Source: Escherichia coli
GTDB lineage: Bacteria > Pseudomonadota > Gammaproteobacteria > Enterobacterales > Enterobacteriaceae
Reading direction: 5' to 3' (one strand)
Assembly: GCF_003790525.1 (NCBI RefSeq)
Contig: NZ_CP033635.1
Length of the DNA stretch: 64,000 nt
Of this stretch, positions 1 through 64,000 are shown piece after piece. Under the pieces are notes generated by a model. The model ran no database searches and was not told the origin of the DNA. It worked only from the letters and a program-made list of their open reading frames with translations. The position numbers were made by a program, and so were the translations under genes. Numbering within the stretch: position 1 is the stretch's first letter; every line of letters begins with the position of its first letter.

Positions 1-265
1 GGAGGGTGAGGTGTTTGGCTTGCTATTTACCGAACTCAATAGTGCCCAGGCAAAAATCATTGCGGAACGTATGCGTAAAAATGTCGAACTCCTGACCGGC
101 TTTAGTAACAGATATGATGTTCCTGAACAAATGACCATCAGTATTGGCACGGTTTTTTCAACGGGTGACACGCATAATATCTCGCTTGTCATGACGGAAG
201 CAGATAAAGCCTTACGCGAAGCGAAAAGCGAGGGGGGCAACAAAGTGATTATTCATCATATTTAA
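1..265 (+). CDS. dgcI: diguanylate cyclase DgcI (YeaI), C-terminal fragment; 5' end upstream of window
   Basis: ORF in frame to the window edge ending at TAA 263..265; GGDEF-family C-terminal tail (...TEADKALREAKSEGGNKVIIHHI); sits immediately upstream of dgcJ as in E. coli. Confidence 0.8.
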   Translation, partial: EGEVFGLLFTELNSAQAKIIAERMRKNVELLTGFSNRYDVPEQMTISIGTVFSTGDTHNISLVMTEADKALREAKSEGGNKVIIHHI

Positions 266-445
266 GTGCAAAAATATTCAGAGCCATGCTTTTTGCGTGG
301 CTTTTGCATACAATTTATTACTATTACCCCTAAATTTCCCCTCCCCAGCGGCGCAGAGATGAGTATAATTAGCGCCCCTGTGCCAGGCCGCAATCGAACT
401 TTATCTGGTTTTCTCGTTTCACTAACCGAAGGAGTGCCATTTATC

Positions 446-1936
446 ATGAAATTGCACCATAGAATGCTCCGGCATTTTATCGCCGCAAGTGTCATTGTGC
501 TGACATCTTCCTTCCTTATTTTTGAACTTGTCGCCAGTGACAGAGCAATGAGTGCCTATCTGCGCTATATCGTGCAGAGAGCAGACTCCTCCTTTCTTTA
601 TGATAAGTATCAGAATCAGAGTATTGCCGCGCATGTGATGCGCGCTCTCGCTGCTGAGCAGTCGGAAGTGTCGCCAGAACAGCGGCGAGCCATCTGCGAG
701 GCTTTTGAGTCTGCCAATAATACCCATGGCTTAAACCTGACTGCCCATAAATACCCTGGCTTACGCGGCACACTACAAACCGCATCCACTGACTGCGACA
801 CAATTGTGGAAGCTGCTGCACTATTACCCGCTTTTGATCAGGCAGTGGAAGGCAACCGCCACCAGGATGATTACGGTTCAGGTCTTGGGATGGCCGAAGA
901 GAAATTTCACTATTATCTCGATCTCAATGACCGCTATGTCTATTTTTATGAGCCGGTTAATGTTGAGTACTTTGCGATGAATAACTGGTCCTTCCTGCAG
1001 TCAGGAAGTATTGGCATCGATCGCAAAGATATTGAAAAGGTATTTACCGGGCGTACCGTATTATCGAGCATTTACCAGGATCAGCGTACTAAACAGAACG
1101 TGATGAGTTTGCTGACGCCGGTATATGTCGCAGGGCAGCTAAAAGGGATTGTGCTGCTGGATATTAACAAAAACAATCTGCGGAATATCTTTTACACTCA
1201 TGACCGCCCTCTCCTCTGGCGTTTTCTCAATGTCACGCTAACTGATACCGATTCGGGGCGCGACATTATCATCAACCAGAGCGAAGATAATCTGTTCCAG
1301 TATGTCAGTTACGTCCATGACTTACCGGGCGGCATTCGTGTCTCGTTATCCATTGATATTCTTTACTTTATCACGTCTTCGTGGAAAAGCGTTCTGTTCT
1401 GGATTTTGACGGCGTTAATTTTGCTGAATATGGTGCGGATGCACTTCCGTTTATACCAAAATGTGTCGCGAGAAAATATTAGTGATGCGATGACTGGACT
1501 CTATAATCGCAAAATTTTAACCCCTGAACTGGAGCAGCGGTTGCAGAAACTGGTGCAATCCGGTTCTTCGGTGATGTTTATTGCAATTGACATGGACAAG
1601 TTAAAGCAAATAAATGACACCCTTGGTCATCAGGAGGGGGATTTAGCGATTACGTTATTAGCTCAGGCGATTAAACAATCGATTCGTAAAAGTGATTATG
1701 CCATCCGACTCGGTGGCGATGAATTCTGCATCATTCTTGTCGATTCGACACCGCAAATTGCAGCACAACTGCCTGAACGTATCGAAAAACGTCTGCAACA
1801 TATCGCGCCGCAGAAAGAGATCGGCTTCTCTTCCGGTATTTACGCGATGAAAGAAAACGATACGTTACATGATGCGTATAAAGCTTCCGATGAGCGTTTA
1901 TATGTCAATAAGCAGAACAAAAACAGCCGTTCATGA
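446..1936 (+). CDS. dgcJ: diguanylate cyclase DgcJ (YeaJ), 496 aa
   Basis: ORF 266..1936; ATG at 446 preceded by GGAG (431..434) gives the 496-aa product; intact GGDEF motif (RLGGDEFCIIL); N-terminal TM plus periplasmic sensor domain. Confidence 0.93.
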   Translation: MKLHHRMLRHFIAASVIVLTSSFLIFELVASDRAMSAYLRYIVQRADSSFLYDKYQNQSIAAHVMRALAAEQSEVSPEQRRAICEAFESANNTHGLNLTAHKYPGLRGTLQTASTDCDTIVEAAALLPAFDQAVEGNRHQDDYGSGLGMAEEKFHYYLDLNDRYVYFYEPVNVEYFAMNNWSFLQSGSIGIDRKDIEKVFTGRTVLSSIYQDQRTKQNVMSLLTPVYVAGQLKGIVLLDINKNNLRNIFYTHDRPLLWRFLNVTLTDTDSGRDIIINQSEDNLFQYVSYVHDLPGGIRVSLSIDILYFITSSWKSVLFWILTALILLNMVRMHFRLYQNVSRENISDAMTGLYNRKILTPELEQRLQKLVQSGSSVMFIAIDMDKLKQINDTLGHQEGDLAITLLAQAIKQSIRKSDYAIRLGGDEFCIILVDSTPQIAAQLPERIEKRLQHIAPQKEIGFSSGIYAMKENDTLHDAYKASDERLYVNKQNKNSRS

Positions 1937-1978
1937 TAACCTTCTGTAGTTGTTTGCTTGTAATCTCAGGAGCATGAA

Positions 1979-2482
1979 ATGACTGAAATGGCTAAAGGAA
2001 GCGTGACGCATCAGCGGTTAATCGCTTTATTATCGCAAGAAGGTGCTAACTTCCGCGTCGTTACCCATGAAGCGGTAGGTAAATGTGAAGCGGTGTCAGA
2101 AATTCGTGGCACCGCTTTAGGCCAGGGGGCTAAGGCACTGGTATGTAAAGTCAAAGGCAATGGCGTAAATCAACATGTTCTGGCGATCCTCGCTGCCGAT
2201 CAACAGGCCGATCTGAGCCAACTCGCCAGCCATATAGGCGGATTACGCGCTTCGTTGGCCAGCCCAGCGGAAGTCGATGAACTCACAGGCTGTGTCTTCG
2301 GCGCGATCCCCCCTTTCAGCTTCCATCCAAAACTCAAACTGGTTGCCGACCCCCTACTCTTCGAACGATTTGATGAAATCGCCTTCAATGCAGGCATGCT
2401 GGATAAATCCGTTATTTTGAAAACCGCGGATTATTTGCGTATTGCGCAACCAGAACTGGTCAATTTCCGCCGCACTGCGTAA
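1979..2482 (+). CDS. yeaK: YbaK/ProX-family aminoacyl-tRNA deacylase YeaK, 167 aa
   Basis: Full-length ORF; recognised YeaK sequence; RBS AGGAG upstream. Confidence 0.93.
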   Translation: MTEMAKGSVTHQRLIALLSQEGANFRVVTHEAVGKCEAVSEIRGTALGQGAKALVCKVKGNGVNQHVLAILAADQQADLSQLASHIGGLRASLASPAEVDELTGCVFGAIPPFSFHPKLKLVADPLLFERFDEIAFNAGMLDKSVILKTADYLRIAQPELVNFRRTA

Positions 2483-2587
2483 CTAGCCTGTCCGTTCAAT
2501 AAGCAGAACGGACAAAACCAGCACAGCAGCAATGGCAAAAAACGATGACGTGATAATCAGTGTCTCGACGAACATTTGATCGTTCAT
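2483..2587 (-). CDS. yoaI: small membrane protein YoaI, 34 aa
   Basis: Minus-strand translation [34 protein letters not shown]; below the ORF-track size cutoff; stop codon directly abuts the yeaK stop. Confidence 0.8.
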
Positions 2588-2756
2588 AGTATGCCCCCGG
2601 GAGATAGCTGTTTTCACGTTATTGTTAACGTACACAAATGGCAGTTTGATGACAGTTCGTCTGATTTTTTATGCAAAAAACGTAAAGATTTTCTACTTCC
2701 TGCCTGCAGCAAGCGTAAAGTAAGCAGGCTTATTATTTTTTGGCAAGGAAACCACG

Positions 2757-3203
2757 ATGTTTGATGTCACTTTGCTGATCCTGCTCGGGTTAGCTGCGCT
2801 GGGCTTTATCAGTCATAACACCACTGTCGCCGTTTCAATTCTGGTGTTGATCATTGTCCGCGTCACACCGTTAAGCACCTTTTTCCCGTGGATTGAAAAA
2901 CAGGGGCTAAGTATCGGGATAATCATTCTGACGATTGGCGTTATGGCTCCCATCGCCAGCGGGACGCTACCGCCCTCAACCCTGATTCACTCATTTCTGA
3001 ACTGGAAATCGCTGGTGGCAATTGCAGTCGGCGTTATTGTCTCCTGGCTGGGGGGGCGCGGCGTGACGTTAATGGGCAGCCAGCCGCAACTGGTCGCCGG
3101 GCTGCTGGTGGGCACTGTTTTAGGCGTGGCGCTGTTTCGCGGCGTACCGGTTGGCCCGCTTATTGCCGCGGGTCTGGTTTCGCTGATTGTGGGGAAACAG
3201 TAG
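2757..3203 (+). CDS. yeaL: UPF0756 inner membrane protein YeaL, 148 aa
   Basis: Full-length ORF; highly hydrophobic multi-TM protein; conserved position. Confidence 0.92.
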
Positions 3204-3981
3204 TTAATCCCGCAATATATCGGCCTGGCGTTTGCCCCAGGCCTTTCTTAAACATAGTAATAAAGGCCGTTGTTGAATCATACCCCAGCGTATGAGCAAC
3301 TTTCTGTACAGTATCGCCTTTCACTAATCCCTGAAGCGCCATAATCAGCTGTAACTGCTGACGCCACTGGCGAAAACTCAACCCCGTCTCTTTCACTATC
3401 AGCCGGGCAAGATTGCGTTCACTCATCGCAAAAAAGCCAGCCCATTGCCCCAATGAGCCCCACTCGACGGGCTCTTTCGCCATCATCTCCACCATCGTGC
3501 GGATTTTAGGATGAGAAGAAACGGGCAGGTGCAGCTGTTGTTGTGGCTGCTGAGGGAGTTCATCAAACAGGACCTGAATTAATCTGCGGGTCATCGGCTC
3601 AGCACGCTGAGTCGTCGTCCTGTTTGCCAGGGTTAAAATTAATTCCCGGCATAAGGGCGATATTTTCAATGTGCAACATGTTGTCGGCATTGTCACTGCG
3701 CTGGGCTCGATAAACAGAAAACAGAGTTCAGCGTTAGCTGTCACTTGATTGCTATGTTTCACCCCGCCCGGTATCCAAACCGCATATTGTGGCGGCACCA
3801 TCCACAAAGCATTTTCCACCGTACAGGTAATTGCACCATGTAGCGCCAGTATCAACTGCCCTTTGCGGTGCTGATGTACAGGACTGGTTAACTCATCCGT
3901 TCCGGCGTGAATACAAAATGCGACCGCGGCCTCATGGTGTCGGTCGGGTTCATAGCCATTGAGATTCAACCTGTGCATCAT
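3160..3981 (-). CDS. nimR: AraC-family transcriptional regulator NimR (YeaM), 273 aa
   Basis: Full-length ORF; C-terminal AraC-type HTH; divergent from nimT; 3' end overlaps yeaL convergently by 44 nt. Confidence 0.93.
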
Positions 3982-4077
3982 TTTGTCCGAATTTAGCGAT
4001 AATTTGTCATTTTAGCTTGATTCAACATAACAATAAAAACGGTAAGGTACAGCCTCGTTTGTAACAATGAGAAGCAT

Positions 4078-5259
4078 ATGACCTGTTCAACTTCATTAAG
4101 CGGCAAAAACAGGATTGTCCTTATCGCTGGTATTCTGATGATTGCCACAACATTACGCGTCACCTTTACCGGCGCAGCACCGTTACTGGATACGATTCGT
4201 TCCGCTTACTCGCTGACGACAGCGCAAACCGGCTTATTGACCACCCTGCCATTATTGGCCTTTGCGCTAATCTCACCTTTGGCCGCCCCGGTGGCGCGAC
4301 GTTTTGGTATGGAACGTAGCCTGTTTGCCGCGTTACTTTTGATCTGTGCAGGTATCGCAATTCGCTCTCTCCCTTCGCCTTACTTATTATTTGGCGGTAC
4401 AGCGGTCATTGGCGGTGGGATTGCATTAGGTAATGTCTTACTGCCAGGATTAATTAAACGCGATTTCCCTCATTCCGTCGCCAGACTTACCGGCGCATAT
4501 TCCCTGACAATGGGAGCTGCGGCGGCACTGGGATCGGCTATGGTAGTGCCGCTGGCTTTGAACGGTTTTGGCTGGCGAGGCGCGTTGCTCATGCTGATGT
4601 GTTTTCCTCTGCTGGCTCTTTTTTTATGGCTGCCACAGTGGCGAAGTCAACAACATGCAAATTTGAGTACCTCACGCGCCTTACATACTCGGGGTATCTG
4701 GCGTTCGCCGCTTGCCTGGCAGGTAACATTGTTTCTTGGGATCAACTCACTCGTCTATTACGTGATTATTGGCTGGCTTCCGGCGATCCTCATCAGTCAC
4801 GGCTATAGCGAAGCACAGGCGGGTTCACTGCATGGTTTGCTGCAACTAGCCACAGCAGCTCCCGGTTTGCTGATCCCACTTTTCTTACATCATGTGAAAG
4901 ATCAGCGTGGTATTGCAGCGTTCGTTGCCTTGATGTGCGCAGTGGGCGCGGTTGGGCTCTGCTTTATGCCAGCACACGCGATCACCTGGACTCTGCTTTT
5001 CGGTTTTGGTTCCGGCGCAACAATGATACTGGGGTTGACGTTCATTGGTCTGCGGGCAAGTTCTGCGCATCAGGCGGCGGCACTCTCGGGGATGGCACAA
5101 TCCGTCGGGTATTTGCTGGCAGCCTGTGGGCCGCCGCTGATGGGTAAAATACACGATGCTAACGGTGACTGGTCCGTACCACTGATGGGTGTTGCAATAC
5201 TTTCACTACTGATGGCGATTTTCGGACTTTGCGCCGGGAGAGACAAAGAAATTCGCTAA
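4078..5259 (+). CDS. nimT: MFS transporter NimT (YeaN), 2-nitroimidazole exporter, 393 aa
   Basis: Full-length ORF; 12-TM MFS profile; divergent from nimR. Confidence 0.93.
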   Translation: MTCSTSLSGKNRIVLIAGILMIATTLRVTFTGAAPLLDTIRSAYSLTTAQTGLLTTLPLLAFALISPLAAPVARRFGMERSLFAALLLICAGIAIRSLPSPYLLFGGTAVIGGGIALGNVLLPGLIKRDFPHSVARLTGAYSLTMGAAAALGSAMVVPLALNGFGWRGALLMLMCFPLLALFLWLPQWRSQQHANLSTSRALHTRGIWRSPLAWQVTLFLGINSLVYYVIIGWLPAILISHGYSEAQAGSLHGLLQLATAAPGLLIPLFLHHVKDQRGIAAFVALMCAVGAVGLCFMPAHAITWTLLFGFGSGATMILGLTFIGLRASSAHQAAALSGMAQSVGYLLAACGPPLMGKIHDANGDWSVPLMGVAILSLLMAIFGLCAGRDKEIR

Positions 5260-5313
5260 TATCCGGTGCTATAGTGACGTGACAAATCATGCGTGAAAGG
5301 GAGAACAAACACG

Positions 5314-5661
5314 ATGAATATTCAGTGCAAACGCGTTTATGATCCGGCTGAACAGAGCGATGGTTATCGCGTACTGGTCGACCGCCTCTGGCCGCGCGGT
5401 ATCAAAAAAACCGATTTAGCCCTTGATGAGTGGGATAAAGAAATCACGCCGTCAACGGAACTGCGCAAAGCCTTTCACGGCGAAGTCGTCGATTTTGCAA
5501 CCTTTCGCGAGCAATATCTTGCAGAACTGGCGCAACACGAGCAAGAAGGAAAGCGGCTGGCAAACATCGCCAAAAAACAGCCGCTGACCCTGCTCTACTC
5601 AGCAAAAAACACCACGCAGAACCATGCGCTGGTGCTGGCCGACTGGCTACGTAGCTTATGA
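5314..5661 (+). CDS. yeaO: DUF488 family protein YeaO, 115 aa
   Basis: ORF 5293..5661; ATG at 5314 with RBS AAGGGAGA gives the 115-aa product (MNIQCKRVYDPAEQSDGYRVLVDRLWPRG...). Confidence 0.9.
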   Translation: MNIQCKRVYDPAEQSDGYRVLVDRLWPRGIKKTDLALDEWDKEITPSTELRKAFHGEVVDFATFREQYLAELAQHEQEGKRLANIAKKQPLTLLYSAKNTTQNHALVLADWLRSL

Positions 5662-5682
5662 TTTTAGTACAGCATCCGGCGG

Positions 5683-5937
5683 TTATTTTTCACCAGCCGG
5701 ATGATCCCGTCGCCACAATGCCCATTCATCAATCGTTTCACCGCCCGGTAATTTGCAATTGTTGCTGACCCCTTGCGCTGTCTGCACTGGAATGAGCGTC
5801 CCGCCCTTCTGCTGGCAATAGACCGACGCCGGATTTGCCATACCAATCTGCGGCGGTTTAGGTGCTTCTGGCTGAGAAGAGGTTGAACAACCAGCCAGAA
5901 CCAGCAAGCAAGGCAGAACAAAACTGATAATTTTCAT
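5683..5937 (-). CDS. yoaF: DUF333 lipoprotein YoaF, 84 aa
   Basis: Full-length ORF; signal peptide with lipobox (LVLAGCSTS). Confidence 0.9.
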   Translation of the reverse strand: MKIISFVLPCLLVLAGCSTSSQPEAPKPPQIGMANPASVYCQQKGGTLIPVQTAQGVSNNCKLPGGETIDEWALWRRDHPAGEK

Positions 5938-6119
5938 TTATTGATCTCACATATTTATCCAGGCTTAGAGTATCGCGGTATCGTTTTGTTTTGCAGCACT
6001 ATTTTTATTACATTCACTCAAATCATATTACGCCTTGTTTCATCTTTGTTGATGATGTTTTATCATGCCTGCAAAGATTAAATAATCAGCATTTACCCGC
6101 CGTATCCTGGAGTTGTTTC

Positions 6120-7145
6120 GTGTCAGATCAGATTATCGCCCGCGTCTCGCAATCCCTTGCCAAAGAACAGTCACTGGAAAGCCTGGTCCGACAGCTTCTG
6201 GAGATGCTGGAAATGGTCACTGATATGGAATCAACCTACCTGACCAAAGTGGATGTCGAAGCGCGCCTGCAGCATATAATGTTTGCCCGTAACAGCCAGA
6301 AAATGCACATCCCGGAGAATTTTACCGTCTCGTGGGATTATTCGTTATGCAAACGCGCCATTGATGAAAACTGCTTTTTCAGCGATGAAGTCCCCGACCG
6401 TTGGGGCGACTGTATTGCGGCACGCAATCTTGGCATCACCACATTTCTGAGCACGCCAATTCACTTACCGGATGGATCATTCTATGGCACGCTTTGCGCC
6501 GCCAGCAGTGAGAAGCGCCAGTGGAGTGAACGCGCGGAACAGGTTTTGCAGTTATTCGCCGGACTGATTGCACAATATATTCAAAAAGAGGCGCTGGTAG
6601 AACAGCTGCGCGAAGCCAATGCCGCACTGATAGCGCAATCGTATACCGACTCGTTAACCGGGCTACCGAATCGGCGGGCGATTTTTGAAAATCTGACGAC
6701 GCTGTTTTCTCTCGCCCGGCATCTTAACCATAAGATAATGATCGCGTTTATCGACCTGGATAACTTCAAATTAATCAACGATCGTTTTGGTCATAATAGT
6801 GGCGATCTGTTTCTCATTCAGGTTGGCGAGCGCCTTAATACGCTCCAGCAAAATGGCGAAGTTATTGGTCGTCTCGGCGGTGATGAGTTTTTGGTTGTTT
6901 CACTGAACAACGAGAATACGGATATTTCGTCGCTGCGAGAACGTATTCAACAGCAAATACGTGGAGAATATCACTTAGGTGATGTTGATTTGTATTATCC
7001 CGGTGCCAGTCTTGGCATAGTAGAAGTCGATCCTGAAACGACCGATGCAGACAGTGCCCTGCATGCTGCCGATATCGCGATGTATCAGGAGAAAAAACAC
7101 AAACAGAAAACACCTTTTGTCGCGCATCCAGCGCTACATTCCTGA
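6120..7145 (+). CDS. dgcP: diguanylate cyclase DgcP (YeaP), GAF-GGDEF, 341 aa
   Basis: ORF 5991..7145; GTG at 6120 gives the 341-aa product; intact GGDEF motif (RLGGDEFLVVS); N-terminal GAF-like domain. Confidence 0.92.
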   Translation: MSDQIIARVSQSLAKEQSLESLVRQLLEMLEMVTDMESTYLTKVDVEARLQHIMFARNSQKMHIPENFTVSWDYSLCKRAIDENCFFSDEVPDRWGDCIAARNLGITTFLSTPIHLPDGSFYGTLCAASSEKRQWSERAEQVLQLFAGLIAQYIQKEALVEQLREANAALIAQSYTDSLTGLPNRRAIFENLTTLFSLARHLNHKIMIAFIDLDNFKLINDRFGHNSGDLFLIQVGERLNTLQQNGEVIGRLGGDEFLVVSLNNENTDISSLRERIQQQIRGEYHLGDVDLYYPGASLGIVEVDPETTDADSALHAADIAMYQEKKHKQKTPFVAHPALHS

Positions 7146-7177
7146 GGCGTATTCACATCCTTTTGATTGGTGATAAC

Positions 7178-7276
7178 ATGCGAATCGGTATTATTTTTCC
7201 GGTTGTAATCTTTATTACAGCGGTCGTATTTTTAGCATGGTTTTTTATTGGCGGCTATGCTGCCCCGGGAGCATAA
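7178..7276 (+). CDS. yoaK: small membrane protein YoaK, 32 aa
   Basis: Translation MRIGIIFPVVIFITAVVFLAWFFIGGYAAPGA*; single predicted TM helix; below the ORF-track cutoff. Confidence 0.8.
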   Translation: MRIGIIFPVVIFITAVVFLAWFFIGGYAAPGA

Positions 7277-7278
7277 AG

Positions 7279-7353
7279 ATGAAAAAAACAACGATTATTA
7301 TGATGGGTGTGGCGATTATTGTCGTACTCGGCACTGAGCTGGGATGGTGGTAA
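7279..7353 (+). CDS. yoaJ: small membrane protein YoaJ, 24 aa
   Basis: Translation MKKTTIIMMGVAIIVVLGTELGWW*; starts 2 nt after the yoaK stop. Confidence 0.78.
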   Translation: MKKTTIIMMGVAIIVVLGTELGWW

Positions 7354-7411
7354 CGTCACATCTAGAAAATAGCAAAGGCTGCCTGTGTGCAGCCTTTGTG
7401 CAATTTACGCG

Positions 7412-7660
7412 TTAACTTTTAATCTTTCTGTAGATAAACAGCACGACAATCGCGCCAATAACGGCAACCACGAAGCTGCCAAAATTGAAGCCATCGACTT
7501 TACCAAAGCCAAACAGCGTGCTGATCCATCCGCCGACTACGGCACCGACTATCCCCAGCAGGATAGTCATAAAGAATCCACCACCATCTTTACCTGGCAT
7601 GATCCACTTCGCCAGAATACCGGCAATAAGCCCAAAAATAATCCATGACAGAATGCCCAT
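7412..7660 (-). CDS. yeaQ: GlsB/YeaQ/YmgE-family stress-induced membrane protein YeaQ, 82 aa
   Basis: Full-length ORF; glycine-rich transmembrane protein. Confidence 0.92.
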   Translation of the reverse strand: MGILSWIIFGLIAGILAKWIMPGKDGGGFFMTILLGIVGAVVGGWISTLFGFGKVDGFNFGSFVVAVIGAIVVLFIYRKIKS

Positions 7661-7807
7661 TGTTTCCTCACTTATCTGTTTTGCATTAGCGGGTTAGTCG
7701 CTGATAAAAAGCATAGCACAACATCGGGAGGGCAAGATTTGTGACGAGCATCACGGAGGATTTTTTTGCGATGGCGCAGAAATTGCGCCATCAACGATCA
7801 GTGATAA

Positions 7808-7990
7808 TTACCAACCACAAACATCATGTTCGTTTTCCGTGTCATAAGAACGCACGGTATTCACCAGATCTTTTATCACTTCAGCCGCCACTTCTGGCAC
7901 CAGCAAAGTCATCGGCGTCTCTGTTTCATAATCGACAGAAACGCCATTGCTGTTATTGGTGACGGTCACGGTATACGTTGCTTTGCCCAT
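7808..7990 (-). CDS. yoaG: DUF1869 protein YoaG, 60 aa
   Basis: Full-length ORF; lies 3 nt downstream of yeaR (yeaR-yoaG operon). Confidence 0.9.
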   Translation of the reverse strand: MGKATYTVTVTNNSNGVSVDYETETPMTLLVPEVAAEVIKDLVNTVRSYDTENEHDVCGW

Positions 7991-7993
7991 GAT

Positions 7994-8353
7994 TCATTTC
8001 CCGTTATGAATGACTTTCCGTTGTTGCGCACCTTCCATCAGGACTTCAGGGGCAACGAAGAAGTCAATGTTGAAATAAGTATCGTCAGTCATGGCTTCAA
8101 TGTTGTGCCACTTTTCTGGAGGGAACACCGCAAACTGCCCCGCTTCGATAAGGATCACTTGATCAGGCTCTGTACTGTGTTCATCAGCGTAGCCGAGATA
8201 TTTGACCGCCCCATGCATAACGGAAAGGCGTGGGTAAACCCCCGGGCGCGTTCCTTTATCAAGATGACGTTCGAATATTCCGGCAGGCGCAGTTTGTTTA
8301 TTCCAGAAAGGCGTTGAGCGCGTATGAATATAATTCTGTGGGATTTGCAGCAT
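7994..8353 (-). CDS. yeaR: DUF1971 protein YeaR, 119 aa
   Basis: Full-length ORF; conserved position. Confidence 0.92.
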   Translation of the reverse strand: MLQIPQNYIHTRSTPFWNKQTAPAGIFERHLDKGTRPGVYPRLSVMHGAVKYLGYADEHSTEPDQVILIEAGQFAVFPPEKWHNIEAMTDDTYFNIDFFVAPEVLMEGAQQRKVIHNGK

Positions 8354-8419
8354 CCTTTTCCCTCCTTCGGTGAATGCGCTGAAAACGGTTTATTTCAGCC
8401 GTTTCAGGGTACGCCTGAT

Positions 8420-8442
8420 AATTTGCATTTTAAATACCATTT
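8420..8442 (-). promoter_or_regulatory. putative NsrR operator in the yeaR-yoaG promoter
   Basis: AATTTGCATTTTAAATACCATTT, about 70-90 bp upstream of yeaR, resembles the NsrR inverted-repeat consensus (AAGATGCATTT-A-AAATACATCTT); yeaR-yoaG is a known NsrR/NarL target. Confidence 0.45.
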
Positions 8443-8525
8443 ATTGGTTACTATTTAGCACCGTATCAGAGAAAAATCAGGGAGGATTACAGATGGGAAG
8501 CCCGCGACAACGCGGGCTGAAAGCA

Positions 8526-9233
<708 letters not shown>

Positions 9234-9290
9234 TTAGAAAGGAGAAAATCAGGTTTTAACCCGATATCAACGCGATAATTGAATCATTAA

Positions 9291-10214
9291 TCAGGCATGC
9301 TCCAGTGAAAAATTCGGGTAGTGCTCGGCAAAATACTGGCGTAAAAATTCTACCGTTATCCGCACTTTCGCTGACGTCGCCAGCCTTGAAACATAAACGG
9401 CCCAGACGTTCGCTGGCTGGTAATATTCCGGTAGCACTTGCACTAAATGACCACTGGCAATGTTTTCGCTAACATCCCACCAGGAGCGCAGAGCAATCCC
9501 CTGCCCATCGAGACACCACTGATGGACAATTTCTCCATGATTAGACGACAGTGGGCCGGTAACTTTAATCGCATGGTGGCCTTCTTTATTGCGTAATTGC
9601 CAGACACCAAAAGGATGATCGCGCTCTTTAATGACCAGGCACGGCAATGCAGAAAGATCGGTTAAATGTTTCGGCGCGCCATGTTGCGCAATAAATTCCG
9701 GTGACGCGCAGAGAATGCGATAATTGGTCGCCAGTTTGCGGGCGATTAAATTAGGGGCGATATCATCGCCAATGCGAATATCGAGATCGACACCTTCATT
9801 GACCAAATCGACCAACCGGTCTTCCACATCAAAACGTAATTCCAGTTGCGGATACGCCTTCGCCAGCGCTGATAACGCCGGAGCCACCACCTGTCGTCCA
9901 AAACCAAAGCTGCTGATAATACGCAGCATCCCCTGTGGCACCTGACGCACGTCAGAAAGTTCGTCCATCATCTGACCGACATCCTGCAAAATCCGCTGCG
10001 CCCATTCATAAATCCGCTCTCCTTCTTCGGTAATGGTGACGCGGCGGGTGGTGCGGTGTAACAACACCACGTTTAGCGTTTGCTCCAGCAAGGCGATGCG
10101 CTTGCTGACGAACGCCGGAGAAACGCCCAATTCTTCTGCCACGGCGGCAAAACCAGCCCGGCGAGCCACCAGCATAAAGACGCGCAAATCGTTCAGCAGC
10201 GGTAAATTATTCAT
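9291..10214 (-). CDS. dmlR: LysR-family transcriptional regulator DmlR (YeaT), 307 aa
   Basis: ORF 9291..10235; ATG at 10214 (MNNLPLLNDLRVF...) gives 307 aa; N-terminal LysR HTH; divergent from dmlA. Confidence 0.92.
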   Translation of the reverse strand: MNNLPLLNDLRVFMLVARRAGFAAVAEELGVSPAFVSKRIALLEQTLNVVLLHRTTRRVTITEEGERIYEWAQRILQDVGQMMDELSDVRQVPQGMLRIISSFGFGRQVVAPALSALAKAYPQLELRFDVEDRLVDLVNEGVDLDIRIGDDIAPNLIARKLATNYRILCASPEFIAQHGAPKHLTDLSALPCLVIKERDHPFGVWQLRNKEGHHAIKVTGPLSSNHGEIVHQWCLDGQGIALRSWWDVSENIASGHLVQVLPEYYQPANVWAVYVSRLATSAKVRITVEFLRQYFAEHYPNFSLEHA

Positions 10215-10316
10215 GATTCGTGTTTTATGTTTCACCAGTTACAGGGATTAATTCCTTTTCAGTCAATTATAGGATGGTGATGTTGTCAATTTTGATGGTC
10301 AGGAAGTGAGAACCCA

Positions 10317-11402
10317 ATGATGAAAACGATCCGTATTGCTGCGATCCCGGGAGACGGGATTGGCAAAGAAGTCCTTCCTGAAGGGATTCGCGTGTTAAAG
10401 GCTGCCGCTGAGCGCTGGGGCTTCGCCTTGAGTTTTGAGCAAATGGAGTGGGCGAGCTGCGAGTATTACAGCCATCACGGTAAAATGATGCCGGACGACT
10501 GGCATGAGCAACTTAGCCGTTTCGACGCCATCTATTTTGGTGCCGTCGGCTGGCCGGATACCGTTCCGGACCATATTTCGTTGTGGGGTTCGCTGCTGAA
10601 ATTTCGTCGTGAGTTCGACCAGTACGTCAACCTGCGCCCGGTTCGTCTCTTTCCTGGCGTTCCCTGCCCGCTGGCGGGAAAACAGCCTGGCGACATCGAT
10701 TTTTACGTGGTCAGGGAAAACACCGAAGGAGAATATTCCTCGCTCGGCGGTAGAGTGAATGAAGGTACAGAGCATGAAGTCGTCATTCAGGAATCGGTAT
10801 TTACGCGTCGTGGTGTCGATCGCATTTTGCGTTATGCCTTTGAACTTGCACAAAGCCGCCCACGTAAGACGCTAACTTCTGCAACTAAATCGAACGGTTT
10901 AGCCATCAGCATGCCGTACTGGGATGAGCGAGTGGAAGCAATGGCCGAGAATTACCCGGAGATCTGCTGGGACAAGCAGCATATTGATATTCTCTGCGCG
11001 CGTTTTGTGATGCAGCCGGAACGCTTCGATGTGGTGGTGGCGTCCAATTTGTTTGGCGATATCCTTTCCGATCTTGGCCCGGCCTGCACCGGCACCATTG
11101 GCATTGCCCCATCCGCCAACCTGAATCCGGAACGCACTTTCCCGTCGCTCTTCGAGCCAGTCCACGGTTCCGCGCCGGATATCTACGGGAAAAACATTGC
11201 TAACCCTATCGCCACAATTTGGGCCGGTGCAATGATGCTCGATTTTCTCGGCAATGGCGATGAGCGTTTCCAGCAAGCGCATAACGGTATTCTGGCCGCG
11301 ATTGAAGAAGTGATTGCTCACGGGCCGAAAACACCTGATATGAAAGGCAATGCCACCACGCCACAGGTTGCCGACGCGATTTGCAAAATTATTTTGCGTT
11401 AA
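10317..11402 (+). CDS. dmlA: D-malate dehydrogenase (decarboxylating) DmlA (YeaU), 361 aa
   Basis: Full-length ORF; isocitrate/isopropylmalate/tartrate dehydrogenase family. Confidence 0.93.
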   Translation: MMKTIRIAAIPGDGIGKEVLPEGIRVLKAAAERWGFALSFEQMEWASCEYYSHHGKMMPDDWHEQLSRFDAIYFGAVGWPDTVPDHISLWGSLLKFRREFDQYVNLRPVRLFPGVPCPLAGKQPGDIDFYVVRENTEGEYSSLGGRVNEGTEHEVVIQESVFTRRGVDRILRYAFELAQSRPRKTLTSATKSNGLAISMPYWDERVEAMAENYPEICWDKQHIDILCARFVMQPERFDVVVASNLFGDILSDLGPACTGTIGIAPSANLNPERTFPSLFEPVHGSAPDIYGKNIANPIATIWAGAMMLDFLGNGDERFQQAHNGILAAIEEVIAHGPKTPDMKGNATTPQVADAICKIILR

Positions 11403-11423
11403 GGTCAAACCAGTTTATTTGAA

Positions 11424-11450
11424 CCGCGTCACTGACGCGGTTTTTTTATT
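11424..11450 (+). terminator. intrinsic terminator downstream of dmlA
   Basis: Hairpin CCGCGTC-ACTG-ACGCGG followed by TTTTTTT. Confidence 0.7.
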
Positions 11451-11652
11451 CGTTCTTTGCAGTAAATAACCTGCGTCATTTCACCTTTTATTGTTTCCGT
11501 TTCGTGTTTTATGGCTTTCCGTATTCTTAATTGTTTAATTTATGTAACATGCAAATAATCAATTTGTTAATCACGACATACAACTCATTACCCTGCAAAT
11601 AATTACAACTGGCAAAAGCCAGAGACGGGCTTTTATGCCCAGGAGATGACTC

Positions 11653-13263
11653 ATGATGAGCAATGTTAAGAAAAAAGATGTGCCGCTGATAAGCATCAGT
11701 CTGGTGGCCATTCTTTTCATCGCAGCTGCATTAAGCCTTTTCCCACAACAATCGGCCGACGCGGCCAACGCTATATACACTTTTGTTACGCGTACGTTAG
11801 GTTCCGCCGTACAGGTATTGGTTTTGCTGGCAATGGGACTGGTGATTTATTTAGCCACCAGTAAATACGGCAATATTCGTCTTGGCGAAGGAAAACCGGA
11901 ATACAGCACGCTCTCCTGGCTGTTTATGTTTATTTGTGCCGGTTTAGGTTCTTCTACGCTTTATTGGGGGGTTGCTGAATGGGCCTATTATTATCAAACA
12001 CCTGGATTAAATATCGCACCGCGTTCACAACAGGCACTCGAATTTAGCGTCCCTTACTCCTTCTTCCACTGGGGCATCAGCGCCTGGGCAACTTATACGC
12101 TGGCCTCATTAATCATGGCTTATCACTTTCATGTGCGGAAAAACAAAGGTCTGAGTCTTTCCGGCATTATTGCCGCGATTACCGGCGTTCGCCCGCAAGG
12201 CCCGTGGGGAAAACTGGTCGATTTGATGTTCCTGATCGCCACTGTCGGCGCACTGACCATTTCCCTTGTTGTCACCGCAGCAACCTTTACCCGTGGGCTT
12301 TCCGCGCTGACCGGTTTACCCGATAATTTCACCGTGCAGGCATTTGTGATCCTGCTTTCCGGCGGCATTTTTTGCCTAAGCTCATGGATTGGTATCAACA
12401 ACGGTTTGCAACGTCTGAGCAAAATGGTTGGCTGGGGCGCGTTCCTGCTGCCATTACTGGTGCTCATTGTCGGCCCAACCGAATTTATTACCAACAGCAT
12501 CATCAATGCCATCGGCCTGACCACGCAAAACTTCCTGCAAATGAGCTTATTCACCGATCCGCTTGGCGATGGTTCATTTACCCGCAACTGGACCGTTTTC
12601 TACTGGCTGTGGTGGATCTCATACACCCCTGGCGTAGCAATGTTTGTCACCCGCGTTTCCCGCGGTCGTAAGATTAAAGAAGTTATCTGGGGACTGATCC
12701 TCGGCAGCACCGTCGGTTGCTGGTTCTTCTTCGGCGTAATGGAAAGCTATGCCATTCACCAGTTTATCAATGGCGTAATCAACGTCCCACAGGTGCTGGA
12801 AACACTGGGCGGCGAGACAGCTGTGCAGCAAGTTCTGATGTCGTTGCCAGCCGGTAAATTGTTCCTCGCCGCATACCTGGGCGTGATGATTATTTTCCTT
12901 GCCTCGCATATGGATGCAGTGGCCTACACCATGGCGGCGACCAGTACGCGTAATCTCCAGGAAGGTGACGATCCTGACCGTGGGCTGCGTCTTTTCTGGT
13001 GCGTGGTAATTACCCTGATCCCGCTTTCAATTCTTTTCACTGGCGCGTCGCTGGAAACGATGAAAACCACCGTCGTACTCACAGCCCTTCCGTTCCTCGT
13101 CATTTTACTGGTGAAAGTCGGCGGATTTATTCGCTGGCTGAAACAGGATTACGCCGACATTCCGGCTCATCAAGTTGAATATTATCTCCCGCAGACACCG
13201 GTTGAAGCCCTGGAAAAAACACCAGTGCTCCCTGCGGGAACCGTATTCAAAGGCGACAACTGA
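11653..13263 (+). CDS. yeaV: BCCT-family transporter YeaV (putative carnitine/betaine transporter)
   Basis: ORF with ATG at 11653 preceded by AGGAG; BCCT family resemblance by similarity to CaiT; exact annotated start uncertain. Confidence 0.88.
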
Positions 13264-13294
13264 GCGCCATCATCCTAACGATAAAGGTATCCCT

Positions 13295-14419
13295 ATGAGC
13301 AATCTGAGCCCTGACTTTGTACTACCCGAAAATTTTTGCGCTAACCCGCAAGAGGCGTGGACCATTCCTGCCCGTTTTTATACCGATCAGAACGCCTTTG
13401 AACACGAAAAAGAGAGCGTCTTCGCCAAAAGCTGGATTTGCGTCGCTCACAGCAGCGAACTGGCGAATGCCAATGATTATGTGACGCGTGAGATCATTGG
13501 CGAAAGCATTGTGCTGGTACGCGGTCGTGATAAGGTTTTGCGCGCGTTCTATAACGTGTGTCCGCACCGTGGTCATCAGTTGTTGAGCGGTGAAGGAAAA
13601 GCGAAAAATGTGATTACCTGCCCATATCACGCATGGGCATTCAAACTCGATGGCAACCTGGCCCATGCACGTAACTGCGAAAACGTCGCCAATTTCGATA
13701 GCGACAAAGCGCAACTGGTTCCGGTGCGTCTGGAAGAATATGCCGGATTCGTCTTCATCAACATGGACCCTAACGCCACCAGCGTAGAAGATCAGTTACC
13801 CGGTCTGGGGGCGAAAGTGCTGGAAGCCTGCCCGGAAGTCCACGACCTGAAACTGGCGGCCCGCTTTACCACCCGCACGCCTGCCAACTGGAAGAACATT
13901 GTCGATAACTATCTCGAGTGCTATCACTGTGGTCCGGCGCATCCAGGTTTCTCCGACTCCGTACAGGTTGATCGTTACTGGCACACCATGCACGGTAACT
14001 GGACGCTGCAATACGGTTTCGCCAAACCGTCCGAACAGTCTTTCAAATTCGAAGAGGGCACGGATGCGGCATTCCACGGTTTCTGGCTGTGGCCGTGCAC
14101 GATGCTGAACGTCACCCCAATCAAAGGGATGATGACGGCCATTTATGAATTCCCAGTGGATTCTGAAACTACCCTGCAAAACTACGATATTTACTTCACC
14201 AATGAAGAGTTAACCGACGAGCAAAAATCGCTGATTGAGTGGTATCGCGATGTGTTCCGTCCGGAAGATTTACGTCTGGTTGAAAGCGTACAGAAAGGGC
14301 TGAAATCGCGTGGCTATCGTGGTCAGGGGCGCATCATGGCCGACAGTAGCGGTAGCGGAATTTCCGAACATGGTATCGCCCATTTCCATAATCTGCTGGC
14401 GCAGGTGTTTAAGGACTAA
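13295..14419 (+). CDS. yeaW: carnitine monooxygenase oxygenase subunit YeaW (CntA-like Rieske protein), 374 aa
   Basis: ORF 13175..14419; ATG at 13295 gives 374 aa; Rieske motif CPHRGH...CPYHAW present. Confidence 0.92.
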   Translation: MSNLSPDFVLPENFCANPQEAWTIPARFYTDQNAFEHEKESVFAKSWICVAHSSELANANDYVTREIIGESIVLVRGRDKVLRAFYNVCPHRGHQLLSGEGKAKNVITCPYHAWAFKLDGNLAHARNCENVANFDSDKAQLVPVRLEEYAGFVFINMDPNATSVEDQLPGLGAKVLEACPEVHDLKLAARFTTRTPANWKNIVDNYLECYHCGPAHPGFSDSVQVDRYWHTMHGNWTLQYGFAKPSEQSFKFEEGTDAAFHGFWLWPCTMLNVTPIKGMMTAIYEFPVDSETTLQNYDIYFTNEELTDEQKSLIEWYRDVFRPEDLRLVESVQKGLKSRGYRGQGRIMADSSGSGISEHGIAHFHNLLAQVFKD

Positions 14420-14474
14420 TGACATCAGCGGCGGTATTTTCCGCCGCTGGGCTGATTTTTGATGGAGTACAGCA

Positions 14475-15440
14475 ATGTCAGACTATCAAATGTTTGAAGT
14501 ACAGGTGAACCAAATTGAACCGCTTACCGAACAGGTGAAACGCTTCACGCTGGTGGCAACCGATGGCAAACCATTACCTGCGTTTACCGGAGGAAGTCAC
14601 GTCATTGTGCAGATGAGCGATGGTGATAACGAGTACAGCAATGCGTATTCACTACTGAGTTCGCCGCATGACACCTCTTGTTATCAGATTGCCGTTCGGC
14701 TGGAGGAAAACTCGCGCGGCGGTTCCCGCTTTTTGCATCAGCAGGTAAAAGTGGGCGATCGGTTAACGATTTCAACGCCTAATAACCTGTTTGCGCTAAT
14801 TCCCTCGGCCAGAAAGCATCTGTTTATCGCGGGAGGCATTGGTATCACCCCTTTCCTGTCGCACCTGGCAGAGATGCAATACAGCGACGTCGACTGGCAG
14901 TTACATTACTGCTCACGAAATCCAGAAAGTTGCGCATTTCGTGATGAGCTAGTCCAGCATCCGCAGGCTGAGAAAGTTCATTTTCATCACTCATCAACCG
15001 GAACACGACTGGAATTAGCGCGATTATTGACGGATATCGAACCTGGCACACATGTTTATACCTGTGGCCCCGAGGCGCTAAATGAGGCGGTAAGAAGTGA
15101 AGCTGCGCGTCTGGACATCGCCGTCGATACGATGCACTTTGAACAATTTGCGATTGAAGACAAAACCGGCGATGCATTTACCCTGGTGCTTGCCCGTTCC
15201 GGTAAAGAGTTTGTGGTGCCGGAAGAGATGACTATTTTGCAGGTTATTGAAAATAATAAAGCAGCGAAAGTGGAATGTTTATGTCGTGAAGGGGTATGCG
15301 GAACCTGCGAAACGGCAATACTGGAAGGTGAAGCTGACCATCGGGATCAGTATTTTAGCGATGAAGAGCGTGCCAGCCAGCAAAGTATGTTGATCTGTTG
15401 TTCGCGCGCGAAGGGTAAACGCCTGGTGTTGGATTTGTAG
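14475..15440 (+). CDS. yeaX: carnitine monooxygenase reductase subunit YeaX (CntB-like), 321 aa
   Basis: Full-length ORF; plant-type 2Fe-2S cysteine cluster (CREGVCGTCE) and FNR-like flavin/NAD domain. Confidence 0.92.
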   Translation: MSDYQMFEVQVNQIEPLTEQVKRFTLVATDGKPLPAFTGGSHVIVQMSDGDNEYSNAYSLLSSPHDTSCYQIAVRLEENSRGGSRFLHQQVKVGDRLTISTPNNLFALIPSARKHLFIAGGIGITPFLSHLAEMQYSDVDWQLHYCSRNPESCAFRDELVQHPQAEKVHFHHSSTGTRLELARLLTDIEPGTHVYTCGPEALNEAVRSEAARLDIAVDTMHFEQFAIEDKTGDAFTLVLARSGKEFVVPEEMTILQVIENNKAAKVECLCREGVCGTCETAILEGEADHRDQYFSDEERASQQSMLICCSRAKGKRLVLDL

Positions 15441-15443
15441 TTT

Positions 15444-15481
15444 GCCGAAGCCGGACTGAGCGCGCTCAGTCCGGCTTCGGA
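15444..15481. terminator. long perfect palindrome between convergent yeaX and rnd (probable bidirectional terminator)
   Basis: GCCGAAGCCGGACTGAGCGCGCTCAGTCCGGCTTCGG, about 18-bp perfect arms, in the 46-bp gap between the two stop codons. Confidence 0.6.
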
Positions 15482-15486
15482 AGATT

Positions 15487-16614
15487 TTACTGCGGATATT
15501 CCTGCAATAAATTGTGTAATGCTTCCGCCATCAGCTCACCACGCCAGCCGGAAATCAGCTCCGGCAAATTGTTCTGCGGTTTCAGTTTCCAGTGCCAGTT
15601 CAGCAGTTGGTTGATTTGCCGACGCGATGCCAGCAATTCGGCGCTGATCTTGTGCGTTTCGCTCACGTCAGTAATCAGCGACTTAATCGCTTTAAACGCT
15701 TTACGATAACCCGGCATGTCCATCAGGTTAAGCATCGGCTGCGGTAAGGCCTCTTCCGGCAATGTCTGCGCTTTTTCCACCAGCGCCAGCAGCGTTTTAC
15801 CGTGAAAGCGGATTTCGCTACCGGATAAACCCAGGCTGTCCAGTTCGCCTAAACTTCCCGGCATATAACGCGCTACAGACCACAAATGCTCTTCACGCAC
15901 GACAAAGTTCACTGCCAGATCGCGCTCCCGCGCCTTGCGCAGTCGCCAATCGGCTAACAGTTGCAGACAGGCCAGTTGGCGTGTGCGTAACTGCCAGGCA
16001 TTGGTGATATCACGCCAGGCATCTTCCGGCGCAACGACTTCCTGACGACGCATTTGCATCAGGCGGCATTCATCCAGCGCCGCAGGTAGCCAGCCGGAGG
16101 CCTCCGTTTCTACCATAAGCTTGGCGGTGATCGGTAACAAATACCAGACATCCGCCGCTGCGTATTCACACTGACGTTCGGTCAGCGGTCTGGCCAGCCA
16201 GTCGGTGCGCGATTCACTCTTGTCCAGCGTAACGCCGGAATACTCTTCCACCATGGAAGCAAAACCCCATGACATCGGGCGTCCGCAGAAGGCAGCAAGG
16301 ATTTGCGTGTCAATCAGGGGTTGTGGTAATTCGCCAAAGACATTGAGGAACACTTCCAGATCTTCACTGCCCGCATGGAGAAATTTTGTGATGGACGGAT
16401 CGCGCAGGATCGCTTTCAGTGGTGACCAGTCGGAGATCCCGAGAGGATCAATTAGCGCCAGATGCTCACCATCAAAAAGTTGAATTAGACCTAGCTGCGG
16501 GTAATAGGTGCGCGTACGAACAAATTCAGTATCCAGGGCTATCGCCGGAAAGGCACGGACGGCTTCACACAAAGAAGCCAGCGCATCGTCCGTGGTAATC
16601 ATTTGGTAATTCAA
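15487..16614 (-). CDS. rnd: ribonuclease D, 375 aa
   Basis: Full-length ORF; MNYQMITTDDALASL...; start codon is TTG (plus-strand CAA at 16612..16614), as known for rnd. Confidence 0.95.
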   Translation of the reverse strand: MNYQMITTDDALASLCEAVRAFPAIALDTEFVRTRTYYPQLGLIQLFDGEHLALIDPLGISDWSPLKAILRDPSITKFLHAGSEDLEVFLNVFGELPQPLIDTQILAAFCGRPMSWGFASMVEEYSGVTLDKSESRTDWLARPLTERQCEYAAADVWYLLPITAKLMVETEASGWLPAALDECRLMQMRRQEVVAPEDAWRDITNAWQLRTRQLACLQLLADWRLRKARERDLAVNFVVREEHLWSVARYMPGSLGELDSLGLSGSEIRFHGKTLLALVEKAQTLPEEALPQPMLNLMDMPGYRKAFKAIKSLITDVSETHKISAELLASRRQINQLLNWHWKLKPQNNLPELISGWRGELMAEALHNLLQEYPQ

Positions 16615-16635
16615 ATTGTATTCTCTTTAGTGGGC

Positions 16636-16663
16636 GTCAAAAAAAACGCCGGATTAACCGGCG
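16636..16663 (-). terminator. intrinsic terminator downstream of fadD
   Basis: Minus strand ACGCCGG-TTAAT-CCGGCGT followed by TTTTTTTT. Confidence 0.7.
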
Positions 16664-16683
16664 TCTGACGACTGACTTAACGC

Positions 16684-18369
16684 TCAGGCTTTATTGTCCA
16701 CTTTGCCGCGCGCTTCGTCACGTAATTCTCGTCGCAAAATTTTTCCGACGTTAGATTTCGGTAACTCATCACGAAACTCCACCAGCTTCGGTACTTTGTA
16801 GCCCGTGAGCTGACGGCGGCAAAAAGTCACCAGTGACTCTTCGGTAAGCGATGGATCTTTTTTCACAACGAAGATTTTCACCGCTTCACCACTAGAGCCG
16901 GAAGGTACGCCAACAGCCGCGACTTCCTGTACGCCAGGATGCTGCATGACGACATCTTCAATCTCGTTGGGATAGACGTTAAAACCGGAAACCAGAATCA
17001 TGTCTTTTTTACGATCGACAATGCGCAGGAATCCTTCTTCATCCATCACCGCGATGTCGCCGGTGTGTAACCAGCCATTTTTGATGATTTCATCGGTAGC
17101 ATCCGGACGCTGCCAGTAACCCAGCATCACCTGCGGTCCTTTGACACAAAGCTCACCTGGTTGACCAGGTGGTACTTCATTATCATCATCATCCACCAGT
17201 TTGGCTTCCGTCGACGGCACCGGCAAACCGATGCTACCACTATGATAATCAATATCATACGGGTTAACGCTCACCAGCGGCGCACACTCGGTCAGGCCAT
17301 AACCTTCCAGCAGATACTGTCCAGTCAGTTTCACCCAACGTTCTGCCACCACTTGCTGAACAGGCATCCCTCCGCCTGCGGAAAGATGCAGACTGGAGAA
17401 ATCCAGCTGCTGGAACTCTTTATTGTTCAGCAACGCATTGAACAAGGTGTTAACGCCAGTGATAGCGGTAAACGGATATTTCGCTAACTCTTTTACCAAC
17501 CCTGGAATATCGCGCGGGTTAGTGATAAGCAGGTTCTGCCCCCCCAGTTCGATAAACAGCAGGCAGTTAATGGTCAGTGCAAAAATGTGATACAGCGGCA
17601 GCGCCGTCACCACCAGCTCTTTGCCCGGATGCAACAGCGGACCATAGGTCGCGTTAACCTGTTCCAGGTTCGCCAGCATATTGCGGTGAGTCAGCATCGC
17701 GCCTTTCGCCACACCAGTGGTACCGCCGGTGTATTGCAGGAAAGCTAAATCTTCCGGCACCAGTTCGGGTTTGACGTACTGCATCCGGTAGCCGTTGTGC
17801 AGGGCGCTACGAAATGAAATGGCATCTGGCAGATGGTATTTCGGCACCAGACGCTTGATGTATTTAACAACGAAATTGACTACCGTGCCTTTTGCCGTAG
17901 ATAGCTGATCGCCCATACGGGTCAGAATTACGTGCTGAACGGCGGTTTTATCAACCACTTTTTCCAGAGTGTGGGCAAAGTTAGACACGATAACAATCGC
18001 CGATGCGCCGCTATCGTTAAGCTGATGCTCAAGTTCACGCGGGGTATACAACGGGTTAACGTTTACGACAATCATCCCGGCACGCAAAATGCCAAACAGC
18101 GCCACCGGATATTGCAATAAATTAGGCATCATCAACGCAACGCGATCGCCTTTCTTCAGTCCCAACCCTTGTTGCAAATAAGCGGCAAACGCGCGACTGC
18201 GTTCTTCCAGTTTGCGGAAGGTCATCACCTCCCCCATATTCACAAACGCGGGTTGATCGGCGTAGCGCGCGACCGACTGCTCAAACATATCTACCAGAGA
18301 TTGATAACGGTCAGGGTTGATCTCCGTCGGAACGTCCGCGGGATAACGGTTAAGCCAAACCTTCTTCAA
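16684..18369 (-). CDS. fadD: long-chain-fatty-acid--CoA ligase FadD, 561 aa
   Basis: ORF 16684..18435; the 561-aa product begins [33 protein letters not shown]..., implying a TTG start at 18369; AMP-binding motifs present. Confidence 0.93.
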
Positions 18370-18441
18370 TTCTTCACCTCTAAAATGCGTGTTCGTCGTC
18401 ATCGCAACCCCAAATGATATACATGCCGTTAACATAATATT

Positions 18442-18458
18442 AACTCATCATACCAGCT
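18442..18458 (-). promoter_or_regulatory. putative FadR operator upstream of fadD
   Basis: Minus-strand AGCTGGTATGATGAGTT resembles the FadR consensus (AGCTGGTCCGACCTATACT type). Confidence 0.45.
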
Positions 18459-18573
18459 TGATAATTACCCAACGAAAAGGTTGCGAAGCGCGTCACTATT
18501 TATTTTTATCTTTACCGTAAGAATGCAGAAACAGCGGACCAGCCGCTGTTTCTTTTTCTTTAAAAACAAGCAA

Positions 18574-19155
18574 TTATTCAGTTACAACAGTTTGTACTCT
18601 CGCGGGGCCGGGATTATACCAGCCCCATCCACCGTAGCCATAGGGCCAGCCACGACCGCCATAAAACCATGGATCAATCGGCTGAGGCGGCATAATCACC
18701 TGCTGGGTTAAATGCCAACGTTTGTAACCTGTTGCCTGCATCACCATAAATTTATAGGGCGTGTTGCCGATTTTTCCGTCAACCGTACCGGTGATTGGCC
18801 CGACAACTGTCACCAGCTGCCCACGGAAATCGACCGGATCAAGAAAACCATTCACATCGGCATAAATGCGACCGCGAGAAGGTTCTCCCAGCGTCGGTCT
18901 GGCTCCGCTGTCCAGTGGTACGGTGGCAATTTCCAGGCGGGTTTTCCCTTGCTGGTTTTGTACCGCAACCACTTTGCCACCAAAGCGTGCCTCCTGACCA
19001 ACGTACAGCTGCGGCGCACTCATCACCCGAACTAAATCTTGTTGCGGCGTGGGACTGCTGCCTTTAATGGCGTCCGGCACAGTAACACAACCGCTGAGCA
19101 TTAGCGCAAACGTACCTGCCAGTATGCCTTTGATAACTTTCTTTTGAACCGCCAT
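18574..19155 (-). CDS. yeaY: Slp-family outer membrane lipoprotein YeaY, 193 aa
   Basis: Full-length ORF; signal peptide with lipobox (LMLSGC). Confidence 0.92.
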
Positions 19156-19193
19156 GATGCGACTCCTTTTTTCTCAGGGCATACTCTTAAGAT

Positions 19194-19889
19194 TCATTCT
19201 TTGCCCGGAAGTTTCTTCCATGCGACGTTGTTACGTAAATAAACCGGTTCGGCATGTTCCACCGCCACCGTTTTACCCTCGGCAAACATCTGACACGCAA
19301 TCGGCAGCATATCTTCGGCGGCAGGCAGTAACACATCGCCATCGCGCAGGGCCAACCCGCTCTCTTTACCGAGATCCGGCCAGGCTTGCCAGCCCGTACC
19401 CACGGTTACCCATTCGCCGGAAAGCTGTTGCAACCGTTCATGAACGAGTCCTGGTTTCAGTACGGCTTCTGTTTCTTCGCCGTGCCAGACGCCGTTTTCA
19501 TCGCGCTGATATTCGGCCCAGTAAACTTCCCCCATTCGCGCGTCAATGGCTGCCAGCACGCGGGTTGCGCCGTTTTTGCGCCACGCCCCTTGCGCCATGG
19601 TCATGAGCGTGGAAACGCCAATCATGGGCAGATCCGCGCCAAGCGCCAGCCCCTGCGCAATACCAATACCAATGCGCACGCCGGTAAAGCTACCGGGGCC
19701 GCGCCCGTATGCCAGAGCATTTATGTCAGTCAGGGAAGTTCCGCTGGTGGTCAGGATATCCTGCACCATCGGTAAAATTCGTTGAGTATGTTCACGAGGG
19801 CAAAGCTCAAAATGAGCGTTGACAGTACCGTCGTTCCACAGGGCGACAGAGCAGGCCTCTGTCGCGGTATCGATAGCCAGAATTCGCAT
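19194..19889 (-). CDS. tsaB: tRNA threonylcarbamoyladenosine biosynthesis protein TsaB (YeaZ), 231 aa
   Basis: Full-length ORF; [17 protein letters not shown]... Kae1/TsaD-like fold partner. Confidence 0.95.
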
Positions 19890-19946
19890 GGGTCTTCGTG
19901 CTTAGATCAATAAAAAGGCGCGCATCATACCATACTCCGTAACAAA

Positions 19947-21857
19947 TTACCTGGAGGATGGTATCGCAAGGAAGCGAACCGCACGGGCAATGTCACGGGT
20001 GCGCGGCGCGGGCGGCAGACTGGCGAGAAACGTCGCGCCGTAAGGGCGCATCACCAGCCGATTGTCACAAATCACCAAAACCCCGCGATCGTCGGCGTCG
20101 CGAATCAGTCGCCCTACTCCCTGCTTGAGAGTAATCACCGCATCCGGTAGTTGTACTTCATCGAACGGGTCACCACCACGCAAACGGCAATCTTCCATGC
20201 GCGCTTTTAATAGTGGATCATCCGGTGAGGTAAACGGCAACTTGTCGATAATCACCAATGACAATGTATCGCCACGCACATCCACCCCTTCCCAGAAGCT
20301 GCTGGTTGCCACAAGAAGCGCGTTACCGGCGCTGACAAATTGCTGCAACAGTTGCCCTTTGCTGGTTTCCCCCTGCAACAAAACGGGAAGCGTCATGGTA
20401 GCGCGGAACTGCTCAGCCAGATCGCGCATCATGGCGTGCGAGGTACAAAGCATAAAACAACGACCGTTGTTAGCTTCGATGATCGGTCGCAACATTGCCG
20501 CCAGTTGCCGTGCGGAGCCCGGTTGATTGGTTTGCGGCAGGTTGCGCGGCACACAGAGTAACGCCTGGCGGCTGTAATCAAACGGGCTGGGTAACAGCAA
20601 CGACTCCGCCTGTTCGATGCCAAGCCGCGAGGTGAAATGATGCAGATCGTCGTTCACCGACAGCGTTGCTGAGGTAAAGATCCAGCTACCGGGTTTTTGC
20701 GCCATTAACTCTTTGAATTTATCCGCCACGCTGAGCGGCGTGAGTGCCAGAGTAAAATGGCGCGAAGTGCATTCGTACCAGTAGCTGTAGCCCGGCTGAT
20801 TGATCTCTTTTAGCCGTTTCAGCCGCGTGCGATACAACGTGGCGCGCTCAAATGCCGCATCCAGCAAAGCGGAACGCCCCAGCGACAGTTTCGCCACGTC
20901 ATAACAAAGTTCCAGGGTGTCATCGAGCAGTAAAAACGCCCGTTGAATTTGCGGATTAGCTAACAGTTCGCGCAGGTTGCCACGATAACCAGGCTCACCG
21001 AGTTGCAGACGAAAATCCTGCGCGCTCTGGGCAAGGCGGTCGGCGCACTTTTGTAACTGCTGGGTGTCTTTTAATTCGGTGCGGTAGGCGATGGTGATGT
21101 CTTTTGCCAGGTCGAGCAGTTGTCGACTGGAGAGTGACTGACCAAAATACTGGCTGGCAATGTCGGGCAGTTGGTGGGCTTCGTCGAAGATCATGACGTC
21201 AGCTTCCGGGATCAGTTCGCCAAATCCACTCTCTTTCACCACCATATCCGCCAGAAAGAGATGATGGTTTACCACCACCACATCGGCGTCCATCGCTTTT
21301 TTGCGTGCTTTGACCACAAAGCAATCTTTATACATCGGGCAGTCGCTGCCAAGGCAGTTATCGTTGGTGCTGGTGACCAGCGGCCACGCCTGTGAATCTT
21401 CCGCCACGCTGACGCAGGTGCTGATATCACCATCGACTGTTTGATTAGACCAGGAGCGCAGCAGGATCACATCGCTTAAGATTTGTACCGGCAGATCGCC
21501 CCCCGCCAGCGCCTGCTGTTCGAGACGTTCGAGGCAGAGGTAGTTTGAGCGCCCTTTCAGCAACGCCAGGTTGCCCGTGTATTTCAATGCCTTTGAGACC
21601 GTTGGCAAATCGCGGCTGTAGAGCTGATCCTGCAACGCTTTTGAACCGGTCGAGATAATGACTTTCTTTTTCGCCCGCAGCGCAGGGGCCAGGTAAGCGT
21701 AGGTTTTGCCCGTACCGGTTCCGGCTTCCACCACCAGCGGCTGGCCTTTTTCTATCGCCTGGGTGACGGCTACCGCCATCTGTCGCTGTGGTTCTCGCGG
21801 CTTAAAGCCTGGTATCGCTTTCGCCAGCTGACCGTCTGGTGCAAAATCGTCCGTCAC
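19947..21857 (-). CDS. yoaA: DinG-family ATP-dependent DNA helicase YoaA, 636 aa
   Basis: Full-length ORF; Walker A (GTGKT), DEAH box (DEAH), Fe-S cysteine cluster. Confidence 0.95.
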   Translation of the reverse strand: MTDDFAPDGQLAKAIPGFKPREPQRQMAVAVTQAIEKGQPLVVEAGTGTGKTYAYLAPALRAKKKVIISTGSKALQDQLYSRDLPTVSKALKYTGNLALLKGRSNYLCLERLEQQALAGGDLPVQILSDVILLRSWSNQTVDGDISTCVSVAEDSQAWPLVTSTNDNCLGSDCPMYKDCFVVKARKKAMDADVVVVNHHLFLADMVVKESGFGELIPEADVMIFDEAHQLPDIASQYFGQSLSSRQLLDLAKDITIAYRTELKDTQQLQKCADRLAQSAQDFRLQLGEPGYRGNLRELLANPQIQRAFLLLDDTLELCYDVAKLSLGRSALLDAAFERATLYRTRLKRLKEINQPGYSYWYECTSRHFTLALTPLSVADKFKELMAQKPGSWIFTSATLSVNDDLHHFTSRLGIEQAESLLLPSPFDYSRQALLCVPRNLPQTNQPGSARQLAAMLRPIIEANNGRCFMLCTSHAMMRDLAEQFRATMTLPVLLQGETSKGQLLQQFVSAGNALLVATSSFWEGVDVRGDTLSLVIIDKLPFTSPDDPLLKARMEDCRLRGGDPFDEVQLPDAVITLKQGVGRLIRDADDRGVLVICDNRLVMRPYGATFLASLPPAPRTRDIARAVRFLAIPSSR

Positions 21858-21988
21858 ACTACCCCCTGTTGATTTGAACAGGGATTATGTCAGGATGAGG
21901 GCGCTTTCGCCAGTTGAAGTGGTGACGGCGACCTCACATTGTGGCAGTCTTTGCAGCACGAAAATGGAAGGATAATGAGGACAAAATG

Positions 21989-22333
21989 ATGACTATCGTT
22001 CGTATCGATGCTGAAGCCCGCTGGTCTGATGTGGTGATCCACAACAACACGCTATACTACACTGGTGTACCGGAAAACCTCGACGCCGATGCTTTTGAGC
22101 AAACCGCCAACACGCTGGCGCAGATTGACGCCGTGCTGGAAAAACAGGGCAGCAATAAATCGAGCATTCTGGATGCCACCATTTTCCTGGCTGATAAAAA
22201 CGACTTCGCGGCGATGAATAAAGCGTGGGATGCCTGGGTTGTCGCTGGTCATGCGCCGGTGCGCTGCACGGTACAAGCGGGTTTGATGAACCCGAAGTAT
22301 AAAGTTGAAATTAAGATTGTGGCTGCAGTGTAA
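21989..22333 (+). CDS. yoaB: RidA/YjgF-family protein YoaB, 114 aa
   Basis: ORF 21941..22333; ATG at 21989 gives 114 aa (MTIVRIDAEARW...). Confidence 0.9.
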   Translation: MTIVRIDAEARWSDVVIHNNTLYYTGVPENLDADAFEQTANTLAQIDAVLEKQGSNKSSILDATIFLADKNDFAAMNKAWDAWVVAGHAPVRCTVQAGLMNPKYKVEIKIVAAV

Positions 22334-22754
22334 GCTTTATCGAAGCATAATAAGTCAGACGATAATTTATCGATAATACTGGTCGGTTTTGCATAAATCG
22401 ACCAGAGATTAAGTTATTACTGTTGATGCTCCTGCTAATTCATTATTTATTTTTATAATTTCAATTTCATCTATAAAACTGGCTATATAAATAAACATAA
22501 CCATGCCGTTGTGTTCGCCCTCTGATTAGCAACTCTGGTTTTCTTTCTTAGCTGAACAATCTGGTTATAGCGTGAGAACTGACCGTTAATTTTCTCCCTC
22601 TTACTGGATAACACACCATGAGCTGCTACCTTTAAAACACCTGAATGTCAACAGGTTAACTCGTGCCATATCGTTATAATCCCTTTGATATTAGATGCAA
22701 ATTAAGGTCATATATAGCCTTATCGATAACATGGTTAATTTTAAGGATAAGAAT

Positions 22755-23054
22755 ATGCCTGCTGTAATAGATAAAGCCCTGGATTTCATTGGTGCCATGG
22801 ATGTATCAGCACCAACACCAAGTTCGATGAATGAAAGCACGGCGAAGGGAATCTTTAAATATTTGAAAGAACTGGGAGTACCCGCGAGTGCCGCTGATAT
22901 TACGGCGCGAGCTGACCAGGAAGGCTGGAACCCGGGGTTCACGGAAAAAATGGTTGGATGGGCAAAAAAAATGGAGTCTGGTGAACGCATTGTGATTAAA
23001 AATCCTGAATACTTTTCAACATATATGCAGGAAGAACTAAAAGCACTGGTCTAA
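22755..23054 (+). CDS. yoaC: DUF1889 protein YoaC, 99 aa
   Basis: ORF 22695..23054; ATG at 22755 (MPAVIDKALDF...) gives 99 aa; preceded by a 420-bp AT-rich intergenic region. Confidence 0.88.
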   Translation: MPAVIDKALDFIGAMDVSAPTPSSMNESTAKGIFKYLKELGVPASAADITARADQEGWNPGFTEKMVGWAKKMESGERIVIKNPEYFSTYMQEELKALV

Positions 23055-23083
23055 GTTAAATTTACATCAGCATAAATGGGTCA

Positions 23084-23120
23084 GGACGCTTTTAATCACA
23101 TATGAAAAGCGTCCTTTTTC
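23084..23120 (+). terminator. intrinsic terminator downstream of yoaC
   Basis: GGACGCTTTT-loop-AAAAGCGTCC followed by TTTTT. Confidence 0.7.
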
Positions 23121-23173
23121 TCACAATCAAATAATCATCGGCTTCTATAACGAAAGCGATACGGGTTAGTGTG

Positions 23174-23353
23174 TTACTCGTCTTCATCCTCAAAACGCGC
23201 CACGATTCGCTCGCCGGAATGGTTGGCACGCAGCTCTTCTGCCATCAACGCGATTGCCTGGCCGCTGCTCATCCCTTGAGCCATCAGTTCCTGGATCCGC
23301 TCGACAGCTTTTTGCTGCTGTTCATGGGTGAGTGAAGGTAAACCTGCAAACAT
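23174..23353 (-). CDS. yoaH: UPF0181 protein YoaH, 59 aa
   Basis: Minus-strand translation [59 protein letters not shown]; divergent from pabB. Confidence 0.85.
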
Positions 23354-23426
23354 TGTTAACTCCTGCTAAATTGTTGGCGCTAATTATTTCATGCTACCCG
23401 GCACATAGCCAGTAGAGTCAGGACTG

Positions 23427-24788
23427 ATGAAGACGTTATCTCCCGCTGTGATTACTTTACCCTGGCGTCAGGACGCCGCTGAATTTTATTTCTCACGCTT
23501 AAGCCACCTGCCGTGGGCGATGCTTTTACACTCCGGCTATGCCGATCATCCGTATAGCCGCTTTGATATTGTGGTCGCCGAGCCAATTTGCACTTTAACT
23601 ACTTTCGGTAAAGAAACCGTTATTAGTGAAAGCGATAAACGTACAACGACCACTGATGACCCGCTACAGGTGCTCCAGCAGGTGCTGGATCGCGCAGACA
23701 TTCACCCAACGCATAACGAAGATTTGCCATTTCAGGGCGGCGCGCTGGGGTTGTTTGGCTACGATCTGGGCCGCCGTTTTGAGTCACTGCCAGAAATTGC
23801 GCAGCAAGATATCGTTCTGCCGGATATGGCAGTGGGTATCTACGACTGGGCGCTGGTTGTTGACCACCAGCGTCAAACAGTTTCTTTGCTGAGTCATAAT
23901 GATGTCAATGCTCGTCGGGCCTGGCTGGAAAGCCAGCAATTCTCGCCGCAGGAAGATTTCACGCTCACTTCCGACTGGCAATCCAATATGACCCGCGAAC
24001 TGTACGGCGAAAAATTTCGCCAGGTACAGGAATATCTGCACAGCGGTGATTGCTATCAGGTGAATCTCGCCCAGCGTTTTCATGCGACCTATTCTGGCGA
24101 TGAATGGCAGGCATTCCTTCAGCTTAATCAGGCCAACCGCGCGCCGTTTAGCGCTTTTTTACGCCTTGAACAAGGCACGATTTTAAGCCTTTCGCCAGAG
24201 CGGTTTATCCTTTGTGATAACAGTGAAATCCAGACCCGCCCGATTAAAGGCACGCTACCACGCCTGCCCGATCCTCAGGAAGATAGCAAACAAGCAGAGA
24301 AACTGGCGAACTCAGCGAAAGATCGTGCCGAAAATCTGATGATTGTCGATTTAATGCGTAATGATATCGGTCGTGTTGCCGTAGCAGGTTCGGTAAAAGT
24401 ACCAGAGCTGTTCGTGGTGGAACCCTTCCCTGCCGTGCATCATCTGGTCAGCACCATAACGGCGCAACTACCAGAACAGTTACACGCCAGCGATCTGCTG
24501 CGCGCGGCTTTTCCTGGTGGCTCAATAACTGGGGCTCCGAAAGTACGGGCTATGGAAATTATCGACGAACTGGAACCGCAGCGACGCAATGCCTGGTGCG
24601 GCAGCATTGGCTATTTGAGCTTTTGCGGCAACATGGACACCAGCATTACTATCCGCACGCTGACTGCCATTAACGGACAAATTTACTGCTCTGCGGGGGG
24701 TGGAATTGTCGCCGATAGCCAGGAAGAAGCGGAATATCAGGAAACTTTTGATAAAGTTAATAAGATATTACGCCAACTGGAGAAGTAA
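23427..24788 (+). CDS. pabB: aminodeoxychorismate synthase component I PabB, 453 aa
   Basis: Full-length ORF; chorismate-binding enzyme family. Confidence 0.95.
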   Translation: MKTLSPAVITLPWRQDAAEFYFSRLSHLPWAMLLHSGYADHPYSRFDIVVAEPICTLTTFGKETVISESDKRTTTTDDPLQVLQQVLDRADIHPTHNEDLPFQGGALGLFGYDLGRRFESLPEIAQQDIVLPDMAVGIYDWALVVDHQRQTVSLLSHNDVNARRAWLESQQFSPQEDFTLTSDWQSNMTRELYGEKFRQVQEYLHSGDCYQVNLAQRFHATYSGDEWQAFLQLNQANRAPFSAFLRLEQGTILSLSPERFILCDNSEIQTRPIKGTLPRLPDPQEDSKQAEKLANSAKDRAENLMIVDLMRNDIGRVAVAGSVKVPELFVVEPFPAVHHLVSTITAQLPEQLHASDLLRAAFPGGSITGAPKVRAMEIIDELEPQRRNAWCGSIGYLSFCGNMDTSITIRTLTAINGQIYCSAGGGIVADSQEEAEYQETFDKVNKILRQLEK

Positions 24789-24791
24789 GAC

Positions 24792-25370
24792 GTGGAATAC
24801 CGTAGCCTGACGCTTGATGATTTTTTATCGCGCTTTCAACTTTTGCGCCCGCAAATTAACCGGGAAACCCTAAATCATCGTCAGGCTGCCGTGTTAATCC
24901 CCATCGTCCGTCGACCGCAACCGGGGTTGTTGCTGACTCAGCGTTCGATTCATCTGCGCAAACACGCTGGACAAGTGGCATTCCCTGGAGGCGCAGTCGA
25001 TGACACGGACGCATCCGTTATCGCCGCTGCGCTGCGCGAAGCTGAAGAAGAGGTCGCTATACCGCCTTCCACCGTTGAAGTTATCGGCGTGCTGCCGCCC
25101 GTCGATAGCGTCACTGGCTACCAGGTAACCCCAGTGGTCGGCATTATCCCGCCCGATCTGCCGTATCGCGCCAGTGAAGATGAAGTCTCGGCGGTGTTTG
25201 AAATGCCGCTCGCCCAGGCATTACATCTGGGTCGTTATCATCCTTTAGATATCTACCGCCGTGGCGATTCACATCGGGTATGGCTGTCCTGGTACGAACA
25301 GTATTTTGTATGGGGAATGACCGCAGGCATAATTCGTGAACTGGCGCTGCAAATTGGTGTGAAACCCTGA
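24792..25370 (+). CDS. nudL: Nudix CoA pyrophosphatase NudL (YeaB), 192 aa
   Basis: Full-length ORF starting (GTG) 3 nt after the pabB stop; Nudix box ([25 protein letters not shown]). Confidence 0.92.
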
Positions 25371-25553
25371 CTATACTTATCTTTACATCTACAAAACACT
25401 ACTTGAGACAATCATCGCAATATTAGTTAAATCGCGGTTTTTGATTAGTTTAATTCATGTGAATAGTTAAGCCAGTCGCCGCGTTCCCTCTTACACTATG
25501 CGCTGTTATTAGTTCGTTACTGGAAGTCCAGTCACCTTGTCAGGAGTATTATC

Positions 25554-26918
25554 GTGATTAGTCTATTCGACATGTTTAAGGTGGGGATTGGTCCCTCATC
25601 TTCCCATACCGTAGGGCCTATGAAGGCGGGTAAACAGTTCGTCGATGACCTGGTCGAAAAAGGCTTACTGGATAGCGTTACTCGCGTTGCCGTGGACGTT
25701 TATGGTTCACTGTCGCTGACGGGTAAAGGCCACCACACCGATATCGCCATTATTATGGGTCTTGCAGGTAACGAACCTGCCACCGTGGATATCGACAGTA
25801 TTCCCGGTTTTATTCGCGACGTAGAAGAGCGCGAACGTCTGCTGCTGGCACAGGGACGGCATGAAGTGGATTTCCCGCGCGACAACGGGATGCGTTTTCA
25901 TAACGGTAACCTGCCGCTGCATGAAAACGGTATGCAAATCCACGCCTATAACGGCGATGAAGTCGTCTACAGCAAAACTTATTATTCCATCGGCGGCGGT
26001 TTTATCGTCGATGAAGAACACTTTGGTCAGGATGCCGCCAACGAAGTGAGCGTGCCGTATCCGTTCAAATCTGCCACCGAACTGCTCGCGTACTGCAATG
26101 AAACCGGCTATTCGCTGTCTGGTCTCGCTATGCAGAATGAACTGGCGCTGCACAGCAAGAAAGAGATCGACGAGTATTTCGCGCATGTCTGGCAAACCAT
26201 GCAGGCATGTATCGATCGCGGGATGAACACCGAAGGCGTACTGCCAGGCCCGCTGCGCGTGCCGCGTCGTGCGTCTGCCCTGCGCCGGATGCTGGTTTCC
26301 AGCGATAAACTGTCTAACGATCCGATGAATGTCATTGACTGGGTAAACATGTTTGCGCTGGCAGTTAACGAAGAGAACGCCGCCGGTGGTCGCGTGGTAA
26401 CTGCGCCAACCAACGGTGCTTGTGGCATTGTTCCGGCAGTGCTGGCTTACTATGACCACTTTATTGAGTCCGTCAGCCCGGACATCTATACCCGCTACTT
26501 TATGGCAGCGGGTGCGATTGGTGCACTGTATAAAATGAACGCCTCTATTTCCGGTGCGGAAGTCGGTTGCCAGGGCGAAGTGGGTGTTGCCTGTTCAATG
26601 GCTGCTGCGGGCCTTGCCGAGCTGTTGGGCGGTAGCCCGGAACAGGTTTGTGTGGCGGCGGAAATTGGCATGGAGCACAACCTCGGTCTGACCTGCGACC
26701 CGGTTGCAGGGCAGGTTCAGGTGCCGTGCATTGAGCGTAATGCTATTGCCTCTGTGAAGGCGATTAACGCCGCACGGATGGCTCTGCGCCGCACCAGCGC
26801 ACCGCGCGTCTCGCTGGATAAGGTCATCGAAACGATGTACGAAACCGGTAAGGACATGAACGCCAAATACCGCGAAACCTCACGCGGTGGTCTGGCAATC
26901 AAAGTCCAGTGTGACTAA
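25554..26918 (+). CDS. sdaA: L-serine dehydratase 1 SdaA, 454 aa
   Basis: Full-length ORF with GTG start at 25554 ([23 protein letters not shown]...). Confidence 0.95.
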
Positions 26919-26928
26919 TACTTCTTAC

Positions 26929-26960
26929 TCGCCCATCTGCAACGGATGGGCGAATTTATC
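26929..26960 (+). terminator. probable intrinsic terminator downstream of sdaA
   Basis: TCGCCCATC-TGCAAC-GGATGGGCGA hairpin followed by a T-rich tail. Confidence 0.5.
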
Positions 26961-27048
26961 CCCGCTTTCTCGTCTGCTGTAATATTCCCCACTACACTTC
27001 CACTGTTGCGTCAGGCGTTTGTCGCCATACGCTTACAGGGTGGCCCGC

Positions 27049-28647
27049 ATGCAAAAAGCACAACGGATCATTAAAACCTATCGCCGTAATCGAATGATTG
27101 TTTGTACGATTTGCGCCCTCGTTACGCTCGCTTCGACCCTGAGCGTGCGATTTATTTCACAGCGTAACTTAAATCAACAACGGGTAGTACAATTCGCCAA
27201 TCACGCTGTAGAGGAATTAGATAAAGTACTGCTTCCCCTACAGGCAGGTAGCGAAGTCTTGCTTCCGCTGATTGGTCTGCCCTGCTCTGTCGCCCATTTG
27301 CCATTACGTAAACAGGCGGCAAAACTCCAAACTGTGCGATCCATTGGCCTGGTGCAAGACGGCACACTTTATTGCTCCAGCATTTTTGGTTATCGCAATG
27401 TGCCCGTCGTGGACATTCTGGCTGAACTTCCTGCACCGCAACCACTTTTACGCCTGACGATCGACCGTGCCCTGATTAAAGGCAGTCCGGTTTTGATTCA
27501 GTGGACGCCAGCAGCGGGCAGTAGCAAAGCTGGGGTCATGGAGATGATTAACATCGACTTACTGGCGGCAATGCTGCTTGAGCCACAACTGCCGCAAATC
27601 AGTAGCGCCAGCCTGACGGTGGACGATCGGCATTTGCTCTATGGTAATGGGCTGGTAGATTCCCTTCCGCAACCTGAAAACAATGAAAACTACCAGGTTT
27701 CTTCGCAACGCTTTCCTTTTACCATTAACGTTAATGGTCCGGGGGCTACGGCGCTGGCATGGCACTATCTTCCAACACAATTACCGCTGGCGGTGCTGCT
27801 AAGTTTACTGGTGGGCTACATCGCCTGGCTGGCGACCGCTTACCGGATGAGCTTTTCCCGCGAAATCAATCTGGGCCTGGCGCAACATGAGTTCGAATTG
27901 TTCTGTCAGCCTTTGCTTAATGCGCGCAGCCAGCAATGTATTGGTGTAGAGATTTTGCTTCGCTGGAACAATCCGCGTCAGGGCTGGATTTCACCGGATG
28001 TGTTTATTCCTATCGCGGAAGAACATCATTTAATTGTGCCACTGACCCGCTATGTGATGGCAGAAACCATTCGTCAGCGCCATGTTTTCCCGATGAGTAG
28101 TCAGTTTCATGTTGGCATTAACGTCGCACCCAGCCATTTTCGCCGTGGTGTGCTGATAAAAGATCTCAATCAGTACTGGTTTAGCGCTCACCCGATTCAG
28201 CAACTGATCCTCGAAATCACCGAACGCGATGCCTTACTGGATGTTGATTATCGGATTGCCCGCGAGCTACATCGTAAAAACGTCAAACTGGCGATTGATG
28301 ACTTCGGCACCGGCAACAGTTCATTTTCCTGGCTTGAAACATTACGTCCTGACGTGCTGAAAATTGATAAGTCATTTACCGCAGCTATAGGTTCTGACGC
28401 GGTTAACTCGACGGTGACCGATATCATCATCGCTCTGGGGCAAAGACTGAATATTGAACTGGTGGCGGAGGGTGTGGAAACACAAGAACAGGCGAAGTAT
28501 TTGCGCCGTCATGGGGTGCATATTTTGCAAGGGTATTTGTACGCACAGCCGATGCCGCTACGTGATTTTCCCAAATGGCTGGCGGGCAGCCAACCGCCGC
28601 CCGCCCGGCATAATGGACATATCACGCCCGTTATGCCGTTACGTTAA
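27049..28647 (+). CDS. pdeD: c-di-GMP phosphodiesterase PdeD (YoaD), CSS-EAL, 532 aa
   Basis: ORF 27019..28647; ATG at 27049 gives 532 aa; N-terminal TM plus periplasmic CSS domain; EAL domain with E(I)L signature in VEILLRW. Confidence 0.92.
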   Translation: MQKAQRIIKTYRRNRMIVCTICALVTLASTLSVRFISQRNLNQQRVVQFANHAVEELDKVLLPLQAGSEVLLPLIGLPCSVAHLPLRKQAAKLQTVRSIGLVQDGTLYCSSIFGYRNVPVVDILAELPAPQPLLRLTIDRALIKGSPVLIQWTPAAGSSKAGVMEMINIDLLAAMLLEPQLPQISSASLTVDDRHLLYGNGLVDSLPQPENNENYQVSSQRFPFTINVNGPGATALAWHYLPTQLPLAVLLSLLVGYIAWLATAYRMSFSREINLGLAQHEFELFCQPLLNARSQQCIGVEILLRWNNPRQGWISPDVFIPIAEEHHLIVPLTRYVMAETIRQRHVFPMSSQFHVGINVAPSHFRRGVLIKDLNQYWFSAHPIQQLILEITERDALLDVDYRIARELHRKNVKLAIDDFGTGNSSFSWLETLRPDVLKIDKSFTAAIGSDAVNSTVTDIIIALGQRLNIELVAEGVETQEQAKYLRRHGVHILQGYLYAQPMPLRDFPKWLAGSQPPPARHNGHITPVMPLR

Positions 28648-28650
28648 CAC

Positions 28651-30207
28651 TTACTCATCTTCATCGTGCGCCGGTTGCTCTTTAACAATGCGAACCAGAT
28701 CAACACGATAATCATTGGCTTCAATGATGGTGATATGCAGTGGCCCTACATCAATCACATCGCCCACACGGGGAATGTGACCATTTGCCGAGATCACGAG
28801 GCCCGCGACCGTCGCGATATCATCGTCATCGGCAAGGTGCTCAACATCAAGCGCCTGCTGCAAGGCATGCAAATCTGTACCGCCTTTTACCAGCCAGCCG
28901 TCACCGTCGGTAATGATTTCCGGCGTTTCGTCAGCGTCCGGGAATTCACCCGCAATGGCTTCCAGCACATCCAGCGGCGTGACCAGACCTTGTACCACAC
29001 CAAACTCGTTGGTCACGATAACAAAGCTCCCGCGAGCACGACGCAGTACGCCCAGCAGGTTGATCGGATCGAGGGTTTCCGGGACGATAATCGCCGGAGA
29101 CGCCGAAGCAATCGCCGCCACATCAACGCCCTCTTCCAGCGCCACCAGCAGTTCTTTAGCACGTACGATACCGATGATTTCATCCAGTTCACCGCGACAT
29201 ACCGGGAACAGACTGTGCGGTGAAGAGAGCAGTTGCTCGCGGATTTCATCGACCCCGAGATTAGCGTCAACCCAGCTTATTTCACCGCGCGGCGTCATGA
29301 TCCCGCGCAGAGAACGCGACGCCAGCGTCAGTACGCCGTTAATCATGTAACGTTCTTCTTCGGCAAATGCACCTTCCGGGATCGGCATCGGCATCGGGTT
29401 ATCGGCATCGTGCTGGACATTGGCCTGACGTTTCCCGCCCATCAAACGCAGGATGGCATCGGCAGTACGCGCTCGCAGCGGCAAAGTCGACTGGTGACGA
29501 ATAAAGTTGCGACGCGCAATTTGGTTAAACACTTCGATGATGATCGAGAAGCCAATCGCGGCATACAGGTAACCTTTCGGAATGTGGAAACCGAAACCTT
29601 CTGCCACCAGACTCAGACCTATCATTAACAGGAAGCTCAGACAGAGCACCACCACCGTTGGATGCTGGTTAACAAATCGCGTCAGCGGTTTCGATGCCAG
29701 CAGCATAACCGCCATCGCAATCACTACCGCCGCCATCATCACTGGCAGATGGTTAACCATCCCTACTGCCGTAATTACCGCATCCAACGAGAAGACGGCG
29801 TCAAGGATGACGATCTGTGTGACGACCACCCAGAAACTGGCGTAGCCTTTACCGTGGCCGGAATCATGATCGCGGTTTTCCAGCCGTTCATGCAGTTCGG
29901 TTGTTGCTTTGAACAGCAAGAATATCCCCCCGAACAACATAATCAGGTCGCGTCCGGAGAAGGAGAAATCCATGACGGTAAATAGCGGTTTGGTCAGCGT
30001 GACCATCCATGAAATCAGCGACAGCAGCCCCAGACGCATAATCAGCGCCAGTGATAATCCCAGCAAACGCGCTTTATCGCGTTGTTTTGGCGGCAGTTTG
30101 TCAGCAAGAATGGCGATGAAGACCAGGTTATCGATACCCAGCACAATTTCGAGAACAACAAGCGTGAGTAGCCCCGCCCAAATCGAGGGGTCCATTAAGA
30201 ATTCCAT
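28651..30207 (-). CDS. yoaE: TerC-family/CBS-CorC domain inner membrane protein YoaE, 518 aa
   Basis: Full-length ORF; N-terminal TerC-like TM region, C-terminal CBS pair and CorC/HlyC domain. Confidence 0.93.
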
Positions 30208-30669
30208 GACAAGCTCCTGCTTAAGGAATAGCTATTCGACGCCAGAAATAATGCAGGCGTAACGACAAAATGCAAACGAAAGGTGCGGCATAAAGTGCCA
30301 GAAAGGCAGGCGTTAAAAGGCCTGATGCTGAAATGACGTCGGTGACGATCCATACTGCGGGCTACTGCCCTATACTCCATGGTTGTTAAACAGGAGTTAA
30401 ACATATCAGAGACACATCTGATTTGGCAAAGATTTACCTTCCTTTGCAAACGAATGTGACAAGGATATTTTACCTTTCGAAATTTCTGCTAATCGAAAGT
30501 TAAATTACGGATCTTCATCACATAAAATAATTTTTTCGATATCTAAAATAAATCGCGAAACGCAGGGGTTTTTGGTTGTAGCCCTTATCTGAATCGATTC
30601 GATTGTGGACGACGATTCAAAAATACATCTGGCACGTTGAGGTGTTAACGATAATAAAGGAGGTAGCAA

Positions 30670-31641
30670 GTGACCATTGCTATTGTTATAGGCACACATG
30701 GTTGGGCTGCAGAGCAGTTGCTTAAAACCGCAGAAATGCTGTTAGGCGAGCAGGAAAACGTCGGCTGGATCGATTTCGTTCCAGGTGAAAATGCCGAAAC
30801 GCTGATTGAAAAGTACAACGCTCAGTTGGCAAAACTCGACACCACTAAAGGCGTGCTGTTTCTCGTTGATACATGGGGAGGCAGCCCATTCAATGCTGCC
30901 AGCCGCATTGTCGTCGACAAAGAGCATTATGAAGTCATTGCAGGCGTTAACATTCCAATGCTCGTGGAAACGTTAATGGCCCGTGATGATGACCCAAGCT
31001 TTGATGAACTGGTTGCGCTGGCAGTAGAAACAGGCCGTGAAGGCGTGAAAGCTCTGAAAGCCAAACCGGTTGAAAAAGCCGCGCCAGCACCCGCTGCCGC
31101 AGCACCAAAAGCGGCTCCAACTCCGGCAAAACCAATGGGACCAAACGACTACATGGTTATTGGCCTTGCGCGTATCGACGACCGTCTGATTCACGGTCAG
31201 GTCGCCACCCGCTGGACCAAAGAAACCAATGTCTCCCGTATTATTGTTGTTAGTGATGAAGTGGCTGCGGATACCGTTCGTAAGACACTGCTCACCCAGG
31301 TTGCACCTCCGGGCGTAACAGCACACGTAGTTGATGTTGCCAAAATGATTCGCGTCTACAACAACCCGAAATATGCTGGCGAACGCGTAATGCTGTTATT
31401 TACCAACCCAACAGATGTAGAGCGTCTCGTTGAAGGCGGCGTGAAAATCACCTCTGTTAACGTCGGTGGTATGGCATTCCGTCAGGGTAAAACCCAGGTG
31501 AATAACGCGGTTTCGGTTGATGAAAAAGATATCGAGGCGTTCAAGAAACTGAATGCGCGCGGTATTGAGCTGGAAGTCCGTAAGGTTTCCACCGATCCGA
31601 AACTGAAAATGATGGATCTGATCAGCAAAATCGATAAGTAA
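30670..31641 (+). CDS. manX: PTS mannose-specific EIIAB ManX, 323 aa
   Basis: Full-length ORF with GTG start at 30670 after AGGAGG; Ala/Pro-rich linker (KAAPAPAAAAPKAAPTPAKP) between IIA and IIB. Confidence 0.95.
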   Translation: MTIAIVIGTHGWAAEQLLKTAEMLLGEQENVGWIDFVPGENAETLIEKYNAQLAKLDTTKGVLFLVDTWGGSPFNAASRIVVDKEHYEVIAGVNIPMLVETLMARDDDPSFDELVALAVETGREGVKALKAKPVEKAAPAPAAAAPKAAPTPAKPMGPNDYMVIGLARIDDRLIHGQVATRWTKETNVSRIIVVSDEVAADTVRKTLLTQVAPPGVTAHVVDVAKMIRVYNNPKYAGERVMLLFTNPTDVERLVEGGVKITSVNVGGMAFRQGKTQVNNAVSVDEKDIEAFKKLNARGIELEVRKVSTDPKLKMMDLISKIDK

Positions 31642-31703
31642 CGTATTGTGTTGATTATCACTCAGTTTTCACACTTAAGTCTTACGTAAACAGGAGAAGT
31701 ACA

Positions 31704-32504
31704 ATGGAGATTACCACTCTTCAAATTGTGCTGGTATTTATCGTAGCCTGTATCGCAGGTATGGGATCAATCCTCGATGAATTTCAGTTTCACCGTCCGC
31801 TAATCGCGTGTACCCTGGTGGGTATCGTTCTTGGGGATATGAAAACCGGTATTATTATCGGTGGTACGCTGGAAATGATCGCGCTGGGCTGGATGAACAT
31901 CGGTGCTGCAGTTGCGCCTGACGCCGCTCTGGCTTCCATCATTTCTACTATTCTGGTTATCGCAGGTCATCAGAGCATTGGTGCAGGTATCGCACTGGCA
32001 ATCCCTCTGGCCGCTGCGGGCCAGGTACTGACCATCATCGTTCGTACTATCACCGTTGCTTTCCAGCACGCTGCGGATAAGGCTGCTGATAACGGCAACC
32101 TGACAGCGATTTCCTGGATCCACGTTTCTTCTCTGTTCCTGCAAGCAATGCGTGTGGCTATTCCGGCCGTCATCGTTGCGCTGTCTGTTGGTACCAGCGA
32201 AGTCCAGAACATGCTGAATGCGATTCCGGAAGTGGTGACCAATGGTCTGAATATCGCAGGTGGCATGATCGTAGTGGTTGGTTATGCGATGGTTATCAAC
32301 ATGATGCGTGCTGGCTACCTGATGCCGTTCTTCTACCTCGGCTTCGTAACCGCAGCATTCACCAACTTTAACCTGGTTGCTCTGGGTGTGATTGGTACTG
32401 TTATGGCAGTGCTCTACATCCAACTTAGCCCGAAATACAACCGCGTAGCCGGTGCGCCTGCTCAGGCAGCTGGTAACAACGATCTCGATAACGAACTGGA
32501 CTAA
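31704..32504 (+). CDS. manY: PTS mannose-specific EIIC ManY, 266 aa
   Basis: Full-length ORF; recognised ManY sequence. Confidence 0.95.
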   Translation: MEITTLQIVLVFIVACIAGMGSILDEFQFHRPLIACTLVGIVLGDMKTGIIIGGTLEMIALGWMNIGAAVAPDAALASIISTILVIAGHQSIGAGIALAIPLAAAGQVLTIIVRTITVAFQHAADKAADNGNLTAISWIHVSSLFLQAMRVAIPAVIVALSVGTSEVQNMLNAIPEVVTNGLNIAGGMIVVVGYAMVINMMRAGYLMPFFYLGFVTAAFTNFNLVALGVIGTVMAVLYIQLSPKYNRVAGAPAQAAGNNDLDNELD

Positions 32505-32507
32505 CAG

Positions 32508-33368
32508 GTGAGCGAAATGGTTGATACAACTCAAACTACCACCGAGAAAAAACTCACTCAAAGTGATATTCGTGGCGTCTTCCTGCGTTCTAACCTCTTC
32601 CAGGGTTCATGGAACTTCGAACGTATGCAGGCACTGGGTTTCTGCTTCTCTATGGTACCGGCAATTCGTCGACTCTACCCTGAGAACAACGAAGCTCGTA
32701 AACAAGCTATTCGCCGTCACCTGGAGTTCTTCAACACCCAGCCGTTCGTGGCTGCGCCGATTCTCGGCGTAACCCTGGCGCTGGAAGAACAGCGTGCTAA
32801 TGGCGCAGAGATCGATGACGGTGCTATCAACGGTATCAAAGTCGGTTTGATGGGGCCGCTGGCTGGTGTAGGCGACCCGATCTTCTGGGGAACCGTACGT
32901 CCGGTATTTGCAGCGCTGGGTGCCGGTATCGCAATGAGCGGCAGCCTGTTAGGTCCGCTGCTGTTCTTCATCTTGTTTAACCTGGTGCGCCTGGCAACCC
33001 GTTACTACGGCGTAGCGTATGGTTACTCCAAAGGTATCGATATCGTTAAAGATATGGGTGGTGGCTTCCTGCAAAAACTGACGGAAGGGGCGTCTATCCT
33101 CGGCCTGTTTGTCATGGGGGCATTAGTTAACAAGTGGACGCATGTCAACATCCCGCTGGTTGTCTCTCGCATTACTGACCAGACGGGCAAAGAACACGTT
33201 ACCACTGTCCAGACTATTCTGGACCAGTTAATGCCAGGCCTGGTACCACTGCTGCTGACCTTTGCTTGTATGTGGCTACTGCGCAAAAAAGTTAACCCGC
33301 TGTGGATCATCGTTGGCTTCTTCGTTATCGGTATCGCTGGTTACGCTTGCGGCCTGCTGGGACTGTAA
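32508..33368 (+). CDS. manZ: PTS mannose-specific EIID ManZ (286 aa from 32508; 283 aa if started at 32517)
   Basis: Full-length ORF; recognised ManZ sequence. Confidence 0.94.
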   Translation: MSEMVDTTQTTTEKKLTQSDIRGVFLRSNLFQGSWNFERMQALGFCFSMVPAIRRLYPENNEARKQAIRRHLEFFNTQPFVAAPILGVTLALEEQRANGAEIDDGAINGIKVGLMGPLAGVGDPIFWGTVRPVFAALGAGIAMSGSLLGPLLFFILFNLVRLATRYYGVAYGYSKGIDIVKDMGGGFLQKLTEGASILGLFVMGALVNKWTHVNIPLVVSRITDQTGKEHVTTVQTILDQLMPGLVPLLLTFACMWLLRKKVNPLWIIVGFFVIGIAGYACGLLGL

Positions 33369-33383
33369 GACTGTTGTACACTA

Positions 33384-33410
33384 CCGGGGCCTTTTGGCCC
33401 CGTTTTTTTA
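33384..33410 (+). terminator. intrinsic terminator downstream of manZ
   Basis: GGGGCC-TTTT-GGCCCC followed by GTTTTTTT. Confidence 0.75.
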
Positions 33411-33422
33411 TCTGGAGGATTA

Positions 33423-33881
33423 ATGACAATCACGGACCTGGTACTGATTCTTTTCATCGCCGCACTCCTGGCCTTCGCGATCTACGATCAGTTCATCATG
33501 CCCCGCCGTAACGGCCCCACTCTGCTGGCAATTCCTTTGCTCCGGCGTGGTCGCATCGATAGCGTTATATTCGTCGGATTGATTGTCATTCTTATCTATA
33601 ACAACGTCACGAATCATGGCGCGCTAATAACAACATGGTTATTAAGTGCACTGGCTCTGATGGGTTTTTATATATTCTGGATCCGCGTTCCGAAGATCAT
33701 CTTTAAACAAAAAGGTTTTTTCTTCGCCAATGTCTGGATTGAATATAGCCGAATCAAAGCGATGAACTTGTCGGAAGATGGCGTGTTGGTGATGCAATTA
33801 GAACAACGTCGGCTGTTAATCCGCGTTCGAAATATCGACGATCTGGAAAAAATTTATAAGCTTCTCGTTTCAACTCAATAG
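33423..33881 (+). CDS. yobD: UPF0266 inner membrane protein YobD, 152 aa
   Basis: Full-length ORF; RBS GGAGG upstream. Confidence 0.92.
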
Positions 33882-34084
33882 GTTATGAATTTAGCCAAAG
33901 CTATGTTTAGTGTATTTTTAATAATCAGACATAGCTTAGGCTATATTACCTCTTCCCTTATTTGTTATTTATTTTAACGTTTCATTGATATATAAATCTA
34001 AATGAAAATCGTTATCAATAAAGTGATGAAATAATATATTCCAACAGTTGTTTTATATTCTCAAAATATGTTAAGGTTGCGCCC

Positions 34085-34215
34085 TCATTTGGGGAGTAGC
34101 CGATTTCCAGATTCCGGAAATGTACGTGTCAACATACTCGTTGCAAAACGTGGCACGTACGGACTGAACACTTTCAGTCAGGCGAGACCATATGCACATC
34201 AATCGCTATGCCTGC
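34085..34215 (+). promoter_or_regulatory. Mn2+-sensing yybP-ykoY riboswitch in the mntP 5' leader (approximate bounds)
   Basis: Conserved UUGGGGAGUAGC (34090..34100) and ACAUACUCGUUGCAAAACG / CAGGCGAGACC elements within a roughly 230-nt leader upstream of mntP; mntP is known to carry this riboswitch. Confidence 0.7.
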
Positions 34216-34309
34216 ATGAACGCGAAAACCATCGCGGTTTGTTGTTCATGTATGCATGTTTGCTGGGGGCGATGATGTGTTTTATGGATACCCCGGTCAG
34301 GACGTTGTC

Positions 34310-34876
34310 ATGAATATCACTGCTACTGTTCTTCTTGCGTTTGGTATGTCGATGGATGCATTTGCTGCATCAATCGGTAAAGGTGCCACCCTCCATAAAC
34401 CGAAATTTTCTGAAGCGTTGCGAACCGGCCTTATTTTTGGTGCCGTCGAAACCCTGACGCCGCTGATCGGCTGGGGAATGGGCATGTTAGCCAGCCGGTT
34501 TGTCCTTGAATGGAACCACTGGATTGCGTTTGTGCTGCTGATATTCCTCGGCGGGCGAATGATTATTGAGGGTTTTCGTGGCGCAGATGATGAAGATGAA
34601 GAACCGCGCCGTCGACACGGTTTCTGGCTACTGGTAACCACCGCGATTGCCACCAGCCTGGATGCCATGGCTGTGGGTGTTGGTCTTGCTTTCCTGCAGG
34701 TTAACATTATCGCGACCGCATTGACCATTGGTTGTGCAACCTTGATTATGTCGACATTAGGGATGATGGTTGGTCGCTTTATCGGCTCAATTATTGGGAA
34801 AAAAGCGGAAATTCTCGGCGGGCTGGTGCTGATCGGTATTGGCGTCCAGATCCTCTGGACGCACTTCCACGGTTAA
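34310..34876 (+). CDS. mntP: manganese efflux pump MntP (YebN), 188 aa
   Basis: ORF 34256..34876; ATG at 34310 ([21 protein letters not shown]...) gives 188 aa. Confidence 0.92.
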
Positions 34877-35682
34877 TAAGAACGCTGCCAGAGGTGAATA
34901 TTAAAGTCCGTCTGGCAGTCGAACACTTCTTTTGCGGCCAGTGTTTGCCAGACTTCTGACTTCGCACGCCAGGCAAACGGCGTCATCTGCAATAATGCGA
35001 CGGCTTCGTCACCGCGAAGACGCATCGGATAACACAACTCATCACTCTGCTGTAATGTAAAACCTTCCAGTTGTTCTGCATGTGGTGCATGAAGATGTAC
35101 TTCATTGTAAATCAGCCCCTTCAGCTCCATCAAATGTCGCGGTCCCGGCGTGGCAGTAATGACCCAACCGCCAGGCTTCACTACTCGCGCTAATTCTTCT
35201 GCTTTACACGGCGCGTAAATACGTATTATGGCGTCCATACTGGTATCGGAAAACGGCAAACGGTGGCTGGAAGCAACACAAAAAGTGACCTGCGGATAGC
35301 GTTTCGCCGCCGCTTTTATCGCTACCTTCGAGACATCCAGACCAAACGTGGTGATTTCGGGCAGCGCATCGGCAAATGCGTGTGTGTAATACCCTTCACC
35401 ACAGCCAATATCCAGCACCGCCGTGGCCTTTTCATCAAGCCGTTCCCGCAGTTGGGCGACAATTGCATCACGCAGCGGCTGATAATGTCCGGCATCTAAG
35501 AATGCGCGGCGTGCTTGCATCATTTCCGCGCTGTCGCCCGGATCACGAGACCGTTTATGCTGAACGGGCAGCAGATTGACATACCCTTCTTTCGCCATAT
35601 CAAACTGATGTCACTGGGGACAGATATAGCTGTTTTTTTCACGCGAAAGAGGCTGATGGCAAAGTGGACAGGAAAACGACAT
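34873..35682 (-). pseudogene. rlmA: 23S rRNA (guanine745-N1)-methyltransferase RlmA (RrmA/YebH), interrupted by in-frame TGA at codon 24
   Basis: Minus strand from ATG at 35682 reads [34 protein letters not shown]...; stop at 35617..35619; longest intact ORF is 34873..35598 (241 aa from Met29) versus the 269-aa characterised protein. Confidence 0.6.
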
Positions 35683-35775
35683 GACAACTCCGGCAGGATA
35701 CTAAAGGCCGCAAGTGTAACGCGAATCACGCGGCGGGCAAATATCCGAACGCCAGGAGCGAAGATAAAGCAAAGT

Positions 35776-35803
35776 AAAAAGCCTCGCATTCGGCGAGGCT
35801 TTA
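35776..35803 (-). terminator. intrinsic terminator downstream of cspC
   Basis: Minus strand AAAGCCTCGCC-GAAT-GCGAGGCTTT followed by TT. Confidence 0.7.
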
Positions 35804-35847
35804 TAGCGAGATTGAAGCGTATTCACACTTCAGATCAGTGGATTCGA

Positions 35848-36057
35848 TCAGATAGCTGTTACGTTAACAGCTGCCGGACCTTTCTGGCCGTCCTGAATTT
35901 CGAACTCAACGTTCTGACCTTCAGCCAGAGTTTTGAAGCCATTACCCTGGATAGCGGAGAAGTGTACGAACACGTCTTTGCTGCCATCAGCCGGAGTAAT
36001 GAAGCCAAAACCTTTAGACTCGTTGAACCACTTAACCTGACCTTTAATCTTTGCCAT
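35848..36057 (-). CDS. cspC: cold shock-like protein CspC, 69 aa
   Basis: Full-length ORF; [22 protein letters not shown]... with RNP motifs. Confidence 0.97.
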
Positions 36058-36069
36058 TTGAAAAATTCC

Positions 36070-36213
36070 TTAGATTGTTTTCTTCGCCCGCAGGCATAAC
36101 ATAGATAAAACTGACACATTACTGCATGAGGCACCAATATAAGGCTCGGCAGAGAAGCGGTATTCAACGTCAACGTGTTTACTCAGGACTTCTTTACTGA
36201 AAATGCCACACAT
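36070..36213 (-). CDS. yobF: small protein YobF, 47 aa
   Basis: Minus-strand translation [47 protein letters not shown]; ends 12 nt upstream of cspC (yobF-cspC operon). Confidence 0.82.
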
Positions 36214-36882
36214 AAACAGAACTGTACCTCGTTTAACCCGAAATCTGTTATCACATACAACGTTAATTATGGCAAGCCATTTTTAAACATGTCTCGATCA
36301 GACGCACAAATCTCGATACGTCTTCCACTTTTTTTGCACACTTATGCAACGGAATACGCGCCGATATATCATTGTGCTTAACCTTGCCAGTTCAGGCAGA
36401 TACTTAAACTGACGTATTTTCTAACATAGTTCAATAAGTTCAGTTGTTCCATGCCAATGGGAGAAGTTATTACATAGTGCGTGCAATATCACATTTTCTG
36501 CTATGCAATGAATAAAAAGTTATATCACTTTTTCTCATAAAACAGTCAGTTAACGGCCATCAATCACCCCAAAGAGAAGTCAATCGCCAAAGGTATTGTA
36601 AATTTAAAATAAGAAAAATTGATGAATGCGCAAAAAAATCAAGAGAGAAACGTTTCGCTAATAAATAATACCACGCTTAATCACAAATCCGATGTAAACA
36701 TCCTAATAAATTAATGGGCTAAATATCTTTTTCTGATATCCCGTTACGCAAATAAATAATATGATAATTATTTGAAGTCAGACCAGAGTTTTAATTTGAA
36801 GCAGTTGCACCATGACAGTGCGTATAATCAGGATGAATTGAGTAACCCTTCAACGACGGGGTTACTCAAGATTGAGGAAGGA

Positions 36883-37170
36883 TTATCGTTCGGCGACCAG
36901 ACGAATAATATCTTCGTCTTCAACCGATTTTTGACTCTCAACGGTCTTTTTATCTGCTTTCTCAGGTTCGTTTGCTTCGCACAAACGACGTAACAGAGCA
37001 TTTTGACGTTTTTGCTGATCCAGCAACGCCTCAAGCAGTTCAATCTGTTCGTTAGTCCGTGAACTGGCACGATTGATAAAAAACCACAAGATAAGCCCGA
37101 TAAAAAGAACCACCACCGATACAACCAAAGACGCAATGTTCATCACGCCTGAATTTACAACTTCGTTCAT
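36883..37170 (-). CDS. yebO: small membrane protein YebO, 95 aa
   Basis: Full-length ORF; N-terminal TM helix; recognised YebO sequence. Confidence 0.9.
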   Translation of the reverse strand: MNEVVNSGVMNIASLVVSVVVLFIGLILWFFINRASSRTNEQIELLEALLDQQKRQNALLRRLCEANEPEKADKKTVESQKSVEDEDIIRLVAER

Positions 37171-37244
37171 TTCACCACCTCTGAGTAGAGGCGCTATTCT
37201 ACCACTGCTGGAGAGGAAGAAAATCTAGTGCTGAAAAAATGATA

Positions 37245-37388
37245 TCACCACGGGATAAACTGGTTAATGGCACAAATTCCGCTGAAAAATTGTACATCCT
37301 GATCGCACATCATGTTGAATACCTGCGCCCAAAGCAGCAAGCAAGCCAACACCACGACAACCAGAACGACCCATCGAAACTTTTTCAC
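37245..37388 (-). CDS. mgrB: PhoQ feedback inhibitor MgrB, 47 aa
   Basis: Minus-strand translation (GTG start) [46 protein letters not shown]; GGAG upstream. Confidence 0.88.
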
Positions 37389-37546
37389 TCCAATCTCCGT
37401 TTCACCTACCTTATGTCATTAAACTAGCATGCGTTAGTTAAACAGCGCCTAACTATGTCGATATTCGTGCTTTTTCAGAATGAGTCGCTTGCTTCAGCGC
37501 ATATTGCCGCTACGATTAAGCGAACATAAAAAGAGAAGAGGTTGTA

Positions 37547-37786
37547 ATGCGATTCATCATTCGCACAGTTATGCTGATAGCACTGGTATGGATAGGATTA
37601 TTACTCAGCGGATATGGCGTTTTGATTGGAAGCAAAGAGAATGCCGCGGGATTAGGTTTGCAATGTACCTATCTGACCGCCAGAGGCACCAGCACGGTAC
37701 AATACCTGCACACTAAAAGTGGTTTTCTGGGGATAACAGATTGCCCGTTGTTACGTAAAAGCAATATTGTGGTCGATAATGGTTAA
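37547..37786 (+). CDS. yobH: small secreted/membrane protein YobH, 79 aa
   Basis: Full-length ORF; N-terminal hydrophobic segment. Confidence 0.88.
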   Translation: MRFIIRTVMLIALVWIGLLLSGYGVLIGSKENAAGLGLQCTYLTARGTSTVQYLHTKSGFLGITDCPLLRKSNIVVDNG

Positions 37787-37887
37787 GGGTAATAAATAAC
37801 CAGATTCTCACTCATGAGTAAAATATTCTTATCGCAAGTGCGTTTAATATAACGCCACCTTCAACTTTATTTTTCTCATGCTAAATA

Positions 37888-37920
37888 AAGAACCTGTCTG
37901 TTTGATATTCAGACAGGTTC
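37888..37920 (-). terminator. hairpin terminator downstream of kdgR (also faces yobH)
   Basis: AACCTGTCTG-loop-CAGACAGGTT with T-rich flank on the minus strand. Confidence 0.55.
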
Positions 37921-37929
37921 TTACTCTCA

Positions 37930-38721
37930 TCAGAACGGATAGTCGTGATAACCCATTTGGGCAGAAATTTTGCGCGCCGCGGTATGCAACATTGCGACAT
38001 ATTCCTGTAAACGCTCTTCAGAGAAACGTAACGTCGGGAAGGAGATGCTCAAACCGGCAATGACCACGCCAAAGCGATCAAATACCGGAACCGCAATGCA
38101 TCGCAGCCCTTCTTCCTGCTCTTCATTATCTTCGCCATACCCCTGCTCGCGCACCTGGTCCAGAACGGGTAATAACGCTTCTGTACTGGTGATGGTCCGC
38201 TCGGTACTGCGTTTATACTCCACGCCCTCAAGAATTTGCTTCACTTCATCGCGATCGCGCCATGCCAGCAGTACCTTACCAATCGCGGTGCTGTACAGCG
38301 GATTACGACGCCCAATCCGTGAATACATGCGCAAATTGTACATAGAGTCAATTTTGTGGATGTAAACAATACTGTCTTCGTCCAGTGCGCCGAGGTGGAT
38401 AGTTTCTTTCGTCAGGCGGGAAATCTCACGCATCTGGATATCTGCGCTACGAATTAAATCGACGTTTTGCAACGCGCGAGCGCCCAGTTCAAACAATTTC
38501 AGGGTCAGCGAATATTTCTCCGACTCCCCTTCCTGCGCCACATAACCCAGGGTTTTCATGGTCTGTAAAAAGCGATAAACGGTGCTTTTTGACATCATGA
38601 CGCGCTGCGACAGCTCGGTTATCCCTATTTCGCGCTCTTCACCCAGCGCCTGCAAAATGCCAAAAACTTTCAGCACAGAAGATACAGAATCAGGCTGTTT
38701 ATCCAGATCTGCGTTAGCCAT
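37930..38721 (-). CDS. kdgR: IclR-family transcriptional repressor KdgR, 263 aa
   Basis: Full-length ORF; N-terminal IclR HTH. Confidence 0.95.
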   Translation of the reverse strand: MANADLDKQPDSVSSVLKVFGILQALGEEREIGITELSQRVMMSKSTVYRFLQTMKTLGYVAQEGESEKYSLTLKLFELGARALQNVDLIRSADIQMREISRLTKETIHLGALDEDSIVYIHKIDSMYNLRMYSRIGRRNPLYSTAIGKVLLAWRDRDEVKQILEGVEYKRSTERTITSTEALLPVLDQVREQGYGEDNEEQEEGLRCIAVPVFDRFGVVIAGLSISFPTLRFSEERLQEYVAMLHTAARKISAQMGYHDYPF

Positions 38722-38897
38722 TTATCACCTCATTGCGAGTGTTTTATAAAAATCAGAACTGTTTTTTATTATAATTTCGCACCTGGGTGGTCGCAATCCA
38801 TCTTTTGCCGGTTAGTTACAATTCTGCGACATCCACCGTGAATATCAGTGCTAGAATCATACCCCTGTTGATTATTCACCAAAGATATAAAATTCCT

Positions 38898-40271
38898 ATG
38901 CCAAAAGTTCAGGCCGACGGCCTGCCATTGCCCCAGCGATACGGTGCGATATTAACCATTGTGATTGGTATTTCGATGGCTGTCCTTGACGGCGCAATCG
39001 CCAACGTCGCCCTGCCAACAATCGCCACGGACCTTCATGCCACGCCAGCCAGTTCCATCTGGGTAGTGAACGCCTATCAAATCGCCATTGTCATCTCCCT
39101 GCTCTCATTTTCGTTTCTGGGCGATATGTTTGGCTATCGACGTATTTATAAATGCGGTCTGGTCGTTTTTCTGTTGTCTTCACTGTTCTGCGCCCTTTCT
39201 GATTCGCTGCAAATGCTCACCCTTGCGCGTGTCATACAAGGTTTCGGCGGTGCAGCGTTGATGAGCGTTAATACCGCACTTATCCGCCTGATCTATCCAC
39301 AACGTTTTCTGGGTAGAGGGATGGGCATAAACTCGTTTATTGTTGCCGTCTCTTCTGCTGCCGGGCCGACAATTGCTGCAGCAATCCTCTCCATCGCATC
39401 CTGGAAATGGTTATTTTTAATCAACGTACCGTTGGGTATTATCGCCCTGCTTCTGGCGATGCGTTTTCTGCCACCCAATGGTTCTCGCGCCAGTAAACCC
39501 CGTTTCGACCTGCCCAGCGCCGTGATGAACGCGTTAACCTTCGGCCTGCTTATTACTGCATTGAGTGGTTTCGCTCAGAGGCAATCGCTGACATTGATTG
39601 GTGCGGAACTGGTGGTAATGGTTGTCGTTGGTATTTTCTTTATTCGCCGCCAGCTTTCTCTTCCCGTACCGCTGCTACCGGTGGATTTACTGCGTATCCC
39701 GCTGTTTTCACTTTCTATTTGCACATCTGTTTGCTCTTTCTGCGCACAAATGCTGGCAATGGTTTCCCTTCCCTTTTACCTGCAAACCGTGCTCGGGCGT
39801 AGTGAAGTCGAAACAGGTTTACTTCTGACACCGTGGCCGTTAGCAACAATGGTGATGGCTCCACTGGCAGGCTATTTGATTGAACGCGTACATGCAGGAT
39901 TGCTGGGTGCTTTAGGGTTATTCATCATGGCTGCGGGGCTTTTTTCCCTGGTTCTGCTGCCAGCGTCACCTGCGGATATCAATATTATCTGGCCGATGAT
40001 CTTATGTGGTGCTGGATTTGGCTTGTTCCAGTCACCCAATAACCACACCATTATTACCTCCGCTCCTCGCGAACGTAGCGGTGAAGCCAGTGGCATGTTA
40101 GGGACGGCTCGTCTTCTGGGTCAGAGTAGCGGCGCGGCTCTGGTAGCGCTGATGCTAAATCAGTTTGGTGATAATGGTACGCACGTCTCGCTGATGGCTG
40201 CGGCTATTCTGGCGGTGATTGCAGCCTGTGTCAGTGGTTTACGTATCACTCAGCCACGATCCATGGCATAA
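38898..40271 (+). CDS. yebQ: MFS transporter YebQ, 457 aa
   Basis: ORF 38787..40271; ATG at 38898 (MPKVQADGLPLPQRYG...) gives 457 aa; 14-TM DHA2-type profile. Confidence 0.9.
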   Translation: MPKVQADGLPLPQRYGAILTIVIGISMAVLDGAIANVALPTIATDLHATPASSIWVVNAYQIAIVISLLSFSFLGDMFGYRRIYKCGLVVFLLSSLFCALSDSLQMLTLARVIQGFGGAALMSVNTALIRLIYPQRFLGRGMGINSFIVAVSSAAGPTIAAAILSIASWKWLFLINVPLGIIALLLAMRFLPPNGSRASKPRFDLPSAVMNALTFGLLITALSGFAQRQSLTLIGAELVVMVVVGIFFIRRQLSLPVPLLPVDLLRIPLFSLSICTSVCSFCAQMLAMVSLPFYLQTVLGRSEVETGLLLTPWPLATMVMAPLAGYLIERVHAGLLGALGLFIMAAGLFSLVLLPASPADINIIWPMILCGAGFGLFQSPNNHTIITSAPRERSGEASGMLGTARLLGQSSGAALVALMLNQFGDNGTHVSLMAAAILAVIAACVSGLRITQPRSMA

Positions 40272-40302
40272 AAAAAGCGCGTCGATCAGGACGCGCTTTT
40301 TA
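40271..40302. terminator. bidirectional intrinsic terminator between yebQ and htpX
   Basis: AAAAAAGCGCGTC-GATCAG-GACGCGCTTTTT, palindrome flanked by A-run and T-run. Confidence 0.75.
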
Positions 40303-40316
40303 GTATTTACTTCATA

Positions 40317-41198
40317 TTACTTCAGGTATTCACCCGTACGCAGAGCTTCAATACGTTTATCCAGTGGCGGGTGAGTCATGAACAACTCACTGAGCGATTT
40401 CGACTTCCCGTTAATGCAGAAAGCCATCATGCTGGTTGCTTCTTGCGGTTCATAGCTGGTTTTCAGGCGTTGCAATGCAGCAATCATTTTCTCGCGACCA
40501 ACCAGTTTTGCTGAACCCGCATCGGCGTGGAATTCACGATGACGCGAGAACCACATGGTGATAATGCTCGCCAGAATACCAAACACCAGTTCCAGAACCG
40601 TTGCAACCGCAAAGTAGATCAGCGGGTTGCCGTTGCTCTCTTCACCTTCATCACGATTTCCGCCCATAAAACCCGCGGCAAGTTGCGCCAGAATACGGGA
40701 AATAAAGATAACGAAGGTGTTCACCACGCCCTGAATCAGCGTCATGGTGACCATATCACCATTGGCGATGTGGCTGATTTCGTGAGCAATTACCGCCTCG
40801 GCTTCATCCGGGCTCATGTTCTGCAGCAAACCAGTGCTGACAGCAACCAGAGAAGCATCACGGCGCGCACCGGTTGCAAAAGCATTGATGTCCGGCGCAT
40901 GGTAGATAGCCACTTGCGGCATAGCGATCCCCGCCTGACGAGCCTGGGTTGCTACAGTATTAACCAGCCAACGTTCCCTTTCGTTACGCGGTTGCTCGAT
41001 CACTTCCCCGCCAACAGATCGTAATGCCATCCATTTGGACATCAGAAGCGAAACGAAGGAACCACCAAAACCGAACAGCAAGGCCATGATCATCAGCCCC
41101 TGAACGCTGCTCGACTGTATCCCTGTCAGGCTCAGTACCAGCCCGAAAACGACCATTACGGCCAGGTTCGTTAGCAGGAAGAGCGCGATTCGCATCAT
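40317..41198 (-). CDS. htpX: membrane zinc metalloprotease HtpX, 293 aa
   Basis: Full-length ORF; HEXXH motif (HEISH). Confidence 0.96.
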
Positions 41199-41351
41199 AA
41201 TTTTCTTTTTACCTCAGTTTAACAAAACGCAATATGCGATACCCACATCGTATGGGTTACGCGACTATTTTCAAGTCTGGATAGTGCGTAAGTCACCAGA
41301 AAGACACAACTTTACATTTTGTAGCATCTGATTTACGGCATCTTGCCGCTG

Positions 41352-41385
41352 TTAAAAAATCAGGCACAATTTCTTGTGCCTGATT
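41352..41385 (-). terminator. intrinsic terminator downstream of prc
   Basis: Minus strand AATCAGGCACAA-GAAA-TTGTGCCTGATT followed by TTTTTAA. Confidence 0.75.
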
Positions 41386-41389
41386 GATG

Positions 41390-43438
41390 TTACTTGACGG
41401 GAGCGGGTTGTTCCGCGGGTCTGGCTTTTTCAAGCTTCGCCAGATCGAGTGCGATATTCACCGTCTCATCCAGATAAGGATCTGGCTCCTGGTAATCTTT
41501 CGGTAGATCATCCAGTTTCTTCAACTCCGGTTTACCTTCGCGTTTAAAGCGTTCGTTCAAACGCGCCAGACGCGTCGCATCATCTTCATTATTCTCTTTC
41601 TCACGCACAGCGTAATTCAGAGAAACGATATTGCGCTTGTCCTTCATAGCGTTGAAGCGTGCGATATCCTTCATGATGTTCTGGAACTCAGGATCTTTCG
41701 CGATACGCGCATTATGTTCCTTCAGCAGCTCCGGTTCAAAGGCCGTTAAATCTCCTGATTTCACATAAGTCGCGGCATCAATGCTATCCCACGGCAGCGC
41801 GTTATCTTCGAATTTCTCACCCGTTTCCGTTTCTTCATTACCCGTCGGCATGATGATGTCTGGCGTTACGCCTTTACGTTGCGTACTGCCGCCGTTAACG
41901 CGATAGAATTTCTGGATCGTGTACTGCACAGATCCCAGCGCTGGCCATTCAGGACGTAACATCTGATCGTAGATACGGTTCAATGAACGGTATTGCTGAA
42001 CGGTGCCTTTACCAAACGTCGGTTCACCCACAACCAGCGCACGACCGTAATCCTGCATTGCCGCGGCAAAGATTTCTGAAGCCGAAGCACTGAAACGGTC
42101 AACCAGTACCACCAGCGGGCCTTTATAGAAGACCTGTCCGTCGGTATCGCTGTCTTCACGAACTTTACCGTTGTTATCACGGACCTGAACAATCGGGCCG
42201 GATGGAATAAACAGACCGGAGAGCGATACCGCTTCGGTCAGCGCCCCACCACCATTGCTACGCAGGTCGATGATGACGCTGCTGACATTCTGTTTTTCCA
42301 GTTTCTGCAGCTGTACTTTGACATCATCTGTCAAACCCACATAGAAGCCCGGAATATCCAGCACGCCGACTTTCTCTTTACCGACGGTCTTCACCGACAT
42401 TTTAACCGCGCGGTCTTCGAGACGAATACGTTCACGGGTCAACGTTACAGTACGGGTCTTGGTCCCTTTACCAGCAGGTAAAATTTCCAGACGAACTTTA
42501 CTGCCCTTCGGCCCTTTAATTAAGGCAACCACATCATCAAGACGCCAACCAATCACGTCAACCATCGGCTTGCCTGTTTGACCAACACCGACAATTTTGT
42601 CACCAACGCTGATAGCTTTACTCTTCGCTGCCGGGCCACCTGCCACCATCGAATTGATAACGGTGTAGTCATCATCCATTTGCAGCACTGCGCCAATACC
42701 TTCCAGCGACAAACTCATTTCAGTGTTGAACTGTTCGGTATTTCGCGGGGAAAGATAGTTGGTATGCGGGTCGATTTCACGCGCAAACGCCGTCATTGCC
42801 AGCGAGAAAACATCTTCGCTGTTGGTTTGCGCCAGACGACGAATGGCAAATTTGTAGCGGCGAGTCAGGGTTTCACGAATTTCTTTATCCGTTTTTCCTG
42901 CCAGCTTCAGGCTTAACTCGTCGAATTTGACTTTACTGTCCCACAGCGCGTTCAACTCAGCCTCGTTTTTCGGCCAGGGCGCTTTGCTGCGGTCAAGGTT
43001 ATAAGTGTCGTTGCCGGTGAAATCCATCGGCTTTTCCAGTACCGACAAAGCGTACTGGTAACGTTCAAAACGACGCTTTTGCGCCAGATTGTAGAGATCG
43101 TAGAAAACGTCGAGTTTGCCTGAACGCAGTTCATCGCCTAACTCGGTTTTCTTTTTCGCGAACTGTTCAACATCGCTTGCCAACAGCACGTTGTGGCTGT
43201 AATCGAGCAGATTCAGGTAGCGGTCAAAGATTTTGGCCGAAAATGCCTGATCGAGGTCGAACTGGCGATAATGAGAACGGGTGAAGCGCGACGTTACGCG
43301 CTCACTTACCGTCGCATGCTGCGTCTCTTCCTTTAATACCGGAATTTGATCAGCACGCGTGATATCTTCTACAGCGAAGGTCTGGCCTGCTATTGCAAGC
43401 AGGCCAGCTAACGCGGTAAGCCTAAAAAACATGTTCAT
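41390..43438 (-). CDS. prc: tail-specific periplasmic protease Prc (Tsp), 682 aa
   Basis: ORF 41390..43486; ATG at 43438 (MNMFFRLTALAGLLAIAGQTFA...) gives 682 aa; PDZ and S41 peptidase regions. Confidence 0.95.
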   Translation of the reverse strand: MNMFFRLTALAGLLAIAGQTFAVEDITRADQIPVLKEETQHATVSERVTSRFTRSHYRQFDLDQAFSAKIFDRYLNLLDYSHNVLLASDVEQFAKKKTELGDELRSGKLDVFYDLYNLAQKRRFERYQYALSVLEKPMDFTGNDTYNLDRSKAPWPKNEAELNALWDSKVKFDELSLKLAGKTDKEIRETLTRRYKFAIRRLAQTNSEDVFSLAMTAFAREIDPHTNYLSPRNTEQFNTEMSLSLEGIGAVLQMDDDYTVINSMVAGGPAAKSKAISVGDKIVGVGQTGKPMVDVIGWRLDDVVALIKGPKGSKVRLEILPAGKGTKTRTVTLTRERIRLEDRAVKMSVKTVGKEKVGVLDIPGFYVGLTDDVKVQLQKLEKQNVSSVIIDLRSNGGGALTEAVSLSGLFIPSGPIVQVRDNNGKVREDSDTDGQVFYKGPLVVLVDRFSASASEIFAAAMQDYGRALVVGEPTFGKGTVQQYRSLNRIYDQMLRPEWPALGSVQYTIQKFYRVNGGSTQRKGVTPDIIMPTGNEETETGEKFEDNALPWDSIDAATYVKSGDLTAFEPELLKEHNARIAKDPEFQNIMKDIARFNAMKDKRNIVSLNYAVREKENNEDDATRLARLNERFKREGKPELKKLDDLPKDYQEPDPYLDETVNIALDLAKLEKARPAEQPAPVK

Positions 43439-43457
43439 GCCTGGCCCGGCCTCCGTT

Positions 43458-44156
43458 TCAGAACACCAGGTGTTCTGCGCGCACAATCAAAGACATACCC
43501 GAATTCAGCTGGACGCGGACGCCGTCTTTGGTGATTTCTAATACGGTGGCATCCATCGCGTTTTGACCCGCTTTCACCTTCAGGGCTTGTCCGACAGTCA
43601 GAGCTGAAATGTCAGAAACCGGGGTGTGCTGTTCTTCGCGAGGTGCTTTTACTGTTTTTGGCGCTTTCTCTACCGGCTTTTGCGCACGAGGTTTACGTTC
43701 AGCGCCTTCTTTGCGGCGTGGCGTGGTCGGACGTGGCTTGCGTTCGCGGCGCGGTGCGTCTTCTTTCTCACCAGCAGCTGCGGCAGCTTCGCGTTTTTTC
43801 GCTTGCTGTTCAGCACGCTGTGCCTGAACACGCGCTTTCGCTTCTTCAAGCTGCTTGCGAGCATGCTCGACATGTTGCTCGTCCAGCTCACCGCATGGGT
43901 TGCCGTCAAGATCGACACGCGTTGCGCCGGGTTTAACACCGTAAAGGTAACGCCAGCTCGAAGTGTAGAGACGTAAAGCGGATCGCAATTGCGTTTTGCT
44001 CAGGTTCATTTCCCCGGCAACACGATCGACCAAATCCTGAAAAATACCGATTTTCAGCGGACGCGCTTCACCTTCCGCACTGAAACAGTGGGGAAAACGT
44101 TCGGCCAGAAACGCGATTACTTCTTTACTGCTATTCAACTTAGGTTGATTTTCCAT
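43458..44156 (-). CDS. proQ: RNA chaperone ProQ, 232 aa
   Basis: Full-length ORF; N-terminal FinO-like domain, basic Ala/Lys/Arg-rich linker, C-terminal Tudor-like domain. Confidence 0.96.
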
Positions 44157-44252
44157 GAAATTTCCTGATTACAACGGACGTAGCCAACAAGCGCAGGCAT
44201 GAACAGGCGTCATTATAATGACGCTATCAGTAAATGCTACGTTATCCGTTGA

Positions 44253-44750
44253 TTATCCTGCGACGCTCGCAAAGAATTTTTTGTAATCCGTCGTTGCAAG
44301 CACCTTTTCAAGCTGTGCCACAAGCTGACGTAAGCCTTGCTCGTCCTCGTCTGTAAAGCGACCGAAGACGGTACTGTCGATGTCGAGAACACCAATAATC
44401 TGATTTTTCACCACCAGTGGCAGAACAATTTCAGAATTACTCGCCGCATCACAGGCAATATGCCCGTCAAACGCGTGAACATCCTCGATACGCTGCACTT
44501 GATTGCGGGCAACCGCAGTGCCGCATACGCCGCGCCCAACGGGTATCCGGACACAGGCAATTTTGCCCTGAAATGGTCCGAGCACCAGTGTATCGTCGTC
44601 AAGCAAATAAAAACCTGCCCAGTTTACGTCAGTGAGACGCTCATATAACAACGCACTGGTGTTCGCAAGCGTTGCCAGAAAACTGGTTTCTCCCGCCATC
44701 AGCGCGTTAAAGTCGCGATTAAAATCCGCGTAAAATTCTGCTTTGTTCAT
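44253..44750 (-). CDS. msrC: free methionine-(R)-sulfoxide reductase MsrC (YebR), GAF domain, 165 aa
   Basis: ORF 44253..44804; ATG at 44750 (MNKAEFYADFNRD...) gives 165 aa. Confidence 0.92.
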   Translation of the reverse strand: MNKAEFYADFNRDFNALMAGETSFLATLANTSALLYERLTDVNWAGFYLLDDDTLVLGPFQGKIACVRIPVGRGVCGTAVARNQVQRIEDVHAFDGHIACDAASNSEIVLPLVVKNQIIGVLDIDSTVFGRFTDEDEQGLRQLVAQLEKVLATTDYKKFFASVAG

Positions 44751-44879
44751 TATATAATCACTTGGTTGTCTTACCTGGAACTGCCAGCCTATTAAAATAA
44801 GCATTAAATGCGTTAATGCTCAAGATCATTCCCATCATGGGTTAAGATTAATGTTAATTCTTATTACATTTGGCACGTC

Positions 44880-46163
44880 ATGGCTCTTAACACACCACAA
44901 ATTACGCCGACAAAGAAGATAACAGTGAGGGCTATCGGCGAGGAACTGCCGCGTGGTGATTACCAACGTTGCCCGCAATGTGACATGCTGTTTAGCCTGC
45001 CCGAGATAAATTCTCATCAAAGTGCCTATTGTCCGCGCTGTCAGGCAAAAATTCGTGACGGGCGCGACTGGTCGCTAACGCGCCTGGCGGCAATGGCGTT
45101 CGCTATGCTGTTGTTGATGCCGTTTGCCTGGGGCGAACCGCTGTTGCATATCTGGCTGTTAGGCATCCGTATTGACGCCAACGTTATGCAAGGCATCTGG
45201 CAAATGACCAAACAGGGCGATGCGATAACGGGGTCGATGGTCTTTTTTTGCGTTATTGGTGCCCCCCTTATTCTGGTGACCTCCATAGCTTATTTATGGT
45301 TTGGTAACCGACTGGGAATGAATTTACGTCCGGTACTGCTGATGCTTGAGCGACTGAAAGAGTGGGTAATGCTCGATATCTACCTGGTCGGCATTGGCGT
45401 TGCTTCTATAAAGGTACAGGATTATGCCCATATCCAGGCGGGTGTCGGCTTGTTCTCTTTTGTGGCGTTGGTGATTTTAACGACGGTGACGTTGTCACAT
45501 CTTAATGTCGAAGAACTGTGGGAGCGATTTTATCCGCAGTGCCCCGCTACGCGAAGGGACGAGAAACTCCGTGTCTGTCTTGGGTGTCATTTTACCGGCT
45601 ATCCTGATCAGCGTGGTCGCTGCCCGCGTTGCCATATCCCGCTACGCCTGCGTCGCCGTCATAGTCTGCAAAAATGCTGGGCGGCGCTGTTAGCGTCAAT
45701 CGTTTTGTTGTTACCTGCCAACCTGTTGCCTATCTCTATCATTTATCTGAATGGTGGTCGGCAGGAAGATACGATTCTTTCCGGAATTATGTCGCTGGCA
45801 AGTAGCAACATTGCGGTTGCGGGAATCGTGTTTATCGCCAGTATTCTGGTACCGTTTACTAAAGTGATCGTCATGTTCACTTTACTGTTGAGTATTCATT
45901 TTAAATGCCAGCAAGGTTTACGCACACGCATTCTGTTACTGCGGATGGTGACCTGGATTGGTCGCTGGTCGATGCTCGACCTGTTTGTCATATCTTTAAC
46001 CATGTCGCTGATTAATCGCGATCAGATCCTCGCTTTTACTATGGGACCGGCTGCGTTTTATTTCGGCGCAGCGGTAATTTTGACTATTCTTGCTGTGGAA
46101 TGGCTGGACAGCCGCTTACTTTGGGATGCACATGAGTCAGGAAACGCCCGCTTCGACGACTGA
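44880..46163 (+). CDS. letA: PqiA-family inner membrane protein LetA (YebS), 427 aa
   Basis: Full-length ORF; two PqiA repeats each with a Cys4 zinc-ribbon (CPQC...CPRC; CLGC...CPRC). Confidence 0.93.
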
Positions 46164-48765
46164 AGCGCAGATTAAAAATAAACGCCGTATCTCACCTTTC
46201 TGGCTGCTGCCGTTCATCGCGCTAATGATTGCTGGTTGGCTGATTTGGGACAGTTATCAGGACCGGGGTAATACTGTCACCATCGACTTTATGTCGGCGG
46301 ATGGTATTGTTCCAGGCCGTACGCCTGTTCGTTATCAGGGCGTTGAAGTCGGAACTGTGCAGGATATCAGCCTCAGCGACGATCTTCGTAAGATTGAAGT
46401 CAAGGTCAGCATCAAGTCCGATATGAAAGATGCGCTGCGCGAAGAGACACAGTTCTGGTTGGTGACGCCAAAGGCCTCGTTGGCAGGTGTCTCCGGGCTG
46501 GACGCCCTCGTCGGTGGTAATTATATCGGCATGATGCCGGGCAAAGGTAAAGAGCAGGATCACTTTGTCGCACTCGACACCCAACCGAAATATCGGCTGG
46601 ACAATGGCGATCTGATGATCCACCTGCAAGCCCCCGATCTCGGTTCACTGAGCAGTGGTTCATTGGTCTATTTCCGCAAGATCCCGGTGGGTAAAGTCTA
46701 CGACTATGCCATCAATCCCAATAAGCAAGGCGTGGTGATTGATGTCCTGATCGAGCGGCGTTTTACCGATCTGGTGAAAAAAGGTAGCCGTTTCTGGAAC
46801 GTTTCCGGCGTTGATGCCAACGTCAGTATCAGTGGCGCGAAGGTGAAACTGGAAAGTCTGGCGGCACTGGTTAACGGTGCGATTGCCTTCGATTCACCTG
46901 AAGAGTCGAAACCTGCCGAGGCGGAAGATACCTTTGGTCTGTATGAAGATCTCGCCCACAGCCAGCGTGGCGTAATAATAAAACTGGAACTGCCGAGTGG
47001 GGCCGGATTAACCGCCGACTCGACGCCGTTAATGTATCAGGGGCTGGAAGTCGGACAGCTGACTAAACTGGATTTAAATCCTGGTGGTAAAGTCACTGGG
47101 GAAATGACCGTTGATCCCAGCGTCGTCACCCTGCTTCGTGAAAATACCCGCATCGAATTACGCAACCCGAAATTATCCCTTAGCGATGCCAATCTCAGCG
47201 CCCTGCTGACCGGAAAAACCTTTGAGTTGGTGCCCGGCGATGGCGAGCCACGCAAAGAGTTCGTTGTTGTGCCAGGCGAAAAAGCACTGCTGCATGAACC
47301 TGATGTTCTGACACTGACCCTGACAGCACCGGAAAGTTACGGTATTGATGCTGGTCAGCCGCTCATTCTTCACGGCGTGCAGGTAGGCCAGGTTATTGAT
47401 CGTAAACTCACCAGCAAAGGCGTCACCTTTACCGTCGCCATCGAGCCTCAGCATCGAGAACTGGTAAAAGGCGATAGCAAATTTGTCGTCAACAGCCGTG
47501 TCGACGTGAAGGTGGGGCTGGATGGCGTTGAGTTTCTCGGAGCCAGCGCCTCAGAATGGATTAACGGCGGGATACGTATTCTGCCGGGCGATAAAGGCGA
47601 GATGAAAGCCAGCTATCCACTGTATGCCAATCTGGAAAAAGCGCTGGAGAACAGCCTTAGCGATTTACCCACCACAACCCTAAGTTTGAGTGCAGAGACG
47701 CTGCCGGATGTGCAGGCAGGATCGGTAGTGCTGTACCGTAAATTTGAAGTTGGTGAAGTTATTACCGTGCGTCCGCGAGCTAACGCGTTTGATATCGATC
47801 TGCATATTAAGCCGGAGTATCGCAACCTTCTGACCAGCAATAGCGTGTTCTGGGCAGAAGGCGGGGCGAAAGTTCAGCTGAATGGTAGTGGCCTGACCGT
47901 ACAGGCATCCCCGCTCTCCAGAGCATTAAAGGGAGCCATTAGCTTCGATAACCTCAGCGGTGCCAGCGCCAGTCAGCGTAAAGGCGACAAACGTATTCTG
48001 TATGCTTCCGAAACAGCGGCCCGTGCGGTTGGCGGGCAGATTACGCTTCACGCTTTCGATGCCGGAAAACTGGCGGTCGGGATGCCAATTCGCTATCTCG
48101 GTATTGATATCGGGCAAATCCAGACGCTGTATCTGATTACCGCGCGCAATGAAGTGCAGGCAAAAGCGGTGCTCTATCCGGAGTATGTCCAGACCTTCGC
48201 CCGCGGCGGTACGCGCTTCTCGGTGGTCACACCGCAAATTTCAGCCGCGGGCGTTGAGCATCTTGATACCATCCTCCAGCCGTATATCAACGTCGAACCA
48301 GGTCGGGGTAATCCTCGCCGCGACTTTGAGTTGCAAGAAGCCACCATTACTGATTCGCGTTACCTGGATGGCTTAAGCATTATTGTTGAAGCGCCGGAAG
48401 CCGGTTCGTTAGGTATTGGTACGCCTGTGCTGTTCCGTGGTCTGGAAGTCGGTACGGTTACCGGAATGACGCTGGGGACATTGTCTGATCGCGTGATGAT
48501 TGCGATGCGCATCAGTAAACGCTATCAACACCTGGTGCGCAACAATTCCGTCTTCTGGTTGGCATCAGGTTACAGTCTGGACTTTGGTCTGACGGGCGGA
48601 GTAGTGAAAACCGGCACCTTTAACCAATTTATCCGTGGCGGCATCGCCTTCGCCACGCCTCCGGGTACGCCACTGGCACCGAAAGCCCAGGAAGGCAAGC
48701 ACTTCCTGTTGCAGGAAAGTGAACCGAAAGAGTGGCGTGAATGGGGAACTGCGCTTCCCAAATAA
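46132..48765 (+). CDS. letB: multi-MCE-domain envelope-spanning protein LetB (YebT), 877 aa
   Basis: ORF 46090..48765; ATG at 46132 (MSQETPAST...) gives 877 aa; N-terminal TM then tandem MCE domains; overlaps the letA 3' end by 32 nt. Confidence 0.93.
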
Positions 48766-48773
48766 TGCCCACT

Positions 48774-48800
48774 GCTCCGGCGTGTCTGCGCCGGAGCGTT
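48774..48800 (+). terminator. possible hairpin terminator downstream of letB
   Basis: GCTCCGGCG-TGTCT-GCGCCGGAGC followed by GTTTATG; T-tract is weak. Confidence 0.4.
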
Positions 48801-48844
48801 TATGCTAAACTGCGCGCCTGTTTTTTTGCCAGTGGTATATGCTC

Positions 48845-50284
48845 GTGGCCCAACACACCGTTTATTTCCCGGACGCCTTTCTGACACAAATGCGCGAAGC
48901 TATGCCTTCGACGCTCTCTTTTGATGATTTTCTTGCCGCCTGTCAGCGCCCGTTGCGCCGCAGCATTCGCGTTAATACGCTGAAAATCTCCGTTGCTGAT
49001 TTCCTGCAATTAACCGCTCCTTATGGCTGGACGCTTACGCCAATTCCGTGGTGTGAAGAAGGTTTCTGGATTGAACGCGACGATGAAGATGCATTGCCAT
49101 TGGGTAGTACCGCCGAGCATTTAAGCGGCCTGTTTTATATTCAGGAAGCCAGTTCAATGTTGCCCGTTGCCGCCTTGTTTGCTGACGGTAATGCACCACA
49201 GCGGGTGATGGATGTCGCTGCCGCGCCCGGCTCCAAAACGACGCAAATTGCCGCGCGGATGAATAACGAAGGGGCGATCCTTGCCAATGAGTTTTCCGCC
49301 AGTCGGGTAAAAGTGTTACATGCCAATATCAGCCGCTGTGGCATCAGTAATGTTGCGCTCACACATTTTGATGGCCGCGTGTTTGGTGCGGCAGTGCCAG
49401 AAATGTTCGATGCCATTTTGCTGGACGCTCCCTGCTCCGGCGAAGGCGTGGTGCGTAAAGATCCCGATGCGCTAAAAAACTGGTCACCAGAAAGCAATCA
49501 GGAAATCGCAGCGACCCAACGGGAACTGATCGACAGCGCCTTTCATGCATTACGCCCTGGCGGTACGCTGGTTTACTCGACCTGTACCTTAAACAGGGAA
49601 GAAAACGAAGCCGTTTGCCTGTGGCTGAAAGAGACTTACCCCGACGCAGTAGAGTTTTTACCGCTTGGCGATCTCTTCCCTGGTGCAAATAAGGCGCTGA
49701 CCGAAGAAGGCTTTTTGCATGTTTTCCCACAAATTTACGACTGCGAAGGCTTCTTCGTTGCTCGTCTGCGTAAAACTCAGGCGATCCCCGTCTTACCCGC
49801 CCCAAAATACAAAGTGGGCAATTTCCCGTTTAGCCCGGTGAAAGATCGCGAAGCCGGTCAAATTCGTCAGGCGGCTGCAGGTGTTGGCTTAAACTGGGAT
49901 GGAAACCTGCGACTCTGGCAACGCGACAAAGAACTGTGGTTGTTCCCGGTAGGCATTGAAGCCCTGATCGGTAAAGTCCGATTTTCTCGGTTGGGGATTA
50001 AACTTGCCGAAACGCATAACAAAGGTTATCGCTGGCAGCATGAAGCGGTTATTGCCCTTGCCTCCCCCGACAATGTGAACGCTTTTGAACTGACACCGCA
50101 GGAAGCGGAAGAGTGGTATCGCGGGCGCGATGTTTACCCGCAAGCCGCGCCAGTAGCGGATGATGTATTGGTTACTTTCCAGCATCAGCCGATTGGTTTA
50201 GCCAAACGAATTGGTTCGCGACTGAAAAACAGCTACCCGCGTGAACTGGTGCGAGACGGGAAACTTTTTACCGGTAACGCCTGA
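48845..50284 (+). CDS. rsmF: 16S rRNA (cytosine1407-C5)-methyltransferase RsmF (YebU), 479 aa
   Basis: ORF 48839..50284; GTG at 48845 gives the 479-aa product ([12 protein letters not shown]...); SAM-dependent MTase fold with catalytic Cys ([11 protein letters not shown]). Confidence 0.92.
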
Positions 50285-50401
50285 CAGCGCACAAAAAAAG
50301 CGCACTTTTTGACTGGCACATTCGGCTGCCTCAACTAGGCTGAAAAATGGTGCGATCGGACTGGTCGTACCACAATCGGCAGCTAAATGGAGAGCACGAA
50401 G

Positions 50402-50638
50402 ATGAAAACCAGTGTGCGCATAGGCGCTTTTGAAATCGACGACGGCGAATTACACGGCGAATCGCCGGGTGATCGAACGTTAACCATTCCTTGTAAATCA
50501 GACCCCGATTTATGTATGCAACTGGATGCCTGGGATGCTGAAACCAGTATCCCTGCCCTGCTAAATGGCGAACACTCTGTCCTTTACCGTACCCGTTACG
50601 ATCAACAATCTGATGCCTGGATTATGCGTCTTGCCTGA
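50402..50638 (+). CDS. yebV: uncharacterised protein YebV, 78 aa
   Basis: ORF 50387..50638; ATG at 50402 gives 78 aa (MKTSVRIGAFEIDDGELHG...). Confidence 0.88.
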   Translation: MKTSVRIGAFEIDDGELHGESPGDRTLTIPCKSDPDLCMQLDAWDAETSIPALLNGEHSVLYRTRYDQQSDAWIMRLA

Positions 50639-50742
50639 TCCAAAAAGAACCCGTCGGCATGGCGGGTTATTTGTCCTGGTTATTCCCCCGTTGTAAAATC
50701 TCACCTAAACTTAACGGTACGGCACCACACTTCGGGGATGAA

Positions 50743-50934
50743 ATGTTCGCGCTGGTACTTTTTGTTTGCTACCTGGATGGCGGTTGTGAAGATATTGTTG
50801 TGGATGTCTACAACACGGAACAGCAGTGTCTTTATTCTATGAGCGATCAACGGATCCGCCATGGCGGTTGTTTTCCGATTGAGGATTTTATAGATGGTTT
50901 CTGGCGACCTGCACAGGAATACGGTGATTTTTAA
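50743..50934 (+). CDS. yebW: uncharacterised protein YebW, 63 aa
   Basis: ORF 50659..50934; ATG at 50743 gives 63 aa (MFALVLFVCYLDGGCEDIVVDVYNTEQQCLY...). Confidence 0.85.
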   Translation: MFALVLFVCYLDGGCEDIVVDVYNTEQQCLYSMSDQRIRHGGCFPIEDFIDGFWRPAQEYGDF

Positions 50935-51591
50935 TTATTGCAATTGCACAAGAGTCAGTTCGCCCCCAAAGACAGCACCTGTATCAATATAATGCAGGTT
51001 GCCAATATCCACGCGATGGCGCAACGGTGTATGACCAAACCAGAAATGATCAGCACCTGTAATTCCCTGCCCTTTTTGGCGTTCACCTAACCGCGAGCGG
51101 CTCCACAAGACCTGATGCAAATCGACGTCCTTTTGCCATTCATAAACATCATCCGGATAATCGGCATGGGCAATAACATGTTTGCCGGTGCGACTGTGTA
51201 CTTCAAGAATAAAGGGCAAATACTGACATTTTTCCAGCGCCGTTTTCGCTTGTTTCTGTTGATAATCTGCCAGCGCAATAAACCAGTTGCCGCCATTCAT
51301 CAACCACAAAGACATCTGCTGGGATGCCAGCGCATCCATCGCCATCTGTTCATGATTGCCTCTTACCGCACGAACCCAATGTTGTTCCAGTAACTGCAGA
51401 CAACGTAAACTTTGCTGCCCACGATCGATAACGTCTCCCACTGAGATAAGTAAATCTCGCCACGGATCAAAACGACAATGCCATAATTTGCGGCGCAACT
51501 GCTCAAGACAACCGTGTATATCGCCTGAAAGCCAGATATGTCGCCATTGATGACCCGCAATTCTCTGATAAACGGGCGCAGGCTGTTTCAT
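50935..51591 (-). CDS. pphA: serine/threonine protein phosphatase 1 PphA (PrpA), 218 aa
   Basis: ORF 50935..51594; metallophosphatase motifs (GDIHG, GDVIDRG, GNHE); stop directly abuts the yebW stop. Confidence 0.93.
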   Translation of the reverse strand: MKQPAPVYQRIAGHQWRHIWLSGDIHGCLEQLRRKLWHCRFDPWRDLLISVGDVIDRGQQSLRCLQLLEQHWVRAVRGNHEQMAMDALASQQMSLWLMNGGNWFIALADYQQKQAKTALEKCQYLPFILEVHSRTGKHVIAHADYPDDVYEWQKDVDLHQVLWSRSRLGERQKGQGITGADHFWFGHTPLRHRVDIGNLHYIDTGAVFGGELTLVQLQ

Positions 51592-51725
51592 CAATATTTT
51601 CCTCCCGCGCTAAAGATCACATAATCTTAACAAGAATGTTAAAAAACGCTGGACTCAGACAGTAGAGTGTGTGTTATGGTTGACTATAAAGTCAGCGAAG
51701 GGAATGCTTCTGGCTTTTAACAGAT

Positions 51726-51828
51726 AAAAAGAGACCGAACACGATTCCTGTATTCGGTCCAGGGAAATGGCTCTTGGGAGAGAGCCGTGCGCTAAAAGTT
51801 GGCATTAATGCAGGCTTAGTTGCCTTGC
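51726..51828 (-). ncRNA. sdsR: small regulatory RNA SdsR (RyeB)
   Basis: Minus strand reads GCAAGGCAACUAAGCCUGCAUUAAUGCCAACUUUUAGCGCACGGCUCUCUCCCAAGAGCCAUUUCCCUGGACCGAAUACAGGAAUCGUGUUCGGUCUCUUUUU, matching remembered SdsR including its 3' terminator hairpin and U-tail; sigma-S-type -10 (CTATTCTTAA) just upstream. Confidence 0.85.
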
Positions 51829-51915
51829 TCTTTAAGAATAGATGACGACGCCAGATTTTCCAGTTTGCGTGCAAAATGGTCAATAAAAAGCGCGGTGGTC
51901 ATCAGCTTAAATGTT

Positions 51916-51957
51916 AAAAACCGCCCGTTCTGGTGAAAGAACTGAGGCGGTTTTTTT
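51916..51957. terminator. bidirectional intrinsic terminator (RyeA on +, yebY on -)
   Basis: AAAAACCGCCCGTTC-loop-GAACTGAGGCGGTTTTTTT; A-run and T-run flank an imperfect stem. Confidence 0.65.
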
Positions 51958-51986
51958 ATTGGAAATCAAAAGGCTATTTTAGGTAA

Positions 51987-52328
51987 TTAACAGAGTTTTT
52001 CAGCTCGTTCTATAAACGGTGCCAGACTCATTTTTTCGCCGGGATTGTTAGGATCATTAATCTGAATCACCGAAATGGGTTGGGCTTTAGTCTTCCCACT
52101 GGCAACTTCCTTTTGTGCGATATCGTTTAAAGGATACTGCACGAGGGTACTTGGGTTGATGACATACAAAGCATTACCCGGTCGGCAAGTCAGCATCACC
52201 TCTTCGCGATTAAACGCCCATTTGTCTTTACCCACTTCAAAACGGCTGACGGTAATCACCTGCGGTGCAGCCAGCGCCGCTGCAGAACTGGTGAGTAACA
52301 GAAACGCCAGAATACTTTTTTTCATCAT
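51987..52328 (-). CDS. yebY: DUF2511 periplasmic protein YebY, 113 aa
   Basis: Full-length ORF; signal peptide ([20 protein letters not shown]). Confidence 0.9.
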
Positions 52329-52340
52329 TTTCGTAATCCA

Positions 52341-53213
52341 TCAAAAAGGTTCGAGAGTCGCAAGCAGGCTGATGATCACCAGCACTACCGCACCTATCGC
52401 CCATTCGAGTTTAGTCATCCACACAAACCAGGGTGCCGCACGATCTTCATCCTGCCTCATGCGCGGTACAAGAACATAACGATTAGCCAGCGCAATGACC
52501 ACCATAATCATCACCAGGATGGCTTTGAGCAATAAGAGTTGGCCCCAGTAAGTCGTAAGCGTGGGGGGAAATCCGGTAATCAACAATGCATTAAGCACGC
52601 CGCTTGCCAGTACGCCGATCACCGCAAAATGCCCGCACCAGGAAAAACGCATCAGCGCCTGAATAGCCTGGTGTCGCCAACGGCCTTTGATGAGTTGCAT
52701 ACACCAGAGCACCGGCAGTAATCCCCCAAACCACGCCGCCGCACAAATCAGGTGAATCGCGTGATTAGTCTGATGGATTTTCGCCGTTACCCCTTCATTC
52801 AGCGTCGCATGCCCGACTCCCGCCAGCAGAAAAAATTGCGCGGTAGTGAGCATAAACAGCAAACGTGGCATATTCCGCGGTTGCATAAGGGCGACGATCA
52901 ACGTTACGAGGGCGAGAACAATTTGCCATAACCAGACGCCACCAAACTGCGCTTGCAAAACAGCCTGCCAAATGTTTGGCGAAAATACATCTGACCATCC
53001 CGTTCCCATCAACCCGCCCTGAACGGCGAGCATTGCAGTGGCACTGATCAAACTCCAGACGGCAGCGTGCTGTTGTAAACGCAGAAAACGCTTCGTCAGC
53101 AAGCGACGAATCGTTAAGGGGGCCAGCCAGGCACCGTACATTGCGAAGCCAAAAACCAACATCAGCGAGGTGAAATGGATAAATCGCAGCGCGATCCAGG
53201 TAAACGCCAGCAT
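52341..53213 (-). CDS. yebZ: CopD-family inner membrane protein YebZ, 290 aa
   Basis: Full-length ORF; 8-TM CopD-like profile. Confidence 0.92.
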   Translation of the reverse strand: MLAFTWIALRFIHFTSLMLVFGFAMYGAWLAPLTIRRLLTKRFLRLQQHAAVWSLISATAMLAVQGGLMGTGWSDVFSPNIWQAVLQAQFGGVWLWQIVLALVTLIVALMQPRNMPRLLFMLTTAQFFLLAGVGHATLNEGVTAKIHQTNHAIHLICAAAWFGGLLPVLWCMQLIKGRWRHQAIQALMRFSWCGHFAVIGVLASGVLNALLITGFPPTLTTYWGQLLLLKAILVMIMVVIALANRYVLVPRMRQDEDRAAPWFVWMTKLEWAIGAVVLVIISLLATLEPF

Positions 53214-53216
53214 GAT

Positions 53217-53591
53217 TTATTTCACGCTAAAGGTGTAGTGTCCTTTCGTTTTATGCCCGTCCACCGAAACAACATGCCAGTTAACGGTGTAGGTTCCGGG
53301 TTTCAGCGAATCGGCCAGTGGAACAATCAGTTGCTTTGGGTCCTGCTCATTTCGCTTCGCCGGTAATGTTTTAATATTTTCGTTTTTTGGCCCCGTGATT
53401 TTTGCACCACTGAATCCTGTTTCAACGCCTTCCGAGAAGTTTAAAGTGATTGCCTGCGGGGCAGCTGTCAGTTGCGCATTTGCTGCAGGATACTGATGCA
53501 TTAAATGCGCATGTGCCCAGACGGAAGGTGTCACCAACGAAGTGGTCAGGATTGCCAGCGCGTAGCGAAGGGAGCGTGCAGTTGAAGCCAT
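53217..53591 (-). CDS. yobA: CopC-family periplasmic copper-binding protein YobA, 124 aa
   Basis: Full-length ORF; signal peptide ending VWA, predicted mature N-terminus HAHLMHQ (His1 as in CopC). Confidence 0.92.
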   Translation of the reverse strand: MASTARSLRYALAILTTSLVTPSVWAHAHLMHQYPAANAQLTAAPQAITLNFSEGVETGFSGAKITGPKNENIKTLPAKRNEQDPKQLIVPLADSLKPGTYTVNWHVVSVDGHKTKGHYTFSVK

Positions 53592-53729
53592 ATTATCTAT
53601 TCCTTTTTGTAATAACTTTTTTACAGAGCATAACCTTGTCTAATGTCTGAGTCGAGGATCATCAATTCCGGCTTGCCATCCAGGCTCACTCTTAGTAACT
53701 TTTGCCCGCGAATGATGAGGAGATTAAGA

Positions 53730-53960
53730 ATGCTGAAGAATCTGGCTAAACTGGATCAAACAGAAATGGATAAAGTGAATGTCGATTTGGCGGCGGCAGG
53801 GGTTGCATTTAAAGAACGCTACAATATGCCGGTGATCGCTGAAGCGGTTGAACGTGAACAGCCTGAACATTTGCGCAGCTGGTTTCGCGAGCGGCTTATC
53901 GCCCACCGTTTGGCTTCGGTCAATCTGTCACGTTTACTTTACGAGCCCAAACTTAAATAA
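53730..53960 (+). CDS. holE: DNA polymerase III theta subunit HolE, 76 aa
   Basis: ORF 53643..53960; ATG at 53730 after GAGGAG gives 76 aa ([35 protein letters not shown]...). Confidence 0.92.
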
Positions 53961-54061
53961 AACTTATACATAGTTACACTTTCTTACATAACGCCTGCTA
54001 AATTATGAGTATTTTCTAAACCGCACCCATAATTTGCAGTCATTTTGAAAAGGAAGTCATT

Positions 54062-54718
54062 ATGTCGTTCTGGAAAGTTGCAGCAGCGCAATATGAGCCT
54101 CGTAAAACCTCACTCACCGAACAGGTAGCTCATCATCTGGAGTTTGTGAGGGCCGCCGCCAGGCAACAATGTCAGCTGTTAGTTTTTCCATCGCTTTCTT
54201 TACTGGGGTGTGATTATTCGCGACGTGCCCTTCCTGCCCCCCCCGATCTCTCGCTATTAGACCCGCTTTGTTATGCTGCAACGACCTGGCGAATGACTAT
54301 CATTGCCGGCCTTCCCGTTGAATATAACGATCGCTTTATTCGTGGAATTGCGGTGTTCGCACCGTGGCGAAAAACGCCAGGGATCTACCATCAGAGTTAT
54401 GGTGCATGTCTGGGCCGTCGTTCCAGAACCATCACGGTGGTCGATGAACAACCGGAAGGTATGGATATGGACCCGACCTGTTCACTGTTTACGACAGGGC
54501 AATGTCTGGGAGAACCCGACCTGCTGGCGTCGGCCCGTCGCTTACAATTTTTTTCACATCAGTACTCGATTGCTGTGCTGATGGCAAATGCCCGTGGTAA
54601 CAGTGCACTATGGGATGAACATGGTCGTCTCATCGTTCGCGCCGATCGTGGTTCATTATTGTTAGTCGGTCAGCGTTCATCACAGGGTTGGCAAGGCGAT
54701 ATCATTCCATTACGCTAG
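54062..54718 (+). CDS. yobB: carbon-nitrogen hydrolase (nitrilase superfamily) protein YobB, 218 aa
   Basis: Full-length ORF; conserved position between holE and exoX. Confidence 0.9.
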   Translation: MSFWKVAAAQYEPRKTSLTEQVAHHLEFVRAAARQQCQLLVFPSLSLLGCDYSRRALPAPPDLSLLDPLCYAATTWRMTIIAGLPVEYNDRFIRGIAVFAPWRKTPGIYHQSYGACLGRRSRTITVVDEQPEGMDMDPTCSLFTTGQCLGEPDLLASARRLQFFSHQYSIAVLMANARGNSALWDEHGRLIVRADRGSLLLVGQRSSQGWQGDIIPLR

Positions 54719-54741
54719 GCTTTTTCGGCCTGGAGCATGCC

Positions 54742-57488
<2,747 letters not shown>

Positions 57489-57667
57489 TTATAAGGGTGG
57501 CAAAACTCACCGGGGATGCAAGCGAAACAGGGTAGTCATTGCTTAGATGATGACAGGTAATGGCGCGGATATCGAATGTTATGCAGACAGAGAAAATCAG
57601 CCTGCTCAAATGGCCGTGCGGTTCTGGATAGCCCGAAATCGTCAACTTCAGGCTATCCAGAGCGGAA

Positions 57668-58327
57668 TTATTCCGCCAAAGTGCGTTTTTGTTGTTCGAG
57701 ATCGCGTTCAATGCCTTCACGAACGTCCTGGGGAATTTTCAGCGCGTCACCCAGTGCATTCAGGTAACTGCGTTCCATAAAATGGTCAATATCAATAGCC
57801 GCGCAGCTCAGGAAATAGATTTCCAGCGCCTCTTCTTCATTGCGGACCCCGGTAGCCAGGCGTTGTGGATCCAGCGGTTGTTCGATTGCCTGCTCAATGA
57901 GTACACGCCCCTGCTCTTCCACGCCGGCTTCACGCAATTGCTGGTCGATTGCCGCACGTTCTCTGGCATCAATATGACCATCACTTTTAGCGGCAAAGAC
58001 CAGCGCAAGGATCAAACGTTCCGTACGCTCATCCAGCGGCGTACTTTGCGCGCCAAACTGCGGTTCGTCCTGATGCGCCGCGCGAATTTTATCTTTGTAT
58101 TTATTCCACAGCACCGTACCCGCGACCGCTCCGCCGCCAACCAGTAACGCGTTGGTGCCATATTTCGTAAGAAGTTTCCGTGCTGATTTATTTGCGACCA
58201 GCAGCCCAGCCAGTCCGCCTAATGCGCCTGGCACTAAAAGTTTGCCCAATCCCTGATCCGCAGACGAGGAGGTAGAAGAACGGCTTTGCCCAAGCAGGGA
58301 TTGCAGTTGATTTAACCAGTTAGCCAT
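57668..58327 (-). CDS. yebE: DUF533 inner membrane protein YebE, 219 aa
   Basis: Full-length ORF. Confidence 0.9.
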
Positions 58328-58542
58328 ATTTGCTCCTCAATAACCATTTTTAGTGCCTGTAGCATAGCGGATGAGGATGTCAGAAAATGTATATCGAGAC
58401 AAAAGATGCGCAAATAAGCGAGTCGGTAGGCCGTTATTCAAAGAAATTCGCGCCAGGTAAGGTGTTCACTGTATATCAGGTGATAAGGGTATTTTAGGTG
58501 AAAGTAGTTTGACGTTTTGAGTAGCACTGTTTGATGCTGATT

Positions 58543-58616
58543 GCCCGATGCGACGCTGTTGCGTCTTCTCAGGCCTACGATTGTGGGGCGGACAAGGCAT
58601 TCGCGCCGCATCCGCC
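58543..58616. repeat. pair of REP (repetitive extragenic palindromic) sequences in inverted orientation (BIME-like)
   Basis: GCCCGATGCGACGCTGTTGCGTCTTCTCAGGCCTAC (58543..58578) and inverted copy GGGGCGGACAAGGCATTCGCGCCGCATCCGCC (58585..58616) match the REP pattern GCC(G/T)GATGCG...GCCTAC. Confidence 0.7.
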
Positions 58617-58643
58617 AACGGTCAATCGAATTATCAGAAGCCA

Positions 58644-59048
<405 letters not shown>

Positions 59049-59066
59049 TCAGGAGCGCAAGTTGCT

Positions 59067-59357
59067 TCAGGCCGCGTGTGAGGCATCTTCCTCTTCGGAT
59101 TCAGCACCGACGACCTGTGGGGACGGTAATTTGCCGGTTTTCAGAATGGTGCTCAGCACATCTTTTTGTTCTGCCAGCCATAGCGAAAGGGCTTCACGTT
59201 GCTCGTCTTCCATTTGCACTGGAGAATTTGTCAGCCAGGTGTCAAGCAGATCCGCCGTATCAAGCATTTTGTCATAAGCATCGGCTTCCTTTTTGCTGGT
59301 AAACGACATTTTCTCTTCGCCCTCACGAATGACTACGTATTTAACTTCAACCGCCAT
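59067..59357 (-). CDS. yebG: SOS-inducible protein YebG, 96 aa
   Basis: Full-length ORF; LexA box immediately upstream. Confidence 0.93.
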   Translation of the reverse strand: MAVEVKYVVIREGEEKMSFTSKKEADAYDKMLDTADLLDTWLTNSPVQMEDEQREALSLWLAEQKDVLSTILKTGKLPSPQVVGAESEEEDASHAA

Positions 59358-59374
59358 TTGCAGCCTCTCATAAT

Positions 59375-59394
59375 AACTGTGATTTTATACAGTA
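59375..59394. promoter_or_regulatory. LexA operator (SOS box) in the yebG promoter
   Basis: AACTGTGATTTTATACAGTA = CTGT-N8-ACAG palindrome, 20 bp upstream of the yebG start. Confidence 0.8.
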
Positions 59395-59437
59395 TATTTC
59401 TTCTCGGTTGGGAAATCAACATCAACAATAAAGACAC

Positions 59438-59453
59438 GCGCAAACGTTTTCGT
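59438..59453. promoter_or_regulatory. PurR operator (PUR box) in the purT promoter
   Basis: GCGCAAACGTTTTCGT matches the PurR consensus ACGCAAACGTTTGCGT at 14 of 16 positions; about 40 bp upstream of purT. Confidence 0.75.
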
Positions 59454-59490
59454 TTATACTGCGCGCGGAATTAATCAGGGGATATTCGTT

Positions 59491-60669
59491 ATGACGTTAT
59501 TAGGCACTGCGCTGCGTCCGGCAGCAACTCGCGTGATGTTATTAGGCTCCGGTGAACTGGGTAAAGAAGTGGCAATCGAGTGTCAGCGTCTCGGCGTAGA
59601 GGTGATTGCCGTCGATCGCTATGCCGACGCGCCAGCTATGCATGTCGCGCATCGCTCCCATGTCATTAATATGCTTGATGGTGATGCATTACGCCGTGTG
59701 GTTGAACTGGAAAAACCACATTATATCGTGCCGGAGATCGAAGCTATTGCCACCGATATGCTGATCCAACTTGAAGAGGAAGGACTGAATGTTGTCCCCT
59801 GCGCGCGCGCAACGAAATTAACGATGAATCGCGAGGGTATCCGTCGCCTGGCGGCAGAAGAGCTGCAGCTGCCCACTTCCACTTATCGTTTTGCCGATAG
59901 CGAAAACCTTTTCCGCGAGGCGGTTGCTGACATCGGCTATCCCTGCATTGTTAAACCGGTGATGAGTTCCTCCGGCAAGGGGCAGACGTTTATTCGTTCT
60001 GCAGAGCAACTTGCTCAGGCATGGGAGTACGCTCAGCAAGGCGGTCGCGCCGGAGCGGGCCGTGTAATTGTTGAAGGCGTCGTTAAGTTTGATTTCGAAA
60101 TTACCCTGCTAACCGTCAGCGCGGTGGATGGCGTCCATTTCTGTGCACCGGTAGGTCATCGCCAGGAAGATGGCGACTATCGTGAATCCTGGCAACCACA
60201 ACAAATGAGCCCGCTTGCCCTTGAACGTGCGCAGGAGATTGCCCGTAAAGTGGTGCTGGCACTGGGCGGTTATGGGCTGTTTGGTGTCGAGCTGTTTGTC
60301 TGTGGTGATGAGGTGATTTTCAGTGAAGTCTCCCCTCGCCCGCATGACACCGGGATGGTGACGCTAATTTCTCAGGATCTCTCGGAGTTTGCCCTGCATG
60401 TACGTGCCTTCCTCGGACTTCCGGTTGGCGGGATCCGCCAGTATGGTCCTGCTGCTTCTGCCGTTATCCTGCCGCAACTGACCAGTCAGAATGTCACGTT
60501 TGATAATGTGCAGAATGCCGTAGGCGCAGATTTACAGATTCGTTTATTTGGTAAGCCGGAAATTGATGGCAGCCGTCGTCTGGGGGTAGCACTGGCTACT
60601 GCAGAGAGTGTTGTTGACGCCATTGAACGCGCGAAGCACGCCGCCGGACAGGTAAAAGTACAGGGTTAA
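59491..60669 (+). CDS. purT: phosphoribosylglycinamide formyltransferase 2 (formate-dependent GAR transformylase) PurT, 392 aa
   Basis: Full-length ORF; ATP-grasp enzyme. Confidence 0.96.
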
Positions 60670-60685
60670 ACCCGGCAAAAAACCG

Positions 60686-60724
60686 CTACAAAAATGCCCG
60701 ATCCTTGATCGGGCATTTTGACTT
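60686..60724. terminator. bidirectional intrinsic terminator between purT and eda
   Basis: ACAAAAATGCCCGATC-CTT-GATCGGGCATTTTGACTTTT. Confidence 0.75.
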
Positions 60725-61366
60725 TTACAGCTTAGCGCCTTCTACAGCTTCACGCGCCAGCTTAGTAATGCGGTCGTAATCGCCCGCTTCCAGCGCATCT
60801 GCCGGAACCAGCCAGGAACCACCGATGCACAGCACGCTTTTCAGCGCCAGGTAGTCACGGTAGTTAGCCGGAGAAATACCACCTGTCGGGCAGAAACGGA
60901 CCTGGGAGAACGGACCCGCGATCGCCTGCAGGGCTTTCACACCGCCGTTAGCTTCAGCCGGGAAGAATTTGAACTCTTTCAAACCGTAGTCCATACCCAG
61001 CATCAGTTCGGAAACAGTGCTGATCCCCGGAATCAGAGGAATAGTCCCTTCGGTAGCAGCTTTCAGCAGCGGCTCGGTCAGACCCGGGCTAATTGCAAAC
61101 TGTGCACCCGCTTCTGTGACTTCTGCCAGCTGCTGTGGATTCAGCACCGTACCGGCACCCACAATCGCTTCAGGCACTTCTTTGGCGATAGCTCGGATAG
61201 CGTCAACTGCGCACTCGGTACGCAGAGTCACTTCCAGAACGCGCACCCCACCAGCAACCAACGCTTTTGCCATCGGCACCGCGTGTTCCAGTTTTTTTAC
61301 CACGATAACCGGTACAACCGGGCCGGTGGTCAGGATTGATTCTGCACTTGTTTTCCAGTTTTTCAT
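60725..61366 (-). CDS. eda: KHG/KDPG aldolase Eda, 213 aa
   Basis: Full-length ORF; recognised Eda sequence ([23 protein letters not shown]...). Confidence 0.97.
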
Positions 61367-61402
61367 CAGAGTTTTCTCTCGCCTGATTACAAATTTGTCG
61401 TC

Positions 61403-63214
61403 TTAAAAAGTGATACAGGTTGCGCCCTGTTCGGCACCGGACAGTTTTTCACGCAAGGCGCTGAATAATTCACGTCCTGTTCCCACGCGTGACGCGCTCA
61501 GGTCAGGAATGTGCGGTTCGCGAGCAGCCAGTTCCGCTTCGTCTACCAGCAGCGTCAGTTCGCCTGTCTGTCCATTCACACGAATGATGTCCCCGTCGCG
61601 CACTTTTGCCAGCAGCCCGCCATCGTAGGCCTCTGGTGTTACGTGGATAGCTGACGGCACTTTACCTGAAGCGCCGGAGAGTCGTCCATCGGTAACTAAC
61701 GCAATTTTGAAACACCGGTCCAATAATACACCAAGTGGCGGCATGAGTTTATGTAATTCTGGCATTCCGTTCGCTTTTGGCCCCTGATGACGGACAACAA
61801 CGACACAATCGCGGTCCAGCAAACCCGCTTCAAAGGCCGGCATAACGTCATGCTGGCTTTCAAAAACAACCGCTGGCGCTTCAATCACCTGGTTCTCTAC
61901 CGGCACGGCAGAGGTTTTCATAACCGCACGGCCCAGGTTACCGCTTAACACTTTTGTCCCACCATGATGAGAGAAAGGTTGTTCGAAGGAAGCGATCACA
62001 TTGCTGTCGAGTGATTTTTCCGCCCCTTCCCGCCAGTCCAGTTCACCATTATTCAGCCATGGTTCAAGGGTATAACGAGACAGACCAAAGCCTGCCACCG
62101 TATTGACATCTTCATGCAGCAGGCCTGCTTTGAGCAGTTCACGCACCAGAACCGGTACGCCACCTGCCGCCTGGAAGTGGTTAATATCAGCCGGACCGTT
62201 CGGGTAGAGACGTGCCATCAGCGGTACAACATCAGAAAGGTCAGAGAAGTCATCCCAGTTAATCTGAATACCGGCCGCGCGTGCCATCGCCACCAGGTGC
62301 ATGGTGTGGTTAGTGGAACCACCGGTCGCCAGCAGTGCAACGATACCGTTCACCACCACTTTCTCATCTATCATCTTACCGATCGGCATCCATTCATTAC
62401 CATTACCGGTCATGCGTGTAACCTGGCGCGCAGCGGCTGCGGTCAAAGCATCGCGCAGCGGAGAATCCGGATGAACAAATGAAGAGCCTGGCAACTGCAT
62501 CCCCATAAACTCCACCACCATCTGGTTGGTGTTGGCAGTACCGTAGAAAGTACATGTTCCCGGCGCATGATAAGATGCGGCTTCTGACTCCAGTAGTGCC
62601 ATGCGGTCCACTTTACCTTCGGCATAAAGCTGACGAATACGCACTTTTTCTTTATTTGGCAAACCGCTTGCCATCGGTCCAGACGGCACAAACACCGCGG
62701 GCAAATGCCCAAACGACAGGGCTGCCATAGTCAGACCCGGAACAATCTTGTCGCACACACCGAGGAACAGCGCACCATCAAACATGTTATGGGACAGCCC
62801 CACCGCCGCAGACATCGCAATCACTTCGCGGCTTAACAGCGACAATTCCATTCCATCCTGCCCCTGGGTGACACCATCACACATCGCCGGAACACCGCCC
62901 GCAACCTGACCAACCGCATTTGCTTCATGCAGGGCTTTACGAATGATTTCTGGATAGTGTTCATAAGGCTGGTGCGCGGAGAGCATGTCGTTATAGGAGG
63001 TGATGATGGCGATATTGTTACGCAACATGCTTTTCAAAGAGGCTTTGTCTTCTGGCTGGCAGGCAGCGAAACCGTGTGCCAGGTTACCGCATGCCAACTG
63101 CGAACGATGAACGGTCGAAGTTTTCGCTTGTTCTATCCGGGCGAGATAAGCAGAGCGAGTCTCGCGCGAACGTTCAATGATTCGATTTGTTACGCGTAAC
63201 AATTGTGGGTTCAT
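61403..63214 (-). CDS. edd: phosphogluconate dehydratase Edd, 603 aa
   Basis: Full-length ORF; ILVD/EDD dehydratase family. Confidence 0.97.
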
Positions 63215-63333
63215 AAAGGCTCCTGAAATTGAGTTGTCAGAGCAGGATGATTCACAACGCGTTTCATTCAGAGGATTTATGACTGAAACGCCTGTAACCG
63301 GAGCTCATAGGGCAAAAACGTTTCAGTCAGTGT

Positions 63334-63370
63334 AATAAAAAAAGCCTCGTGGGTGAATCCGCACGAGGCC
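63334..63370 (-). terminator. intrinsic terminator downstream of zwf
   Basis: Minus strand GCCTCGTG-loop-CACGAGGC followed by TTTTTTTTA. Confidence 0.7.
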
Positions 63371-63408
63371 TGAAAGTGTAAAAATTGTTCTACAATCTGT
63401 GCAAGATC

Positions 63409-63424
63409 ATGTTACCGGTAAAAT
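63409..63424. promoter_or_regulatory. GntR operator upstream of edd
   Basis: ATGTTACCGGTAAAAT closely matches the GntR palindromic consensus ATGTTACCGGTAACAT. Confidence 0.7.
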
Positions 63425-63448
63425 AACCATAAAGGATGAGCGCAGATA

Positions 63449-64000
63449 TTACTCAAACTCATTCCAGGAACGACCATCCCGGGTAATCATCGCCACTGAG
63501 GCAACGGGTCCCCAGGTTCCGGCCTGATACGGTTTCGGCGCATCATTGTCCATCGCCCACGCCTCAGTAATGGAGTCTACCCATTTCCAGGCTTCTTCCA
63601 CTTCATCACGACGTACAAACAGTGCCTGAATACCACGCATGGTTTCCAGCAGCAGACGTTCATAGGCATCTGCCAGATGCGTTTGATTAAAGGTTTCTGA
63701 ATAGCTCAGATCCAGCTTGGTGATTTGCAGGTTATGTTTATGGTCAAGGCCAGGAACTTTATTTAGTACCTGGATATCCACGCCTTCATCAGGTTGCAGA
63801 CGGATAGTCAGTTTATTCTGCGGCAGATCCTGCCACGACTCTTTAAACAGATTCAGTTCAGGTGTTTTGAAATAGACCACGACTTCAGAACATTTGGTCG
63901 GCAGACGTTTACCAGTACGCAGGTAGAATGGCACACCGGCCCAGCGCCAGTTATCAATGTCGACGCGGATCGCCACGAAGGTTTCTGTATTGCTGCTCTT
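63449..64000 (-). CDS. zwf: glucose-6-phosphate dehydrogenase Zwf, C-terminal 183 codons; 5' end beyond window
   Basis: ORF in frame to the window edge; C-terminal G6PD sequence (...QAGTWGPVASVAMITRDGRSWNEFE). Confidence 0.93.
   Translation of the reverse strand, partial: KSSNTETFVAIRVDIDNWRWAGVPFYLRTGKRLPTKCSEVVVYFKTPELNLFKESWQDLPQNKLTIRLQPDEGVDIQVLNKVPGLDHKHNLQITKLDLSYSETFNQTHLADAYERLLLETMRGIQALFVRRDEVEEAWKWVDSITEAWAMDNDAPKPYQAGTWGPVASVAMITRDGRSWNEFE

Follow-up and report, generated by a model that had tools for sequence, protein, structure and literature searches.

A perfect palindrome between convergent yeaX and rnd in Escherichia coli SMS-3-5: a rare allele of a REP-derived, probably protective 3' hairpin

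Introduction

What does a perfect palindrome do in the narrow space between two convergent genes, and does its perfection mean anything? We have taken up this question in a 64-kb stretch of Escherichia coli DNA (the window), which is identical to NC_010498.1 (E. coli SMS-3-5) and whose RefSeq annotation confirms the gene names yeaX and rnd. The first of these genes, yeaX (14475-15440, + strand, stop codon TAG at 15438-15440), encodes the carnitine monooxygenase reductase subunit. The second, rnd (15487-16614, - strand, stop codon TAA at 15487-15489), encodes RNase D from a TTG start, giving a protein of 375 aa. The PGAP annotation of SMS-3-5 and other strains begins rnd at an ATG at codon 5 (371 aa); the curated K-12 RNase D has 375 aa, in agreement with the TTG-start ORF of the window.

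Results

A predicted stable hairpin fills most of the yeaX-rnd gap

The sequence CCGAAGCCGGACTGAGCG|CGCTCAGTCCGGCTTCGG, at 15445-15480, is a perfect palindrome of 36 nt with 18-bp arms and no spacer, as read from the sequence and by a repeat finder, and it is bordered by two unpaired bases, G15444 and A15481. A reading made from the sequence alone (hereafter the sequence-only reading) had correctly reported a perfect palindrome in this gap, with arms of 18-19 bp over 15444-15481. The arms are in fact 18 bp, since the outermost base at each end of that interval is unpaired, and the string written out in that reading carried one central GC too many (39 nt written, 37 present). Its distance of 46 bp between the two stop codons is accurate (15441-15486), and most of this gap is palindrome, which begins 4 nt downstream of the yeaX stop codon and, on the other strand, 6 nt downstream of that of rnd. 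The spacing between stop codon and hairpin is unchanged across all E. coli variants described below. The palindrome is the longest inverted repeat of the window, and the search for other copies that had been proposed found a single copy there, with up to 3 mismatches allowed, and one locus per genome among E. coli genomes. The chance of a spacerless palindrome with 18-bp arms in 64 kb is ~64000/4^18, or roughly 1e-6.

RNA from either strand is predicted to form a 16-bp stem with a GCGC loop. In the yeaX transcript only, the predicted hairpin is extended (15439-15486, + strand) by five A-U/G-U pairs beyond a G.A mismatch and takes in two bases of the yeaX stop codon. The folding calculation that the sequence-only reading had put forward as a check bears out a very stable structure: -40.1 kcal/mol on the + strand with the five flanking pairs included (z -6.6) and -32.8 kcal/mol on the - strand (z -7.6), with none of 200 shuffles as good in either case. 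As single-stranded DNA the palindrome folds at -21.1 kcal/mol (z -7.9). The only Rfam matches, to the families mir-423, mir-2064 and P13, reached 17-23 bits against gathering scores of 70-100, and we rejected them as chance hairpin matches.

The perfect form is one rare allele among several

The exact perfect palindrome, searched with a 48-nt query, is present in 24 of 5,426 complete E. coli genomes; the two places per genome returned by this query are a self-match on the opposite strand. A 76-nt query around the gap is 100% identical in 23 genomes. In 1,316 genomes (about 25%), those with a short form, identity to the query is 95-99%; in about 4,060 (about 75%), which carry a long form of 83 nt, it is 80-95%. 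This majority form, found in K-12 MG1655 among others, reads GCCGGA[TGTGGCG]CTGAGCGCGC[C]CAGTCCGGC; compared with SMS-3-5 it has 7 additional nt in the left arm and a C instead of T15466. The short form, carried by UTI89, ST131-type strains, SCU-485 and DETEC-S792, has lost the 7 nt and retained the C, which leaves one A.C mismatch. The 7 nt in question are TGTGGCG in K-12-type genomes; their deletion, whose junction is between 15455 and 15456 of the window, removed both the REP core motif and the asymmetry of the stem. The T that completes the palindrome, at 15466, pairs with A15459 and is a C in all other sampled short-form genomes. The alternative perfect allele, CTGGG/CCCAG, occurs in 0 of the 5,426 genomes. 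Only 32 genomes are at least 99% identical to SMS-3-5 over a 901-nt region, which is consistent with a single lineage for the perfect form.

We compared the predicted stability of the alleles over the segment from stop to stop (+ strand / - strand, kcal/mol). The perfect SMS-3-5 allele folds at -35.0 / -32.8, the short form at -31.0 / -31.9 and the K-12 long form at -36.9 / -34.4. A rare variant in RMDEC465 (locus L088, 61-143), in which CTGAGCG replaces TGTGGCG (GCCGGA-CTGAGCG-CTGAGTG-CGCCCAG), looks as if 7 nt of the short form had been duplicated in tandem, and has the stablest hairpin of all variants, at -40.3 / -41.4. A strong hairpin (-31 to -41 kcal/mol) is thus present in every E. coli variant. 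The sequence-only reading had taken the perfection of the repeat to suggest selection or a protein-binding site. Given that the perfect form is so rare and is no stabler than the common allele, its perfection ceases to be an argument for selection or for a protein site with dyad symmetry; a 7-nt deletion and one transition in a REP-derived element suffice to produce it. Perfection is most likely a rare, strain-specific mutational accident, neither a conserved nor a selected feature.

The gap probably held a REP element before it held a perfect palindrome

To place the locus among its relatives, we scanned for RNase D proteins in one genome per species, which gave 80 loci, and read the DNA downstream of each rnd stop. 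Sister Escherichia carry a REP-like element in the same gap. In E69 (L005) the element is CCGAAGCCGGATGCGGCGCTGGTTGCGCCTTGTCCGGCTTAC, and those of Escherichia sp. E1V33 (L006) and E. albertii are similar to it. Used as a query, the E69 element matches E. coli genomes at a median of 7 places each, with a maximum of 14. The best of these matches, 83% identical over 41 nt, is AGCCGGATGCGGCGTGAACGCCTTATCCGGCCTACGAA, which belongs to the yahG-yahI BIME cluster of Nissle 1917 and is a canonical REP of the Y type. Alignments to the canonical Y-type REP were judged against both plain and palindrome-preserving shuffles. Similarity is significant for E69 (score 36, p<0.0005), the K-12 form (score 25, p<=0.0005), E1V33 (p<=0.0005) and E. 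albertii (p about 0.005); SMS-3-5 and the short forms show no significant similarity in this alignment (score 14, p about 0.2), and we accordingly dropped direct REP membership of the SMS-3-5 allele. The K-12 form contains GCCGGATGTGGCGC, which differs from the REP core GCCKGATGCGRCGY by one mismatch and is the only such match within the 14 kb around it. The feature table of NC_000913.3 holds no repeat features, even at obvious REPs, so its silence at the yeaX-rnd gap is uninformative.

REPs are flanked by a GTAG/CTAC tetranucleotide that is recognised by the RAYT transposase. No E. coli form has this tail at the gap, where all end in GGCTTCGG; the last bases are GGCTTAC in the elements of E69 and E. 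albertii and GGCCTAC in canonical copies. Several other attributes are listed as criteria for REPs in PMC12306157. The SMS-3-5 palindrome is extragenic, lying wholly within the 46-bp gap, and from its position it would be co-transcribed with its neighbors. It is also short enough (36 nt, for a range of 14-40 nt) and forms a stem-loop of -33 to -40 kcal/mol. It departs from the list in two of five criteria: it does not resemble the family consensus, as its K-12 and E69 orthologues do, and it occupies a single locus per genome where REPs have many copies. The SMS-3-5 allele is REP-derived, and is not itself a REP.

Because the SMS-3-5 sequence is unlike the REP consensus and is single-copy, its REP ancestry rests on orthology. 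REP-likeness in K-12 and sister Escherichia, and not in the short forms, indicates that the long form is ancestral. A REP element in the yeaX-rnd gap probably predates the split of E. coli from its sister Escherichia species, and the SMS-3-5 palindrome would be a relic of that element, its core lost through the 7-nt deletion and its last mismatch through a subsequent C->T change at 15466. This ancestry, and the placement of the hairpin only 4 and 6 nt from the stop codons, are absent from the sequence-only reading.

The likeness to Y-type REPs is clear in several respects. Like them, the element is extragenic, about 36-43 nt long and situated at gene 3' ends, and it forms a GC-rich hairpin from an imperfect palindrome; orthologous copies carry the core GCCGGATG(C/T)GGCG...TCCGGC, and those of E69 and E. 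albertii also have a CTTAC tail. Unlike them, the SMS-3-5 copy is without 7 nt of the core motif, has CTTCGG in place of a GTAG/CTAC tail, and is single and perfectly symmetrical, whereas REPs usually retain a mismatch or bulge. A canonical BIME at 58543-58616 gives a reference within the window: of its two REPs, which are inverted, one is GCCCGATGCGACGCTGTTGCGTCTTCTCAGGCCTAC and the other reads as the reverse of GGCGGATGCGGCGCGAATGCC..., and the K-12 counterpart is found between yebE and yebF. In K-12, the pykA-lpxM gap contains one REP (L089, 47100-47134) whose stem is nearly symmetrical, GCCGGATGCGGCGAAAACGCCACATCCGGCCTAC; it starts 7 nt past the pykA stop and is a further case of a REP less than 16 nt from a stop codon.

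Symmetry was approached in steps

The alleles can be arranged as three successive changes. A REP-type tail, GGCTTAC in E69 and E. albertii, corresponds to GGCTTCGG in E. coli, which lengthens the stem against CCGAAGCC; the 7-nt bulge was then lost, and a C->T change removed the final mismatch. The outer stem is CCGAAGCC/GGCTTCGG in E. coli and CTGA(A)GCC/GGCTCAG, with a bulged A, in two sister lineages (L006 and L007). Read as a record, they would run from stem extension in the E. coli ancestor, through bulge loss in the yeaVWX-lacking (UTI89/ST131-type) and SMS-3-5-type lineages, to C->T in the SMS-3-5 clone.

Template switching turns quasipalindromes into perfect inverted repeats (PMC7202029) and is the favoured model for perfect inverted repeats in proteobacteria (PMC5941160). 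As in quasipalindrome correction (Ripley, 1982; Dutra and Lovett, 2006), the three successive Escherichia changes, TTAC->TTCGG first, each raise symmetry. Unlike in such correction, the 7-nt deletion left an A.C mismatch, and the fully switched product is found in 0 of 5,426 genomes. Retention of this mismatch after the deletion means that no single full-length template switch took place. From the pattern of changes, the deletion and the transition may have arisen by template switching, although a plain deletion and a neutral transition within one clone would give the same pattern. That the locus is a stepwise record of a REP quasipalindrome driven to perfect symmetry by replication template-switching, with the perfected 16-21-bp stem behaving differently from a bulged REP, is an idea that we regard as doubtful.

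The hairpin stays with rnd

Strains that have lost yeaX offer a view of which gene the hairpin serves. The yeaVWX genes are absent in about 1,050 of 5,425 E. coli genomes (UTI89, ST131-type strains and SCU-485 among them), where dmlR/dmlA pseudogene remnants adjoin the last ~20 nt of yeaX (window ~15417-15440; L002 3823-4070; L086). The hairpin and rnd are intact in these genomes. Retention of the hairpin in ~1,050 genomes despite the loss of yeaVWX indicates that its main client is likely rnd. We considered the palindrome as a breakpoint for the yeaVWX deletion and rejected it for UTI89 and SCU-485, in which the junction is ~20 nt upstream, within the end of yeaX. An independent deletion in a cryptic-clade strain, Escherichia sp. 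MOD1-EC7003 (L052), joins dmlA by its 5' end directly to the left margin of the REP-like element, into which the rnd frame of this strain extends by 7 codons. The allele of this strain is of the long form, yet with the T of SMS-3-5.

A hairpin of some kind lies within about 60 nt of the rnd stop in 80 of 80 enterobacterial loci. REP-like palindromes occupy the position in Escherichia and in Citrobacter (about 13 loci, with yeaX convergent there too); GTAG...CTAC REP pairs occupy it in Enterobacter; and classical bidirectional terminators, with A-tract, stem and T-tract, occupy it in Klebsiella, Kosakonia and Kluyvera. From these sequences, the position after rnd seems to need a hairpin, which is of unrelated kinds among genera.

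Transcription of rnd passes the hairpin in K-12

The sequence-only reading had described the palindrome as probably a bidirectional terminator and mRNA 3' stabiliser, with T-tracts so weak that termination might be inefficient. The tracts are weak. On the + strand, the tail AAGAUUUUAC has 4/8 T, and its UUUU run starts 5 nt past the stem, displaced by AAGA; on the - strand, the tail CAAACUAC (CAAACTAC) has 1/8 T. The palindrome has the GC-rich stem-loop of an intrinsic terminator and is without the 7-8 nt U-rich tract directly after the stem. A terminator consensus scan did not call it, and did call the fadD/sroD and yeaW-yeaX hairpins nearby. A stable hairpin without proper U-tracts should terminate transcription inefficiently. 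As to the two nearby hairpins, the sroD sRNA (RF00370, 115 bits; 16640-16725, - strand) lies at the 3' end of fadD, just upstream of rnd, and ends in a hairpin and T8 terminator at 16666-16644 that matches a K-12 Term-seq end at 1888018. In the 55-nt yeaW-yeaX spacer, a hairpin of 10 pairs (8 GC) precedes a T-run and resembles a terminator (14425-14450, + strand), which is odd in that YeaW and YeaX are carnitine monooxygenase subunits for which co-expression is expected.

Mapping of 3' ends had been proposed as a check, and published K-12 data bear on the question through the orthologous allele, which is 7 nt longer. Term-seq under three growth conditions (Adams et al., 2021; PMC7815308) lists no 3' end in the yeaX-rnd gap of the K-12 long form on either strand; the only ends in the rnd region are an rnd-internal one at 1887883 and the fadD/sroD end at 1888018. 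In these media yeaX was probably silent and rnd expression low (56 reads per 800 nt), so the missing end counts for little in either direction. When DirectRNA-seq was run in the presence and absence of bicyclomycin, a Rho termination region emerged antisense to yeaX, with its best coordinate at 1886672 (-) (PMC7815308). The K-12 rnd stop is at 1886864, 192 nt before this coordinate, which derives from 800-nt windows and is imprecise. Reads upstream and downstream of the region changed from 56/22 untreated to 45/89 with bicyclomycin (Rho score 5.03, p 9.1e-8). SMRT-Cappable-seq recovered only the rnd TSS.

The rnd-strand RNA just downstream of the hairpin in the window (15185-15444, - strand, about 260 nt) is C-rich, G-poor and rut-like, with C/G of 1.7-3.3 that is highest 156-234 nt past the stem. 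It corresponds to the Rho termination region at 1886672 (-) in K-12. A Rho region ~190 nt past the rnd stop, together with no 3' end in the gap, indicates that rnd transcription passes the hairpin in K-12. The expectation of inefficient termination is thereby supported, on the rnd strand by read-through in K-12 and on both strands by the want of a usable U-tract. Of the double role first proposed, that of stabiliser fits a published class of 3' stem-loops (Dar and Sorek, 2018), and that of a strong two-way terminator is disfavored by Rho-dependent read-through in K-12, the outcome that had been named as counting against strong termination; it is seen for rnd only, with yeaX probably silent.

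Discussion

We propose that the palindrome of SMS-3-5 is a lineage-specific, symmetrised REP relic that acts as a protective 3' hairpin without a U-tract, with Rho termination downstream, and that its perfection is accidental. We put the probability of this reading at roughly 0.6. The palindrome would be transcribed into the 3' UTRs of both genes and fold there into a very stable hairpin, which RNA polymerase would mostly get past. On the rnd strand, Rho would terminate transcription within the next ~150-250 nt, in C-rich RNA antisense to yeaX, as in the K-12 orthologue and, by extension, in SMS-3-5. Exonucleases working 3'-5' would then trim the transcript back to the hairpin barrier, which would set and protect the mRNA 3' end. 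Terminating ribosomes would have to melt the base of the stem, and expression may also be dampened in this way.

The arrangement resembles that of the protective stem-loops described by others (Peters et al., 2012; Dar and Sorek, 2018). Once trimmed, Rho-dependent transcripts end at stem-loops that are stable, have no U-tract and withstand PNPase and RNase II (PMC6061677); rut sites lie just downstream of these stem-loops, 24% of which are REPs (Dar and Sorek, 2018; PMC6061677). Like members of this class, the SMS-3-5 hairpin is stable, has no U-tract and no upstream A-tract, and is followed directly by RNA with more C than G; downstream read-through is sensitive to bicyclomycin in the K-12 orthologue. 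Unlike them, one hairpin here serves two convergent genes. By analogy, the hairpin would be a barrier to exonucleases, and the barrier model predicts a steady-state 3' end at the stem. No such rnd end appears in the K-12 Term-seq tables, where rnd is weakly expressed.

Alternatively, the stem could act on translation. Where a REP lies under 16 nt from a stop codon, ribosomes are reported to stall and translation to fall (Liang, Rudd and Deutscher, 2015, as summarised in PMC12306157). With its start only 4 nt (yeaX) and 6 nt (rnd) from the stop codons, distances that are read directly off the sequence and are constant among E. coli variants, the stem lies within this range for both genes. Terminating ribosomes must melt the base of such a stem, which may dampen expression, and by analogy with REPs the hairpin might stall them and, with the involvement of tmRNA, lower YeaX and RNase D output. 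The short distance also follows simply from a gap of 46 bp. As the explanation of the element, attenuation is a tentative possibility that we would not favor, but it is compatible with the protective hairpin and could be additional to it. A hairpin with no function at all, a decaying REP that persists in a short gap and affects neither mRNA, would account for the free strain variation (an indel, substitutions, a duplication-like variant) and for the different, unrelated hairpins of other genera. That all E. coli variants keep a strong hairpin, and that 80 of 80 loci have some hairpin right after rnd, disfavors a neutral relic, as does the rebuilding of the outer stem with other bases in L006 and L007; we consider such a relic unlikely.

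Termination at the hairpin itself can be imagined in two ways. A Rho-independent bidirectional terminator common to yeaX and rnd, in which the hairpin and flanking T/A tracts release polymerase both ways, would share the position and hairpin strength of known examples. The very stable GC-rich hairpin on both strands, the UUUU run on the yeaX strand, and the classical terminators at the same site in Klebsiella, Kosakonia and Kluyvera are in its favor. The SMS-3-5 hairpin has neither A-tract nor U-tract on either side, and its tails and silent consensus scan, together with the Rho-dependent read-through and empty Term-seq tables of K-12, make intrinsic termination quite improbable. In a second model (Ju et al., 2019; preprint of Wang et al.), described in bioRxiv 10.1101/2022.10.23.513370, the hairpin pauses polymerases from both genes and head-on or trailing collisions release them. 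The geometry fits this model, with a hairpin-encoding element that stands between convergent genes and is unlike an intrinsic terminator. But the class is described as Rho-independent, while the rnd strand of K-12 has a Rho score of 5.0; collisions need simultaneous transcription, while yeaX has no Term-seq 3' end in LB or M63; and about 1,050 genomes keep the hairpin despite deletion of yeaVWX. Release by collision is, in our estimate, distinctly improbable. Finally, the palindrome could act as DNA, either through binding of a dimeric protein, with selection on the site, or through cruciform formation. It has a perfect 36-bp dyad symmetry and a DNA hairpin of -21 kcal/mol, and a GC-rich center such as that of this palindrome disfavors cruciform extrusion. 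Binding of REPs and BIMEs by gyrase, IHF and Pol I has been reported (cited in PMC12306157). Allele frequencies speak against a DNA-level role: perfection is confined to 24 of 5,426 genomes, and 75% of genomes carry a 7-nt asymmetry in one arm. The sequence is also single-copy, and the site between two 3' ends offers no promoter context. We regard a role as DNA as extremely improbable.

The palindrome is a real but ordinary feature, and the finding is of little importance by itself. It does illustrate how a palindrome that catches the eye by its perfection in a single genome may be an uncommon variant of an everyday REP-type 3' hairpin, and that populations should be compared before selection or protein binding is inferred. 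Should the template-switch reading be true, the perfected stem could stall the terminating ribosomes of both genes more strongly, or become a substrate for RNase III. The three natural alleles (bulged, one-mismatch and perfect) could be swapped to test how stem perfection near stop codons affects expression of RNase D and YeaX. For E. coli, the yeaX-rnd gap would add one more locus to the class of protective hairpins that have no U-tract and stand upstream of Rho termination sites.

Follow-up and report, generated by a model that had tools for sequence, protein, structure and literature searches.

Introduction

Roughly a sixth of all E. coli genes start with GTG or TTG. GUG and UUG are both read by the initiator fMet-tRNA, so that the proteins still begin with methionine, and as their pairing in the P site is poorer and IF3 discriminates against them, initiation is several-fold less efficient than at AUG. 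The output of a gene is set by the start codon, the strength of the Shine-Dalgarno (SD) sequence and the local context in combination.

The UUG start of rnd, which encodes RNase D, and the TTG start of fadD have been known since around 1989-1992. Zhang and Deutscher are said to have shown in 1989 that the UUG of rnd limits expression and in 1992 that a U-rich element is required for rnd translation, and a 1989 report reportedly gave Met-Asn-Tyr-Gln as the native N-terminus of RNase D. A review describes rnd as using UUG together with a translational enhancer, and a separate paper cites Zhang & Deutscher (1989) for having described that expression can depend on the start codon. Published values place expression from GTG and TTG 8- to 12-fold below that from ATG, or 6-8 times lower for UUG. 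The classical description of fadD (Black et al., 1992) has a single start and does not include a conserved in-frame ATG at -33.

Three further groups of starts are comparable. In lacI, cra and mlc (Cherrak et al., 2024; PMC11445065) a weak GTG start is likewise kept across genera and ATG avoided, and where this is the case selection on the expression level is implied. The products of these three genes regulate transcription, and an effect on fitness has been demonstrated for them, whereas those studied here code for enzymes, transporters and one small membrane protein, and their case is known from sequence comparison. The AUU start of infC, with its autoregulation by IF3, shares with the present genes the use of a non-AUG start to limit and regulate initiation, but this non-canonical codon works in a specific feedback loop, of which the present genes show no sign. 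The upstream in-frame starts obtained by Ribo-RET (uTISs; Meydan, 2019) and TetRP (Nakahigashi, 2016) resemble fadD in that two candidate starts lie on one mRNA, each with an SD; unlike the alternative N-terminal proteoforms of those systems, the longer FadD is a candidate product.

Results

Non-ATG starts in the window

The window analysed is a stretch of 64,000 nucleotides of E. coli DNA that differs at 4 bases from the reverse complement of E. coli SMS-3-5 (NC_010498.1). Ten of its 70 complete coding sequences start with a codon other than ATG (eight GTG and two TTG, if rnd is taken to start at its TTG). For all ten, the non-ATG start agrees with the curated K-12 record. With published annotation frequencies of 13.8% GTG and 4.35% TTG as background, there was no excess in the window (binomial p=0.53 for all non-ATG starts, 0.73 for GTG and 0.77 for TTG).

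A sequence-only reading of this DNA had listed eight such codons, and each was found where it had been placed. For dgcP, nudL, sdaA, manX, rsmF and mgrB a GTG stands at the annotated CDS start (Table 1), and for fadD the minus strand reads TTG at 18369..18367, where both PGAP and the curated K-12 record annotate the start. Seven of the eight are annotated starts in both the SMS-3-5 RefSeq (PGAP) and the curated K-12 annotation, the exception being rnd. The eight entries were correct and the list incomplete, the GTG starts of leuE (9164) and yoaA (21857) being absent from it. The available evidence supports all eight codons as real initiation codons, and the non-AUG starts of the window are very probably true near-cognate starts, used by ordinary housekeeping genes of E. 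coli.

That rnd and fadD adjoin each other and both start with TTG, with the fadD terminator serving also as a leader element of rnd, might suggest a window unusually rich in non-AUG starts or a regional mechanism shared by the two genes. We consider this extremely improbable, as 10 of 70 does not exceed the background, at least one neighbouring pair should arise by chance from the 81 or more annotated UUG genes in ∼4300, and rnd and fadD each have a promoter of their own and are unrelated in function. The observation of non-AUG starts is correct and already known, and nothing in the window is unusual.

Table 1. Start codons and neighbouring elements, with the evidence for each
Feature	Coordinates	Strand	Evidence
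dgcP GTG start	6120..6122	+	K-12 same CDS length and start codon; best SD among candidates
leuE GTG start (absent from the sequence-only reading)	9162..9164	-	GTG in 8/8 loci; SD dG -6.5
In-frame ATG, rnd codon 5; PGAP start (371 aa), probably not the start	16600..16602	-	PGAP coordinates; no SD, dG +0.4
TTG start of rnd, giving RNase D of 375 aa	16612..16614	-	Sequence; curated K-12 CDS of 1128 nt; conservation; codon periodicity
Weak SD-like AAGAGA, 7 nt before rnd TTG	16622..16627	-	AGA invariant in 79/80 sequences; anti-SD duplex dG -2.9
G+C hairpin and T8 run: fadD terminator, reported U-rich element for rnd translation	16639..16666	-	Terminator scan; fold
fadD TTG initiation codon (561-aa FadD)	18367..18369	-	Sequence; PGAP and K-12; cross-species comparison
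Strong SD AGAGGTGA for fadD TTG	18375..18382	-	AGAGGTG invariant; dG -7.1
Candidate second start of fadD, an in-frame ATG 11 codons before the TTG (FadD of 572 aa)	18400..18402	-	Invariance; third-position bias; TetRP
Conserved GGGG, SD-like, 5 nt before upstream fadD ATG	18408..18411	-	GGG in 68/69 sequences; dG -5.4
yoaA GTG start (absent from the sequence-only reading)	21855..21857	-	GTG in 70/70 species; SD dG -10.7
nudL GTG start, 3 nt after pabB stop codon	24792..24794	+	Annotated start; SD comparison of in-frame candidates
sdaA GTG start	25554..25556	+	GTG in 53/53 species; SD dG -6.9; in-frame ATG at +6 codons without SD
manX GTG start	30670..30672	+	In-frame stop 2 codons upstream; near-consensus SD AAGGAGGT, dG -12.9
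mgrB GTG start	37386..37388	-	Annotated start; SD; retapamulin profiling
rsmF GTG start	48845..48847	+	N-terminal peptide, residues 2-17; Ribo-RET support

Conservation of the start codons

The start codons were compared across 80 species genomes of Enterobacteriaceae in a single scan of rnd and the 10 kb on either side of it; manX, mgrB and rsmF lie outside these loci, and dgcP and leuE were compared within Escherichia only. The rnd start is TTG in 75 of 79 species and GTG in the other 4, and that of fadD is TTG in 57 and GTG in 18 of 75, which corresponds to six independent switches between TTG and GTG, with no change to ATG. In yoaA, sdaA and leuE the GTG was retained at every locus compared (Table 1), as it was at the five Escherichia loci of dgcP, and nudL was more variable (GTG in 37 species, ATG in 17 and TTG in 2). 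ATG was found at the start positions of rnd, fadD, yoaA or sdaA in none of the cross-species set, and control genes retained their ATG (tsaB 72/72, yeaX 14/14). Within the species, of 5426 E. coli genomes 5405 share an identical 33-mer carrying the TTG of rnd, and 5415 that of fadD. The GTG or TTG lies at the in-frame 5' boundary of the conserved coding region, as judged for rnd by codon periodicity; in fadD the periodicity reaches further upstream.

Shine-Dalgarno sequences

Each start is preceded at 5-10 nt by a ribosome-binding signal, with a dG of -5.9 to -12.9 in eight genes and a weak one of about -2.9 in rnd and rsmF, and in nine of the ten genes the claimed start has the best SD among the in-frame candidates. 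Eight genes have no better in-frame AUG nearby; rsmF has an ATG at -2 codons and fadD one at -11 codons. A strong SD probably offsets the weak codon in fadD, manX and yoaA. Stronger SD compensation in the non-ATG genes as a group was not significant (mean -6.9 vs -5.6 kcal/mol, p=0.29).

The start of rnd

The minus strand reads TTG at 16614..16612, and the curated K-12 record, the 375-aa RNase D of PDB 1YT3 and the cross-species comparison agree with the rnd start claimed there by the sequence-only reading. PGAP departs from it and places the start at ATG 16602 in all four genomes inspected (SMS-3-5 and three others), by which RNase D would have 371 aa; the TTG, four codons before that ATG, would then belong to an untranslated leader. 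ATG is the stronger codon, but we find this reading very improbable. Coding-type variation of rnd begins at the TTG: 12 of 13 inferred changes in codons 2-4 fall at third positions, and upstream of the TTG sites vary freely and at all codon positions, with an in-frame stop 5 codons upstream. The ATG at codon 5 is replaced by ATT in one species and lacks an SD, and the conserved AAGAGA, the sole SD-like element near the start, is spaced correctly for the TTG. The literature gives a UUG start as well. The N-terminal peptide relevant to the choice is MNYQMITTDDALASLCEAVR.

With its start at TTG, rnd in the window corresponds to the E. coli rnd of Zhang & Deutscher in gene and sequence, with UUG, weak SD, GC hairpin and U8 at the same spacing, and the K-12 start region differs from it by one base, at -6. 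We see no biological difference from the known description, the downstream ATG start of PGAP being the only discrepancy. The GC hairpin and U-run precede the UUG, between the promoter and the SD; the hairpin is conserved, its stem pairing being kept by compensatory changes in Kluyvera-like and Cedecea-like sequences. A promoter scan did not find an rnd promoter inside the 3' end of fadD. RNase D is probably kept low by the UUG, the weak SD and the hairpin and U8 run upstream, an element that doubles as the terminator of fadD, in combination. That the UUG limits rnd expression, as the sequence-only reading had put it, accords with the 1989 finding attributed to Zhang and Deutscher, itself cited elsewhere for start-codon dependence.

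Two candidate starts of fadD

The promoter, 5'UTR and start region of fadD are identical in K-12 and the window over 131 nt. As the transcription start site lies 60 bp upstream of the TTG (cited in PMC3460868), the in-frame ATG 18402 is on the mRNA, and two in-frame start codons, each with its own ribosome-binding signal, are thus found on one transcript. Next to the TTG product of 561 aa, initiation at the conserved AUG, which lies 33 nt upstream, would give a FadD of 572 aa with the extension M-T-T-N-x-x-F-R-G-(D/E)-x, which we regard as possible, if somewhat doubtful.

ATG 18402 is invariant in 69/69 distinct sequences, and the stretch from it to the TTG is free of stops and indels. This stretch evolves as coding sequence, in a small sample of ∼8 informative codons: the 8 codons outside the SD have 15, 20 and 44 Fitch steps at positions 1, 2 and 3, codons 2, 3, 4, 7 and 10 have 1, 3 and 26, and variation is purely synonymous at the codons for Thr2, Asn4 and Phe7. 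Upstream of the ATG, variable sites lie in a different phase. The GGGG stands 5 nt before the ATG in an unstructured 5'UTR, and in Table S5 of Nakahigashi (2016) fadD is entered as alt-N'(new) at -33 with a TetRP value of 4.04, near the lowest in that table, and a CmRP of 0. Since the upstream ATG is conserved and coincides with a ribosome-profiling signal, TTG may not be the sole start of fadD.

The curated and PGAP annotations nevertheless retain the TTG, and the conservation of the extension could also reflect a regulatory RNA or a DNA site. According to Black and co-workers in 1992, purified FadD reportedly begins Met-Lys-Lys-Val-Trp and is the TTG product. The entries listed in the accessible part of a 2026 N-terminomics supplement (TRAINSPOTTER) include none for fadD, and a peptide of the upstream-start FadD was found neither among them nor in a Salmonella proteoform supplement. 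A full-text literature search on the TTG start of fadD brought up nothing relevant.

RNA structure was rejected as the reason for the conserved 5'UTR block, the UTR being less structured than shuffled controls (z +2.16). ATG 18435, 22 codons upstream of the TTG, was discarded as a start codon; it lies upstream of where transcription begins, and an in-frame stop intervenes in many species.

The GTG-start genes

Direct evidence exists for mgrB and rsmF. Retapamulin profiling (Ribo-RET) shows a peak at the annotated start of mgrB, and in the accessible part of the TRAINSPOTTER supplement an N-terminal peptide of rsmF starts at residue 2 of the GTG-initiated protein, the sole match for the searched genes among the entries listed; the in-frame ATG 48839, 2 codons upstream, is not the mapped start. 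The Salmonella proteoform supplement contained none of the searched genes, and direct N-terminal evidence for dgcP, leuE, yoaA, nudL, sdaA or manX was not found in the readable literature.

For dgcP, leuE and nudL readable profiling data were not found either, and as dgcP and leuE could be compared within Escherichia only, one or more of these three GTG starts might be mis-assigned. The chance of this appears small: the three genes have no nearby in-frame ATG with a usable SD, the SDs of alternative starts are weaker, or conserved sequence would be lost with them, and PGAP and the curated K-12 record agree on the GTG.

Discussion

The conserved weak starts described here are textbook expression tuning. 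Our analysis shows the codons, their SDs and their conservation; how strongly they affect expression, and what the U-rich element does for rnd, we take from the literature or infer.

We would like to point out that PGAP removes four residues of RNase D in every pipeline-annotated genome inspected, in conflict with the curated record, with the sequence in the crystal structure and with the pattern of evolutionary change. The main significance of our analysis is for annotation quality.

It is conceivable, though on present evidence we think it unlikely, that fadD has a dual start across Enterobacteriaceae, in which the weak TTG codon with its strong SD yields the classical acyl-CoA synthetase of 561 aa and the invariant AUG with its weak SD the 572-aa protein; avoidance of ATG at the TTG position would then balance both. 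If true, the second start would be relevant to work on N-terminal proteoforms and wherever fadD expression is engineered to make fatty-acid-derived products.

Results

Start codons in the window

Apart from four single-base differences, the whole window is the reverse complement of NC_010498.1 1324715-1388714, and the 5-kb piece around rnd and fadD (yeaX-rnd-fadD-yeaY-tsaB) has 100% identity with E. coli SMS-3-5 and related strains. Two reference annotations were used, the RefSeq pipeline (PGAP) annotation of SMS-3-5 and the curated K-12 MG1655 record, and the first codon was taken from all 70 complete annotated CDS of the window. By PGAP coordinates, 61 of these begin with ATG, eight with GTG and one with TTG; with rnd taken as TTG, non-ATG starts amount to 10/70 (14%). 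Both 16612-16614 and 18367-18369 are 'caa' on the plus strand, hence TTG on the minus strand. The sequence-only reading had named TTG starts for rnd and fadD and GTG starts for sdaA, manX, nudL, dgcP, rsmF and mgrB. All of these codons are genuine and lie where it placed them, but its list omitted the GTG starts of leuE and yoaA.

Non-ATG starts of the window, two ATG controls, and the codon opposite residue 1 in orthologues at the cross-species loci
Gene	Start codon	Position	Strand	Basis	Cross-species codon
dgcP	GTG	6120		PGAP first codon	GTG 5/5
leuE	GTG	9164	minus	PGAP first codon	GTG 8/8
rnd	TTG	16614	minus		TTG 75, GTG 4, ATG 0
fadD	TTG	18369	minus	sole TTG by PGAP coordinates	TTG 57, GTG 18, ATG 0
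yoaA	GTG	21857	minus	PGAP first codon	GTG 70/70
nudL	GTG	24792		PGAP first codon	GTG 37, ATG 17, TTG 2
sdaA	GTG	25554		PGAP first codon	GTG 53/53
manX	GTG	30670		PGAP first codon
mgrB	GTG	37388	minus	PGAP first codon
rsmF	GTG	48845		PGAP first codon
tsaB (control)					ATG 72/72
yeaX (control)					ATG 14/14

The corresponding region of curated K-12 has eight GTG and three TTG starts, the third TTG being that of yeaV. This yeaV start (= window 11818; 481 aa) results from a K-12-specific 225-bp deletion: window 11556-11780, absent from MG1655, holds the yeaV ATG start (11653) and first codons. In the window strain yeaV is intact (536 aa). The cold-shock gene at 35848-36057 is inconsistently named, cspE by PGAP (SMS-3-5) and cspC by curated K-12, and the pphA-yebY intergenic region (~51592-51986) carries the sRNA pair sdsR/ryeA in curated K-12 and no feature in the PGAP SMS-3-5 table.

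The four differences from SMS-3-5 (34724, 35613, 40084 and 53938) are all G:C-to-A:T transitions and all protein-changing (MntP A139T, RlmA R24*, YebQ G396E and HolE P70L). At 35613, in codon 24 of rlmA on the minus strand, A replaces the G of SMS-3-5, so that CGA (Arg) becomes TGA (stop); the surrounding 401-bp region has no exact match among 5426 complete E. coli genomes (best 99.8%). As a product of natural drift such a pattern is odd; mutagenesis, laboratory evolution, sequence errors or editing would fit it better.

Conservation and frequency of the weak start codons

A single RNase D scan of species-representative genomes gave 80 Enterobacteriaceae loci with flanks of up to 10 kb on each side, from genera including Escherichia, Citrobacter, Enterobacter, Klebsiella, Raoultella, Kosakonia, Kluyvera and Cedecea; orthologues were placed by tblastn and the codon opposite residue 1 was scored (table). 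Among the genes checked, only nudL has a start codon that drifts among GTG, ATG and TTG. Within E. coli, the 33-mers across the fadD and rnd TTG codons are identical in 5415/5426 and 5405/5426 complete genomes, respectively. Conservation both across species and within E. coli therefore indicates that these weak start codons are kept by selection and are not transient.

Published frequencies in well-annotated bacterial genomes are 81.8% ATG, 13.8% GTG and 4.35% TTG. Binomial tests found no enrichment in the window of non-ATG starts (10/70, p=0.53), of GTG (p=0.73) or of TTG (p=0.77 or 0.38, depending on the background chosen). Since many genes genome-wide start with UUG (81 were annotated in K-12 in 2006), chance alone should yield about one or more adjacent pairs like rnd-fadD.

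The start of rnd

In all four genomes inspected (SMS-3-5 and three other E. coli), PGAP places the rnd start at ATG 16602, which lies four codons 3' of the TTG and gives 371 aa, whereas the curated K-12 CDS of 1128 nt (375 aa) matches the TTG start. Codon variation was counted by Fitch parsimony along a neighbour-joining tree. In the three codons that separate TTG from ATG, steps fell almost exclusively at the third position (0, 1, 4; 0, 0, 5; and 0, 0, 3 steps at positions 1, 2, 3), and triplets just 5' of the TTG changed at all positions (e.g. 19, 11, 9). An in-frame stop lies five codons 5' of the TTG, and in one species the downstream ATG is replaced by ATT. The only Shine-Dalgarno (SD)-like element at rnd, AAGAGA, is 7 nt before the TTG, with none found for ATG 16602. 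The 375-aa RNase D of PDB 1YT3 has the N-terminus MNYQM. Codon periodicity, AAGAGA spacing, the curated K-12 record and the PDB entry bear out the claim that rnd starts at TTG. The PGAP start is very probably wrong, and it looks like a systematic truncation of rnd by four residues in pipeline annotation. The UUG start was reportedly determined by N-terminal sequencing, and its change to AUG is said to have raised expression about tenfold.

Also 5' of rnd is the fadD terminator, a hairpin (GACGCCGG-loop-CCGGCGTC, then T8) that is conserved with compensatory changes in the stem. A T/A polymorphism at window 16620, minus-strand position -6 relative to the rnd TTG, falls in the gap that follows the SD-like element; the 33-mer with the T allele of the window occurs in 2149/5426 genomes, and K-12 has A.

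The start of fadD

The fadD TTG (561 aa) is the annotated start in PGAP and curated K-12 alike and has a strong, invariant SD, AGAGGTGA (duplex energy with the anti-SD, dG, -7.1 kcal/mol). By parsimony, TTG and GTG replaced one another six times independently at this position, and ATG never arose. A mechanical ORF list runs fadD up to ATG 18435 (583 aa), which was rejected as a start: it is 5' of the transcription start site (60 bp before the TTG), and in many species an in-frame stop cuts the ORF off from it.

Another in-frame ATG (18400-18402, minus strand) lies on the mRNA 11 codons 5' of the TTG. It is invariant in 69/69 distinct Enterobacteriaceae sequences, all of which are free of stops and indels between it and the TTG, and a conserved GGGG (18408-18411, minus strand; dG -5.4) stands 5 nt before it. 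The codons that follow are Thr (ACG/ACC/ACA), Thr, Asn (AAT 42, AAC 27), a pair of variable codons, Phe (TTC 36, TTT 33), Arg-Gly (the SD itself), Asp/Glu and a last, variable codon. Their variation is codon-like, weighted towards third positions: for the eight non-SD codons, parsimony gives 15, 20 and 44 steps at positions 1, 2 and 3, and for codons 2, 3, 4, 7 and 10 it gives 1, 3 and 26; 5' of the ATG, variable sites fall in another phase. Folding gives the 5'UTR less structure than shuffled sequence has (z +2.16), and therefore RNA structure does not explain this conservation. Purified FadD reportedly begins Met-Lys-Lys-Val-Trp; methionine at the TTG-encoded position proves initiation there, and this N-terminus is evidence against a start at ATG 18402. 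Nakahigashi et al. (2016, Table S5) list the ATG at -33 as 'alt-N'(new)', an alternative start not reported before, with a 572-aa product; its ribosome-profiling signals are TetRP 4.04, close to the bottom of that table, and CmRP 0. The TTG is a real start of fadD, and probably the main one. We regard a second, upstream AUG start as plausible, though less likely than not; fadD may make a 572-aa form beside the 561-aa form.

Other GTG starts

The manX GTG has an in-frame stop two codons 5' and a near-consensus SD (dG -12.9), and the SD of yoaA has a dG of -10.7. In sdaA, leuE, nudL and dgcP, the annotated GTG has the best SD of each gene, and no rival ATG with an SD was found. At 24786-24794, the nudL GTG lies 3 nt past the pabB stop and its SD is within the pabB gene, an arrangement that points to translational coupling. 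For mgrB, the peak of retapamulin initiation profiling (Ribo-RET) coincides with the annotated start. At rsmF (48839-48847), an in-frame ATG lies two codons 5' of the GTG and the SDs of both are weak. A 2026 N-terminomics supplement gives rsmF a GTG database start, a peptide of residues 2-17 and Ribo-RET support; this N-terminal peptide rules out the upstream ATG as start.

Discussion

GUG and UUG are decoded as fMet by the initiator tRNA and are disfavoured by IF3. Reporter output from GTG and TTG was 8- to 12-fold below that from ATG, and in a second reporter study UUG was 6-8 times below AUG or GUG. Expression level would be set by the start codon together with SD strength. SD strength did not differ significantly between ATG and non-ATG genes in the window; in rnd and rsmF both codon and SD are weak. 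A review describes the rnd mRNA as UUG-initiated and equipped with a translational enhancer, citing Zhang & Deutscher (1992), and Osterman et al. give Zhang & Deutscher (1989) as a described example of start-codon dependence.

The non-AUG starts of this region are correct, but they are known features of well-studied genes, show no enrichment and are not new. What value remains comes from two points, the disagreement between PGAP and curated annotation over rnd and a possible second start of fadD.

Follow-up and report, generated by a model that had tools for sequence, protein, structure and literature searches.

Composite regulatory DNA probably fills the AT-rich spacer between yoaB and yoaC in Escherichia coli

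Introduction

The described systems closest to the DNA between yoaB and yoaC are the small, horizontally acquired AT-rich islets silenced by H-NS and activated by specific regulators (counter-silencing), as with Ler at the LEE or LuxR at quorum-sensing promoters. The yoaC segment resembles them in being low in GC and missing from the corresponding site of sister genera, in containing an exact H-NS nucleation motif, in the rapid turnover of its AT-rich part and in that a specific DNA-binding regulator binds a long way upstream of the promoter. At yoaC, H-NS occupancy and derepression are predictions. Compared with typical islets, moreover, the segment is tiny, with a single gene in E. coli; it has become fixed in the species and carries neither mobility genes nor repeats at its ends.

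A second point of reference is provided by the promoters of the YhaJ regulon (yqjF, ybiJ, yhaK and yhhW). Like these, yoaC has a YhaJ peak in both EHEC and UPEC and appears on the known-regulated list of the authors who mapped it, and its core promoter lacks a –35 element, as expected of an activator-dependent promoter. LysR-type sites usually lie at about –65/–35. Unlike such sites, the YhaJ peak at yoaC is centered some 230–290 bp upstream of the start sites and, unlike the regulon promoters, the box assigned there fits only one half of TCAA-N5-TTGA.

Two more comparisons concern parts of the spacer. The stem-loop behind yoaB is stable, conserved and compensated, with an RNA 3′ end 4 nt further on, as in E. 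coli terminators and 3′-end stem-loops; unlike intrinsic terminators, it has no U-tract in E. coli, and the RNA end was classified as an "orphan" by Term-seq. Finally, the spacer is AT-rich and lies upstream of a promoter, as does curved upstream activating DNA, but it lacks the 10–11 bp phasing of curved A-tract DNA and has only as many A-tracts as its composition predicts.

Here we analyzed the spacer within a 64 kb stretch of E. coli DNA (henceforth, the window). We consider it likely that the spacer is composite regulatory DNA, and not a gene, making up the upstream half of an acquired 840-bp segment. It is ordinary control DNA, the parts of which had largely been mapped already, and the significance beyond annotation is small. 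Still, an unlabelled 421-bp gap can be replaced by named parts (a yoaB 3′ UTR/terminator, an upstream region bound by YhaJ and YeiE, and a yoaC promoter/leader), and yoaC, a gene of unknown function, is placed in what appears to be an Escherichia-specific islet. The locus may thus serve as a small, tractable example of an imported gene wired to resident LysR-type regulators.

Results and Discussion

Composition and Origin of the Segment

The features discussed below are collected in Table 1; the conversion from K-12 to window coordinates was checked for the published start sites and RNA 3′ ends. With 22333 as the last base of the yoaB stop codon and 22755 as the first of the yoaC ATG, the spacer is 421 bp long. 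A preliminary description of this DNA had its coordinates exactly right but gave its length as 420 bp. Of 5426 complete E. coli genomes, 5411 carry the spacer. It bears no annotated feature in K-12 or among the E. coli matches listed, and neither a gene nor an Rfam family or mobile element was found within it.

Table 1. Features of the yoaB–yoaC region, in window coordinates
Feature	Position	Strand	Description
Low-GC segment	22334–23173		840 bp, GC 0.382; spacer, yoaC and bidirectional terminator
yoaB–yoaC spacer	22334–22754		421 bp, GC 0.340; unannotated; K-12 1893712–1894132
yoaB 3′ UTR	22334–22409	+	76 bp, delimited by the Term-seq 3′ end
H-NS nucleation motif TCGATAAATT	22364–22373	–	Exact match; only exact copy in 64 kb
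Weak minus-strand promoter	22366–22378	–	–10 TATTAT at 22378–22373, start 22366
Palindrome TTATCGATAA, copy 1	22367–22376		Perfect
Hairpin CTGGTCGGTTT-TGCAT-AAATCGACCAG	22379–22405	+	11-bp stem, 5-nt loop
YhaJ ChIP-seq peak centers	22395–22413		UPEC CFT073, replicates 1 and 2
AT-rich variable core	22410–22609		Contains the GC minimum, 22425–22499
LysR-type T-N11-A box, TTATAGATAAAATTGA	22462–22477	–	Assigned to YhaJ by the authors; one mismatch in the window strain
yoaC promoter-proximal module and 5′ leader	22610–22754	+	Conserved
yoaC transcription start site	22639	+	NC_000913.2 1892041 (+), 21 reads (Kim 2012 supplement)
TATAAT hexamer, followed by conserved CCCTTTGAT	22675–22680	+	Perfect –10, no recognizable –35
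Palindrome TTATCGATAA, copy 2	22720–22729		Perfect; inside the yoaC leader
Shine-Dalgarno AAGGAT of yoaC	22743–22748	+	Within near-invariant block GGTTAATTTTAAGGATAAGA; invariant across genera
yoaC	22755–23054	+	99-aa DUF1889 protein; Pfam PF08986, E = 1e-49
yoaC intrinsic terminator, AGGACGCTTTT / AAAAGCGTCCT then T4	23083–23120	+	Doubles as the yoaH 3′ end on the opposite strand

The spacer had been described as markedly more AT-rich than its surroundings, and computing windowed GC bore this out: its GC is 34.0%, that of the window 50.1% (and that of coding sequence 0.513), only 0.4% of the 421-bp windows in the 64 kb are as low, and just two non-overlapping ones are lower. The GC minimum of the spacer falls to 16–22%. 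Against intergenic DNA, which is the fairer baseline, the deficit is modest. Pooled over the 41 spacers of the first 50 kb, GC is 39.8%; several others lie at 33–37%, and the yoaB–yoaC spacer is the third lowest (binomial z about –2.4). More striking is its length: the median of these 41 spacers is 126 bp, and this one has 421 bp. The TATAA- and ATAAA-like tracts to which attention had been drawn do exist, with four copies each, but they barely exceed what composition yields (1.7 and 1.5, respectively, with an sd of 1.2, in dinucleotide shuffles).

Low GC extends beyond the spacer, through yoaC (0.447) and the yoaC–yoaH spacer (0.37), and therefore the true anomaly is the whole segment, set exactly between the stop codons of the convergent genes yoaB and yoaH, whose own GC is 0.51–0.54. 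At the syntenic site the segment is missing from Salmonella, Klebsiella, Citrobacter and Enterobacter, where the two stop codons are 5, 0, 7 and 6 bp apart, respectively. The synteny in these four outgroup genera, E. fergusonii being left out of the comparison, suggests an Escherichia-specific insertion. Homologues of yoaC do occur in Citrobacter, Buttiauxella and Lelliottia, in unrelated genomic contexts: the Citrobacter homologue adjoins genes for a diol-dehydratase reactivase and an aconitase-family protein, the Buttiauxella one adjoins fis-dusB. On this view, an ancestor of Escherichia would have gained the segment where the stop codons of yoaB and yoaH abutted, and the AT-richness would reflect both the acquired origin and the lack of coding constraint.

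Searches for a donor, an integrase or a target duplication of the segment found none. Distant blastn with the spacer and tblastn with YoaC matched, among plasmid records, only chromosome-sized or very large "plasmids" (0.4–5.4 Mb), all predicted to be non-mobilizable, and distant blastn found no phage relatives of the spacer. We also considered the spacer as a gene remnant and rejected this, given that tblastx, with yoaC loci from other genera as targets, aligned only the ~40–80 bp adjoining the ATG. The preliminary description had overlooked both the presumed insertion of the entire yoaC segment and the fact that the first 76 bp correspond to the yoaB 3′ UTR and terminator.

The 3′ End of yoaB

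Term-seq placed an RNA 3′ end on the plus strand at K-12 position 1893787 (window 22409); the Adams 2021 supplement calls it "orphan" and has it in two data sets. The stem of the hairpin listed in Table 1 ends 4 nt before this position. The 87-nt context of the hairpin has a folding energy of –22 kcal/mol, with z = –3.96 on the plus strand versus –1.71 on the minus strand; over seven Escherichia sequences, 92% of the hairpin cells are paired and two pairs show compensatory changes. As in intrinsic terminators, then, the stem-loop contains G+C and the RNA ends just beyond it. In E. coli, however, no U-tract stands behind the hairpin, where AGAGAUUAAG comes next, while a partial one (UGUUUUA) is present in the cryptic clades. 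A terminator scan of the spacer gave zero matches.

With no U-tract behind the hairpin in E. coli, the yoaB 3′ end may be processed or Rho-dependent rather than intrinsic. Irrespective of how the end arises, the hairpin is either the yoaB terminator or a stem protecting the 3′ end; in the scheme that we favor, the first 76 bp of the spacer are transcribed as the yoaB 3′ UTR, which stops just past this hairpin.

The Promoter and Leader of yoaC

That the spacer is a promoter region, as had been proposed, is supported by the mapped yoaC start site, by the conservation of the 145 bp beside the gene and by the reported binding of YhaJ and YeiE. This proximal module shows no difference from K-12 (0/145), versus 15/276 in the rest of the spacer, and 4471 of 5405 E. 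coli genomes (83%) match it at 99% identity or more. Its identity is 85–88% in four other Escherichia lineages and 72% in lineage L003, compared with 68–78% at third positions of the yoaB and yoaC codons. Furthermore, the last ~85 bp can be aligned with the DNA upstream of yoaC in Citrobacter, Lelliottia and Buttiauxella, despite the differing genomic contexts. By this pattern, the 145 bp are under purifying selection, and the ~85 bp of leader accompany yoaC in other genera.

The start at 22639 has a poor –10 element (TACCTT) and few reads, the yoaB start site having 448 in the same study (Kim 2012). The hexamer at 22675–22680 is a perfect TATAAT that six of seven Escherichia sequences share unchanged (lineage L005 has GATAAT), and the block behind it is conserved across genera. 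As we found no mapped start site for this hexamer, it is by inference that we regard it as a second or inducible yoaC promoter, with a predicted start near 22687; being devoid of a –35 element, it would probably require an activator. The proximal module may then combine this promoter with a weak constitutive start at 22639.

A hexamer scan revealed no strong sigma-70 promoter, its top plus-strand match being another TATAAT in the core (22454–22459), and a consensus promoter scan returned a single weak minus-strand site. The coordinates of the region had no match in the Cappable-seq supplement, and yoaC is unmentioned in the main text of Palevsky 2016. We also considered a structured leader RNA: the predicted fold sequestering the Shine-Dalgarno sequence and the AUG had z = +0.26, with no covariation.

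As to the gene itself, an older 119-aa version of yoaC, starting at an ATG at 22695, was rejected: in lineage L003 that ATG is lost and the extension is frameshifted, and in other genera the protein starts at MPA or MPT. Homologues of YoaC have solved structures (2ES9 and 2JN8), and boric-acid sensitivity has been reported for a yoaC deletion. At the downstream end of the segment, Term-seq 3′ ends lie at 23119/23120 on the plus strand and, very strong, at 23079 on the minus strand (Adams 2021 supplement).

H-NS and DNA Curvature

An alternative to the composite arrangement, one that builds on the preliminary description, is that the spacer is an intrinsically curved promoter region bound by H-NS and Fis and silenced by nucleoid proteins. 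We regard this as possible, though somewhat doubtful. The DNA is AT-rich and lineage-specific, and it contains the sequence TCGATAAATT, which is a high-affinity nucleation motif for H-NS (PMC7145609). The 10-mer is kept in place in K-12, CFT073, E. albertii and lineage L007, while its flanks are just 61–67% identical. Because of this exact and conserved motif, binding of H-NS to the spacer is plausible. The spacer does not appear in the supplementary listing of Higashi 2016.

The core of the motif, TCGATAA, also occurs, on both strands, within the two perfect TTATCGATAA palindromes, which bracket the AT-rich core and the promoter. The window holds exactly two copies of this palindrome, both in the spacer, whereas shuffles of the whole window are expected to contain 0.06 and none of 100 shuffles reached two. 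Copy 2 is perfect in E. coli only; in E. albertii, both copies carry a single mismatch.

The claim that the DNA is curved, by contrast, found no support. The AA/TT periodicity at 9–12 bp was below the shuffle mean (maximum Fourier power 0.51, versus 0.76 with an sd of 0.28; 83% of the shuffles were as high), the A-tracts showed no helical phasing, and their number (15) was practically that expected from dinucleotide shuffles (15.5). In a home-made wedge model, the mean curvature of the spacer ranked at the 29th percentile, so that overall it is straighter than average, although a local peak near 22380 reached the 99.6th percentile. Also at odds with a region governed by nucleoid proteins is the fact that its documented binders include specific LysR-type regulators. 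In the composite arrangement, which we prefer, H-NS would nucleate at TCGATAAATT, at the left edge of the core.

The AT-Rich Core and Its Regulators

The core is the fast-evolving part of the spacer. Across Escherichia lineages its identity is 38–59% (gaps counted), so that it evolves at or above the rate of third codon positions (68–78% identity in yoaB and yoaC); it is rich in indels and mostly deleted in lineage L003. It accounts for 12 of the 15 differences between window and K-12 in the spacer. Only 33 of 5404 E. coli genomes (0.6%) have a core at least 99% identical to that of the window, 4564 being 90–95% identical, and three strains have lost it through IS1 insertions and adjacent deletions.

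Such turnover, including the deletions, would be expected if the core were functionless filler of the insertion, its composition inherited or mutational, with the ChIP peaks and the weak starts reflecting promiscuous binding and spurious initiation. The low read counts of the two starts (12 and 21) and the weakness of the YhaJ box (see below) also agree with this explanation, which we nevertheless find rather unlikely. One reason is that the YhaJ peak recurs in two pathotypes and in each of the two replicates. In CFT073, the peak centers are at 2045445 and 2045463 (Connolly 2019 Table S4), which we transferred to the window via NC_004431.1, where yoaC starts at 2045805. In EHEC, the equivalent intergenic peak upstream of yoaC is fourth in the printed Table S3 of the same study (P = 8e-26 and 2e-99), beside the known targets yhhW, ybiJ and yqjF, and yoaC is named in the paper as a "known regulated gene". 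In addition, the conservation of the H-NS motif at the core's edge does not extend to its flanks.

The box assigned to YhaJ lies 162–177 bp upstream of the start at 22639. Scored with a TCAA-N5-TTGA matrix derived from the remaining reported YhaJ sites, it reached 4.7 bits (99.8th percentile of the window) and is therefore weak. The best matches in the spacer scored 4.7–6.2 bits, versus 14.3 for the best site of the window, and the scan detected no strong YhaJ site in the spacer. A second regulator is YeiE, reported from ChIP-exo to bind upstream of the RNA polymerase site; its activation of yoaC is presented in Gao 2018 Fig. 3B.

In the composite model, the core is a fast-evolving stretch to which YhaJ is cross-linked in vivo. 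For a distal effect of YhaJ on yoaC we would prefer counter-silencing to a classical contact with RNA polymerase. A more elaborate possibility, which we deem unlikely, is that the spacer works as a compact counter-silencing switch of the recently imported gene: with the TTATCGATAA pair bracketing the core and both yoaC starts, bridging by H-NS would trap the promoter, and YhaJ or YeiE, bound ~230–290 bp upstream, would break the bridge without touching RNA polymerase. In a variant of this switch, the true target of YhaJ would be the antisense promoter at 22366, directed through yoaB toward the DNA-repair helicase gene yoaA.

The Minus-Strand Start Site and Small ORFs

The start at 22366 (NC_000913.2 1891768, minus strand) was mapped with 12 reads in Kim 2012 (supplement), where it is attributed to yoaA with 509 nt of leader. 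A hexamer scan placed a minus-strand start at exactly this position, with a –10 matching 5/6. The resulting transcript would be antisense to yoaB and run toward yoaA, and the YhaJ peak center is at –29 to –47 relative to the start, better placed than for yoaC. The spacer might accordingly encode a small or antisense RNA overlapping the 3′ end or the whole coding region of yoaB, or else 22366 might be a distal yoaA promoter and the real target of YhaJ. We judge this improbable. The reads are just 12, the terminator scan found nothing that could end a short product, and the Term-seq tables contain, as far as their gene-name entries go, no minus-strand 3′ end near yoaB. The flanks are 61–67% conserved, the hairpin and the H-NS motif excepted. 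An Rfam scan of 21800–23500, with E up to 10, gave only chance-level matches to families of streptococcal sRNAs and eukaryotic snoRNAs, nothing inside the spacer being better than E = 2.4. Thus, of the unannotated small transcript suggested previously, the weak antisense start is what stands; the scans gave no Rfam match, second terminator or conserved small ORF.

An unannotated small protein gene is very improbable, since the candidate ORFs (31 and 43 aa on the minus strand, 34 aa on the plus strand) exist but none is conserved between lineages, both minus-strand ones fall in the core, with its many indels between lineages, none is annotated in the E. coli records inspected (K-12 included), tblastx similarity of the spacer does not go beyond DNA identity, and a further candidate, an upstream in-frame extension of yoaC, is broken in lineage L003.

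As a separate observation, the spacer is a recurrent landing site of IS1 and of Tn6330, the latter with mcr-1.

Composition and Context of the Spacer

The window is part of the Escherichia coli chromosome, and its yoaB-yoaC spacer (22334-22754) is 100% identical to that of strain AR_0077; the K-12 MG1655 counterpart (U00096.3 1893712-1894132) likewise spans 421 bp. With a GC content of 34.0% (50.1% in the whole window), the spacer is markedly AT-rich, as the preliminary description had it; just 0.4% of 421-bp windows have so little GC. The minimum, 16-22%, lies at 22425-22499. The excess is smaller relative to intergenic DNA, which averages 39.8% GC (41 spacers pooled from the first 50 kb of the window, whose annotated coordinates deviate by no more than 1 bp within the first 11 kb). 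Among these the spacer ranks third lowest, several others lying at 33-37%, and compared with other intergenic DNA its unusual trait is mainly its length (421 bp vs a median of 126). The TATAA and ATAAA tracts pointed out earlier do exist, four of each vs 1.7 and 1.5 (sd 1.2) in shuffles, and the A-tract count equals the shuffled expectation. Given this count and the smaller excess over intergenic DNA, we regard the observation as real but largely a matter of base composition.

Two 421-bp stretches of the window are AT-richer. The most extreme (36397-36817, 31.8% GC) lies in the yobF-yebO spacer, at 669 bp the longest of the first 50 kb, and an Rfam cspA-type thermoregulator match (35773-36233, minus strand) is found just downstream of it. 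In or beside the other (33658-34078) are a Mn2+ (yybP-ykoY) riboswitch upstream of mntP (34083-34179, plus strand) and, next to this, a long inverted repeat (33877-33959) with microRNA-like matches on both strands. The riboswitch scored 41.9 bits, just under the Rfam gathering score of 45, and is therefore missed by a default Rfam scan.

An Escherichia-Specific Islet

yoaB and yoaH converge in all four yoaH neighbourhoods compared (Salmonella, Klebsiella, Citrobacter and Enterobacter), with 5, 0, 7 and 6 bp, respectively, between their stop codons. In Escherichia, 840 bp (GC 0.382) lie exactly between these stops. Homologues of yoaC (68-76% identity) occur at unrelated loci in Citrobacter (flanked by genes for a diol-dehydratase reactivase and an aconitase-family protein), Lelliottia and Buttiauxella (beside fis-dusB); the gene has a higher AT content than its surroundings at the Citrobacter and Lelliottia loci, a contrast that is weak in Buttiauxella. 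Conservation across genera reaches only ~85 bp upstream of the yoaC ATG. Since the remaining ~335 bp of the spacer are Escherichia-specific and the yoaB and yoaH stops abut in the other genera, the AT-rich spacer is, judged from these loci, part of a small lineage-specific islet.

An Escherichia cryptic clade and E. whittamii carry a 150-aa pentapeptide-repeat gene between yoaC and yoaH, of which E. coli retains a remnant of ~24 bp aligning to the gene's 5' end (23150-23173). The ancestral islet thus probably carried two genes, with a deletion of ~450 bp in E. coli.

Coordinates of genes, islet and insertion points (window positions unless a comparison locus, L004 etc., is named)
Feature	Position	Strand	Remarks
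yoaA	19947-21857	-	
yoaB	21989-22333	+	
Islet	22334-23173		AT-rich spacer, yoaC, terminator
yoaC	22755-23054	+	
yoaH	23174-23353	-	
pabB	23427-24788	+	
Pentapeptide-repeat gene	L004 3390-3842; same place in L005	-	Pfam PF00805, E = 2.5e-20
IS1 insertion points	~22414, 22452, 22673		loci L030, L033, L032

Three Modules under Different Constraint

We aligned the spacers of E. coli (window and K-12) and five other Escherichia lineages and scored identity per module. In module 3 (22610-22754), identity is 85-88% for four lineages and 72% for Escherichia sp. MOD1-EC7003; at third codon positions of yoaB and yoaC, the four diverged lineages show 68-78%. Module 2, the AT-rich core (22410-22609), is only 38-59% identical, with many indels, and is mostly deleted in MOD1-EC7003. 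Outside a hairpin and a single 10-mer, module 1 (22334-22409) is 61-67% identical. The window and K-12 are separated by 15 differences, all of them within 22348-22598 and none within 22599-22754. Among ~5400 E. coli genomes, 83% match module 3 of the window at 99% identity or higher, and 0.6% do so for module 2 (84% are 90-95% identical there).

In MOD1-EC7003 (locus L003, 2730-3000) the spacer measures only 271 bp, lacks most of the core and has flanking modules 64-72% identical to ours, between yoaB and yoaC genes that are 97-98% identical at the DNA level. The spacer allele is divergent here and the genes on either side are E. coli-like, which suggests local replacement or recombination.

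Module 1 holds the 3' end of the yoaB mRNA. Its hairpin, CTGGTCGGTTT-TGCAT-AAATCGACCAG (22379-22405), has an 11-bp stem retained in all seven sequences, with compensatory changes at two pairs; the 87-nt context folds at -22 kcal/mol, with z = -3.96 on the plus strand and -1.71 on the minus strand. Two Term-seq data sets contain a plus-strand RNA 3' end, labelled "orphan", at K-12 1893787 (Adams et al. 2021, PMC7815308), which maps to 22409, 4 nt past the stem, so that transcripts stop at the hairpin. As no U-tract follows the stem in E. coli, the RNA may terminate intrinsically here, or the stem may shield the 3' end or mark where a Rho-dependent end has been trimmed back.

Module 3, the constrained part of the spacer, is where yoaC transcription begins. 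A start site at NC_000913.2 1892041 (plus strand, 21 reads; 448 reads for the yoaB start site at window 21958) has been published (Kim et al. 2012, PMC3415461) and maps to 22639, in keeping with the earlier description of a promoter region. Its -10 element, TACCTT, is poor. A perfect TATAAT, invariant in six of seven Escherichia sequences, lies 36 bp downstream (22675-22680) and is followed by CCCTTTGAT; both CCCTTTGAT and the Shine-Dalgarno stretch GGTTAATTTTAAGGATAAGA are conserved in Citrobacter, Lelliottia and Buttiauxella despite the different neighbours. The stretch conserved across genera (22669-22754; ~2915-3000 in the comparison loci L008-L021) contains CTTTGAT, which follows the -10 position, as well as the 20-nt block around the Shine-Dalgarno sequence; by this comparison it exceeds the needs of a ribosome-binding site. 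From the conserved TATAAT and the cross-genus blocks we infer a second, -35-less promoter, probably activator-dependent, with a predicted start near 22687, which has no counterpart among the mapped start sites. A predicted leader fold burying the Shine-Dalgarno sequence and AUG was discarded (z = +0.26 vs shuffles, no covariation).

At the other end of yoaC, Term-seq places plus-strand 3' ends at 23119-23120 and a very strong minus-strand end at 23079, where yoaH uses the yoaC terminator hairpin in reverse. Another minus-strand end, at 23019 inside yoaC, comes from a second supplementary table, which we take to be the bicyclomycin (Rho) comparison. These minus-strand ends imply that yoaH transcripts run antisense into the 3' end of yoaC.

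Regulators and Possible Silencing

Published data place both YhaJ and YeiE in the spacer region. In ChIP-exo the binding site of the LysR-type regulator YeiE at yoaC lies upstream of that of RNA polymerase, and the authors chose this gene to illustrate activation from an upstream position (Gao et al. 2018, PMC6237786). yoaC is also listed among the known YhaJ-regulated genes, with intergenic ChIP-seq peaks in EHEC (P = 8e-26, 2e-99) and UPEC and a reported box, TTATAGATAAAATTGA (Connolly et al. 2019, PMC6765310). This box, the reverse complement of 22462-22477 with one mismatch in the window strain, scores only 4.7 bits with a TCAA-N5-TTGA matrix from other reported sites, so the evidence for YhaJ is the ChIP signal and not the box. 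Across the window, the matrix scores highest (14.3 bits) at TCAATGCCTTTGA (21584-21596), which is part of the coding sequence of yoaA and some 800 bp away from the peak centre. Mapped through CFT073, the UPEC peak centres fall at 22395 and 22413. Their upstream distance is 226-244 bp from the mapped yoaC start (22639) and about 275-290 bp from the predicted start, which would be too far for classical LysR-type activation.

The spacer had been proposed to be a curved, H-NS/Fis-bound region. Curvature did not hold up: shuffled sequences show, on average, stronger AA/TT periodicity at 9-12 bp, and mean curvature is at the 29th percentile, with a single local peak near 22380, in a wedge model with unvalidated parameters. 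The H-NS part, taken as originally proposed, we rate as tentative, somewhat short of an even chance. The published high-affinity nucleation motif TCGATAAATT (cited in PMC7145609) has a single exact match in the 64 kb, on the minus strand at 22364-22373. K-12, CFT073, E. albertii and a further lineage retain it in this position, amid diverged flanks. It overlaps a perfect 10-bp palindrome, TTATCGATAA (22367-22376), whose only other copy in the 64 kb is in the yoaC leader (22720-22729; two copies vs 0.06 expected, a number reached in none of 100 shuffles). The copies, 353 bp apart, bracket the core and the yoaC start sites, and both are perfect only in E. coli. The exact, conserved motif and the paired palindromes make H-NS nucleation at the spacer reasonable to infer, possibly with bridging across the promoter.

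Sequence and published data identify the spacer as composite regulatory DNA of an imported islet. H-NS would nucleate at the conserved TCGATAAATT and then coat the AT-rich core; distal YhaJ or YeiE binding would raise yoaC expression mainly by antagonising this silencing; and the predicted TATAAT promoter would be the inducible one. Taken as a whole, with silencing and antagonism included, we think this mechanism rather likely. Neutral filler in the core, with the weak start sites arising by spurious initiation in AT-rich DNA, appears unlikely. More doubtful still is that position 22366, where a minus-strand start site (NC_000913.2 1891768, 12 reads) has been mapped (Kim et al. 2012, PMC3415461), marks a genuine antisense RNA or a distal promoter of yoaA; the YhaJ peak lies only 29-47 bp upstream of it. 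A hidden small-protein gene is highly improbable, as candidate ORFs of 31, 43 and 34 aa have no protein-level similarity and the two on the minus strand also sit in indel-rich sequence.

Translated comparison of the spacer with related loci found no similarity, an Rfam search gave no credible match, and scans for consensus terminators and strong sigma-70 promoters found none. A phage search returned no match, and all matches of a plasmid search were to records that are filed as plasmids but are as large as chromosomes or very large. No feature is annotated in the spacer in K-12 or among the E. coli matches listed. Overall, the observation stands, its first interpretation holds in part, and the feature is ordinary: genome annotation lacks its functional pieces, but public genome-wide surveys already contain them, and what we add, the islet origin and the pair of palindromes, is minor.

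Distribution and Disruption of the Spacer

The spacer is carried by 5411 of 5426 complete E. coli genomes and is not fully covered in ~1%. IS1 has inserted in it at different points in three unrelated E. coli strains (D72, ANT and FDAARGOS_944), each time with an adjacent deletion that removed the spacer partly or wholly and, in two strains, yoaC partly or wholly. One paper describes Tn6330 (mcr-1) and IS1 between yoaB and yoaC in strain PT62.

Follow-up and report, generated by a model that had tools for sequence, protein, structure and literature searches.

A covarying helix beside the ribosome-binding site in the manganese riboswitch leader of Escherichia coli mntP

The riboswitch of Escherichia coli K-12 mntP (yebN), which controls a Mn2+ exporter gene, has been described in several studies (Dambach et al., 2015; Prakash et al., JBC 2024; Stephen et al., NAR 2025), and a crystal structure of the apo aptamer is available (PDB 4Y1M). 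In the K-12 aptamer, Mn2+ is bound between L1 and L3, which locks P1.1, the switch helix. If Mn2+ is lacking, P1.1 and L1 come apart once the transcript is ~205 nt long, and the 3′ strand of P1.1 re-pairs into the platform. Co-transcriptional DMS probing of mntP found a single platform helix, a switch at ~nt 205 and, at the ribosome-binding site (RBS), no reactivity that clearly depended on Mn. Mn2+ induced mntP translational fusions 7.5-fold and 16-fold in separate reports, and Rho terminates transcription in the untranslated mntP leader and the early ORF, which Mn partly relieves. According to the classical model, as it is paraphrased in PMC10197570, Mn disfavours an RBS-proximal stem-loop.

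The E. coli alx (ygjT) leader belongs to the same yybP-ykoY family and, like mntP, is a translational ON switch for a Mn exporter with P1.1 as the switch helix. In the published alx model, the RBS pairs in the Mn-free state with the freed P1.1/L1 rising strand, and RNAalifold proposed the same kind of pairing for mntP. Unlike mntP, alx has no P2 (a three-way junction), a different L3, an intrinsic terminator and a response to alkaline pH, and its platform consists of several helices, whereas that of mntP is a single long helix. The transcriptional members of the family (Lactococcus lactis yoaB, Xanthomonas oryzae) share the aptamer with mntP, and in them too a downstream strand invades P1.1 in the absence of Mn2+, forming a hairpin that holds the P1.1 3′ strand. 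However, the hairpin of the transcriptional members is an intrinsic terminator with a U-tract, whereas the mntP hairpin is followed after 3 nt by a C-rich element (c) and the Shine–Dalgarno sequence (SD) and carries a loop complementary to c.

In this study, we analysed a 64,000-nt stretch of E. coli DNA (the window) in which mntP lies between yobD and rlmA. A 1-kb stretch of this locus was matched in 5422 of 5426 complete E. coli genomes. The riboswitch of the window is orthologous to the K-12 element and occupies the same yobD-mntP-rlmA locus, with a leader of the same length (225 nt). The yobD-mntP spacer was identical to that of strain SMS-3-5, and K-12 MG1655 differed from it at seven positions over 428 nt without any change in length. 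Four of these substitutions lie in the leader, at 34169 (P4 loop), 34234 and 34238 (variable apical hairpin) and 34304 (the gap between SD and AUG), and MntP itself carries one amino-acid change. The aptamer core elements, the platform helix, element g (the loop segment complementary to c), element c and the SD are all identical in the two strains. The leader of the window differs at four non-core positions from the K-12 sequence for which Mn2+ binding and an expression response have been reported by ITC, reporters and probing.

The coordinates of the features are collected in Table 1. The promoter block was conserved at 80% or more in the 78 aligned Enterobacteriaceae leaders, and its geometry predicts a transcription start at ~34084-34085, consistent with the published numbering of A11 (L1) and A48 (L3). 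Mapped onto the window, that numbering puts +1 at 34085, which gives the 225-nt untranslated region. The initial annotation had placed a leader of roughly 230 nt at 34060-34309; a leader is indeed present, but positions 34060-34084 belong to the promoter. An earlier position of 34311 for the mntP start was likewise corrected to 34310. The leader folded into a more stable structure than its shuffled counterparts (z = -4.3, none of 200 as good). Further upstream, ~140-195 nt before the mntP start, a 19-nt inverted repeat with 89% complementarity (AATTTAGCCAAAGCTATGT / ACATAGCTTAGGCTATATT) occupies 33888-33947. We take this repeat to resemble the operator palindromes of MntR, and it accounts for spurious miRNA-family matches in a permissive Rfam scan.

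Table 1. Features of the mntP locus in window coordinates; "x" joins the two strands of a helix.
Feature	Position	Strand	Description
mntP core promoter	34048-34077	+	-35 TTGTTT 34048-34053, 18-nt spacer, extended -10 TGtTAAGGT 34069-34077
81-aa ORF, not a gene	34068-34313	+	ATG in promoter; no Pfam match; frame and stop unconserved; absent from RefSeq
mntP 5′UTR	34085-34309	+	225 nt; published numbering mapped onto the window; K-12 same length
yybP-ykoY Mn2+ aptamer	34085-34197	+	RF00080 match; RNAalifold on 78 leaders
P1.1	34086-34092 x 34188-34194	+	Three pairs with compensatory changes
L1 GGGGAGUAG	34091-34099	+	Invariant in 77/78 orthologous leaders
P1.2	34099-34101 x 34181-34183	+	RNAalifold, compensatory changes
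P2	34103-34108 x 34116-34121	+	RNAalifold, compensatory changes
P3	34122-34131 x 34151-34160 and 34139-34142 x 34147-34150	+	RNAalifold, compensatory changes
L3	~34132-34138	+	Conserved ...CAACAUAC... with Mn-contacting adenosine
P4	34162-34168 x 34173-34179	+	RNAalifold, compensatory changes
Strand a	34188-34206	+	P1.1 3′ (falling) strand plus 12 nt; 5′ half of anti-P1.1 helix; pairs with 34269-34287
Lineage-variable apical hairpin	34207-34256	+	Inserted at the platform-helix tip; 0-52 nt in other genera
Element g (GCUGGGG)	34262-34268	+	Loop/bulge immediately 5′ of a′; complementary to c
Strand a′	34269-34287	+	3′ half of anti-P1.1 helix; outer UAUGG 34283-34287 displaces P1.1 rising strand
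Element c (CCCCGGU)	34291-34297	+	3 nt after a′, 1-2 nt before SD; pairs with g
SD-like AGGAC 34299-34303 and mntP start codon 34310-34312	34299-34312	+	Sequence
mntP CDS	34310-34876	+	188 aa; Pfam PF02659 Mntp, E 2.4e-55; RefSeq annotation in K-12, SMS-3-5

We conclude, with a probability of about 95%, that the mntP 5′UTR of the window carries the yybP-ykoY Mn2+ riboswitch, which acts as an ON switch for the exporter MntP. The element had been recognised in the initial annotation, and this is borne out by its orthology to the K-12 riboswitch, which has been studied by crystallography, reporter assays and probing during transcription. Both motifs named there are present (TTGGGGAGTAG at 34089-34099 and GGCGAGACC at 34181-34189), and the joint motif pattern matched once in the 64 kb, with no match in 100 dinucleotide shuffles (0 expected). 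The comparative set consisted of 80 orthologous loci taken from genomes of Enterobacteriaceae species, 78 leaders of which were aligned. From these leaders RNAalifold recovered the four-way junction with P1.2, P2, P3.1/3.2 and P4, and compensatory changes occurred in 21 of 47 pairs. P1.1 contains conserved non-canonical U.U and G.A positions besides its compensatory pairs, and the L3 segment GUCAACAUAC (34128-34137) was invariant in the alignment, the published A48 corresponding to A34132. The aptamer sits in the 5′UTR directly upstream of its exporter gene, and the translational control of mntP proposed in the initial annotation agrees with the literature. Since this riboswitch has been known and characterised since 2015, its identification adds nothing new by itself.

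The covariance-model check of this assignment came out divided. RF00080 matched 34083-34179 in a local scan with 41.9 bits (E 5.4e-10), but this score is below the gathering score of 45, and no Mn riboswitch was listed when the whole window was scanned against Rfam at the gathering threshold. The leaders of K-12, Salmonella, Klebsiella and Enterobacter also fell below the cut-off, Cedecea passed it narrowly at 46.4 and distant relatives scored 50-94. Because the sub-threshold score is shared by K-12 and other Enterobacteriaceae, it is a property of the model and not of the locus. In Rfam 15, the last helix/"loop" of RF00080 encloses ~75 positions that look like a GC-rich platform or a terminator and are deleted in enterics. 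The gathering cut-off is thus operational and no defining property of the family. The RefSeq records of K-12 and SMS-3-5 have no riboswitch annotated at the mntP leader because of this score. Elsewhere in the window, matches at the gathering level, in regions 51722-51866, 16640-16725 and 35773-36233, were to the SraC/RyeA-SdsR/RyeB antisense sRNA pair, to sroD and to a cspA-type thermoregulator, the last spanning the cspC 5′UTR and coding sequence on the minus strand.

The 3′ strand of P1.1 also forms part of a long second helix, a:a′, which RNAalifold found unaided. With the apical insertion excised, its 13 inner pairs were 95% canonical, nine of them with compensatory changes, and none of 500 shuffles was equal. 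In the outer part of this covarying 18-bp helix, UAUGG (34283-34287) pairs with CCAUA (34188-34192), which makes it a rival of the P1.1 rising strand in binding the 3′ strand of P1.1; the position of this outer a′ strand fits the switch reported at ~nt 205. In unconstrained ensembles of 15 species, the platform helix had probabilities of 0.44-0.99, and forcing P1.1 cost 7-13 kcal/mol in nearest-neighbour models, in keeping with reports that folding has to take place during transcription. The comparisons show the platform as a single long helix with the P1.1 3′ strand in it and a lineage-variable hairpin as its cap, and nearest-neighbour models give this helix as the default fold. The initial annotation had proposed that the stretch just before the mntP start (GGGGGCGAUGAUGUGUUUUAUGGAUACCCCGG) pairs with the RBS region. 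This pairing was not above chance (-15.1 kcal/mol, with 56 of 500 shuffles as good); the real partner of GGGGGCGAUGAUGUGUUUUAUGGAUACCCCGG is the P1.1 3′ strand with the nucleotides that follow it (-24.5 kcal/mol, 0/500 shuffles), which occupies it in the Mn-free ensemble of the window sequence with a probability of 0.99. The GGGG and CCCC ends of GGGGGCGAUGAUGUGUUUUAUGGAUACCCCGG form the conserved g:c helix, which abuts the SD without containing it.

A core of ~79 nt, GCGAGACC-AUAGAYACAUCAACUGC-UGUUUACUGGGG-GCAGUGAUGUGUCAUAUGG-AUAU-CCCCGGUC[A/U]GGAC-N6-AUG, was present in all genera, and the block CCCGGUC[A/U]GGAC was conserved in the aligned leaders. The apical hairpin that tops the platform helix is missing in Enterobacter, Kosakonia, Leclercia and others, and it is 12 nt shorter in other Escherichia species. 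The g:c pairing was 99.4% canonical in enterics, and in the Cedecea clade two of its positions carried compensatory changes. Altogether, 55 distinct g/c combinations were found, and compensatory changes extended to distant lineages, where the two elements can be wholly different in sequence yet complementary (GGUCGGGCA/UGCCCGACC, GGUCGGACG/CGUCCGACC and UCCGGGGCGGAC/GUCCGGCCCCGGA). Over 110 unique platforms, in which a′ was defined by duplex search, the median energy of the g:c duplex was -12.9 kcal/mol vs -8.4 kcal/mol for shuffled loops; p was 0.05 or less in 58% of the platforms and 0.002 in GC-rich lineages. The tether from a′ to c had a median length of 2.5 nt. The SD starts 0-2 nt past c, and in some lineages the g:c helix overlaps 2-3 nt of it (L092, L103). 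As judged from these comparisons, both the platform helix and the g:c helix are under selection. As an alternative partner for c, RNAalifold offered UUGGGG of L1.

The distant platforms came from a metagenome scan with a DNA pattern that yields many chance matches, and of 120 stretches the 51 with a correctly placed L1 were used. These 51 aptamers precede MntP, UPF0016-type and antiporter-type genes. At five metagenome contigs (L093, L120, L135, L149 and L185), the SD beside c drives an upstream ORF of 25-42 codons with a poorly conserved peptide. The gene that follows is of the antiporter type (MTGL..ELA.MLVVILVAAE.FTNALEHLG), and the UGA of the upstream ORF overlaps its AUG as AUGA, suggesting that riboswitch control at the antiporter-type loci may be exerted through translational coupling.

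An 18-bp helix with a 3-nt tether should leave no room for g:c, so that the g:c helix and the full platform helix would exclude each other. In the modelled ensembles, g:c appeared only with P1.1 forced, at probabilities of 0.34 in E. coli, 0.66 in Citrobacter and 0.74-0.92 in Buttiauxella/Cedecea. We therefore favour g:c as a helix of the Mn-bound state, in which c would be kept from pairing with inhibitory partners and the SD would be left at the helix end; this assignment is tentative, and we give it somewhat less than an even chance. Published work has shown that Mn2+ locks P1.1 and that the platform strand invades it without Mn2+. In the proposed continuation, when P1.1 keeps CCAUA, the outer 5 bp of the platform helix would be stripped, the tether would lengthen to 8-11 nt and a pseudoknot of the inner helix and g:c would become sterically possible. 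This pseudoknot would keep c from its inhibitory partners, with the SD exposed at the helix end, and the resulting translation would also shield the transcript from Rho. The L1/rising strand, once freed, may be one such inhibitory partner; pairing of this kind has been published for alx, and RNAalifold proposed it for mntP. The full proposal goes further: a ligand-dependent g:c pseudoknot, possible only when the Mn2+-locked P1.1 shortens the hairpin, would present the SD and would replace classical sequestration, in an architecture that recurs before MntP, UPF0016-type and antiporter-type exporter genes of distant proteobacterial lineages. In this extended form the proposal is possible but doubtful.

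Two partners for the Mn-free state were rejected. By analogy with alx, the rising strand/L1 might act as a general sequestrator of c and the SD; its complementarity to the RBS was not significant across lineages (median p 0.21 over 110 platforms), although the pairing is possible in enterics, where RNAalifold picks it. Freed L1 paired with mntP codons 5-9 in single-sequence minimum free energy structures (AGUAGC x GCUACU, GGGGAG x CUYCUC), but no better than with synonymous recodings of these codons (mean -10.7 vs -9.7 kcal/mol, median p 0.30), and the third position of Ala5 varies. In the same region of mntP, Leu8 and Leu9 (window 34331-34336) are almost always encoded by CUU/CUC in place of CUG (58/78 and 47/78), a codon choice that produces a pyrimidine tract, CUYCUY, at +22 to +27. 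The nearest-neighbour ensembles of 15 species, in which pseudoknots are not represented, gave no consistent change in SD/AUG accessibility between the states. This counts against the last step of our proposal, as do the published probing at the RBS, the classical model, in which Mn acts against a stem-loop near the RBS, and the lineages in which g:c covers part of the SD.

Classical sequestration assigns the same g:c helix to the opposite state: without Mn2+, a GGGG...CCCC hairpin, extended towards the SD, would hide the RBS, and Mn2+ would disfavour it. The riboswitch is the same in both accounts, and only the state assignment of g:c differs. The strong conservation of g:c and its closeness to the SD, up to overlap in a few lineages, are what sequestration would lead one to expect, and RNAduplex weakly extended the pairing across AGGAC in E. 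coli. However, the stretch between g and c is taken up by the P1.1 3′ strand when Mn2+ is absent, according to both the modelled probability for the window sequence and the covariation, and the short tether would make that helix incompatible with g:c. In addition, the probability of g:c was 0.00 in the unconstrained ensembles of 13 of 15 species, the core helix ends just short of the SD in most lineages, and no Mn-dependent reactivity has been reported at the RBS. We consider sequestration by g:c somewhat less likely than our own placement of g:c in the Mn-bound state, which stays tentative.

Two further explanations leave g:c aside, and both are very improbable. The leader might mainly be a transcription attenuator, as a pattern scan reported a terminator-like hairpin at 34221-34236 followed by GTTTGTTGTT, and the equivalent of a:a′ is an intrinsic terminator in other yybP-ykoY members. 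The scan found two terminator-like sites in total against 1.3 expected, and the hairpin lies within the variable insertion that is absent from many genera; it is specific to the strain, the K-12 change G->A at 34234 weakens its stem, strand a′ is followed by AUACCCC without a U-tract and mntP gave no terminated transcripts in vitro (2025 study). The intrinsic terminator was therefore rejected. The other explanation starts from the 81-aa ORF, which, or a shorter ORF in its frame, might be translated as a leader peptide coupled to mntP. As the initial annotation stated, this frame exists and overlaps the mntP start in another frame, with its TGA (34311-34313) sharing ATGA with the mntP ATG. ATGs at 34248, 34272, 34275 and 34284 open same-frame ORFs of 21, 13, 12 and 9 codons, all ending at this overlap, GGGGG (34265-34269) is located 5 nt before the ATG at 34275, and the five distant antiporter-type loci have riboswitch-proximal upstream ORFs with the same type of ending. 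Another ATG, at 34256, is in frame with mntP and would add 18 aa to MntP.

The initial annotation did not regard the 81-aa ORF as a gene, and we agree. Its ATG (34068-34070) lies inside the extended -10 element, ahead of the point where transcription starts, and this triplet is conserved although the ORF is not because it is part of the promoter. The product had no Pfam match at E<=1, the frame is not annotated in the RefSeq records of K-12 and SMS-3-5, and stops in its phase were scattered from -180 to +1, with the frame staying open as far as mntP in just 8 of 78 leaders. The ATGA overlap is a consequence of the Asn2 codon, and Salmonella has ATGC. For the ATGs at 34256 and 34248-34286, no frame was conserved across genera. 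The AUG of the conserved UAUGG lies at -25 to -28 and falls in all three frames across genera, the -28 class running out of frame into mntP. These upstream AUGs are conserved because they are halves of covarying base pairs. The promoter ATG and the unconserved frames and stops indicate that the ORF and its sub-ORFs are by-products of the conserved RNA structure, and a leader peptide in this frame was rejected.

In practice, the standard annotation route misses a validated riboswitch in E. coli and in most Enterobacteriaceae, and where the annotation is missing, spurious ORFs like the 81-aa frame can be called. For the riboswitch itself, the covariation of g and c together with the tether constraint is a modest, testable addition to a known system. 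How Mn2+ binding reaches the RBS is a question of the 2025 literature, which the g:c covariation and the short tether narrow to a few testable mutants. If true, an SD-presenting pseudoknot would explain why probing found no Mn-dependent change at the RBS.

Follow-up and report, generated by a model that had tools for sequence, protein, structure and literature searches.

The closest described counterpart of the gene studied here is RlmA(I) of E. coli (also RrmA or YebH), represented by the structure PDB 1P91 and the NCBIfam family NF008300, which combines the zinc ribbon PF21302 with a class I SAM-dependent methyltransferase domain. Its zinc ligands were reportedly assigned as Cys5, Cys8, Cys21 and His25 in the structural work of Das et al. 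2004. The rrmA mutants and the Keio ΔrlmA strain (JW1811) are K-12 laboratory alleles, for which ribosomes without m1G745 are the expected molecular phenotype. The Keio deletion strain has a wild-type doubling time, with slower growth and poor reporter synthesis appearing only under overexpression load (PMC7056703), and an rrmA mutation raises viomycin resistance, as PMC6588947 states with reference to Gustafsson & Persson 1998. The region of the exit tunnel that holds m1G745 contacts TnaC and macrolides. Homologous architectures, with zinc ribbon plus methyltransferase, are seen by NCBIfam matches in the G748 methyltransferases RlmA(II), TlrB, Erm(32), MyrA and ChrB, but these act on another target nucleotide (G748) and belong to other organisms. 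In Gram-positive bacteria, the loss or gain of this neighbouring methylation alters macrolide or ketolide susceptibility (PMC4605293).

The gene under study lies within a 64-kb stretch of E. coli DNA (the window) and occupies the same locus as RlmA(I), between cspC and mntP. Its reading frame (rlmA, also rrmA or yebH) runs along the minus strand from 35682 to 34873 and comprises 269 codons plus the stop, in agreement with the NF008300 equivalog and with PDB 1P91; the RefSeq name at this locus is rlmA, 23S rRNA (guanine745-N1)-methyltransferase. Direct translation of the minus strand, beginning with the ATG at 35682, revealed an in-frame TGA at codon 24, as the initial annotation had proposed. 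However, that annotation had located the stop at 35617..35619, which is 6 nt off, as codon 24 corresponds to 35611..35613 on the minus strand (35682 - 69 = 35613). Since codon 24 is a stop, the full-length enzyme known as RlmA(I) is not the normal product of this gene. What precedes the stop is an N-terminal remnant of 23 codons (35614..35682, minus strand; MSFSCPLCHQPLSREKNSYICPQ), which carries the zinc ligands Cys5, Cys8 and Cys21. What follows it contains a residual open reading frame of 241 amino acids plus stop starting at Met29 (34873..35598, minus strand), recognised by the ORF list, Pfam and NF008300, which had also been the start reported originally and which encodes the final 18 residues of the zinc ribbon and the entire SAM-methyltransferase domain. 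The expected molecular phenotype is the same as that of the rrmA and Keio alleles, whereas the genetic nature is different: a point nonsense mutation in a wild, SMS-3-5-like background, which could be leaky.

The gene is flanked by cspC/yobF on one side and by the convergent mntP on the other, and the order cspC - rlmA - mntP is conserved. It has its own Shine-Dalgarno sequence, a GGAG at 35688..35691 (minus strand) identified by direct reading and identical in SMS-3-5, which is placed after the cspC terminator. Because of this arrangement and of the convergence on mntP, a polar effect of the stop on a downstream cistron is not expected. The 3' ends of rlmA (minus strand) and mntP (plus strand) converge and overlap by 4 bp (34873..34876), so that early termination in rlmA could in principle alter antisense transcription into mntP. 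Gathering-level Rfam matches in the window include the overlapping antisense pair SraC/RyeA (plus strand) and SdsR/RyeB (minus strand) at 51722..51866 and sroD (minus strand) at 16640..16725. In addition, an Rfam model of the cspA-type thermoregulator matched at 35773..36233, over the yobF-cspC leader and the gene directly upstream of rlmA.

Our main reading, to which we give a probability of about 0.85, is that the stop is authentic and stems from a vertically transmitted nonsense mutation (coding-strand C to T) in the rlmA gene of a small SMS-3-5-like sublineage of phylogroup F, which would remove most or all RlmA. The comparison with SMS-3-5 supports the first part of this reading. A 25-kb query was ~100% identical to E. 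coli SMS-3-5 and to some ten other complete genomes, and a base-by-base comparison found the whole 64-kb window to be collinear with the reverse complement of NC_010498.1 positions 1324715..1388714, with four substitutions and no indels over 64 kb. One of these substitutions falls at 35613, where the plus strand has A in place of the G of SMS-3-5, thus converting CGA (Arg24) into TGA (R24*) on the minus strand. As this is the sole base change and the rest of the gene matches the intact SMS-3-5 allele at 100%, the stop is the derived state. Codon 24 is CGA in SMS-3-5 and also in about 20 other E. coli loci examined. The three remaining differences are missense changes: A139T in the manganese exporter gene mntP (GCC to ACC, 34724, plus strand), G396E in the MFS transporter gene yebQ (40084), and P70L in holE, encoding the theta subunit of DNA polymerase III (53938). 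RefSeq sets no pseudogene flags over the matching SMS-3-5 stretch, which, together with the lack of indels and the missense nature of the other differences, upholds the original view that the other genes of the window are full length and that the lesion affects a single codon rather than reflecting regional decay.

The allele is rare. When the 910-bp rlmA region was searched at 100% identity, no match was found among complete genomes, the best 33 being one base off. A 61-mer centred on the TGA likewise gave no hit among 5,426 complete E. coli genomes. Its counterpart with the wild-type base served as a positive control against masking of matches by the low-complexity filter and hit 4,605 genomes, of which 3,890 matched at ≥99% identity, so the empty result is meaningful. 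The TGA allele was also absent from GTDB species representatives and from JGI metagenomes. By contrast with these null results, looking up the exact 241-aa residual ORF retrieved 13 public contigs, and the DNA upstream of Met29 was read in the loci of ten of them, which fell into two groups. The exact TGA of the window was present in two loci, from the Logan assemblies ERR1623306 and SRR25608277. Another seven kept the CGA and had lost one A from the A7 run of codons 15-17, giving A6; the last one had a run of Ns upstream of Met29. The ERR1623306 contig, of 64.8 kb, occurs in three samples (ERR1623306 and two more) and, over 20,726 bases, departs from the window only at position 40084; it has the stop and mntP A139T and lacks the substitution in yebQ. 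All 2,360 bases of SRR25608277 agree with the window. The difference at 40084 makes ERR1623306 a distinct isolate that shares both the stop and mntP A139T. Therefore, at least two distinct isolates from unrelated projects carry the rlmA stop, and the presence of the same TGA in assemblies of independent read sets implies that it is passed on within a small natural sublineage and did not arise in assembly.

These data bear directly on whether the real genome has CGA and an intact rlmA, the stop being an error of sequencing or assembly, a candidate explanation that the initial annotation had listed. The absence of the TGA from the 5,426 complete genomes, the GTDB species representatives and the JGI metagenomes is what such an error would look like, as is the additional presence in the window of the private yebQ G396E, which is on record nowhere. 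Nevertheless, the recurrence of the identical TGA in independent runs of different projects (ERR1623306 plus two samples, and SRR25608277), the first of which differs from the window elsewhere (40084), makes an error highly improbable. Moreover, the substitution lies outside any homopolymer, and none of the four differing bases falls in a Dcm CCWGG site, so it does not resemble a typical systematic error. The lesion is thus real and heritable, and the proposal of a natural null or hypomorphic allele gains support from the four substitutions without indels relative to SMS-3-5, the CGA codon elsewhere and the independent read sets.

The stop could alternatively have arisen in the laboratory, through chemical mutagenesis or passage of the strain. 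Every one of the four differences from SMS-3-5 is a protein-altering G:C-to-A:T transition, the pattern that alkylating mutagens leave. Still, G:C-to-A:T is also the commonest class of spontaneous mutation, and four changes are too few for a significant bias. The distribution of the individual alleles is also at odds with a single mutagenic event. HolE P70L is found in 669 collection blocks and in NCBI drafts that are 100% identical to the window around holE, and is therefore an older, common natural allele and not a private one. The rlmA and mntP changes are common to other runs, with MntP A139T co-inherited with the stop in ERR1623306 and SRR25608277. Only YebQ G396E is private: it had no record in an index of 153 billion genes and was absent from the otherwise identical ERR1623306 contig, and it either belongs to the source isolate alone or reflects a mistake in that isolate's sequence. 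The four changes therefore arose stepwise, at different depths of the tree, and we rejected the mutagenesis signature, a laboratory origin being very unlikely. Beside an intact rlmA, the same MntP A139T protein is found in numerous distant E. coli backgrounds (111 collection blocks, 98-99% DNA identity), from which we conclude that it is homoplasic and was not brought by recombination. MntP A139T and HolE P70L were considered as markers of the sublineage and discarded, since both are common alleles in other backgrounds and do not delimit it.

At the protein level, the intact SMS-3-5 RlmA scored 477 bits against NF008300, for which the curated cut-off is 303 bits, and shared 266 of 269 residues with the K-12 enzyme of the crystal structure PDB 1P91, where residue 24 is Arg. 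The Pfam zinc ribbon (PF21302, Zn_ribbon_RlmA) covers residues 3-46, and the Methyltransf_25/31/11 models match at reference residues ~84-189, which are identical in the window, so that a class I SAM-dependent methyltransferase domain is still encoded. An uninterrupted CCCH zinc ribbon joined to this domain is not: all four ligand codons are present, but the TGA at codon 24 parts Cys5, Cys8 and Cys21 from His25 and the catalytic domain, in accordance with the earlier observation that the three Cys precede the stop and His25 follows it. The zinc ribbon is therefore split midway by the stop. The conservation of this region was analysed in an alignment of 137 full-length homologues (34-56% identity) obtained from a search of 1.84 billion representatives. 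Cys5 was conserved in 135 of them, Cys8 in 134, and Cys21, His25 and Asp28 each in all 137, with the complete CCCH set present in 133. These counts fit the reported assignment of the four ligands. They also fit the role of the zinc domain in rRNA binding in which it has been implicated (PMC4615748). Position 24 is itself variable (Gly in 51, Asn in 41, Arg in 22, Trp in one, and also Ser, Lys and Gln), is never Cys, and has a sense residue in all 137 sequences, as had been anticipated for an alignment with orthologues. The stop hence stands where orthologues, close as well as distant, encode a residue, as corresponds to a nonsense pseudogene.

From this truncation inside an invariant domain we infer a loss of RlmA activity and of m1G745 methylation. 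Translation from the native start would stop halfway through the N-terminal CCCH zinc ribbon, with the 23-residue peptide as the predicted main product. Most ribosomes would be released at the TGA and the rest of the mRNA would remain largely untranslated. Carriers are thus expected to have little or no m1G745 in helix 35, where the exit tunnel is constricted, a deficit that E. coli would probably tolerate at small cost. Indeed, as the Keio knockout grows normally, a natural rlmA null should be tolerable; the slower growth attributed to rrmA mutants in the initial annotation, taken as a severe phenotype, does not hold for the clean Keio deletion (PMC7056703).

The allele may nonetheless fall short of a strict null and behave as a strong hypomorph. 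If the stop were leaky, with near-cognate Trp-tRNA reading the UGA often enough, a full-length RlmA(R24W) would be made, and m1G745 could be largely retained, as one enzyme modifies many ribosomes. The base after the TGA is a C, and UGA followed by C is, as Poole et al. 1995 reportedly found, the leakiest termination context in E. coli. On the other hand, UGA readthrough normally represents a small fraction of termination events, and strains other than K-12 usually carry the efficient Ala246 form of RF2, whose gene, prfB, lies outside the window; both facts weigh against substantial readthrough here. Trp-tRNA does compete with RF2 at UGA, and readthrough is measurable in E. coli (PMC10570021). 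Furthermore, all four zinc ligands are still encoded, and position 24 tolerates Gly, Asn, Arg, Ser, Lys, Gln and, once, Trp among the 137 homologues, which makes traces of an active R24W enzyme possible. Against this, a Trp beside the His25 ligand may disturb the ribbon, and the premature stop should destabilise the mRNA, long untranslated stretches being unstable in E. coli (PMC10666635). On balance, we regard retention of the modification by readthrough as unlikely.

Activity could also be preserved by a restart at Met29 giving an N-terminally truncated yet active methyltransferase. The AUG of Met29 sits only 12 nt past the TGA, and termination-reinitiation in E. coli tolerates spacings of +2 to +14 nt, variably and in a gene-specific manner, with little of it left at +38 nt (PMC10666635). 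In addition, the 241-aa product keeps the complete SAM-methyltransferase domain and scored 419 bits against NF008300 (profile positions 29-271), above the 303-bit cut-off. However, no Shine-Dalgarno or GGAG-like motif could be read in the 20 nt before Met29 (CCCCAGTGACATCAGTTTGAT), as had been noted at the outset, and position 29 is Met in only 3 of the 137 homologues; with the 12-nt gap, these features do not describe a programmed internal start or reinitiation pair. The hairpin in which the AUG lies is weak and falls short of significance (z = -0.6). The original expectation that reinitiation would be inefficient calls for a correction: reinitiation 12-14 nt past a stop can be appreciable in certain E. 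coli gene pairs, and a restart at 12 nt is not negligible a priori. Even if made, the restart protein would not have Cys5, Cys8, Cys21, His25 or the invariant Asp28 and should not recognise the rRNA substrate, given that the ribbon is retained by nearly all full-length members (complete CCCH in 133 of 137) and that the zinc domain has been linked to the binding of rRNA (PMC4615748). With no Shine-Dalgarno, an unconserved Met29 and none of the invariant Cys and His ligands of the ribbon, the product of such a restart is very probably inactive, and rescue by this route has a very low probability.

Programmed recoding, in which the UGA would specify selenocysteine or be read by a dedicated suppressor, has nothing in its favour beyond the in-frame UGA itself. 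The Rfam scan found no SECIS or other RNA family in the right place at E ≤ 10, the 62 nt starting with the UGA folded no better than shuffled sequences (z = -0.6), and the tRNA scan found no tRNA gene in the window. As the codon is CGA in all relatives and position 24 is unconserved and never Cys, we discarded a selenoprotein or any other programmed UGA recoding, the probability of which we consider practically negligible.

A nonsense mutation in rlmA is therefore retained as the preferred explanation, and it is not the only inactivation of this gene in natural E. coli. The A7 homopolymer of codons 15-17 is intact in the window (35633..35639, minus strand) and is the site of an A7-to-A6 frameshift in other E. 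coli, among them three complete ST131-like genomes (AVS0366, AVS0467 and AVS0971) in which RefSeq labels rlmA as 'frameshifted' and as a pseudogene. The A6 form was also present in seven read-set assemblies, in at least two backgrounds. Some of these A6 contigs have broken or split neighbouring genes, and they may represent read errors. The A7 run, possibly prone to slippage, would offer a separate way of inactivating rlmA. The frameshift of the AVS genomes resembles R24* in being an independent natural inactivation that affects the same N-terminal zinc-ribbon region and leaves the same 241-aa residual ORF, but differs from it in its origin by homopolymer slippage at codons 15-17, in occurring in another phylogroup and in being already annotated in RefSeq.

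Such recurrence could be taken to mean that loss of m1G745 is repeatedly selected in multidrug-resistant extraintestinal E. coli clones, by R24* in the SMS-3-5-like one and by the A7-to-A6 change in ST131-like ones, rather than being neutral decay, with MntP A139T possibly part of the same adaptation. Were that the case, loss of the exit-tunnel methylation might alter viomycin/capreomycin or macrolide susceptibility, or TnaC-type nascent-peptide regulation. Two events do not lift this proposal above a low prior, and we find it decidedly unlikely. We regard rlmA R24* as an ordinary strain-level pseudogene or probable null allele of a dispensable gene, one that involves no new mechanism. Strain-level pseudogenisation of a dispensable rRNA-modification gene is a known kind of event, and it is the specific R24* allele that appears to be undescribed and rare.

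For annotation, these results mean that rlmA in this genome should be called a pseudogene, and its carriers are predicted to be without m1G745. They also illustrate that a stop missing from 5,426 complete genomes can still be validated through public read-set assemblies. Finally, the carriers are natural isolates in which the poorly defined role of m1G745 could be probed, both in translation under load and in susceptibility to viomycin and macrolides.

Follow-up and report, generated by a model that had tools for sequence, protein, structure and literature searches.

CspC is an RNA chaperone with effects on stress responses and RpoS-linked phenotypes as well as on Salmonella virulence and the use of succinate, and the yobF-cspC operon to which it belongs is controlled by at least two small RNAs. 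The short leader of yobF, which starts at the promoter called P1 below, is a reported target of the small RNAs OxyS and CyaR, which act on its ribosome-binding region. A map of RNA 5′ ends gives exactly two starts for yobF (Kim et al. 2012, PMC3415461, supplementary file 2), and in Salmonella 4/74 the yobF-cspC start was located 546 nt from an insertion inside cspC (Wenner et al. 2024). The same study, a screen for growth on succinate, yielded rbsR and cspC null mutants together with insertions in the yobF-cspC leader. The authors explained the rbsR effect via RpoS; the palindrome described here is not mentioned, and rbsR and cspC were left unconnected. At the rbsD promoter, the LacI-family protein RbsR binds the operator rbsO, whose sequence was used as given in bioRxiv 10.1101/2025.04.02.646877 and was also read in the rbsD promoter of K-12.

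The region analysed here is the 669-bp gap between the yebO stop codon and the yobF start codon in a 64,000-nucleotide stretch of Escherichia coli DNA (contig NZ_CP033635.1), which as a whole is called the window. Over its whole length the window shares 99.99% identity with E. coli SMS-3-5, and the 1.45 kb around the gap show 100% identity to several complete genomes. K-12 MG1655 differs from the window across the gap by 12 substitutions and 0 indels, and K-12 coordinates therefore carry over exactly (NC_000913.3 = window + 1871378; NC_000913.2 = window + 1869402). The original prediction, which was made from the letters alone, had called the gap AT-rich and the largest of the window, and both statements are borne out: the G+C content is 35.4% vs 50.1% for the window, with a minimum of 27% at 36600-36799, and the next largest gaps in the SMS-3-5 annotation measure 428, 421 and 395 bp. 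The annotations of K-12 MG1655 (RefSeq), SMS-3-5 and nine further individual strains leave the gap empty, and the genome match tables show yobF and yebO alone in the matched stretch, barring an IS1 in one strain. Complete genomes have the gap in 5410 of 5426 cases at 97.5-100% identity. A few genomes are without most of it (one, for example, at 17% coverage), and in one E. coli strain (NZ_CP135595.1) an IS1 is inserted between yobF and yebO. Among 11 diverse E. coli, positions 36150-36351 are invariant, and 36352-36832 hold 41 variable columns, which are densest at 36550-36599.

We read the gap, end to end, as the 3′ end of mgrB-yebO followed by an unusually long modular control region of yobF-cspC (~480 bp), and assign this reading a probability of about 0.78. 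The gap is an ordinary regulatory region, mostly in public datasets already though absent from genome annotation. A conserved control region with multiple sites explains the size of the gap, and no hidden gene need be invoked for the 669 bp. The features are collected in Table 1.

Table 1. Features in and around the yobF-yebO gap (window positions).
Feature	Position	Strand	Details
mgrB	37245-37388	-	first in local order mgrB, yebO, gap, yobF, cspC
yebO	36883-37170	-	YebO confirmed by Pfam
Gap	36214-36882		669 bp, between yebO stop codon and yobF start codon
3′ hairpin of mgrB-yebO transcript	36838-36869	-	arms 36838-36848 and 36859-36869; AUUCAUCCUGAUUAU
Escherichia-specific AT-rich spacer	36690-36837	.	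about 27-36% G+C; unalignable outside Escherichia
Distal conserved module	36596-36690	-	TTTGTGAT 36680-36687; TGgTATTAT 36665-36673; palindrome; degenerate CATTCATCAATTTTTCTTATTTT 36606-36628
LacI-family palindrome (putative operator)	36644-36659		AGAGAAACGTTTCGCT; 15/16 positions vs RbsR operator core AGCGAAACGTTTCGCT
Middle conserved block	36478-36514	-	inverted-repeat motif, family consensus GCATAACTATGCAC-AAAATG
Promoter P2	36416-36455	-	-35-like TGGAAC 36446-36451; 17-bp spacer; -10 TATGTT 36423-36428 after C
First 78 nt of P2 leader	36338-36415	-	P2 start to stationary-phase 3′ end
Conserved inverted repeat	36334-36349	-	TTGCATAAGTGTGCAA; family consensus GCATAAnTGTGCA; contains the 36338 end
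Block upstream of P1	36290-36311	-	ATTTGTGCGTCTGATCGAGACA, nearly invariant; pattern ATTTGTGCG-N3-GATCGAGACA
Promoter P1	36240-36275	-	-35 TTGCCA 36270-36275; 17-bp spacer; -10 GATAAC 36247-36252
P1 leader of yobF	36214-36239	-	26 nt; Shine-Dalgarno GAGG 36227-36230
yobF	36070-36213	-	ATG 36211-36213; Pfam: DUF2627 family for YobF
cspC	35848-36057	-	3′ of yobF, same strand

For comparison, 80 loci of other species were collected via YebO, and yobF and cspC were located in each; the counts of conserved islands given below refer to 77 gaps. Gap lengths fall into two classes, 590-745 bp vs about 1510-1580 bp, and the ~480 bp adjoining yobF have a common set of islands in both, each at an unchanged distance from the yobF ATG. 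Across about 75 species of Enterobacteriaceae, P1, P2 and four more islands are conserved in sequence and in their spacing to yobF, and the sequence between the islands is unalignable and free to vary.

The hexamers of P1 and P2 were picked by reading the sequence, and their starts were taken from the 5′-end map of Kim et al. (2012). Both promoters have the layout of sigma-70/sigma-S promoters, with hexamers 16-18 bp apart and an RNA 5′ end 6-8 nt downstream; consensus matches of the sigma-70 type as such were not above chance (3 vs 2.8 expected). Transcription from P1 starts at 36239 (K-12 NC_000913.2 1905641, 249 reads; PMC3415461), and the same two hexamers were named by an RpoD SELEX study (PMC3946193). 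The P1 core was found in 76 of the 77 gaps, and the 26-nt leader behind it is invariant in 74. A published ChIP-seq region of sigma-S RNA polymerase (36145-36382) includes P1, to which it was assigned, and excludes P2. RpoS holoenzyme gave a SELEX peak at 36366, an intergenic probe was preferentially transcribed in vitro by sigma-S polymerase, and several RpoD-holoenzyme peaks lie in the yobF-yebO spacer (PMC3946193). RpoN holoenzyme was additionally reported with a SELEX peak at 36250, and yobF-cspC mRNA was reduced under nitrogen limitation. Upstream of P1, the block ATTTGTGCG-N3-GATCGAGACA occurs in 73 of the 77 gaps, 95-97 nt from the yobF ATG; its core TGTGC-N6-TCGAG has its centre at -61.5 relative to the P1 start and matches the CRP consensus at 6/10 positions. 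CRP-dependent promoters carry TGTGA-N6-TCACA at -41.5, -61.5 or -72.5. The expectation that upstream sequence and leader of yobF-cspC lie in the gap proved correct.

The second start, P2, lies at 36415 (K-12 NC_000913.2 1905817, 107 reads; Kim et al. 2012, PMC3415461), 176 bp upstream of P1 on the same strand, and produces a leader of 202 nt. Its motif, CTA[TA][GT][GT]T, is found at equal distance, about 217 nt upstream of the yobF ATG, in 67 of the 77 gaps. Only a distal start of the P2 type fits the distance of 546 nt reported for Salmonella 4/74. Term-seq places a 3′ end on the minus strand at 36338 (K-12 1907716, 264,852 reads; Adams et al. 2021, PMC7815308), which was classed there as 'orphan', 125 nt upstream of the yobF ORF. 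It is present only in the LB OD 2.0 sheet, i.e. in stationary phase, where its reads amount to about five times those of the yebO 3′ end, and the end has no Rho score, since Rho was analysed in the LB 0.4 sample, which lacks it. The end sits within the small inverted repeat, at no recognisable terminator. On the plus strand, no Term-seq ends were found at K-12 1907500-1908099 (window 36122-36721). A further 3′ end of the minus strand lies inside yobF at 36101 (K-12 1907479; LB OD 0.4 and M63; Adams et al. 2021), 44 nt upstream of the cspC start codon, and could mark attenuation or processing of yobF/cspC.

With P2 as its start, the 36338 end implies a 78-nt RNA, which would be a candidate short RNA or a product of premature termination. 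The original prediction had suspected a hidden small RNA in the gap, and transcript maps containing only the yobF-cspC leader and the yebO terminator had been named as the outcome speaking against it; as P2 and the 36338 end are found in addition, the maps are strictly not of this kind. The stationary-phase end would give a 78-nt RNA, and this extra RNA is a product of the long leader and not of a separate gene. That the gap would be an independent gene for a trans-acting small RNA of ~78 nt, expressed in stationary phase from P2 to 36338 and pairing with other mRNAs, appears quite unlikely to us. Such a gene would have its own mapped start site, an orphan 3′ end with the abundance and growth-phase specificity given above, and RpoS-holoenzyme binding nearby, but the RNA lacks a terminator hairpin with a U tail, and its fold is no better than that of shuffles (z = +0.25). 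Its segment moreover carries 7 polymorphic sites in 78 nt among 11 E. coli, the sequence is unalignable among genera and has no shared structure, an Rfam match is absent, and P2 also makes the long yobF leader. Of the features expected of an Hfq-type base-pairing small RNA, only the promoter is present; terminator, conserved sequence or structure and an Rfam match were not found.

The 36338 end would arise by promoter interference or attenuation. By ChIP-seq, sigma-S polymerase is bound at P1 at the growth stage in which the 36338 end is seen, and the 202-nt P2 leader reads across P1. Transcription from P2 would be stopped or processed before the occupied P1 region and leave the 36338 end.

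The remaining islands between P1 and the distal part of the gap share a constant position. The inverted repeat around the 36338 end is shared by 56 of the 77 gaps, always 132-134 nt away from the yobF ATG, and another block with an inverted repeat is placed some 290-305 nt upstream of this ATG. The middle block of Table 1 includes a CRP-like site (36478-36493) with 8/10 matches and its centre at -70.5 relative to the P2 start; CRP-like matches in the whole window are not above chance (204 found vs 228 expected). yobF was listed as a predicted CRP target by SELEX (PMC3105977). Between the P2 start and the block upstream of P1 (36311-36415), the segment measures 104-108 nt in each of the 22 folded sequences and 96-109 nt in six more distant ones. 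Its length is kept even though its sequence cannot be aligned and varies between AT-rich and GC-rich. Folding of the 216-nt P2 leader was indistinguishable from shuffles, and a consensus fold of the P2 leaders from 22 genera (RNAalifold) returned four invariant pairs only, those of the inverted repeat at 36334-36349, with no covariation and no consensus structure. Fixed spacing without a conserved RNA points to a constraint on the DNA, i.e. to protein sites, and we infer from the sequence comparison that the islands are putative protein-binding sites on DNA, operators or activator sites, and not RNA or coding elements.

The most upstream of the conserved parts is the distal module with its palindrome. 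The latter shows the sequence features of an RbsR operator, namely 16 bp made of the halves AGCGAAAC and GTTTCGCT with a central CG step and 15/16 agreement, and none of 100 shuffles of the window contained a site with one mismatch or fewer to the RbsR operator. The PurR and Cra operator consensuses agree with the palindrome at only 10/16 positions. Its core CGAAACGTTT is present at the syntenic place in 70 of the 77 gaps, and the right half is degenerate in most genera (GTTTTTAT). An extended -10-like element (TGgTATTAT, 36665-36673) ends 5 nt before the palindrome, compared with 7 nt between the corresponding element and rbsO at K-12 rbsD. By its sequence, the palindrome is predicted to be an RbsR-type operator of the LacI family, and the upstream promoter that the distal module may contain is a guess. 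The 5′-end map of Kim et al. (2012) has no start site near the palindrome, perhaps because RbsR would shut the promoter in the absence of ribose. The operator would probably repress a ribose-responsive upstream promoter with TGgTATTAT, like rbsO does at rbsD. The palindrome is 236 bp away from P2 and 412 bp from P1, and is therefore too far for simple occlusion of either.

Some further observations concern the sequences around the palindrome and at rbsD. A direct repeat (CGTTTCGCTAATAAATAATA, 36651-36670; CGTTACGCAAATAAATAATA, 36742-36761) is identical at 18/20 positions with the copies 91 bp apart, and the first copy includes the right half of the palindrome. In the K-12 rbsD promoter, rbsO is preceded at about 75 bp by another operator-like element (TGTAAAACGTTTCGAGG), which adjoins a CRP-like TGATCACA. 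Outside Escherichia (about 60 loci), the distal module is far better preserved and contains CGAAACGTTTT, followed by the 17-bp inverted repeat TGCCTn7AGGCA and then GTCAT-N7-TTCATTATTTTGGTGCA, whereas the E. coli module is degenerate and has kept the LacI-type palindrome alone. Symmetric changes in this 17-bp repeat, were it a palindromic protein site, could not be told from RNA pairing. Sites for NtrC, PhoB, sigma-54, sigma-E, Fur, IHF and CytR were considered for this module and rejected, as the resemblance is partial and degenerate in E. coli; in other genera it includes a pho-box-like GTCAT-N4-nTTTCAT and an NtrC-like half-site TGGTGCA.

Two modest leads emerge from the control region, a new one in the conserved operator of the ribose-repressor type and a second one in the stationary-phase RNA from P2. 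The operator is the most concrete testable site, since Salmonella genetics place rbsR and cspC in one phenotype. That yobF-cspC is a direct, ribose-responsive target of RbsR, and that the 78-nt P2 product could serve regulated attenuation or be a small RNA, is a tentative proposal that we consider possible but rather doubtful. If yobF-cspC were a target of RbsR, the rbsR mutants, the cspC mutants and the leader insertions from a single Salmonella screen would be explained, and sugar sensing would be tied to the RNA chaperone CspC.

At the opposite end of the gap, the mgrB-yebO transcript closes with a hairpin that begins 13 nt after the yebO stop codon. The hairpin had been noted before as a 10-bp stem at 36840-36868; the structure is real and its stem has 11 bp (36838-36869), with 100% complementarity, 5 G-C pairs and a loop of 10 nt. 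Its fold beats 200 of 200 shuffles (z = -2.9), it is free of polymorphism among the 11 E. coli, and other genera have different hairpins at the equivalent position. Term-seq located the primary yebO 3′ end at K-12 1908212/3 in LB OD 0.4, LB OD 2.0 and M63 (Adams et al. 2021, PMC7815308, supplementary file 1), which is 36834/5 in the window and 3-4 nt past the stem. Because these ends are seen in three conditions, the hairpin is the working 3′ end of mgrB-yebO and marks the end of yebO as foreseen. A canonical terminator was not found by a consensus scan: the stem is present, the loop exceeds the 3-8 nt needed, and no U tract follows. The yebO end could be formed by a non-canonical terminator or by trimming up to the hairpin, and may in the latter case be an exonuclease-trimmed end that the hairpin protects. 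A separate start was mapped 19 nt upstream of yebO (37189, minus strand, K-12 NC_000913.2 1906591, 32 reads; Kim et al. 2012); since it exists besides the mgrB promoter, yebO may also be transcribed alone.

Between this hairpin and the distal module lies a lineage-specific, AT-rich segment of about 150-190 bp. It would be lineage-specific filler to which H-NS can bind, and H-NS, for which ChIP had been suggested as a check, was indeed flagged for the yobF-yebO spacer by genomic SELEX (PMC3946193). In 31 of the 80 related loci, a gene of the Lactamase_B_2 (MBL-fold) family with 331-335 aa directly follows yebO and lengthens the gap to about 1530 bp. It was found in Lelliottia, Leclercia, Kosakonia, Phytobacter, Buttiauxella, Cedecea and some Enterobacter and is absent, with no remnant, from Escherichia, Salmonella, Citrobacter and Klebsiella. 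As the gene lies exactly between yebO and the yobF control region in these 31 loci and the Escherichia-specific filler occupies its position, the AT-rich gap might be a decayed remnant or deletion scar of an MBL-fold hydrolase gene. We regard this as unlikely: tblastn of the protein on the gap gave a best E-value of 0.66 over 21 residues, the filler has only about 150 bp, and the other ~480 bp are conserved regulatory sequence that is also found downstream of the gene where it is present.

The gap was also expected to hold a long structured leader of the cold-shock type, and this has to be corrected. The Rfam model of the cspA thermoregulator (RF01766) matches with 137.6 bits (gathering 78) and spans 35773-36233, i.e. 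cspC and the yobF ORF, and overlaps the gap by 20 nt only (36214-36233). The expected 'long structured leader' thus corresponds to the yobF region and not to the gap, and the main leader of yobF measures 26 nt. Within the gap, Rfam gave no match at threshold, and permissive E-values returned only chance snoRNA and psRNA2 families (E 0.5-7.5).

Small ORFs were searched on both strands of the gap, and none is conserved with protein-like constraint. A plus-strand ORF of 22 aa (MQRNTRRYIIVLNLASSGRYLN, 36344-36412) is intact in four Escherichia species and could be taken for an unannotated small protein. It has, however, no Shine-Dalgarno sequence, is absent outside Escherichia, and differs from E. 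albertii by 11 non-synonymous vs 2 synonymous codon changes. Each remaining ORF of 10 codons or more is interrupted in one or more of the Escherichia relatives, the ORF that crosses the palindrome on the plus strand shifts frame in Salmonella (read from the alignment), and a ribosome-profiling table of small ORFs has no entry at K-12 1907600-1907999. A protein encoded in the gap is very improbable.

The locus can be compared with described systems. Like the cspA-family leaders of RF01766, cspC and its upstream leader score above gathering; in contrast to them, the equivalent of the leader is the yobF ORF, outside the gap, and many of the leader pairs are non-canonical. The yebO hairpin shares with intrinsic (Rho-independent) terminators a stable stem right after the stop codon and an RNA 3′ end a few nucleotides beyond, and differs from them by its 10-nt loop, the missing U tract and the lack of a call in the consensus scan. 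P1 and P2 resemble tandem promoters in which the upstream one reads across the downstream one, in that two starts lie on the same strand 176 bp apart, and they resemble the 3′ ends in 5′ UTRs described by Adams et al. (2021) in having a condition-specific end between P2 and P1, upstream of the ORF; different from both, the P2-P1 case is without an intrinsic terminator, and interference is the mechanism we infer. The closest parallel to the distal module is the rbsD promoter with rbsO. Here a stress operon, at a distance of about 430 bp, lies downstream in place of sugar catabolism genes, and one half-site of the palindrome is imperfect and more degenerate in other genera. Both sites share the 16-bp palindrome at 15/16 positions and a -10-like hexamer 5-7 nt upstream, so that in the gap, as at rbsD, the operator would cover the start site.
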